DNA of 64,000 nucleotides from Zootoca vivipara. Lineage: Eukaryota. Shown piece after piece: positions 1 through 64,000 of this stretch (position 1 is its first letter; every line of letters starts with the position of its first letter). A model generated the notes under the pieces. It was not told the origin of the DNA. It made no database searches and was given only the letters and a program-made list of their open reading frames with translations. The stretch is taken from assembly GCF_963506605.1 (NCBI RefSeq), contig NC_083288.1, forward strand, positions 49,352,001 to 49,416,000, written 5' to 3'. The position numbers and the translations under genes are program-made.

Positions 1-199
1 TCTTAACCCCTTCATGCGTTAGTTAGACTTAAGCATGGTGGTTATATGAGGCTGGTTATCTCACAGATTTGTGGTTTAGCCAACTCAAGACTTCGGTCAC
101 CATAATGCAAGCTATACAGGAAGTCTGCCTCCCTTCAGACTGTGCCGCCTCTGAACCAAGGTCTCTACCCACCCACATCTCTCTTCCACCCATCCCCAG

Positions 200-307
200 G
201 TACTCTATCTACTCAGCCAGATACAACACAAAGAAGAAGCAGAGAAGAAGCTGGAGACTTCCATTTCAGAACGGGAGCAGCAGCAACTTGAGCGCCTCAA
301 GTTCCAG
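200..307 (+). CDS. KIF4A: KIF4 chromokinesin, internal exon (gene starts upstream of window)
   Basis: AG/GT-bounded 108-nt exon encoding VLYLLSQIQHKEEAEKKLETSISEREQQQLERLKFQ; resembles the KIF4A coiled-coil VLYLLSQLQQ...KCQ. Confidence 0.85.
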
Positions 308-755
308 GTAAAAGCTGCTGTGTCTCTTAGGTGGGGTTGCTCCTGCCCCCTCAAATGCAGCCGTGTTTGCCATCCCACCATCCCAGCTGTTCCTTTGCTG
401 GTGGGAAGGAATCCCATATCCAAGCAACAATGCTTGTGGTACTGGCATCGTGTCATTGAATGAGGCTGCTTGATTTCGGCTCAGACCACTACTCTTGATG
501 CTCTTCTTGTCGATCTCCGCTTTATCATCCACTGGCTTTGTAACCAAAGTGTCTTTTCTGCTCTCCCTCAGTTTTGGAGGCTATGCTAATCCGGTAGTTC
601 TTCCACATTTTTCTGTTTCTCAAAACACGCAAAGCAATGTTAGCTCTGGTCATTTAAATGAGTTTTGAAGGGTCTGTATGTGTGACTAGATGGATTGTGG
701 TGTGATGTGGGACGGAGGGAGAAAATGTGGTGTGGTGTTTGGGGAGTCTCTAAAT

Positions 756-892
756 CAGGCTTCCTCAACCTCGGCCCTCCAGATGTTTTCAGACTACAAT
801 TCCCACCATCCCTGACCACTGGTCCTGCTAGCTAGGGATCATGGGAGTTGTAGGCCAAAAAACATCTGGAGGGCCGAGGTTGAGAAAGCCTG
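756..892. mobile_element. about 135-bp palindromic hAT (Charlie-like) MITE; other copies at 14008-14143, 14688-14823, 16830-16965, 17287-17426, 19787-19922, 21501-21636, 23438-23572, 34237-34372
   Basis: CAGG...CCTG TIRs and 8-bp TSDs (gtatagat, atccaact, ttctatat, ggctacag, ctttagag). Confidence 0.9.
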
Positions 893-1162
893 ATCTAAAT
901 CAACCAGTGTATCCTGTAGGCCAGAAGTTGGAACTTCAAGTGATGGCACTCAAGGCTCTATCCTTAAAATAATATTTTTTTTTAAAAAAAAAAATCAGAG
1001 TTGGGGGAAATATCGAGCATTCTTTCATTCTTAGTAGCCCTCTTCAAATCTTTAGAAGGCAGGCATTGCACAAATCCTAGGTGTGCAAACACCCCAACAT
1101 CTGGGTTTCTTGCAGCTGAAGATGAGACCTTAGGAGCCTTTTGTCTTCTTTACTGTGGACAG

Positions 1163-1240
1163 GAAGAAGAGCTGGCCAAAATGAAGGAGGTTTTAGAAAA
1201 GAACCAGGAACACCGAGAAGAGATTGAAACTCTCAGACAG
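1163..1240 (+). CDS. KIF4A: KIF4 exon
   Basis: 78-nt phase-0 exon, EEELAKMKEVLEKNQEHREEIETLRQ. Confidence 0.85.
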
Positions 1241-1321
1241 GTAGGTCTAGGAGTGACAGCAGCGGCTGACTTTGCTCTTGTCCCTCAGTGAACCTCACAT
1301 TCCTCCCTTTCTTCCCAACAG

Positions 1322-1426
1322 AAATTGAGAGTTTTTCAAGCTGTCAGTGGCCAGAGGATCTGCAATGTCCAGCCGGCCCCTGCAATAGACACCCCGGAGT
1401 CCCCCTTCGAATACATTCCACCCAAG
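1322..1426 (+). CDS. KIF4A: KIF4 exon
   Basis: 105-nt phase-0 exon, KLRVFQAVSGQ...SPFEYIPPK (KIF4A has SFEYVPPK). Confidence 0.85.
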
Positions 1427-1597
1427 GTGTGTGTCCTGCCGGTGGGGTGGGGCGGAGAAGCAAGGCAGGGTGTCTGCGTGCGACAGCGCTTGTTTGTATG
1501 GCTGGTCCATCCCATCACCTGAAAGATAAAGCTGGGTATGGATTAGAAGCACGAGTCAAAATACATTACAGCTCTTAGTGGCTGCCTTAATGTTCAT

Positions 1598-1805
1598 GAC
1601 AGCGTGGTGTAATGGTTAGGGTGTCAGAGTAGGACCTGGGAGACCAGGGTTCAAATCCCCACTCAGCCATGAAGCTCACTGGGTGTCCTTGGATATCAGT
1701 CACTGGCTCTCAGCCTAAACTACCTCGCAGGGTTGTTGTGGGGATTAAATGAGGAGAGGGCAGGACCACGTACAGCTCCTTGGAAGAAAAGTTGGAATAG
1801 GAATG
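1598..1805 (+). mobile_element. tRNA-headed MIR-like/squamate SINE; related copies at about 23012-23190 (+) and 32143-32310 (-)
   Basis: A-box/B-box head (gtggtgtaatggttag...gggttcaaatccc) and core-like body. Confidence 0.65.
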
Positions 1806-2009
1806 CAGCAAATAAGTAAAAAGGCTTGTCTCTGATCCCCAAATTACATTGCTTGAGAAAATCACTAACCTCGACCAGGTGGGCTTTGGGTTCCAACTTC
1901 CATCAGCTGCAGCCAACCTGGCCTGATCGTTTTTTTGTGCGGCTGTCTTCGTTCCACAACTTGAGTGAGGCAGAAATGGTGAGCTTGTCTTCTTCGGTTC
2001 CCCCTTCAG

Positions 2010-2159
2010 CCAAAGTCTCGCAAGCGAATGACCTCGCTGCCTCCAGCCGACATGGATGAGGAAGGCTCATCTTCTGACTTGGATGAGGCCAAAGAGATGG
2101 AAGATGCCGAGTGGGTGCCGTCCAAGCTTTCCAGAGGATCCAGGCAGAGCATTTTGGGG
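2010..2159 (+). CDS. KIF4A: KIF4 exon
   Basis: 150-nt phase-0 exon, PKSRKR...EDAEWVPSKLSRGSRQSILG (KIF4A has DEEWKPTKL...IQG). Confidence 0.85.
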
Positions 2160-3072
2160 GTAGGATCATCGAGCAGGACGGCTGACATTTAGGTAGCTGC
2201 CTCCTGAAATCTGGCCAGGAGGAGCAATGCAAGAATTGGCTCTGGTAGACCAGGCCCAAGTGCGCATCAGGTTCAGCTGTCTTGCTTCCAACACTGCCCT
2301 GTGGTGACACAAAGGCATCATTCCTCTTCTGTTATCCATCCCAGTAATGAAAATGCTGTCACTGAGCATGGAGGCTCCATTCATCCAGCTTAATGACTAA
2401 CCACAAATTTGTCTAATCGTCTTATTTCTTCATTAAAGCCACCTCAGTTATCATTGCTAGGTTCTACATTGATGGATTCCCACAATGTGCGCGTTAAATA
2501 CTGTTCAGCCAAACGTGTCTAAATATCTTAAGGAGTTTCTGGTGGAAATCCGCCACCTTTTGTGGAACAGTTGATGGCTTTAAATTGAAAAATTAAAATT
2601 CTGTGACAGCTGAGCTGAGTGTGTCTTTGGTGGCCTTGCCATCTTGGGGCAGAGGAGTGTCAAGATGCTCCAGCAAACCTTTTCAGGACCTGTGGGTACA
2701 TTTGCAAACTGGAGAGACTGTTGTGCCCCCCCCCCAAAAAAACACCACACGTACACCCTAAGCTCACACTGCCCTAGCCTATTGACTGCAATGGATGCGT
2801 ATGTCAAGCTTAATTTCAGTGACGGGAAGAGATCCTGGGGGAAGCCTCTATAGGCATATGTGTGCCCACGGGCACCATCTTGGCAACCTGCATTGTGCAT
2901 GCTGGCTGTGACAGCTAGGAAGAACCTGTGTGGGCCAAACGTGCCCGATTCCTCATTTCAGAGCCCCAAACCTGAAAGGAGTTGAGTCCCAGAAACAGAC
3001 ACAGCAGTACATGCCACTTGTGGGTTATTTCACGTGTGTTTTCTGCTCTCTCACTGAGCTCTCCCTTTGCAG

Positions 3073-3192
3073 TGCACCTGCCGAGGCCGATGTGTAAACA
3101 AGAAGTGCGGCTGCCGTAAGCAAAAGATGGCCTGCTCCGAAGACTGTCGCTGCGAGTACGGGAGGTGTCGGAACCGCGAGCACTATGATTTG
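3073..3192 (+). CDS. KIF4A: KIF4 exon, cysteine-rich (CXC) domain
   Basis: 120-nt exon, CTCRGRCVNKKCGCRKQKMACSEDCRCEYGRCRNREHYDL. Confidence 0.9.
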
Positions 3193-3443
3193 GTGAGCAA
3201 CTCTTGGCAAGACCTCATTTTTTTTCTCTTTGAGGTAGCAGAACAGCCCTGGAGTTGCCTGCTCCGCCTCCCAGCAGGCAGGGCAAATCCTGTGCAGCTC
3301 TTGTCCTGGCTTGATTTGGGAATTGATTTGGCTGGAATTCCAAGCTGCAGGGCCAAAGGGAAAGCTTCTGCCTCTTTGCAGGATGGAGATGTTCAAATCT
3401 GATGGTGACTCCTTTTTGCATGGGTCTCAAAGGGTTTCATATT

Positions 3444-3663
3444 CACTAGTGGCCGAAATTGTGGAAACCTTTTGGGAAACTGTATTTCTGAGGTTTGATG
3501 GAGTAATACCATAAAACTTGTTGCATTACATTCTTCATTAAATTATATTATATTTCCATTGATATATAATTTTATTGTATTACTAAAAAAAATGGTGTTA
3601 TGAGCCATCAAACCTCGGAAATACACTTCCTCCAAAAGGTTTCCACAATTTTGGCCACTAGTG
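3444..3663. mobile_element. Tc1/Mariner-type MITE
   Basis: TIR cactagtggcc(g/a)aaattgtggaaaccttt at both ends. Confidence 0.75.
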
Positions 3664-4055
3664 TACCTTGTTTTAGGATGCTGCACATATATAGCAGAGA
3701 AGGTAACCTCTAAGAGGTGTTATATCCTGCAACTGGGGAGGAGTCTTTTTCCCTCCCTGCAGTAACAAGGTGATCCATGAATGGCAAATTCTCACTCCCT
3801 ACAGAAAACAAACATTGTGGTAAGCCCAATCAATGTTCTATTCTAAAAGGCTGCTCTGCTATATGTAGTTTCACAACTACTTCCGATTAAACACGTCTAT
3901 GCTATTTACATGTTTGAGAGGGATGGGTTACTTTTATAAGCATGCCTCCCGAGAGCATGCTCTGCTGCCTGCTAAGCACAAGGACACTTTGCACTAAGAC
4001 CAGCCTTTCATTCTCTCATCCTGTAGTTCATAAGTGGGGAAACTGGTCTCTAGAG

Positions 4056-4725
4056 CAGTGGTTCCCAACAGGTGGTCCGCAGACTCCCGGTGGTCCGTGA
4101 GCTATGCCAGAGGGGTCCGCAAGATGCTATTAGAATAAAAAATATATTAAATATATTTCGTATGATAACAGATTTTTTTGTTTTGGCCGCTTCCTGCATG
4201 AGCAGAGTCTAGCGCAAAACTAGAATTAGATAGAGGCAGTAGTTCTGCTGTATGCCGTTAGGTGGCACTTTACAAACACTACTGTTTTGCAAAGAGGCAG
4301 CGCGCGCATTCTACTAATGCTCACTTCCCCAAGATGCTTTGCGCGCGTCGGCTTCATTTGTGCGCTACTGCGCAGGTACCCTGTCTTCTCCATTCCCCTC
4401 CCTCCTCCCTGGCGCGCGCTGCCTCTTTGCAAAACAGTAGTGTTTGTAAACAAAGTGTTGTTTTTCGCGGAAGCTACAGTTCACGTAGTTAAAAATGGAC
4501 CGTTGGTTAAAAAGTGGTTCATCTCATTAAGAACTGAAAATTAAAACTAACTGTATACTGATGGAGTACTCTGTTGTAACTGTAAAAAACGTATAAATAT
4601 AAAATATAAAAAGACTCTTAATTTGGCTCTCACTTTTTAATTTTAGGATTAGGAATTAATGGGGGTCCTTGTCACAATAGCGGCTCGATGAGGGGTCCTC
4701 AAGAAAATTTTGTTGGGAACCCCTG
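4056..4725. mobile_element. non-autonomous hAT transposon
   Basis: TIRs cagtggttcccaaca / tgttgggaacccctg; perfect TSD ctctagag. Confidence 0.9.
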
Positions 4726-5181
4726 CTCTAGAGGTTGTTGGACTCTTAACTCACACCAGCTCTTACAACATGGCCAATAGTCAGGGATGGTGGGAGTTGT
4801 AGTCCAGCAACATGTGGAGGTGCAGGGGTTCGCTCCCCACTCCTCCTGTTTAGGCTGCAGTTGCCCTAGTAGAGAAACAGGTATTTAATGGTATTTTGGT
4901 CTGATTCTAGTTCAAGATTTAATCCCATTCAAAAACTGACATGCTTAATCCCTGACTCCCGTCCACCCCCCAATACTAAGACCAGCTCATAGAGAGTTTG
5001 TGTGATGCTTTGCAAGGCACCAATGGAAGGGTGTTTGGGCACTGCTTGGGGAAGCCCCTGAGCATGCTGAGCTCCGTGTAGATCGAGTCCCTGTAGCTTT
5101 ATGGGCTGGAGCAGATGCCAAGCATTGGATTGCATCAAGTGCAGTCCAGGCTAGCCTGCATCCTGCCTTTTCCCCCCTTAG

Positions 5182-5304
5182 GAAGGGATGCTTGCTGATG
5201 AGCAAGTGGGAGATTCAAAGGACACCTTCAACCCGGAAGATCCTACTCTGGCAACTGGAGGGGACACCTTTTTTGAGCCGCCAGCTGTTGCACCTACCAG
5301 AAAG
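5182..5304 (+). CDS. KIF4A: KIF4 exon
   Basis: 123-nt phase-0 exon, EGMLADEQVGDSKDTFNPEDPTLATGGDTFFEPPAVAPTRK (KIF4A has EDPT...SFFNP). Confidence 0.85.
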
Positions 5305-5485
5305 GTATGAGGATTGCATAGATGCAGGTGGCATTGAACACAGCTCTGGTTTTGCTTTGGGGCTAGGAAAGGGCACTTGTGGGGTTGTTGCAGAGCTGTG
5401 AGTTCCCCATAGTCTGGCACACTTGAAGGGGTAACAAATGGCTGCATAGTGACTTCCATTTACCCCGTGGCCACTGACTGGCCAT

Positions 5486-5538
<53 letters not shown>

Positions 5539-5645
5539 GCATTTGGTAAGGCTAGCCCAATTGGTTATGTCTTTTTTAAACAGATGATATACTTGAAATA
5601 ATATTAACAGGGAGAAGAGGGGATAGCCCAACTTATGTTGTCCAT

Positions 5646-6010
5646 CCTTGGTCACCTCCAGGTTAGGTGACCGTGGGGCTGCCTTTGAAGGCTATTTGGA
5701 AACTGCACCCGGTGAATTCAGCGGCCAGATTGCTGACCAGGGCAAGGCAGTCCAAGCAGAGAACACCAATGTTGGCACGACTGTACTGGCTGCCGACTAC
5801 TTTCCAGGCTCAATTCAAAGAGCTGGTTTCTATCTGTAAAGCCTTATGAGTCAGGATCCCAACACTTCAGGGACTGCCTCTCCCCATATGAACCAACCTG
5901 GACCCGGCTTTAGTCGTCTGAGGTCCTTCTCCATGTCCCTCCTCCAGTGGAATGCTCTCCCCGGCTACCTTTAGGTGCCTGGCAAAAATATTTCTATTCC
6001 CCCAGGCTTT
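5646..6010 (+). mobile_element. L2-type LINE 3' fragment; others at about 20400-20690, 30000-30310, 59860-60140
   Basis: Degenerate L2 ORF2 C-terminal sequence and lizard L2 tail (gccgcccagagtggctgg). Confidence 0.6.
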
Positions 6011-6321
6011 CCGCCCTTAATATAGAGAGTAATTAGATATGTTTGTGGCCTCTTTCTCTGCCATTTTCTATGTATTGTATTATATTATATTATGGATGGG
6101 CATTTTAAGTTTTTATTTTATTGTTTTTGTACTTGGTTTTAACGTGTGTGTGTGTGCGGTTTGTGTTGTAAATGTTTTTGAGCTACTTCCGTGAAAAAAC
6201 TTATTGAAATTGGGTTCACTGATGCCTGGGCAATAGGTCCGCTTTCCTCGTCTGTCGACATAGCAACTAGTTACGTGCCCACCCTGGTGAGCTGCCACTC
6301 AGTAAACACTTGTCTGCATTT

Positions 6322-6411
6322 CATAGCTGTCAAGTTTTCCCTTTTCTCGCGAGGAAGCCTATTCAGCATAAGGGAATGTCCCTTTTAAAAAGGGAGAACT
6401 TGACAGCTATG
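6322..6411. mobile_element. 90-bp hAT MITE; second copy at 47102-47196
   Basis: TIR catagctgtcaagtt; perfect 8-bp TSDs ctgcattt and atttaaat. Confidence 0.85.
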
Positions 6412-6793
6412 CTGCATTTGCCCAGTGCCTGAAAATAACATGGGAATAAAATGCTCTCCCTCGTCATTAAATACCACAGCCAGCTTGTCTGATGTAGCCT
6501 TCACTCCTTAATCTTGTCTGTTGTGTGGGCACTGGGTGTTTTTTTCCAACCTTGAATTCTTGAACGGCTGGAGTGTTTCCCTTTTTGCTGTGGGCAACCA
6601 TCCTGAGGCAGGCACAATTTGATTTTCTTTTCCAGGAAGCTGCCCTTCCTGGTGTCCGATTCATCCCTGTGCACATTAATTCAGTCTGCTTCACTGAACC
6701 CAAACCTGCCTGTTTGGAAATCCTCCCCTTGTGAAATGAAATGGCAGCTAAGGCTGTAACTGATGTCTCCTTTTTCTTTCTCCCCGCTCCCAG

Positions 6794-6964
6794 GTCCTGG
6801 AGGAAAAAAATGAGGAGATTCTGCCTGACACTTCCTTATTTGCACTGGGAGACGAATCTAGCAAGATATCAGCAGCAGCAGCCATGAAGAAGGGGAGGAA
6901 GCGACTTCTCAGCAGCAGAAGTAGCTACTTCTCAGGCTGCACGCCGATCAAGGAAGATGGTTGA
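6794..6964 (+). CDS. KIF4A: KIF4 terminal coding exon
   Basis: VLEEKNEE...KKGRKRLLSSRSSYFSGCTPIKEDG-stop (KIF4A ends FFSGCSPIEEEAH). Confidence 0.88.
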   Translation, partial: VLEEKNEEILPDTSLFALGDESSKISAAAAMKKGRKRLLSSRSSYFSGCTPIKEDG

Positions 6965-7070
6965 GGGCCGGAGGGAGGCGGGAGCAGGCTTGGAAAGGAA
7001 AGCTTGGGCCTGCAGACAACAAATGTTTTTATAGTGTATAGTGTTGTTTTTAGAGCTTATACGTTTTTTG

Positions 7071-7076
7071 AATAAA
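7071..7076 (+). terminator. KIF4 polyadenylation signal
   Basis: AATAAA about 110 nt after the stop codon. Confidence 0.6.
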
Positions 7077-8325
7077 GGAAATTCACTTATCAGCTCCTTC
7101 AGCAAGGGGTGGGGAAACATTTTCAGACTTTTTTTATTAATGAATTTGTAAAGCATTACATGTATATGATGAATCTCTTACGATAAACTTCCCACTGTTT
7201 GCACCAAAAAATGAAATAATCCTAATACATAAAGATAAAAAACCTGTTTCTTTCTTACATACTTATAAACAAGAACTTTATCTCTATTCTTTATCAAGTT
7301 CTGTTCCATTGTTAACAAAAATTCTTAGAAAAAATTACTAACAAAAATCCTCCTACCTGACTTCCTGTCAAATCCTGTTGTATATTTTATATCTCACATT
7401 GAATGTATCCAACTTTATTCCTCTATTCTCTATATGTTATCTATTACATTCTTAAAACATTTTATCCCCTTATGTAATCTTATTTTTCCTATCGTTCCTT
7501 AGATCATGATCAATCAAAAGCTGCCATAGACATAAACCCTTTTGTGTATCCTTGTATATCTCTTGTATTTATTCCCAACTCTGTACATACTCCTGTCTTG
7601 ATTTGCCTCTCAGCTTGTTGGTTAACAGTGCCATTTCCGCATATTCTTGCAATTTATTTTGCCAGTCACTAATAGTTGGTAGATTTTCCCCTTTCCAATT
7701 CTTCGCTATTCAGACTTGAGGGTCGTCAGTTCCCTGGTTGGAAGGTATACCAGTGACTGGTGAGCCCAGAACCAAGAGCAGGCGGTTCAATGGATGCAAC
7801 TGCAGCTATGGAAACATCACGAGGCTTCTGCCCCCTGCGCTGCACCCCATACATCTTGAGTCTCCTTCCATGCAGAAGCACCTGAGTGCAGAGCAGGACA
7901 GGTGTGAGGGGGCATGGTTCGACAAGCGTCTTAAACAGGCTTAGGTGTATGGGGTCACGTGGCCTTTATGTGGACATACACACAAACAAATCTTTTTTAT
8001 TGAAAGAGTTGGGAAGAACAGAATGCAGCTCTCGGGTTTCGTAAAGGACAGAGCTAACCACTTCTAAAGAAGCCGGATTGTGGAAAACATTAGAAGAAAA
8101 CTTTCCACAAGCCCCAGTGCAGATCCAGGCCATAGATTTAGAGCACATTCACAACACTTAAAAGCACATGACTTCCCTCAAGAATGCAGGAAGTCATGTG
8201 TTGCCAAGGTGCTTTAAATTACAGCCTGGATCTGCCCCTGAAGGATAGCACCTTTTCACTTATTGAGAGAGTGAACCATATCAGGCAAGAGTAGTACCCA
8301 CGTGTATCTAGCAAGCAAAAATCGG

Positions 8326-8790
8326 TGTTGAAGCAATGATTCTTCAACATCAACTTTGTTGGCCTGGTCATGTTGTGCGGATGCCTGATTATCGTCTTCC
8401 AAAGCAACTACTCCATTCCGAACTTAAAAATGGTAAGCGGTCAACAAAAGGTTTAAAGACTCACTTAAGGCAATATCTTAAAAAACGTAATATAAACACC
8501 AACAACTGGGAAACACTGGCGTTCAAGCGCTCCAGTTGGAGAACAGCCTTTACCAAAGATGTCATGGGCTTTTGAAGACGTTCGAACTCGGGATAAAAGG
8601 GAGAAACATGCTAAGGGGAAGGCACACTTGGCGAACCCTCTCACCATGATCAACTCCCACCGGGAAATTTATGTCCTCACTGTGGAAGGACGTGTGGATC
8701 CAGATTTGCCCTCTACAGTCACTTGTGGACTCACTGTTAAAACCCTGTTTATGGAAGACAATATTACTTGGCTATGAGTAATTGCCAAAG
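8326..8790 (+). mobile_element. RTE-type LINE 3' fragment; related fragments at about 27880-28140 (-) and 47700-48010 (-)
   Basis: LCWPGHVVRMPDYRLPKQLLHSEL and EEGRIPKNALYGEL motifs. Confidence 0.75.
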
Positions 8791-9274
8791 AACTGCAAGC
8801 ATTAAATTCATTTGTTGTTGCTACATTAGATCCTATTAGCCCAATTGCAAAACGGCTATGGCCTTGTATGGCAGAGTCCTTTTTAACCCAACTGCATAAA
8901 AACTGATTAATCCGTTCTGAGAAAAAGCTTTGTTTACTAGATCAGGTATTACATGGCGAGAAGGTTTTCAATAAGGAGGCTGGGGAAGTAAAAATCACAC
9001 ACAAAAATGAAGAGGGAAATCTGCTTTTTCCCCCCATTTTCCACGTGTATATTAAAGATATATTGAACTCATCACACACACAACTCTCCCAAGCAAAGGG
9101 TGTAATGATGTTGCTATTCTTCCGCTCAGTATTTCTACAAGCTGTAGTTGGGGGGGGGGGCTGCTTGAGACGCAGCTGTTTTTCCATCACACTCCCTGGC
9201 CACGTGAAATCAGGTTGCCTCCAGAACCAGCTTTGTCAAAACAGCACTGTCCCTTACTGCTTTCAGTTCGCTTA

Positions 9275-10070
9275 AAGAAAATGTTATGAAAATGATGTAT
9301 AGATGGCACCTAACACCAGTGAAATTAGCAAAAATGTACAGAACAAACAATTTATGTACAGAACAAACAATTTATGTTGGAAATGTAAAGAAAAAGAAGG
9401 TACCTTTTACCATATGTGGTGGTTTTGTAAAGGGGTGAAAGCTTTCTCGGAAATGTATTATAATGACTTTAAAAAATGATGAAATACTTTTTTTATTAAA
9501 AAAAAACCAGAAGCTTTCCTATTAGGTATAGTAGGTAGAGAAATATGTAAGCAGGAGAAAACATTGTTTTTATATGCAACAACAGCGGCAAGAATGTTAT
9601 TAGCCCAAAGATGGAAGCAAGATTTACCAACAAAAGAAGAGTGGCAGATGAAATTAATGGACTGCGCATAATTGGCGAAACTGATGGGAAAAATCTGGAA
9701 CCCGCAGGACCAGGCTTTCCAGAAAGACTAAAACAAATTTATGTTATATTTGAAGGGCAACTGCAAACAATTAACATCACTAGTAGGGTTACAGGAAGTT
9801 TTGTAAGGATCAATTTATTACTTATTGTAGTAATACAATACAATTACTTAACTGAAATAAGTAAGGAATTACTGTATATAAAGATAAGATTTAGCAGGAA
9901 TAAGAACTATAGGAAAATGCAAGTTATGGAGTTTGAAAACCACTACAGTCAGGGAGGAGGGAAGTCACAGGCTCATGGAGCCAAATGTTTTATTTTGGGG
10001 GGAAAAGGTTATGATGTTATGCAAAGAAAATATATGTAAAAACCAATAAAAATTATTTGAAAGAAGAAGA
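9275..10070 (+). mobile_element. L1/Tx1-type LINE 3' fragment; others at about 7110-7710 (-), 11120-11900 (+), 15100-15520 (+)
   Basis: YRWHLTP...CWKCKEKEGTFYHMWW ORF2 C-terminal motif and A-rich tail. Confidence 0.75.
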
Positions 10071-10466
10071 AGAAACAGCACTCTTCCCCCCCCCCCCGGC
10101 CAAGAAAGATATGTTGTAGGAAACAAGGTACCACCAGAACAAATGCACAGATGCTGATTCTTTTAATTCCAAGAGAGATCGGCGGAATGGGCGGAGGAGA
10201 GGAGAATCAACTTCTTTCAAAGCTCCTATACTAAGCCTTCCACCATCTAGTGGCTTCCGCCTGTTTTCCATCAAAGCTCCCATCAGCCCCCTGTTTTGGT
10301 CCACTGCAAGTAGACTGTAGCCAACTGGGAGATCAGAGCCATCTGCTTGTCTTCTTGCCCCCCCCCCCAAAAAAAAATTCCCCTCCATTCGTGAAGGCTT
10401 CTGGAGAGGGAGAGGTGGCAAGTGGGAGCGCCACAACTAAGGCAACAAAACGGTGAGCGTTTCCTT

Positions 10467-10633
10467 TCACAAGTTATCGTAGTCGTCATCTTCCTCGTGC
10501 TTCCTTTTCAAAGGGTTCACCTCGCCGGAGCCGCCCTGCGACGACACCATGTTGGTGGTGATGAGGATGTTTTTGGACCCGATCAGGGAGGGGTTGATCA
10601 GCACATTCTGTACCGTGGGGGTAGTTGGAGTCG
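10467..10633 (-). CDS. TAF9B: TAF9/TAF9B exon 7 (terminal)
   Basis: ...[26 protein letters not shown]...[13 protein letters not shown]-stop, matching the TAF9 C-terminus. Confidence 0.92.
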
Positions 10634-10706
10634 CTGAGAAGGAGAAAGGGATTTGTTAGATAGTTATACTGTCTGTCTGTATGCCAAAAATCAAAAATGA
10701 TAGATG

Positions 10707-10842
10707 NNNNNNNNNNNNNNNNNNNNNNNNNNNNNNNNNNNNNNNNNNNNNNNNNNNNNNNNNNNNNNNNNNNNNNNNNNNNNNNNNNNNNNNNNNNNNN
10801 NNNNNNNNNNNNNNNNNNNNNNNNNNNNNNNNNNNNNNNNNN
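10707..10842. other. assembly gap (136 N)
   Basis: Run of N within TAF9 intron 6. Confidence 1.
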
Positions 10843-34749: not shown

Positions 34750-36771
34750 CTAATTCCACCCAGGATTCCTTGGGTAGTAGCTCTTGCAGATGATATCCTT
34801 CAGAGCACCTTCTAGGCTCTTCCTATTCTCAGCCGAGAACAGCTGTCTGCTGCCACCTCTCCGTATGTGCACGCCAAGCACATGCCTTTCATTACAGACC
34901 CACCGGAGTTGAATGGATCTGTTGAGGTGCCAAGTGGCATTGGCAGCCTGGCGCCAGGGGCTGACGCCTCCGCCGGGCCTGAAATGGCCTCGTGAGGACC
35001 TGTTGAGATAGCTGGCCAGGTCTCTGCCAGAGGGATAGGTGGGCAAGTTCAGCTCCTCCGCAACAGCGTTGGAAAGGGCACCTTGCGCAACTGATCTCAT
35101 GGTGGCGTCTGGGCTGGTCAGCAGAAGGAAGATGTGGGTGATCGCGGCAACATCAGCCACATGCCCCATTTCCAGGACCCCATGTCCTCCATACTGCCGG
35201 GGGGCGCGGAGGGTGTCCCGAGCCACCCCGAGCCACCCGTTTGCCATGTTGACAATGACGGCGTCAGCTTCCTTGAGGCATTTCCTCGCGACCGGCGGCC
35301 CTCTCAGGACGGACGAGATTTTGGGCAGCAGGACGGTCTTGAGAGCGTCCATCTTTTGCCCGGGGGCCAAGAGTGAACTGTCAATCTTCCTCACTTCTTC
35401 AATCCACTCTCTAAAGAAGGCCTTGGAGGACGGCTGTTCGGGGAAGCTCAGGAGAACCCCCAGGTACTTGAACGTTTCCCCTCTCCTAAGGCGGGTCATC
35501 GCTTCTCCCTGGATGGCGAACTCGGTTGGCAGGACCTGGCATTGCCGGAGGTGGAGAGACACACACTTGGTGGCGTTGAAGCGCAAGCCCACCCAGCGGG
35601 TGGCCTCAGTGGCAGCGTCCAACGCGTCCTGCAGCTCTTTCCCGCTACGGGCCACGAGCACCAGGTCGTCGACGTAAGCCAGGACGTCGATCTTCCGGCC
35701 GTGCAGAAAAAATCCACCGGATCGAGAGGCGATGTGTCGTACAACCGGCTCCATCGCCAGCTTGAACATGATGTGGCTCAGAGGGCACCCTTGCTTCAGC
35801 CCCTTCCGGATTGGGATTTCCGGGCAATCCAGCTTGGACAGAGTCATGGTGCACCCATTATAAAGATCGCGGACCATGCTCAGGAGCCCTTCGGACATGC
35901 CGAGCTCCGACAGTACGTGGAACATGTACTGGTGAGGGATGGAGCTGAAGGCGCTGGACAGGTCCAGCTTGGCGAGGGCAAACTCCTGGCCCGAACGCCG
36001 GGACTCGTCCAATGCAGCCTGCAAGATGAAGACGCTTCCCATGCCGTAATTCTGCTGCGGGCTGATGGCGCTTCCCTCGATAACCCAGTTGGTGATGCGG
36101 CGGTTGAGACACCGGGCATACATCTTGTAAAGGGTGTTGCACAGGGCAATGGGCCTCCAGCTCTTCAGCTCCTTGGCGTCGCCGCCTTTGAAAACGAGGA
36201 TGGTCTCCACTCTCCTCCACTCGGAGGGAATGCAACGCAGCCGCTTGCATCGGTTGAAAACAGCGGTGAGCACCAGGCAACCGGGGTCTTGCTGATTCAG
36301 AAAGGCGGGCGTCAACTTATCCTTCCCCGCGTTCTTCTTCTTGACGTACCGGAGCATCTCCTTGACCTCTCTCGGGGCGAAGTCTTTCTCGAGGGCGGCG
36401 GATTTGCTCATGGCAGGAAGGCGAGGCCAGCCACGCGGACGCGGGAAATGACCCCAGCCCTCGCTACCGAACACTTCGGAGAAGTGTTTGTGGAGCACCT
36501 TTGCGGGGATCTCGCAAGGAGGAGCGGCCGGCTCGAGGATGTTTCTCAGAGCTTCGCCCTTGTTGACGTCGTACAAGAACTGGATGTTGCTCGCAGCCGC
36601 GGCGTCCTGGTGCTGCGGGGGTCTTCTCCGTCTGCCCTGGGCTGCCCTCCTGCCTTTTGCAGAGAGGTCCTTTGTGAGCTCCTGGACGGCCTCCTCAAAA
36701 TTGGGGGCCCGATGGAGCTCAGAGAGCCATTTCTCTTGCCACTGGGTGGCGGGCGTCGGGAGTGGTGCCAT
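34750..36771 (-). CDS. Utopia/NeSL/R2-type non-LTR reverse transcriptase ORF lacking zinc fingers and RLE endonuclease; candidate domesticated RT gene
   Basis: 673-aa uninterrupted ORF with WRPIAL, KLDLSSAFSSIPH, GLKQGCPLS, AYVDDL, FNATKC and YLGV motifs plus Utopia-like SLLAPGQK and LLTSPD; no CCHC knuckle or PD-(D/E)xK motif. Confidence 0.85.
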   Translation of the reverse strand: MAPLPTPATQWQEKWLSELHRAPNFEEAVQELTKDLSAKGRRAAQGRRRRPPQHQDAAAASNIQFLYDVNKGEALRNILEPAAPPCEIPAKVLHKHFSEVFGSEGWGHFPRPRGWPRLPAMSKSAALEKDFAPREVKEMLRYVKKKNAGKDKLTPAFLNQQDPGCLVLTAVFNRCKRLRCIPSEWRRVETILVFKGGDAKELKSWRPIALCNTLYKMYARCLNRRITNWVIEGSAISPQQNYGMGSVFILQAALDESRRSGQEFALAKLDLSSAFSSIPHQYMFHVLSELGMSEGLLSMVRDLYNGCTMTLSKLDCPEIPIRKGLKQGCPLSHIMFKLAMEPVVRHIASRSGGFFLHGRKIDVLAYVDDLVLVARSGKELQDALDAATEATRWVGLRFNATKCVSLHLRQCQVLPTEFAIQGEAMTRLRRGETFKYLGVLLSFPEQPSSKAFFREWIEEVRKIDSSLLAPGQKMDALKTVLLPKISSVLRGPPVARKCLKEADAVIVNMANGWLGVARDTLRAPRQYGGHGVLEMGHVADVAAITHIFLLLTSPDATMRSVAQGALSNAVAEELNLPTYPSGRDLASYLNRSSRGHFRPGGGVSPWRQAANATWHLNRSIQLRWVCNERHVLGVHIRRGGSRQLFSAENRKSLEGALKDIICKSYYPRNPGWN

Positions 36772-36810
36772 CTCCAGCTGAGATCTCTTGCCACAAAGTT
36801 GGTGTCAATG

Positions 36811-36814
<4 letters not shown>

Positions 36815-36868
<54 letters not shown>
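36815..36868. repeat. (CT)n microsatellite; others (GT)n 5487-5534 and 37930-37972, (AAT)n 12719-12786, (ATT)n 31803-31848
   Basis: Direct inspection. Confidence 0.95.
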
Positions 36869-36870
<2 letters not shown>

Positions 36871-37445
36871 CTTCTTGGTCCTGGGCTTCCTTGAAGGCGA
36901 TGTTGGCAGGTCTTCAAGTCAGTCCGATGTGGGGTGAGGAGGATGGCTTCCGGGTCGGCGCTTTCTGCCCGAGGCGACCTCCTGAAATGAGTCCTGCAGT
37001 GATGCCTGGCCTCCTGGTCTCTCTCTTTCTTGTGAGGGTCTCAGCAGAAGGATCTTCAGTAGTGGAAATCCCCCCACGCAGCCCTCTCTCTGTGCCTCTT
37101 GAGGACCTGTTGAGATCTGTGCCTTGGCGGAAGTGGAGGCTGTTGACAACGGCTGCCCCGTCTGTGGCCCTGCCCCCTCGGTTTCTGAGGAAGTGGGTTT
37201 TCTTCTCTCTTCCACGAATCCTCGTCTCCTACGGAAGATCAGAAAAGCGGGCAGGCCATTAAACCTTTTCACCAAAGCAGCTGGGAGTTCCACAGAGCCC
37301 TCTCTCAAAATCATAACGAGAATTAAGCAAAAGAAAGAAAGAATGAAAAAAAGTTCAGCTGAACACAGTTGCGGCCGAGACCAGCCTCCGGGGGATTAAT
37401 TCCAGAGGGTGGGCACACCATGCTGAGTGCATTTATTGGCTAGGA

Positions 37446-37643
37446 CAGTGTTTTTCAACCACTGTTCCGCGGCACACTAGTGTGCCGCGAGATGTTGCCT
37501 GGTGTGCCGTGGGAGAATTACTTTATATATAGTCAATATAGGCACAGAGTTAATTTTTTTAACATTTTCTAATGGTGGTGTGCCTCGTGATTTTTTTCAT
37601 GAAACAAGTGTGCCTTTGCCCAAAAAAAGGTTGAAAAACACTG
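37446..37643. mobile_element. hAT MITE
   Basis: TIR cagtgtttttcaacc; perfect TSD ggctagga. Confidence 0.9.
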
Positions 37644-37928
37644 GGCTAGGAGACAGAGGGATTTGAATGACTGGTATTAATAATTGCATTATAAACTGGT
37701 ATTGTTATCATGCGGCTGTTATTGGATTTTAATGGAAAACTAATAAAAATTATTACCCCCCCCCAAAAAAAGGAGACAGAGAGATGAACCTTCGCGATGG
37801 GAGGATGTTCCAAAGAATGGGAGAGGCGGAACCCCGCTGGGTGGAAAGGTAGCGAGGAGCAGTGGTTAGAGCACTGGTTTCCCAAATTGGATGGGGGTTT
37901 CCTAGGGGGTGCTAAGAGGCAAGTGGGT

Positions 37929-37974
<46 letters not shown>

Positions 37975-38651
37975 AGAGGTGCACTTGTTTTTAGACATTG
38001 GAAAGCTGTTCTTTTTTTTAAATCAAGTTCACCAGTTTGTCGAATTGGTTCAACTTAATAGTTTCAACTGAATTTTGAATAAAATGTGCAGTCAGTTGTT
38101 ACTAAATATTTTTTTAATTTTACTGTGCTATTATCTTCCTTAGTGGGTTGTGCAAACCGCCATTCTGAATCGTGCTTCTATGGGTCAGGGTCGGGGGGGG
38201 GGGTTGAGTTTATTGAGCTGGTAAAAGGGGTGGGGTGGGGGCTGAAAAGGTTTGGAAACGGCTGGCTTAAGCGTGGGAGGGGGGGCAATACTCCCTTGCC
38301 TGAAATTGAAAGTGGAATTTTACAGCTGCAATCATAAGAGTTGAGAACAAAAAGAGCGACCTCTCCACTTCTGCCCCCGTCCCCGTCCCCAGTTGATAAG
38401 TGTGGGTGGGGAGCAGGGGAGAAAAGTATATCCATTGGAACCAGGACTTGCCGTTTTTGTGTGGGAAAGGTTTCTATGCCCTGAGGCAGCCTCCCCCAAC
38501 ATCCTGCCCTCCCCAAATGTTTCTGACTGCAGCCCAGGTCCAAAAATGCCTGGAGGGCACCAGGTTGGGGGAGGCTCCATCTCTAAGGTCATAAATCTAT
38601 TTAATTGCATTTCTAGGCCACCTTTTCTGCCAAGGAGATCAAAGCTCTTGA

Positions 38652-38780
38652 GGAATAGCTCAGTTGGTACAGCATGACGTTCTTTAATCTCAGGGTCATT
38701 GGTTCGAGCCCCACATTGGGCAAAAGATTCCTGCATTGCGGGGGGTTGGACTAGATGACCCTCGGGGTCCCTAGGATTCA
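38652..38780 (+). mobile_element. SINE with tRNA-Lys-like head and CR1-derived tail
   Basis: tagctcagttggtacagcatga...taatctcagggtc..ggttcgagccccacattgggc joined to ttcctgcattgc..ggttggactagatgacc. Confidence 0.7.
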
Positions 38781-41700
38781 ATCTTCAAGGTGGTATACAT
38801 ACTTCTCCCTTCTCTCCATTCCTGTGAGGTACGTTAGGCTGACAGCCTCTGAGGTCACCCTGTGGGGTCTTCCTGGCTTTTTGGTATGTTTTAATGTATA
38901 TTAATAGTGAATTATTATTATTAGGCTCTAACTTAAAATGATTTTTATTCACAACAAACTTAATAATGCAAACACGTTGGCATTTAGCAATAACAAAAGT
39001 TCCTTTAGGGGAAAAAAAACAATTAACAAAGACTCATAATCTAGTCTCTAGAAACTTGCTATAACATGGAATAATAAGAGCAAAGCAGTGATGTTTTAGG
39101 GAGCAGGCTAGCAGGCGGGGACCATTACTTACATCCTAGGAGGCTGCACAACACAAAACACTGTTGCTGTACAGTATGTCAGTTTTATTTTATTTGTTTT
39201 TTATCTTCTATTTTGGAAATGTACATCCAGGTGTTGTTTTTTTCCCTTTAATTTTTTTTGGGGCCCCCAAGAGAGCGGGGCCCTGAGCTATAGCTTGTTT
39301 AGCTTATACGTAAGTCCGGCACTGGGTAAAACTCAGGGAGAAGCAGATGGGAGGCAATAACCGAGAGGCATTTTTATGGCGGGATGCTATGGATTTTGAA
39401 GACACAGAGATGCTGGGGGGAGGCGGGGCATGATAACTGAGGAGGAAGACAGCATCCCCTCCCCAAGAAAGAAGGACCTGGCTGGGCAGAAAAATGACAA
39501 CAGGGGGGGAAGAAGCTTTCTGCCAGCAGCTTGGATTGAGAAAGAGTTTTAATACCTTTCCTTGTTTGGGGGTTCGCTGGGCTGGAGATGTTGGGCCCTT
39601 TTCAGCAACGAAGAGTCCAAGCTACAGGGGGAAATCAACATGCAAGTCCCTGGGCAAAGAAGGGAGTTTCTTGGGCATCCAAAGTAAGATAAGCTAAGGC
39701 AGAGCTTGAAAATTCACTGCAAAAGAACAAAGAACTAGTTCCCTTTGGATCAGTTCCTTCTGATTTCTCCTGGGAGGGGAGTCACCAAGATTTACTATCA
39801 AGTTCCACCATCCCACTTGATGGCCAACGGAAGAGATAGAGCAGGCGTGTCCAACAGGTAGATCGTGATCTCCTGGTAGATCACCAGGCGTTCCTGGTAG
39901 ATCCTGGTTGATCTCTGGCCCCCCAGCCATTTCCTTAGAAAAAAAGCAAAAAACCCACAACTTTGCCTTTCTCCAAAAAGCTCTACAACTTTGGCTTCCT
40001 AAAAAAGCTCAACAACTTTTGCTTTCCAAAAAAGCTCAAAAACTCTGGGTAGATCATTGCTAGTGTTTTGTTTTGTTTTTACAACAATGGGTAGATCACT
40101 GCCAGTTTTTTAATACTGTGAGTAGATCGCAGTCTATTGGGAGTTACAGGTAGGTAGCCGTGTTGGTCTGAGTCGAAGCAAAATAAAAAAAATTCCTTCA
40201 GTAGCACCTTAAAGACCAACTAAGTTTTTATTTTGGTATGAGCTTTCGTGTGCATGCACACTTCGTCAGATACACCTCGTCTATTGGGAGTTGGACATCC
40301 CTGAGATAGAGGATCATCAACATATATCAGAATAAATAGGACCGTAGCTGCATCCGACCCTTCTGACCCCAAACAGTCATCTTTTTTTTGTCAGAGGACA
40401 GTATGGGAAGAGACCCAGGACAGGATACAGACACAAACCTTCGAGACCACCCAAGCATATTCAACCTCAGCAACTTTTACATTTTCTGACTTTAGATTTA
40501 AGGTCATGCAAAGGGAGCCTGGCTTTCCTTCCAGCTCCAAAACATCTCTCCTTTCGCACCATAGCGGGAGCCGAATGGCAAAATCAGGAAAAATTAGATT
40601 AAAAAAAACGAGGTTTACCTGAAAAGGCAGTTCTTGGATGAAAATCCGCTTTTAGTCCCTCTTCCAGCAACCCATCAATGAGGGGGCTTTCAGAATCAAG
40701 TCATCCAAGGAGAGGGAGGAACAGTACAATGGTAAGCCACGCCTGTTTGCCTTAACTTGAACCTCAGAGGGAAATTTGACCTTGCAGAAGCTGAAAAATA
40801 GGGAGGATGTTCTCACCAAGCCATCAGATAAAGGGGAACTGCTTAGTTTTCAGGGAGAGAAAGCGATGGCGTCAGGAAGCTTCTAGACAGCAAGGCAAGT
40901 TGCCTGTAGAGTTTTCCTTGTGAAAATATCCCCATGTGTACAATTTATAAAGACATAGCATGTTTAATGGGCGAAGCACTTGTCCAGGGGCATCTCTCAA
41001 AACCCAAATCTGAGGGTCTTTTTTTGGAAAAACTGACACGGAAGAGAGGATTCCATGATTTTAGTTACTTAGAATCATAGGATTGTAAACTTGGAAGGGA
41101 CCACTGAGGCTCATCTAGTCCACCGCCCTGCAATGCAAGAATCTCAGCTCAAGCCTCCATGACACATAGCCAGCACTAGCAATGTTCATTTAGGTTCAGC
41201 TAATATCTGATCAGAAAGTTGGCGGTTCGAATCCCTGCGACGTGGTGAGCTCCCGTTGCTTGGTCCCAGCTCCTGCCAACCCAGCAGTTCGAAAGCATGT
41301 CAAAGTGCAAGTAGATAAATAGGGACTGCTGCGGCGGGAAGGTAAACGGTGTTTTCGTGTGCTGCTCTGCTTTGCCAGAAGTGGCTTTGTCATGCTGGCC
41401 ACATGACCTGGAAGCTATACGCCGGCTCCCTCGGCCAATAATGCGAGATGAGTGCGCAACCCCAGAGTCGGTCACGACTGGACCTAATGGTCAGGGGTCC
41501 CTTTACCTTTACCTAATATCTAGCTCAGTACTTTGGTCGATGCACGGGCTTTAAAAGCCAACATTCTTTGCGGTGATGGAGGATATTGTAACCAAAATGA
41601 AAGCATTACACACACCAGGCTTCAATTGTGCTTTAACAGAACTAGCACTAAAGAAATTAGCAAGCTCAGTTTCAGGGGAGATTGTTATGGCAATCTCTTG

Positions 41701-42060
41701 GGAATTGGACGTCCCTGACTTAGACTATCTTTATATGGTTAAATTTGAATGAACATTCCTATTGAATGGAAAAGAAACTCCATGGAGTGGTTTATCACTA
41801 TAGAATAAATGTCTGGCTGATCTATTCATTATATGTCTTGGGACTGAGGACAGACTCCAAGAATGAGGCAGATTTGTTAACAATGTACATCCCAGTATTA
41901 AATGTGTTACGATGGATCACAAACCAAAGGTTCATGTTCTGTGTATAGTTGTTGTTGTTTTTTAAGGAATCTGAAGGCTGCTCCCTACAGAAAACTTACT
42001 GGTGTGTTGTTGTTTTGGTACAATATGACACGTCATCATGCTGGGTATTTAAGAAGAAAC

Positions 42061-43342
42061 TGTTATGAGAATTTTAAGATCATAAAGGTAAAGGGGCCCC
42101 TGACCATCAGGTCCAGTCGTGTCCGACTCTGGGGTTGTGGCGCTCATCTCGCTCTATAGGCCGAGGGAGCCGGCGTTTGTCCGCAGACAGCTTCCGGGTC
42201 ATGTGGCCAGCATGACAAAGCCGCTTCTGTCGAACCAGAGCAGCGCACGGAAATGCCGTTTACCTTCCCGCCGGAGCGGTCCCTATTTATCTACTTGCAC
42301 TTTGATGTGCCTTCGAACCGCTAGGTGGGCAGGAGCTGGGACCGAGCAACGGGAGCTCACCCCATTGCAGGGATCCGAACCGCCGACCTTCTGATCAGCA
42401 AGCCCTAGACTCTGTGGTTTAACCCACAGCGCCACCTGGGTCATATATATATATGATAAATGTTCATAACTGTATATATAAACCACATATCTGAAATAGT
42501 ACAAGAGAGCAATCCCGAAGCCATTTTGACTCTCCCAAATTGACCTCAAATATTTCTCTGCAATATTACACCTCCCTGTAAATACAGTCTGGCAGGTATC
42601 TGTTAAGCTGAGCAAACTACCGGTATCAAGATGTGTAAAAGATTCAGGAACTAAAAGTATTTACCATCTCAAAGGAATGACCAGGCTACCCAGGAAATGC
42701 AATCAGATAAGGCATTATCAGGTATCCTGGCAGACAGGAGAGAAGCAACACACTCAAATTTCTGCTGGGGGGTGGTCTTGGCCTACACCCCTTCTGTGAT
42801 GTATGTATGACAGTTCTGGGAGTGGTCTTGGACTCCAGGGGTGGGCAACTTAAAATTTCTATATACTCGGTAAGAGCTTGCACACCTTTGTTCTGCGTCT
42901 CTTCCCCCCTTCCTGTGTGTGTGGGGAACACCCTGTTGCAACAGCTTTTAATAAAGATCAGGCTTAACTAGCCGCCTTGCTTTTCACTTGAATTCTGCTC
43001 TGGTCTCTGTCATTTTTCTAGCCGGTTGTTGTTTAGTCATTTAGTCGTGTCCGACTCTTCATGACCCCATGGACCAGAGCACGCCAGGCACTACTGTCTT
43101 GCACTGCCTCCCGCAGTTTGGTCAGACTCATGTTGGTAGCTTCGCGAACACTGTCCAACCATCTTGTCCTCTGTCGTCCCCTTCTCCTTGTGCCCTAAAT
43201 CTTTCCCAACATCAGGGTCTTTTGCGGGGAGTCTTCTCTTCTGATGAGGTGGCCAAAGTATTGGAGCCTCAGCTTCAGGATCTGTCCTTCCAGTGACAGT
43301 GACTAGCCGGTAAGGGAAGGACCGCTTTTAACTCCTATAACA
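42061..43342 (+). mobile_element. solo LTR with nested Sauria SINE and BovB fragment
   Basis: TGTTAT...ATAACA ends with perfect TSD aaac; BovB at 43027-43302 with TSD ctagccggt. Confidence 0.85.
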
Positions 43343-43685
43343 AAACCATGCATGCATCCAAACACTCAGAAATGGTGTAACAATCTGTGTCACTAACCCA
43401 CAAGCGTGTGCAAGCACTCATGTGCATTCATACACACGCCACCGAGAAGTCTTCGATATTTTACTGGAGTTAAAGACATGTGCTTTTTATGAATATGTGT
43501 TTACCCTTAACCTTATGCCCACAAGAAGTTCTCACACCAAAAGAATAAAGAAAGCTGGGCTTATTGTATGAAAAAAAAAGTGGCAGAAAAAAAATCACAG
43601 AAGCAAAATTCCATTATCAGGCAGCAAAATCACACAATGCAAGCAGGCAACAACCCACACAATACGTACGCATCTTGATCTAAGG

Positions 43686-44096
43686 CATGGGTAGGCAAAT
43701 TAAGGCCCGGGGGCTGGATCCGGCCCAATCGACTTCTCAATCCGGCCTGCAGACGGTCCAGGAATTAGCATGTTTTTACATGAGTAGTTACGGGTAGGTA
43801 GCCGTGTTGGTCTGGGTCGAAGCAAAATAAAAAAATTCCTTCAGTAGCACCTTCAGTAGAAGTGTGCATGCACACGAAAGCTCATACCAAAATATAAACT
43901 TAGTTGGGCTTTAAGGTGCTACTGAAGGATTTTTTTTACATGAGTAGAATGTGTCCTTTTATTTAAAATGCATTATTTGTGGGGCATATTTAAAATGCAT
44001 TATTTGTGGGGCATTCCTTCAAAATATAGTCCGGCCCCCCACAAGGTCTGAGGGACAGTGGACCGGCCCCCTGCTGAAAAAGTTTGCTGACTCCTG
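43686..44096. mobile_element. hAT non-autonomous element with Penelope insert; sibling at about 58776-59012
   Basis: TSD atctaagg; shared ggcccg... body. Confidence 0.75.
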
Positions 44097-45571
44097 ATCT
44101 AAGGAGTAACAGAAATACCTGACCATTTTCAAACAGGGAGCTTGGCAATTTTGACACAAAAACCCACACTAAACAGCAAGGCAGAAATGGAAAGGGAAGA
44201 ATATACCTGTCCTTGAGAGAGCTGGAGAAGTTCTATTGAGGCATCTGCGGCTGGGAATCTGGGTTTTTCAAATAAATGTTTAGCTAATGCCTCCTAATAG
44301 GGAAAGGAGGGACTTTGAAAGGAGCAAATCTCAGGAGCATTTCTCACATTGCCCATCCTAGTGAGGAAATGACTAAAAACTGACCATCCTGTTTCCTTAA
44401 CAAAAGGATCATTGACACCGATGGCGAGCCATTAACTGAACCTGGTCATATTTTTGTTTGTAAAAAGGTAAAGGGACCCGTGACCATTAGGTCCAGTTGT
44501 GACCGACTCTAGGGTTGCGGCGCTCGTCTCGCACCAGAGCAGCACACAGAAATGCCGCTTACCTTCCTGCCAGAGCGGTACCTATTTATCTACTTTCACT
44601 CTGAGGTGCTTTCAAACTACTAGGTTCGCAGGAGCAGGGACCAAGCAATGGGAGCTCACCCCGTCGCTGACCTTCTGATCGAATAGCCCCAAGGCTCTGT
44701 GGTTTAACCCTGGTTACAGGTAGGTAGCCGTGTTGGTCTGGATCGAAGTAAAATAAAAAAATTCCTTCAGTAGCACCTTAAAGACCAACTAAGTTTTTAT
44801 TTTGGTATGAGCTTTCGTGTGCATGCAGAAGTGTATCTGAAGAAGTGTGCATGCACACGAAAGCTCATACCAAAATAAAAACTTAGTTGGTCTTTAAGGT
44901 GCTACTGAAGGAATTTTTTTATTTTACTGGTTTAACCCTATTTATCTACTTGCACTTTGATGTGCTTTTGAACTGCCAGGTGGGCAGGAGCTGGGACCGA
45001 GCAACGGGAGCTCACCCCGTTGCAGGGATTCGAACCGCCGACCTTCTGATCGGCAAGCCCTGGGCTCTGTGGTTAAACCCACAGCGCCACCCACGTCCCT
45101 TTGTTTGTACTCTGCCTTAAATTGTCCCACGGAGGATAATATTGCTAGCCTCATCTGCAAATGTGTCCTGAAGGCATCAGGGAAGACATCCTGAGATGCT
45201 CACACCTTGTAAAGGGCAACAATCCTGTTTCCTTGAGCATCTCAGGTTGTCTTCCCCCAATGCCTTCAGGACATGTTTTGAGATAAGGCTGGTATCAGGC
45301 TTGTACACCAAGGTCGAGCCAGGTTCATGGCGGAAAATCTCATGTCATATTCATGTCCGTCTTTATATTTGTGTTCTACAGAGATAAGTCATAGAAATAA
45401 AATAAAATAAATTCCTTCCAGTGGCACCTTAGAGACCAACTAAGTTTTGTCATTGGTACGGGCTTTCGTGTGCATGCACACTTTTCTCCTGCTCACAATG
45501 GAAGCTGAATGAAATATTTTTACATCCAATTTAGGGACCAATGTCAGGAAAGAGGGTGTCCTAGAAAGAAG

Positions 45572-46360
45572 ATCCCTCCTCTTCAGGGAGGGGGGAATTT
45601 GCGGGCGGAACCCGCTCTACGCATCGAGCAGGGGGGCGTGTTCGGCCCCCTGCTCAGCCTATCCTGCTGCTGCGCCCAGAGTCCTGGCTGGCCAATAGGG
45701 CCAGGTTGTGGGCGGGGTTTACCTGCTTCAAATAAGCGCGGCAGCCTCCAGATTGCCCCTTTTCGTTGCTGCTCCTCATCGGATCTCCCGCCCACCCTCC
45801 CTTTAGGTTTTTTCTTAGAGTGTTCACCTTGACCTTGCTATGGACTTTGGTTGGTCGCCTTTGGTTGCCTAAGGGGCCTGGTAGGAATTTTTTATCCAAT
45901 TGGCACCGGCCTCTTGGTTTTTTCGCCTACCTCATAGCAATTCGTCACAACTTCTTTTGGTATTGGGCGGTAGGCATTGGAATATGGAGTTGTCTGGTGT
46001 GTTCGAGGACTGGTTGTGGCCATCATCCAACCCTCCTCTTATAGGGGTATCCCCTTAAGGGATCCGGCGGTCGTGGATCCCGTCCGATGCCCTGCTGGTG
46101 GCTAGGGCCATGGCACGACCCCGGTGGCACAAGGGTGAGCTTTCAGTTGTATTTGCATCAACAGGCTCCTTCCTTGGGGTGTTAACCCGATATGACCCCC
46201 CCCCCTGAGCGGGGTGGAGTCACGCTTGCTAGAGAGTCCAATGCCTAAGCCAGTACCTCTCACTTGCTCTAACCAATAAAGTTGTGGCCTTATTCTACCC
46301 ATTAACTCAAATACCATGTGTCACTGTGTCTTTATTTCTCGCGGGGGGCGGGTCCTCGAG
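45572..46360 (+). mobile_element. GC-rich terminal-repeat element, DIRS/Ngaro-like; partial inverted copy at 52165-52382
   Basis: Shared gggaatttgcgggcgg..cccgctctacgca..gagcaggggg head; CCAAT, TATA-like and AATAAAGTTGTGGCC motifs; no ORF. Confidence 0.55.
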
Positions 46361-49300
46361 CAGCAATGATACTTAAGTAGTCATTCCATAGAGCTAAATC
46401 GGTGGGACAGGTAATTTCCTGAATGCTGATGATTGTACCTATAAGATTTCTTGGTTGCACTTCATGGATCAAAAATGTTATCCAGAAATACCAAAGAGTG
46501 CTCTCAATGTTTTGGGCCAACACTGCCATTAGATTTTGTGTATATAGACTTATTATAAAGCTAATTGAATCTTCATACTCTTTTTAAATTTTACATTGTT
46601 GCTTAATTAGTCGGGGATCATTTCCCCCTCTTTTAATTTGAGACATGTAGGTAATCATAATATATTTGGCTAAGCAATTATCGAAGGGGTCTGGTGCTTT
46701 TCCCCCCTTTGCTTTAAACTTACAAGAAAGGAATGTCAGATGTTTACAGTGGGAGGGAGACAGTAAATTTCCCAGGTGCTGTTGCAACAAGCTGGCTTGG
46801 AAAATGTGCTCCTGGCTTCACTGTTGTCTCCAGCGGCCCCTAGAGGCCAAAAGCAAACCTACCTTCTCAGCTAATGTAACAAAAGCTGGATTTTCTTGTG
46901 TTTCTAACGGTGTCTATCTGTTTTAAACTTAAGGTAGACTACATTGCAGGGCTGTTGCAGTCGCTTCTGTTTCAGCCAAACTTTCCACAATATTTTGTGG
47001 TGGAAATGATGGTGGTTGTGGCTAAAACACAGGAGGCTACAACAGCTGCTACTGTTTCTGAACAAGAGACAGACTTCCTTCGAATTACACCTAATTTAAA
47101 TCATACAGTAGCTGTCAAGTTTTTGCTTTTCTCGTGAGGAAGCCTATTCAGCATAAGGGAATTTCGCTTTAAAAAAGGGAGAATTTGACAGCTATGATTT
47201 AAATACAGGATTCAACACCATCCCCTGTAGGCTAGGGGCAGCTGTTGCTTACAACCCGGGGGGGGGCCTTGGGGGTTGAGAGGGAGGCAAAAATGGAGTT
47301 AAAAAATAAACGCGAGGATTTGAAAGGGGTCGTCTTTATTTGTTTACTTATTTAGAACATTTGTCCCCCGCCCTTCAGCCAAAAAAGGCTCCCAGACTGG
47401 TTTATATGAATCAAAACGAGACATTTGCTACCTACATGCTTACATTCTAATAAATAAACAAACAGACCAATTATTTTTTTAAAAAATATAACAGACAAGG
47501 GACAAGGGGAGAAGAGGAGAATAACTCTAAACTCAGGCATCAATTTCAAGACAGTTGTTCTGATTGTTGGCAACCCGGAGCACAACTATTGGTGGTGAAA
47601 TCAAACCGTTGGAAGGTTGCAGTGCCTACTGTGGCTGTAGGGACAATAGGGGAGAGACATGTTTTGTTGCTGCTGGGGCAGACAAAGGCATCCGGTTTTG
47701 CTGCTGGCTGCAGATGCGCAACGGCGTTTCTTCTCTCTGCACTCCTCCCAGCGGTCATTCCTTCTCTGGTCACTGCTGTGGATGCACAAGACTATATCCA
47801 GACCTAGTGGTTGTCTGCAAGGGATTCCCCCACGGTGGGGGTGATATTGCCAAACTTCATGTCAACCTTGCAAACATCTTTGTAACACAGAGTTGGTCTG
47901 CCAACGGACCTGGTGCCTGAAGACAGCTCCCCATAGAGCGCATTCTTGGGGATCCTGCCCTCTTCAGTTCTGTGGACATCACCAAGCCAGCATAGAAGTC
48001 GCTGAGACATTAAACTGAAAATAAAATAAATAAAAGTGCGAATGTGCTGGGAATGTGGGCTTGGGAGAGCATATCTTTGAGACCCTGTTCTCCCATGCGA
48101 TGGCCAAAACCCTCCTGTTGCATATTGACCAGCTGGCATCGTTCGGAGGCAGTAACTGGGGCCTTAGGCTAAGTGAGTTTAATGACCTCTGCTTCCTATC
48201 CTATCTCTGCCACTGAGGTAGCTTCAGGAAATGGCTGTCCCTTAATGACATTTGAGGGAGAGGAGGCTTGATGGAGCTTGCCTGTCGCTGCAGAGCCAAT
48301 CGAGTGAGCTCTGGTCCTCAGTTTTCCCAGTGCTGGAATGGCTGCCTCCATTATTCTGTTTCCAGGAGCTAAGCAGTCATTTCATAGAATCACAGAATCG
48401 TAGAGTTGGAAGGTAACCCCAGTGGTCATCTAGTCTGACCCCCTGCAATGCTGGAATCTCAGCTAGATCATTCATTACCTATGGTCATCCAACCTCCGCT
48501 TAAAAACCTCCATAGAGTTTGGGAAGGGGGGAACCTTATTGGTTATTTCCGGAATCAGCATTCTGATTGGCTAGGGTGATAAAACCACGTCTTCATTGGT
48601 GAGAGTGTTCCATTCTCATGCAATCAGCGCCGTCTCTTGGAAGCTAAAGGTGAGTATATAGAAAGCAAGATTTGGCTGCAAGCATCTCACGTTTTTCTGA
48701 ACCACCGTTTCCTGAGTTTGCTGCGCTTCCAAGGCTGCCCTTAAGATATGCACGTTCTTGCACCCGACAGCGCATTAAACGTACAGTAAAGCAAGGGGTT
48801 TTTTTTCACCGGCAACGTTGCTAAGTAAAACTAGGAGATCTGTGTAACAGCCAGACGTAGCATCGAAGGGTGTAGCACCGAGGCTTATTACAAGTGGTGG
48901 GCTCTCGTGAAGGAAGACAGACAACTGATAGAATCAACCAGTCGTGGGACGAGAGTCCCGAGCTCTCTCATGACCACATATTTATCAGGTACAGTATGGA
49001 AAATGCATATTCACAAACCATAAACCAATCATTACAGCACACCTATCTAGCATTATCCAATAATATCAGCAGAACACACTTATGCCCATTTATGCTCAGA
49101 CCTATTGTTCTCCATAGCATGCTTGTCCCTCATGGGTAACTTGTGCCCCTGGGGAATGAGTAACTAATGATGGATGTGGAGATGTTCCCCATGACTGGCG
49201 TGGCCTCCGAGGAATGGATAACTTGTGATGTATGGGAGATGTTCCTCATGGCTGACTTGGCCTCTGAGCATCATCTATTTTTTGCGGTATGTGGAGAAGT

Positions 49301-50073
49301 GCAGACTCTACATCCCTGGCTCGTTACGCCTAGCCGATGTTGCCATGGTGCCCACATACCACTTGAGAGAGAAGCGCGGAATGAGCGCGGAATCACCACT
49401 TGATGCCTTTGGGATGTGGCTGCATTATTCCCACAGATCTGGAAACACGAGCCGCCTGCCGCAATGCAGCTTTGGAGTGGGGTGAGATGTTAATAATTGC
49501 AGAGGAAGGTAAACCCCAAACAATAAGCTGCATGGAGATGGCACACTCTCCAAAAGCTGGTCCCGGAATAGTGGAGCCAGCAGCTACATAGGTCTGAAAG
49601 TGTAGAAACGTCCCACTTGTTTCCCCATCCACCTAGCAATACTTTGTACAGTATTGGCTTCTAAAGTTTGGGGAAAGAGACATATCAATATGAAGGCAAG
49701 TCATATTTCCGACAGATTATCTTGTAGTCTCGTTATTTTTGCTCTCCTAGCCCGTTTTTAGGTTTGTGCTCTCTCCCAGATCACAATTTTTCTACATTTC
49801 CAATGTCTCAGTATTGCTGAACCATTATCCTTCATACTCTCCACTGCATATACGGTACCAAAATGTGTTTTTTTTTACACTACTTCCCAGCATTTACAAT
49901 ATTTAGATCACCTCACCTCATTACTGGGCACGTCTGGTACAATCCAACGCGTTTAGACGCGATGTTGCCCTTTCTAAAGGCTCAAATAAAATTAAGATAA
50001 CCGAGATTACCTAAGCAAGATAAACGCTTTTAGCAACCCAAACTGTGTCAGCTCTTTTCATGAAAAGGTGGGC

Positions 50074-50089
50074 GGCCCTTAAAAGGGCC
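50074..50089 (-). terminator. histone 3' stem-loop (H4)
   Basis: GGCCCTTTTAAGGGCC with purine-rich HDE (AAAAGAGCTG) downstream. Confidence 0.95.
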
Positions 50090-50127
50090 TTTGAGCTAGT
50101 TTGTAATATACAGCCTTGATATTCTGA

Positions 50128-50448
<321 letters not shown>

Positions 50449-51339
50449 TTAACAATTCCTGCGTTTGAAGAATGAAGCGAAGAGTTGCTAGCCGCTTCTT
50501 TTATACAGCAAAGTCCGACCAGAGGGAAAACTGTAAAGGAACACGTTATTGTTTGACTGAGCCACGCCCTCTTTCCAAACTCCATAACGCGATAGGCTAT
50601 ACTTTCCACCAATCAACTGCTGGAAATTTTAAAATCTCCAATCAAAACCGAACTATCTCCTCAAACAGATATGTGCCTTTGATTTGGGGAGGATAGTGCT
50701 GCCAAGAGAGTTTGATACTAAGTACAGTACTGTAATCTGGAAATGGTGCAGAACAGAATGGAAAAACAAAACAGTAGTGTAGAATCGGGGGAAAAGAGTA
50801 AAAACTATTGAAACTGAAAAACCTGAAAACTCATCCTAACATTTCCAAAATTGTGAGGAGCAGGAATTAGAAAAGCATACTGGTATAATATAAATTTCAG
50901 AGGTTTATGTCGCATTAGAATTATAAAATTGTAGTTGGAAGGAATCCCAATGGTCATCCAATCCATCTAGCGTCTTTCATTGCATGGTTCTTGTAAACCA
51001 CTCCCTTAGGCCCACAATTAAACGAGGATAACGATCAGCCCGAGTCTATAAGCTAAGGCATTGGGTGCTGCCTCGATGAAGGACGTCCAGGTCTCCTTTT
51101 ACGCTATTAGCTTTGGGTCCTGTGGCAGAAGTACAAGGACACATGCTTTTCCCAACACCGTATTTACACGCGTGCAGAGACAAAAGAGATTGTAGTTTGC
51201 TTGTTTGACTTTAAATTTAAATTGTGCTCTGAATGCAAGTACCGGTCATAGTTTGTCACGTTAAAAAGAAACCAGTCAAAGATACTCCTTTTCGTTTTTT
51301 AACACCATGTAATATGGTCACCCTTGTTTATTTCTCAGA

Positions 51340-51555
51340 CGGAAGAGCAATGACGTAACCCTTTTTTTAAAAAAAGCGGAACATGCAAATATAAACTCGT
51401 CCCAAGTGACATTTCTATTGGCTCGCGCAAGTATATCGAGTAATTTAAATGTAACTTTCTGGTTGGTTGCAAGAAGGCACATTCTCATTGGGTGCCATTC
51501 TCTTTCGCCCAATCAGATTTGACAGAAAGAATCCATCGGGCGTAAATAAATAGGC
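51340..51555. promoter_or_regulatory. H2A/H2B-type bidirectional histone promoter
   Basis: TGACGT at about 51351, octamer ATGCAAAT at 51384-51391, several CCAAT/ATTGG boxes, TAAATAAA upstream of H2A. Confidence 0.7.
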
Positions 51556-51627
51556 GGCTTGCAAGTTTGTGCTGCTCATTCTGCTCTGCTCTAGGTTGTA
51601 GTAGTTCTTTGAGGATTTTGTTGTATG

Positions 51628-51987
51628 ATGTCTGGCCGTGGAAAGCAGGGCGGCAAAGCTCAGGCTAAGTCTCGCTCGTCCAGGGCGAGTTTGCTGTTTC
51701 CTGTGGGTCGAATGCACCGCCTGCTCCGCAAAGGGCACTATGCGGAGCGCGTGGGAGCCGGTGCCTCTGTCTACACGGCGGCGGTGCTGGAGTACCTGAC
51801 CGTCGAAATCCTGGAGCTGGCCGGCAACGCAGCGCGGGACAACAAGAAGGCGCGCATCGTACCTCGACATCTGCAGCTGGCCATCCGCAACGACCAGGAG
51901 CTGAACAAACTGCTGGCCAAAGTCACCATCGCCCAGGGCGGCGTCCTGCCCAACATGCAGCCGATGCTGCTGCCCAAGAAAGGGTGA
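51628..51987 (+). CDS. H2A: divergent, C-terminally truncated histone H2A (variant or young pseudogene)
   Basis: H2A fold with about 15 substitutions, a 2-aa N-tail deletion and a stop after LLPKKG. Confidence 0.85.
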
Positions 51988-52043
51988 GAGCCACAAACCG
52001 AAGGCCCAGTAAAAAAGCAGGCTGCGGCGTCTGGCCCCCACAA

Positions 52044-52059
52044 GGCTCTTTTCAGAGCC
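52044..52059 (+). terminator. histone 3' stem-loop (H2A)
   Basis: GGCTCTTTTCAGAGCC with HDE AAGAGAGCTG at about 52074. Confidence 0.95.
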
Positions 52060-52865
52060 ATCCACCTTGTCATAAGAGAGCTGAGTTTATATTTCTGAAA
52101 GCTTGACTGGATTTCTGAGAAAGCTATACAGTACTGTGAATTTATAAGCACTGCACTCCGTCATGGGCATAGCCAACCCCCCCCCATCAGTAATGAGGTG
52201 CAGGGGCGAACTGGAGCCTGCCGCGATTTTTTAAAGACTTGTTAGCCCCGCCCCCCAGCTGGCCCTATTGGCCAGCCCTGAGCGCGGCAGGTAAAGGTGG
52301 AGCAGGGGGCCGGACCCGCCCCCTGCTCTCTGCGTAGAGCGGGTCCCGCCCGCAAATTTCCCCCCTCTCTGAAGAGGGATCTAACCAGCAACTGCTGCCA
52401 TCTTAACAAATGCCTGCGCGCGCCCCAAACAAAAATTCCGGCTAAGCCCATGCGCTCGGTCTGCCTTCCTGTTCCCTATTATCCATTTTACCTTCCAAGG
52501 ATCTAGGTGGTGTTTCCACCCCTCGCCCAAAGAACACATGTACGCCCCTATGTTTAAATACAGGCTATTGTAAGGCAGCGGTTCTCAAAGAGCGTTACTT
52601 GTATGGCAAGAGAATGGCAATGTAGCGGGAAGATCGGAGAAACGAACATTTAAACACTTCAGCGCAATATGCATAGTATACCACACATAAAATACTTCTG
52701 GAATATGTAGATTTCCCCAAAATATTTATTATAAAACAAATAGTAAATATTCTGAAAGTGGCCCAATTACCGGTACCTTGAAAACCACTGTCTAAAGTTT
52801 TGGATTAAGTATAGCCATGATAGACAATATGGCAAGTTTACAACTCTTTTCATGAATAGGTAGGC

Positions 52866-52881
52866 GGCCCTTAAAAGGGCC
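52866..52881 (-). terminator. histone 3' stem-loop (H4)
   Basis: GGCCCTTTTAAGGGCC with HDE. Confidence 0.95.
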
Positions 52882-52916
52882 TTTAGCTTGCAAGTTGCAG
52901 CCTTGATATCTAGGAA

Positions 52917-54048
<1,132 letters not shown>

Positions 54049-54096
54049 GGCCTTCCATTGTCAAAGTAGGGGCTTTCCTACGTTCAAAAACCCAAA

Positions 54097-54112
54097 GGCT
54101 CTTTTAAGAGCC
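54097..54112 (+). terminator. histone 3' stem-loop (H3)
   Basis: GGCTCTTTTAAGAGCC. Confidence 0.95.
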
Positions 54113-54616
54113 ACCACATAATCTTAAAAAGCTGGTAATTACGGCAGTATTTTGTCTATTAAGTATTAAGCACCAGTTGCTGGGAATGTGCAGTTTACAG
54201 GAGTCCCACAAGGATCTTGCCGTATGCCCTGCTTCCAACTACCCACACCGTTTACTGCATTACCCTACCGTTTTTTAAAAATATATATTTCAAGGAAGCA
54301 ACCACTTCTCCTCACACACCCCATTGCCACGTGGTGTCTCCCCTTAAAGTTGCAAGAACATTGTCAAGTGACTTGGCACGGATAAAAAAGCCGGGGGGAA
54401 ATTGGCAAAAGGAAAGCAGATTAAAATGAAAGCCTAGAATTGCAGCAATAACGTTACTACCACGTTTGCTAAACGGGGTCCGGTATGGTTTCGAATTGGA
54501 TGAGGCACCGATTTTTTTTTTAAGGGGTTGTACGGTATTCTACGAACTGCGGCACTTGCATCACATGATCCAAAGTACCTCACATGGCAATTCAGCACTT
54601 TCTTGAATTTGTGGGT

Positions 54617-54632
54617 GGCTCTTAAAAGAGCC
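54617..54632 (-). terminator. histone 3' stem-loop (H1)
   Basis: GGCTCTTTTAAGAGCC. Confidence 0.95.
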
Positions 54633-54686
54633 TTTGGGGTTAAAGAGGAGCGCTGCTGCCTCTCGCGCAAGCCGAGCAGGTCCTTC

Positions 54687-55352
54687 CTACTTCTTTTTCG
54701 GCGCCGCCTTCTTGGGCTTGGCGACTTTCGCCTTGGGGGTCTTGGGCTTCGCTTTGGGCTTGGCTGCCTTCGCCTTCGCGGGGCTCTTGGCGGCCTTCTT
54801 GGCTTTGGCCGCCGCCGCCTTGGGCTTCTTGGGGCTCTTGGCGGCCTTCCTGGCGCCTGCCGCGGGCTTCTTGGCCGGCTTCTTGACGCTCTTCTTGGTC
54901 GCGGCTGCCTTCTTCACCTTCTTGGCGGCGCTGGCGGGCTTCTTGGCCGCGGGCTTTTTACCTTTCGCGGAAGCCGCCGCCGGCTTCTTCTTGAGCGCCT
55001 TGTCCTTGTTGTCCGCCTGCTTCTTGTTTAGCTTGAAGGAGCCAGAGGCGCCCGTGCCCTTGGTCTGCAGCAGGATCCCTCGGGTCACCAGGCCCTTCAG
55101 GCCCAGCTTGATGCGGCTGTTGTTCCTCTCCACGTCGTAGCCGGCGGCCGCCAGCGACTTCTTCAGCGCTGCCAGGGACACGCCGCCGCGCTCCTTGGAC
55201 GCCGTCACGGCCTGGGTCAACAGCTCCGTCACGCTGGGGCCCGAGGCCTTGCGGGACTTCGGCGCGGCGGCCGCCGCCTTCTTGGCCTTCTTCGCGGGAG
55301 CCTTGACAGCCGGCAGCGCGGCGACGGGCGCAGCGGGAACCTCTTCAGTCAT
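54687..55352 (-). CDS. H1: linker histone H1 (221 aa)
   Basis: MTEEVPAAP... globular domain (GPSVTELL...[10 protein letters not shown]) and Lys/Ala/Pro-rich tail. Confidence 0.96.
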
Positions 55353-55437
55353 CCTGATCCGAAAATATGCCGCCCACCGATCACAACGTCGAGTCACTAA
55401 AGCAGAAGCTGAATGGACGCGGCGGCCGCGCTGCCTC

Positions 55438-55535
55438 GTATTTATAGGGGAGGAGCTGCGCCCTGATTGGTGGGTTCCGAACACGGCGCTTTGACAGCCA
55501 GACCTGGGCTCCTGGTCCGGGCAACTTTTGTGTTT
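55438..55535 (-). promoter_or_regulatory. H1 promoter (TATA, CCAAT, H1 AC-box)
   Basis: TATAAA at about 55441, CCAAT at about 55466, AAACACA at 55529-55535. Confidence 0.85.
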
Positions 55536-58500
55536 CTTAACCCGCACAAAAGAGTCGATTACTCCGAGTCCCGTCCGCGGATCCCTTCCGTTCCAGGCTG
55601 GATCGATGGGGAGGATGTGGGCTTTCGGGGACCTGGTTTTCACGCTCCGGGGTAGCAGGGCTCCTCCGTAAAAGAGCGGGGAACTCAGCCTCTGCTCGCT
55701 TTCCCGGCCTGAAAATTTGCAAACTTTTGCTTTTCGACGAAAATAGCAAATGCTGCTTTTAATAAGCAGGCGCGGGAGGTCCGGCATAAGGTAGCCCGGG
55801 GGGTCTGCACCTGGCCGGTGGAGAAAGGAAGGCTTTTCGGCCGGGAACTTCGCGGCAACTGCTTCTTTCATCGAGTCAAGTAACACATCTGACAACGAGC
55901 TTCGGTTAAATTGCTATAAGGCATTATTGCAATGCCGGCCCCAGAAAATGAGCGACAGAGTGATGGAAAGGAATTGGGATTATTTGAAGAGGGCCGGTTT
56001 GGACGGACGAGCAAAAAATTGCACTTAGGTTTTTAAAAAATGGGGCTTATTTAACACCTTTCTGAAAGCCATCCGCATTTGTCTTTCTTTGATGCTCCCT
56101 AGGCAAAGAGGTCTGGGGATATCAGCCTATGGAGCTTGTCATTTCTGTCTTCAAATTAATTTAAGCAAATAAATCTAGATGTCACCAGAAGTTCAACACA
56201 GGGGTCTCTTTGGGGGAATAGGCGAGGTGTAGAGCTTCTCCTAAATGCAATCCATTGGGAGTTGCTTGTAATTAAACTTGTGTGTTTACCCTATATTGGC
56301 TATACAAAACAGTGTCTTTTAGCAACTTAAAAACTCAACCAATTTGTGCTGTGGCATGACTCTCAGGAGACCTGTAGACGCAAATATTGCAATCGGGCCA
56401 TGGAGTGCAAGTAGCGCAGTGCCTGTGTGGTACCGGTACTTCTGTGCCAAGTTCAGAAGAAGTGTGTAAATTCAGAGCAGCTGTGGCCGCCCAGGACTGC
56501 AGTAATTTACCAAGTAACTGAAAGAACAGATTACCATAGCTTCACACAACCGATGAAGAAGACTCTAGGGCAGGTGCCACAAAGAATCTATCAGTTATTG
56601 AAGGTGCCACAGGATGCATTTGTGTGTTTGCTGTCGGAGGAAGCACACACACAAAAATCCCTGTGGAATGTGTTACCTAACCGGCATGTGTGGAAAAGCC
56701 GCCACTCATACGTGTATACAGAATGTTGTTTGTTGTTTAGTCCTTTAGTCGTGTCCGACTCTTCGTGACCCCATGGACCAGAGCACGCCAGGCACTCCTG
56801 TCTTCCACTGCCTCCCGCAGTATACAGAATAGTGAATCTTAATCAGAATTGGGACTTGCTCCCAAGTAAATGTGTGTAAGATTTCCTTCTCAGTCAGTTT
56901 TGTTTGCTTAAAAAAACAAAGATCATATCAAAAAGGGGAGGGACACCCAGTTAGGATTTCACAAACAAACCCAAGATTCATAATACAAATGAGTTTTGGG
57001 GTTTTCTTGTTTTTAAAAGATCTTAACACAATGCCTGCTCTCTTTCTTTCCAGCAAAGAAAGCTGTCTTACAGATCATGTATTTTATCAGCATCTGCTAG
57101 CAAATCAATTATCCTGACAGGACCTTGTTATTCCAGAGAGATTTCTGAGTAGTACTATCATAAATAAATCTCTTTTAGGGTCCTTATTTAAGGGGGAGTA
57201 TAAGAAGAATGCCCATTATAATCCACAGAGTTTTGCCTGCATACATTGTTGATTTATTTGATGTTCCTAATCTACCTTCTACATCTACAGGGTTTGGGGT
57301 TTGGTATATTACCTTCTCAGAGGAGCAAAGCTAAGTTCATCAAAATACACCTGGGACTCTAGGATGGTTTTTATTAACACAATATTGTGATGGAACAGAA
57401 GTTGTTCTTATTAAAGTATTTCTAGTGAATCTTCACAAGCATGAAGGCAAACCACTCCATATTGCAACTGTGTCCAAGTTGGTTGTCTGGCAACTCTTCT
57501 TAAAATAGCTGTTATGTGAAACATTTTGGAGCTTCACCTGGTTAAATGTAGCATCACTTCAGCACATAGCATAGTAGTGCTTGGTGACGTGGTACAACGT
57601 TGTGTCAAAAGGATTATTCCCAGGTCTCCAAATAGCTACGCTTCAGAGACATACATTTTGCCAGTATGATATGTTTCCTTTTTTACTCATCAGACCAGGA
57701 CCATGGACAGGCAGTTTCAAATCTAAGCCTTGAAGCTCCCTGCCTGTGTGACCTTACGCCAATCACTCTCTGGCCCACTTTACAGGGCTGGTGTAAGGAT
57801 AAAATGGGCGGGGGTGTAATGGTGGCAGTGAGATCATTTATGCCACACTGGGATGGTTTAAAAGGTAGTAAAAAGGAATAATATAGGTTGGAACTTCCAA
57901 AGTCCTAGCCCCAGGCAAGTTTTAAGATCTCATGTGCTGATCTTGAAGCTGTTGTGGAGCAATATACTAAAAAATCAATCGAAACCTTTCCACTTGTTCT
58001 ACTACGGCAAAGCCATCCATTGCAACACAGGCGACATTAAGGACTCGACAAACAGACGCACCTTCAGCTTCAAGGTGTGGGGCTCCCTTTGTGCATGAAG
58101 TTCCAGGTTGTTTCTTCAGTCTATGACTCTGAGCCACATGTGTGAGAAAAGCATGCAGCGAATACGATCGGCATATCATAGAATCATAGAATCGTAGAGT
58201 TGGAAGAGACCACAAGGGCCATCCAGTCCAACCCCCTGCCGAGCAGGAAACACCATCAAAGCATTCTTGACATATGCCTGTCAAACCTCTGCTTAAAGAC
58301 CTCCAAAGAAGGAGACTCCACCACACTCCTTGGTAGCAAATTTCACTGCCGAACAGCTCTTGCTGTCAGGAAGTTCTTCCTAATGTTTAGGTGGAATCTT
58401 CTTTCTTGTAGTTTGAATCCATTGCTCCGTGTCCGCTTCTCTGGAGCAGCAGAAAACAACCTTTCTCCCTCCTCTATATGCCATCCTTTTATATATTTGA

Positions 58501-61015
58501 ACATGGCTATCATATCACCCCTTAACCTTCTCTTCTCCAGGCTAAACATACCCAGCTCCCTTTAATATATAATAATATCGGTTTTGTTATCTTCAAGAGA
58601 AGATGGGAGGGCAGGAATGAAAGCCCTTTTTAATTATGTGATTCACGTAGAGACAGAAAAGGCAGGCAGCCCTACCTCCTCCAGCACTTCAGATTTTGTT
58701 AGTTTCCAACTGCGTGCTCACACACACACCTCTTACTCCAGAGCTTTCCAAGCTGTGTGTCATGACACGTTAGTGCATGGGTAGCCAAAGTAAGGCCCAA
58801 TCGCCTTCTCGATCCAGTCCGCGGATGGTCCGGGAATCAGCATATTTTTACATGAGTAGAATGTGTCCTTTTATTTAAAATGCATCTCTGGGTTATTTGT
58901 GGGGCATAGGAATTTGTTCATTCTCTCCCCCCCCCCCCAATATAGTCTGGCCCTCCACAAGGTCTGAGGGACAGTGGACCGGTCCCCTGCTGAAAAAGTT
59001 TGCTGACTCCTGCATTACATGTGTCGTCTTCAGTGTGTAGATGTGTCAGAAGAACACTCCCTGCGTTCCTCCCGGGGTTGGATAGGAGTTACGCTAGTTT
59101 AACCTCCGGTTTGCTAGTAAAACTGAATTACTGTGTCGTGAAATGATGCGTGTCTAAAAAGTGTGTGACCAACTTGAAATGTTTGGAAAGCTCTGCCCAT
59201 CTCGTTCAGCAGCCTTTACCAGTTTTGGACTACAAGTCCCATCATCCCCCAGCCAGCAGGACCATATGATGGGATGGGAGCTGTAGTCCAAAACACCTGG
59301 AGGATTAGACAAATTCCTGGAGGCACAAGGGCTATTGATGGCTGCTAGTCAAAATGGCTCGGCTCAGCCTTCACCGTCTGAGGCAGCAATGCTTCTGAAT
59401 ACCAGTTGCTGGAAACTTTGGAGAGGGCTCTTGGGCTCAAATCCTGCTTGCAGGTTTCCCGTAGGCATCTGGTTGGGTGCTGGACTAGATGGGCCACTGG
59501 CCTGATCCAGTAGGCTCTTCTCACGTTCTTCCAGAGAGCAACAGGTTGGTTTCTGCTCTACGGGAAAACCATAGTTTGAGACCATCTAGGAGCAGGTCTC
59601 GTGTCTCAGTTGGATACTGACAGAGCATGTGCAAAGGAAGACCCTGTTCACTAGGCCAAAAGCAGAGCTCAGGTCGATTGATAAACATAGTTCTCTTGTC
59701 CTTTGAAAACCAGTTTGTTCACTGGCAGACATTTGATGCTCTTCCGCCCAGTTTTACAGATTGAACAAAAACCCCAGATGTGAAATCCTAAAGGCTGATT
59801 TGGTAATAAAAGGCTAGGGGGCGCAGTATTATTTATTTATTTGTTCATTCATTCATTCATTCATTCATTCCCTGCCCATCTGGCTGGGTTTCCCCAGCCA
59901 CTCTGGGCAGCTCCCAACAGATTAAAAATGCGCTCAAACATTAAAAACTTCCCTAAACAGGGCTGCCTTCAGATGTCTTCTACAAGTCAGATAGTTGTTT
60001 ATTTCCTTGACACCTGGTGGGAGGGCGTTCCACAGGGCGGGCGCCACCACCGAGAAGGCCCTCTGCATGGTTCCCTGTAACCTCACTTTTCGCAGGTAAG
60101 GAACTGCCAGAAGGCCCTCGGCGCTGGACCTGTGTCCGGACTAAACAACGGGGCGGGGGTGGAGACTTTTGCTACGTTTTAAGGTATTGCAAAACTATGT
60201 TCCTAAATTCCCAATCCCATTATATTTTCTCAGTATCACAGTGGTAAGAGACACAGCAATAGGAAATGTGGAATGCTAGTATTAACATCCACAGGCCAAC
60301 AATAGAGAGGGGATAATTCTCCAGATGTCAGCAGAGGCACTCCTTGTGAGTAAATAATCTTAACACAGGGAGATACAATCCACCCAAGCAGTCTACACCA
60401 CCACTTATTCCCCTCCCAACATTCCCTTCTCCAAAACATGCCTGGGACACTGTGAGAAAAAACAAAAGTGCCTTTATTTTGGTACAGACTCAAGATTCAC
60501 AGATATTGCACCACAAACCAACAGTAGAGCTCTGTGCAAAATGCCCCTCCCCTTGATAATGTACAGTTCATAGTGTTGAAAGTGCTGAGCCAGAATCTCC
60601 CTGGGGTAGAATTCTCCAGGTTCTCCAGAGAGTAGGAAATATTAATGAGGTCCCATTCCAAAACAGAGAAAGCTTTAAAAACAACTCTCTCTTAGCAGCA
60701 TGCTCCAATATACCCCCTCCCCACAAAAGGGGGTAAATATTAAAGCTTATGAGTCCCCAGATTTAGGAGGGTTGTCCATTGGCCATGCAACAAAGAAACA
60801 CACTCATCAAAAGAGGTTTCTTCTCTCTGGCAGAGTCGGGGTGGGGGGTGGGGGAATAGTTAATTCTAAGCAAGGAAAGTTGCTTTTGACTTGGTCAGAG
60901 AGATTTGCAGAAGGGAAAATCAGATAGAAGTGGTGAGTAAGTGTTCGTTGTTCAAGTAAATGTCTGCAACCTCGAACAAGCGATGTGATTAAAATACTTC
61001 CATAATCCGTTGATT

Positions 61016-61493
61016 ATGTCACCTTGCCGACAAAGGTCCGTATAGTTAAAAGCTAGGGTTTTCCCAGTAGTGATGTATGGAAGTGAGAGCTGGACCACAA
61101 AGAAGGCTGATCGCCAAAGAATGGATGCTTTTGAATTATGGTGCTGGAGGAGACTCTTGAGAGTCCCATGGACTGCAAGAAGATCAAACCTATCCATTCT
61201 GAAGGAAATCAGCCCTGAGTGCTCACTGGAAGGACAGATCCTGAAGCTGAGGCTCCAATACTTTGGCCACCTCATGAAAAGAGAAGACTCCCTGGAAAAG
61301 ACCCTGATGTTGGAAAAGATCGAGGGCACTAGGAGAAGGGGACGACAGAGGATGAGATGGTTGGAGAGTGTTCTCGAAGCTACAAACATGAGTCTGACCA
61401 AACTGCGGGAGGCAGTGCAAGACAGGAGTGCCTGGCGTGCTCTGGTCCATGGGGTCACGAAGAGTCGGACATGACTTAACGACTAAACAACAA
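61016..61493 (+). mobile_element. BovB (RTE) LINE 3' fragment; short tails at 16116-16148, 56724-56820, 62525-62594
   Basis: MYGSESWTTKKADRQRMDAFELWCWRRLLRVPWTARRSN...HGVTKSRT; (CAA)n tail. Confidence 0.92.
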
Positions 61494-64000
61494 AATCCAT
61501 GCACTTCCAACCAGTTCTGTATTTTGAAGAGTTTTAAAGGGACAAATTCACATCTCAAGGGATGAAATGTCCAAAGGACAATTCGGTCAATGTCTCAGGC
61601 CCACCCCCAGTCCTTTGCAAGGCACTAACTGGTATTATCTGCCTGGTCTTACCAAGTTATTCACACTGAACAAACACATTTTGGGGAAAGCAAAAGGACA
61701 CTTTCTGCTAACCTCTGAAAGCTCAGCAACACCAGAGGACCTGGGCTAGGGAGCTCTGTTGCTGCTCCACCAGAAAATGCTAGTTTTCTACAATAGCCAC
61801 TTTTAGTTATGTGTGTTGCATTTACAGGCACTGGCTCTCCAGAAATGCAATTTTCTCTTGCAGTAAAAGGCTGTCCTTGCCTACTGCAAAATCACAAACC
61901 ATACAAATTGCTTTCGGGTGTCCAAAGATGCTCAGAATCAGGAGGATTTTACGACTCGGGGTCACAGGTGACTCTAACGGTTACCCCCGTGTCTGGGAAT
62001 CCAGCACACAGGTCACCTCTAAGGATTCACACAGCCCAGAAGCTGCAAAGCCAACGCTTGTTGGGCAAATAGCAGGAAAGGGTTATGTGGTTTGCTCTTC
62101 AAAGCCAACAAAGTTTGAGTGTTATCGTTGGTCCCCTTGGGGCAAAGATAATCACTTTTCCAGTTCCACCCTGAGTGATCCCAAAACACAGTAACATTCA
62201 TTAAGATCGAGGTGGGAAAGTGAATTATTGTCTTTTTAAATGATTTCTGAAAGGACTGCTGGTGTGGAATACTTGCTGGTAGAATAGCTTAGTTTACAGC
62301 ACACGTCTGCTGAGAAATAAACCCCAATGAGCTCAGTAGGATTAAATCCTAGATATGTAAATAGAGGATTGCAACTTAAGTGTCACTCTGGCTACCCTAA
62401 CAAGAATCCAATTACCATATTTTTCCATCTATAAGACGCCCCAATGTATATTTTTGGGGACTCCAGTCTAATAAAATGGGGGGGCGATGTATCCATGTAT
62501 AAGATGCCCCCAAATTTTTGACATGCAAGACAGGAGTGCCTGGCGTGCTATGGTCCATGGGGTCACAAAGAGTCGGACACGACTAAACGACAACAGCTTG
62601 CTGCCCTCCAATTAATAAAAAGGGCAGGATGTTTTTGTCACCAAGCACTAAGTTTGGGGGAGAGACCCTTCCTCTCTTTGGAAACCTGAAAACCTTAGCA
62701 AGGCTTTGCCATATGCGCAATTCATTCAATTCGTCAGCTGGTTAAAAAAGGCAGACAAGGAAACTGAAAATTGCTCCGTATTTTTTTTTTGTTGCTTCAG
62801 ACAAGTGATGCAGGCAAAGAGCAGCAGCATGGAATCGTGTGCCAAAGGTGGGACTTCTCTGCTGTGTTAAGGGCTCTCGCCCTGCCTCTGAAACGCAACA
62901 CGGCCAGCATGACACAGGACAGCTGAAGCACATTAGGAACTGAAAGCAAGAAAATAAAGGGGGTGGGCTCAAAGTTATGAAGAGCAGTGATCACACTGTC
63001 CCCTGTTGGAGCCTCATGGGAGGGAGGGGAGAATCAAGTGTTGTCGTCCCTGCGCTCCAAATAACCCCAAAAAAACAGGCCGGTTTCCCACCTTTTGAGT
63101 ATCCAGAGGCACAACCCAAAATGGCTTGCTAGTTCAGTCCAATTTGCTAGTTCAATTTCCTCACCTGCCCATGGGAAAGTCCACAGAAAATCCCCGGGCA
63201 TTCCGTGTTTTACACTCTGGAAACAGGAGCAGGATATATAAATAGTTCAATAAATAGGATGTGGAGAAGGAAGGGGAGGCAGGACAAGGACTCTCTGCAC
63301 AGGTAGATCCAGGGTCTCTTTGGACACACAGGAAAGAAGGGGTGTGCTCTTTGGGGTTTTTATGTAGCTGAAATAACATGTCCCCCTCACTTGCTCACAG
63401 TCCGCTGGGTGGCAAGGCTGCCAAAGATCAGGAGATCCGAGGGGGTGGGGTGTATGTGTAGCGCAACTCTCTTTGGCCAATTTATTTCTTCCAGCTGACA
63501 AAACTGCACTGTGAGGATAAAGGAGCTGACCTTGGCAAAGAGGCACCAGCAGGAGAGGAGCGTTGGCAGTTCAGCAGCGGCATTGGGAAGATGGTGGTGA
63601 CATTTTAGGGCCCTTTCTCTTGCTTTCACCCTGGGCTCCCGCTTAGGGGAGCTCTTGAAGGATATTCAGAAGAAACCTCCCCTTTCTGGCCAGATCCCAA
63701 CAAGGAGGCAACTGAATGTGAGGGGACCAGGCACAGGGCGTGCATCAACGATAATTCTCCGCAGGCCACCAACCTCTTTCCTTTTCTTGGGTTTTTTATT
63801 ATTATTATTATCATCGGTACTGCACGAAGGCCCCTTCAAGAGCACAGCAGCAGATCAGTAAAAAAAAAAAGAAACACTTAACAACATCAACAGACAATTC
63901 TGCAAAAATAAATACATAAAAACCCAGACCCTCCCACGCCCAATGTCATGGGCTGTCTCTGTCTGTGTCCAAATCCGTAGTAAGGCAGCAAGGATTGGGG

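What the first reader, a model, noticed from the sequence alone, without database searches (positions are those of the whole stretch)
34750..36771. Candidate domesticated reverse transcriptase gene derived from a Utopia/R2-type retrotransposon, without endonuclease
Seen: a 2-kb ORF with no stop or frameshift, a strong Kozak context (gagATGg), an in-frame upstream stop and GC/CpG-rich codons, in a window where every other transposon ORF is fragmentary. All three catalytic aspartates are present (KLDL at about 35962; YVDD at 35665-35676). The protein follows, in order, the RT, thumb and linker of reptilian Utopia elements as I recall them. It starts after the N-terminal zinc-finger region and stops just before the CCHC knuckle and PD-(D/E)xK nuclease, with no recognisable remnant downstream. 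Known: Utopia elements target U2 snRNA genes, and I see no U2 sequence or TSD at the flanks. Inference: it cannot retrotranspose autonomously yet has stayed open while diverging, the signature of host co-option. RT-only domestication is rare in vertebrates.
Basis: partly seen in the sequence, partly recalled or inferred. Interest (0 to 1): 0.9.

Follow-up and report, generated by a model that had tools for sequence, protein, structure and literature searches.

The report
Domesticated retrotransposon reverse transcriptase in lizards
A lizard genome carries one intact gene that encodes only the reverse-transcriptase core of an ancient R2/Utopia-type jumping gene; matching intact genes in other lizards show the host lineage has kept it open, which is rare in vertebrates, but expression was not detected in the little RNA sampled and its job is unknown.

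Summary
Window 34750-36771 (-) is an intact 673-aa ORF whose only domain is an R2-clade reverse transcriptase (RT). It keeps all three catalytic aspartates. It starts after the zinc-finger/Myb region and ends before the CCHC knuckle and nuclease.

New evidence supports co-option:
- A Podarcis lilfordi protein (672 aa) is 79% identical, with the same start and stop.
- Contigs from two further species hold the same locus at single-copy depth with alignable flanks. They show almost no indels in the ORF but many in the flanks.
- An Anolis protein (712 aa) and an unnamed 663-aa protein share the same RT-only architecture. With the lacertid pair they form a 99%-supported clade, sister to turtle elements.
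- Substitutions avoid RT-conserved columns (p = 2e-4 within lacertids; 4e-16 against Anolis).
- Neutral simulation predicts about 6 stop codons; none is seen.
- The AlphaFold model is confident (pLDDT 89) and superposes on R2 structures (Z 34-38).

Caveats:
- The protein evolves fast (omega about 0.4-0.5 on 20 sites), and ORF nucleotide divergence is not below that of the flanks.
- Lacertids carry a 6-7-aa deletion in motif RT2a.
- One RNA-seq run showed zero reads; another gave only a 246-nt contig.
- Synteny in Podarcis and Anolis could not be checked.

Verdict: probably a squamate-wide domesticated RT-only gene of unknown function.

The parts
34750..36771 (-). Intact 673-codon ORF plus TAG stop: the RT-only gene
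   Evidence: Pfam RVT_1 6.3e-30; PDB R2 proteins 2.6e-37; AlphaFold pLDDT 89.4, pTM 0.87
36172..36771 (-). Residues 1-200: N-terminal extension (helices equivalent to the R2 spacer/NTE region); no ZF or Myb
   Evidence: A1 alignment; model 16.. aligns from Bombyx R2 residue 260
35455..36171 (-). Residues 201-439: RT fingers/palm (Pfam RVT_1)
36031..36054 (-). Residues 240-247: motif RT2a, carrying a lacertid-specific 6-7-residue deletion relative to elements, Anolis and P0159
   Evidence: alignments A1, A2, A3
35959..35970 (-). KLDL, motif A, with catalytic D270
   Evidence: invariant column in 41 sequences
35665..35676 (-). YVDD, motif C, with catalytic D368 and D369
   Evidence: invariant columns
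35092..35451 (-). Residues 441-560: thumb
   Evidence: A1; helices in the model; R2 superposition
34780..35091 (-). Residues 561-664: linker-like domain; the protein ends just before the PDQGK/CCHC/RLE part of the elements
   Evidence: A1; model aligned to Bombyx R2 up to residue 881
36805..36807 (-). In-frame upstream TGA, 12 codons before the ATG
   Evidence: read
36815..36868 (.). (GA)27 microsatellite 44 nt upstream of the ATG; possible promoter-proximal element, function not shown
   Evidence: TRF
36880..37297 (-). Unique 5' flank that aligns in species B and C (candidate promoter/5' UTR; no transcript evidence)
   Evidence: contig pieces, table 8
34373..34749 (-). Unique 3' flank that aligns in B and C, indel-rich; no AATAAA/ATTAAA within 850 nt downstream

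Best explanation
This is a host gene derived from an R2-superclade (Utopia/NeSL-like) non-LTR retrotransposon. It retains only the N-terminal extension, fingers/palm, thumb and linker of the element protein. It has lost the N-terminal ZF/Myb DNA-binding module and the C-terminal CCHC knuckle and restriction-like endonuclease. It sits as a single-copy, intergenic, intronless ORF about 11 kb upstream of TAF9B and about 15 kb from a histone cluster. Shown: the truncated architecture; orthologous single-copy loci in two related species; an intact equivalent in Podarcis lilfordi; RT-only homologues in Anolis and one other species that form one clade; retention of every family-wide invariant RT residue; a confident R2-like fold. 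Inferred: the truncation happened once, before the lacertid-Anolis split, and the ORF has since been kept by selection at host level. Inferred mechanism: the protein is still a polymerase. Because it cannot bind or nick a DNA target itself, it would act in trans on RNA templates and extend pre-existing 3'-OH ends, through template-switching or break-primed cDNA synthesis as known for R2 and group II intron-like RTs. The fast but constrained evolution suggests a role in genetic conflict (defence against retroelements or viruses) or in the germline. That role is speculation.
For: Intact ORF and RT domain. P0001 from Podarcis lilfordi is 672 aa, 79% identical, with one 1-residue gap and the same first and last residues. 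In species B and C, contigs bridge the ORF and both flanks at the same depth as the flanks (about 12.5-14.8 in B, about 3.3-5.3 in C). Species C has 0 gap letters over 35134-36802 against 51 in 804 flank bases. Species B has one net 3-nt gap in 35672-36749 against 50 gap letters in 989 flank bases. In neutral simulation, 21% amino-acid divergence needs about 10.9% nucleotide divergence and yields 6.3 stops on average; 0 of 400 runs were stop-free. Identity between the window protein and Podarcis is 0.891 at columns conserved in elements and 0.724 at variable columns (Fisher p 2.4e-4). Against Anolis the figures are 0.69 and 0.23 (p 3.6e-16). Of 20 differences to B in codons 587-673, 9 are synonymous, giving omega about 0.4-0.5. 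Anolis A0A803TJC4 (712 aa) and P0159 (663 aa) share the N and C boundaries. They form a clade with the lacertid pair (SH-aLRT 99), sister to turtle elements (99), with roughly clock-like root-to-tip lengths of 0.84-1.08. D270, D368, D369, K402, Q327 and G328 are invariant across 41 sequences. The model has pLDDT 89.4 and matches R2 structures at Z 33-38, rmsd 3.3-3.9 A over 538-595 residues.
Against: No expression was shown: RNA run X18 gave zero depth over the ORF (about 6% of the run read, tissue unknown), and X16 gave one 246-nt contig at depth 2.2 in a run only guessed to be RNA. ORF nucleotide divergence (7.8% to B, about 8.5% to C) is not lower than flank divergence (5.8% and 8.1%), so amino-acid constraint in recent lacertid history is at best moderate; 8 of 22 listed differences involve CpG. 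The omega estimate rests on 20 sites (p 0.03-0.08). Lacertids have a 6-7-residue deletion in RT2a and changes in other conserved motifs (APG to AG, W471G). No canonical poly(A) signal lies within 850 nt. RefSeq-annotated lacertids yielded no orthologue in the protein searches. Stop codons in B and C could not be excluded outside codons 587-673 because the difference table was truncated.
Confidence: 0.72

Rival explanations
1. It is a host-retained gene, but the protein works without polymerisation. It could be an RNA-binding decoy or dominant-negative inhibitor that sequesters the RNA or partners of Utopia/R2-type elements, as truncated transposon proteins often act as repressors.
For: The NTE, thumb and linker parts, which bind element RNA in solved R2 structures, are retained. 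Evolution is fast, as in arms-race genes. Motif RT2a carries a deletion in lacertids.
Against: All catalytic and family-invariant polymerase residues are kept in four lineages that are only 40-43% identical overall; a pure binder has no need for them. Utopia is described as old and low-copy in Anolis (PMC4640811), so a repressor would have little left to repress.
Confidence: 0.15
2. It is a selfish, endonuclease-less retroelement lineage that persists at very low copy number in squamates. It would use free DNA ends or another element's nuclease, and the ORF would be kept by selection on the element rather than on the host.
For: The RT-only proteins form a clade next to active-looking turtle elements. 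Endonuclease-deficient retroelements exist elsewhere, such as Athena-type Penelope-like elements at telomeres (own knowledge).
Against: The locus is single-copy, with the same flanks in three species separated by about 6-8% nucleotide divergence. There is no second copy in the window, no terminal hallmarks, TSD or U2 target, and branch lengths fit vertical descent.
Confidence: 0.07
3. It is a relic: either never functional, or a formerly domesticated gene now decaying in lacertids, whose frame is still open by chance.
For: No reads in RNA run X18. ORF divergence is no lower than in the flanks. RT2a deletion. No poly(A) signal.
Against: Six or more stops are expected and none is seen. Frame-breaking indels are absent where the flanks have many. 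Replacements avoid conserved columns within lacertids (p 2.4e-4). There is an excess of synonymous changes. CpG o/e of 0.73 is retained.
Confidence: 0.06

Closest known systems
Utopia / NeSL / R2 restriction-like-endonuclease (RLE) non-LTR retrotransposons (Kojima and Jurka 2015, PMC4640811; solved R2 structures 8gh6, 8ibw, 9dou, 9nl2, 9nl3)
   Same: Same RT lineage: PDB R2 hits reach 2.6e-37 and structural Z is 33-38. The nearest relatives are turtle elements and proteins from species listed as Utopia hosts, namely Chelonia, Dendroctonus, Ladona and Anolis (PMC4640811).
   Different: No N-terminal ZF/Myb, no CCHC knuckle, no RLE, no U2 target, a single copy at a conserved locus, and 33-45% identity to any element.
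rvt genes: single-copy RT-related cellular genes of fungi, bdelloid rotifers, plants and bacteria (Gladyshev and Arkhipova 2011; own knowledge)
   Same: Stand-alone, single-copy, vertically inherited RT genes without endonuclease that keep the catalytic motifs.
   Different: rvt genes are a separate RT clade that is not derived from RLE LINEs and is not known in vertebrates. No sequence test was run here.
Domesticated group II intron-like RT G2L4 and bacterial defence RTs (DRT2, DRT9, Abi-P2)
   Same: RTs that left their mobile element and serve the host in repair or defence. They appear as weaker structural matches (Z 18-20; PMC11761039 for G2L4).
   Different: They are prokaryotic, lack the LINE-type NTE and linker domains, and have an independent origin.
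TERT (telomerase catalytic subunit)
   Same: A eukaryotic host RT related to non-LTR RTs that extends a DNA 3' end on an RNA template without a nuclease (own knowledge; Foldseek E 4e-07).
   Different: TERT is ancient and pan-eukaryotic, has TEN/TRBD domains and a dedicated RNA, and shows no close sequence relation here.
LINE-1 ORF2-derived coding exons in vertebrate genes (PMC12129022)
   Same: Co-option of LINE protein sequence in vertebrates; that paper calls such cases few.
   Different: Those are exonised fragments inside host genes, whereas this is a free-standing complete RT core with an intact active site.

Membership tests
R2/NeSL/Utopia-type RLE non-LTR retrotransposon (as a mobile element) | R2-superclade reverse transcriptase with NTE, thumb and linker | tested here: met
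R2/NeSL/Utopia-type RLE non-LTR retrotransposon (as a mobile element) | N-terminal zinc finger(s)/Myb DNA-binding module | tested here: not met
   The ORF starts after it (A1; Bombyx R2 alignment begins at residue 260). tblastn finds no remnant upstream.
R2/NeSL/Utopia-type RLE non-LTR retrotransposon (as a mobile element) | C-terminal CCHC knuckle and PD-(D/E)xK restriction-like endonuclease | tested here: not met
   The ORF ends before the PDQGK block. tblastn finds no remnant downstream.
R2/NeSL/Utopia-type RLE non-LTR retrotransposon (as a mobile element) | Insertion in or next to a specific target (U2 snRNA gene for Utopia), with about 20-bp TSDs in reptiles | tested here: not met
   No U2 in the window (Rfam). 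The only 23-nt direct repeat has one copy inside the ORF, so it is not a flanking TSD.
R2/NeSL/Utopia-type RLE non-LTR retrotransposon (as a mobile element) | Multiple copies or evidence of transposition | tested here: not met
   Single-copy depth in species B and C; one copy in the window.
Utopia lineage specifically (ancestry, not current membership) | RT groups with named Utopia families in a phylogeny | not testable with these tools
   No Utopia reference sequences were available. Proxy evidence: the sister clade is made of turtle elements, and the nearest hits come from Utopia host species listed in PMC4640811.
Domesticated (co-opted) transposon-derived host gene | Single-copy orthologues at the same locus in several species | tested here: met
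   Species B and C share both flanks.
Domesticated (co-opted) transposon-derived host gene | ORF kept intact over a time in which neutral sequence would break | tested here: met
   Window, Podarcis, Anolis and P0159 are all intact. Simulation expects 6.3 stops. Indels are depleted in the ORF. Stops in B and C were checked only for codons 587-673.
Domesticated (co-opted) transposon-derived host gene | dN/dS significantly below 1 | tested here: inconclusive
   Omega is about 0.4-0.5 on 20 sites, p 0.03-0.08. Indirect support comes from column-class heterogeneity, p 2.4e-4. No orthologue CDS was available.
Domesticated (co-opted) transposon-derived host gene | Loss of the features needed for autonomous transposition | tested here: met
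Domesticated (co-opted) transposon-derived host gene | Expression as mRNA or protein | tested here: inconclusive
   X18 gave zero reads (6% of one run, tissue unknown). X16 gave one 246-nt contig at depth 2.2, and its RNA status is a guess.
rvt-type RT-related cellular genes | Membership of the rvt RT clade | not tested
   Considered by analogy only. The best sequence and structure matches are R2/LINE, not rvt.

The most novel reading that the evidence does not exclude
A catalytically active, endonuclease-free reverse transcriptase gene arose once from a Utopia-type element in an early squamate and has been inherited vertically in lizards, and perhaps snakes, for well over 100 million years. 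It evolves fast. It serves the host by making cDNA in trans from free 3' ends, for example in defence against retroelements or viruses or in germline DNA-end metabolism. That would make it the first LINE-RT-derived enzyme gene known in vertebrates apart from telomerase.
Probability: 0.35. Interest if true: 0.9.

Novelty: new variant of a known kind. Interest (0 to 1): 0.75.

Why it matters
Host genes derived from transposons are common for gag, integrase and transposase domains, but almost unknown for the reverse transcriptase of LINE-type elements in vertebrates. [quoted passage not shown] A conserved RT-only gene with an intact active site would show that vertebrates other than through telomerase can keep a retrotransposon polymerase for their own use. 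It would give a tractable natural R2-like RT core stripped of its targeting and nicking modules, which is of interest to the R2-based genome-writing field. It would also open the question of which RNA the protein copies in lizards. In addition, the low-copy Anolis 'Utopia' family, whose termini PMC4640811 could not find, may in part be this gene rather than a transposon.

Tried and rejected
The DNA and gene neighbourhood of the Podarcis lilfordi, Anolis and P0159 proteins could therefore not be fetched, and no true dN/dS or synteny test beyond species B and C was possible.
- The read laying difference and indel tables were truncated (334 and 33 rows hidden). Only codons 587-673, plus two other sites, could be classified.
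- The H1 histone search meant to name the species was noisy. It shows only lacertid affinity: 97% Podarcis muralis, 96% Lacerta agilis, 93% Zootoca, over the globular domain.
- The profile search with the four RT-only proteins returned no new orthologue and did not even return P0158 or P0159, so its blank means little.
- The ESM Atlas search gave only generic RT clusters.
- The search of earlier findings held nothing on this locus or on RT genes.
- TSD idea rejected: the 23-nt direct repeat has one copy inside the coding sequence, which stays homologous to the elements beyond it.
- Retrogene idea not supported: the A-run at about 34515-34530 is length-variable in species B and lies 220 nt past the stop.
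- No U2 snRNA in the window.
- No complex prediction was run, because no binding claim is made.
Full report
**1. Observation**

The window holds one ORF at 34750..36771 on the minus strand: 673 aa with an ATG start. No other ORF in the 64 kb exceeds 402 aa, and the longest others are read-throughs over histone genes. The start context is gagATGg, and an in-frame TGA lies 12 codons upstream at 36807-36805.

- The ORF is GC-rich (0.597; GC3 0.746) and keeps CpG (o/e 0.73, reaching 0.82-0.88 in its 5' half). The flanks are at about 0.2-0.5.
- Pfam finds only RVT_1 (6.3e-30, residues 201-439).
- The best solved-structure relatives by sequence are R2 retrotransposon proteins (2.6e-37), then Bombyx R2 and LINE-1 ORF2p.

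**2. What is present and what is missing**

I aligned the ORF with full-length relatives of 975-1160 aa (A1).

- The protein begins just after the C2H2 zinc-finger region of the elements.
- It runs through the N-terminal extension, RT motifs, thumb and linker.
- It stops about 15 residues before the conserved PDQGK block. It therefore lacks the CCHC knuckle and the restriction-like endonuclease.
- tblastn with 37 relatives finds nothing of those parts in either flank, and no second copy in the window.
- Rfam finds no U2 snRNA gene in the window.

An AlphaFold2 model built on a 41-sequence alignment is confident throughout (mean pLDDT 89.4, pTM 0.87). It superposes on R2 structures with Z 33-38 and rmsd 3.3-3.9 A over 538-595 residues. 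Model residues 16-673 cover Bombyx R2 residues 260-881 of 1114. The protein is a complete, foldable R2-type RT core without its DNA-targeting and DNA-cutting modules.

**3. Is it one locus or a repeat family?**

Sequencing runs of the window's own species (coded organism A) hold the stretch. Three other coded species hold 5-7% of its 31-mers.

I laid the contigs of two of them, B (run X14) and C (run X15), on 34000-37700.

- In both, contigs run from the 3' flank into the ORF and from the ORF into the 5' flank.
- Depth in the ORF equals depth in the unique flanks (about 12.5-14.8 in B; about 3.3-5.3 in C). The locus is therefore orthologous and single-copy in both.
- The 144-bp SINE at 34229-34372 is absent from B and C, so it is an insertion on organism A's lineage.

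Substitution divergence:

| Comparison | ORF | Unique flanks |
|---|---|---|
| A vs B | about 7.8% (77/983 and 83/1078) | 5.8% |
| A vs C | about 8.5% | 8.1% |

Gaps behave very differently.

- In C, 35134-36802 has no gap letter, while 804 flank bases carry 51.
- In B, 35672-36749 has one net 3-nt gap, while 989 flank bases carry 50.
- Counting at least 5 flank indel events in C and at least 9 in B, about 10 events would be expected in each ORF stretch. Observed are 0 and 1 (Poisson about 3e-5 and 6e-4; my arithmetic).
- The flanks contain low-complexity runs, so these figures are rough.

**4. Orthologue in Podarcis**

The protein search found one close relative: CAI5791446.1 of Podarcis lilfordi. 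It is 672 aa and 79% identical over the full length. It has a single one-residue gap and the same first and last residues.

I applied the listed B and C differences to the last 87 codons and translated. This shows no stop in either species. B and C share several states with Podarcis that the window has changed, and Podarcis is the most distant of the four.

A histone H1 gene in the window is most similar to lacertid H1s: 97% Podarcis muralis, 96% Lacerta agilis and 93% Zootoca, against 78-89% for other squamates. The window therefore comes from a lacertid-like lizard that is not Podarcis.

**5. Selection within lacertids**

- **Stop codons.** I ran a neutral simulation on the ORF (ts/tv 1.6 (kappa 3.2), sixfold CpG hypermutability). 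It needs about 10.9% nucleotide change to reach the observed 21% amino-acid difference. It produces 6.3 stop codons on average, and none of 400 runs stayed open.
- **Codon positions.** Of the 22 ORF differences listed for B, 12 fall at third codon positions.
- **Synonymous changes.** Of the 20 differences in codons 587-673, 9 are synonymous against an expected share of 24-28%. That gives omega of about 0.4-0.5, with p 0.03-0.08. This is the least conserved part of the protein and a small sample.
- **Where replacements fall.** Window-Podarcis identity is 0.891 at columns at least 80% conserved among 37 element proteins. It is 0.724 at columns under 30% conserved (Fisher p 2.4e-4). Replacements since the lacertid split have thus avoided RT-critical positions.
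- **Against strong constraint.** Overall ORF divergence is not below flank divergence. Eight of the 22 listed differences involve CpG, so a higher mutation rate explains part of this. Even so, the protein clearly evolves fast.

**6. Deep homologues**

The exhaustive HMMER search added two proteins.

| Protein | Source | Length | Identity and coverage |
|---|---|---|---|
| P0158 | Anolis carolinensis, UniProt A0A803TJC4 | 712 aa | 43% over query 3-656 |
| P0159 | unnamed, from a 2303-nt Logan contig | 663 aa | 41% |

Both carry only RVT_1. Both start at the same helix and end within about 10-20 residues of the same point, before PDQGK/CCHC/RLE (A2 and A3).

In a maximum-likelihood tree of 41 proteins the four RT-only proteins form one clade (SH-aLRT 99), sister to turtle elements (99). 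The topology is (P0159,(Anolis,(window,Podarcis))). Root-to-tip lengths are similar, at 0.84-1.08. This fits one ancient truncation followed by vertical descent.

All ten columns that are invariant across the 41 sequences are kept, including D270, D368, D369, K402, Q327 and G328. Identity between the window and Anolis is 0.69 at element-conserved columns and 0.23 at variable ones (p 3.6e-16).

The 6-7-residue deletion in motif RT2a is lacertid-specific. P0159 still has the QKGF...EGCxEH form.

**7. Ancestry**

PMC4640811 describes Utopia elements as carrying one to three N-terminal ZFs, an RT, and a C-terminal ZF plus RLE.

- It lists them in Chrysemys, Chelonia, Pelodiscus, Anolis and Alligator, and in Dendroctonus and Ladona, among others.
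- It notes that in Anolis the termini could not be found because of low copy number and age.
- My nearest relatives come from sea turtles, Gopherus, Dendroctonus, Ladona, Plectus and Centruroides.

A Utopia/NeSL-type origin is therefore likely, but I had no reference sequences to test it. The Anolis 'family' may in part be this gene.

**8. Expression and gene structure**

- RNA-seq run X18 of organism A gave zero depth across the ORF and its unique flanks. About 7.5 million reads, some 6% of the run, were read, and the tissue is unknown.
- Run X16, only guessed to be RNA, gave one 246-nt contig (35674-35919) at depth 2.2.
- No AATAAA or ATTAAA lies within 850 nt downstream.
- TAF9B exons lie at 17.2, 19.1 and 22.1 kb on the same strand.
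- H2A, H3 and H1 genes with their stem-loops lie at 51.6-55.4 kb. The ORF is thus intergenic.

Expression remains unshown.

**9. Interpretation**

The frame has been kept open at one locus in several species. The same truncated architecture occurs in lineages as far apart as lacertids and Anolis, a split of well over 100 My by my own knowledge. The polymerase active site is intact everywhere. The simplest reading is a domesticated RT-only gene of squamates (confidence about 0.7).

The protein has lost both the DNA-binding and the nicking modules, so it cannot perform target-primed reverse transcription on its own. Retention of the catalytic residues argues that it still polymerises, presumably from pre-existing 3' ends or by template switching. 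This mechanism is inferred, not shown.

The rivals are less likely but not excluded:

- a non-catalytic decoy or repressor (0.15);
- a selfish endonuclease-less element (0.07);
- a decaying relic (0.06).

**10. Limits**

- Read laying and the look-up of sequencing runs allow one call each, and the difference tables were truncated.
- No orthologue CDS was available, so there is no whole-gene dN/dS, no synteny check for Podarcis or Anolis, and no full check for stop codons in species B and C.
- Species names of organisms A-D are coded.
- The N run at 10707-10842 was left untouched.

Noticed in passing
window 34987-35009 and 37094-37116: There is a 23-nt direct repeat (22/23 identical; blastn E 1e-5). 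One copy lies inside the ORF (codons about 588-595) and the other 323 nt upstream of the ATG. At the single mismatch (34992), species B and C carry the base that makes the ORF copy identical to the window's upstream copy. It is not a flanking TSD; a templated patch from repair is one guess.
   Followed up: partly
window 34229-34372: A 144-bp SINE-like repeat with very high read and contig depth sits in the 3' flank. Contigs of species B and C skip exactly this stretch, so it is an insertion specific to the window's lineage.
   Followed up: partly
window about 37298-37643: A highly repeated element lies about 530 nt upstream of the ATG. A contig of species C joins 37297 to 37644, so the element may be a lineage-specific insertion close to any promoter of the gene.
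   Followed up: no
window 36815-36868: A perfect (GA)27 microsatellite lies 44 nt upstream of the start codon. Contigs of B and C break there. Some RLE elements target microsatellites, and GA tracts can act in promoters. Neither possibility was tested.
   Followed up: no
window 23894-23967 (-) and 24101-24173 (+): Two tRNA-Gly(GCC) genes with identical Rfam scores sit in divergent orientation 134 bp apart, in the GC-rich stretch just upstream of the TAF9B exons.
   Followed up: no
window 51625-55352: A replication-type histone cluster is present: H2A (51625-51987, +), H3 (about 53638-54048, +) and H1 (54687-55352, -). Each is followed by a histone 3' stem-loop (52039-52083, 54092-54137, 54593-54637).
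   Followed up: partly
window 35863 and 35877: The 246-nt contig of run X16, labelled the same species as the window, carries the bases seen in species B and C at these two sites. This suggests polymorphism or a different population from the reference animal.
   Followed up: no
window 35587-35701: Species B has two alternative 115-nt contigs here (7 and 10 differences; depths 20.7 and 6.8). This could be a heterozygous bubble or a short extra copy, and it spans the YVDD motif.
   Followed up: no
window 13761-13988: There is a weak tblastn match (E 2.8e-5) to an endonuclease/RT LINE protein (P0037). It is a fragment of an unrelated LINE and the only other RT-like trace seen in the window.
   Followed up: no
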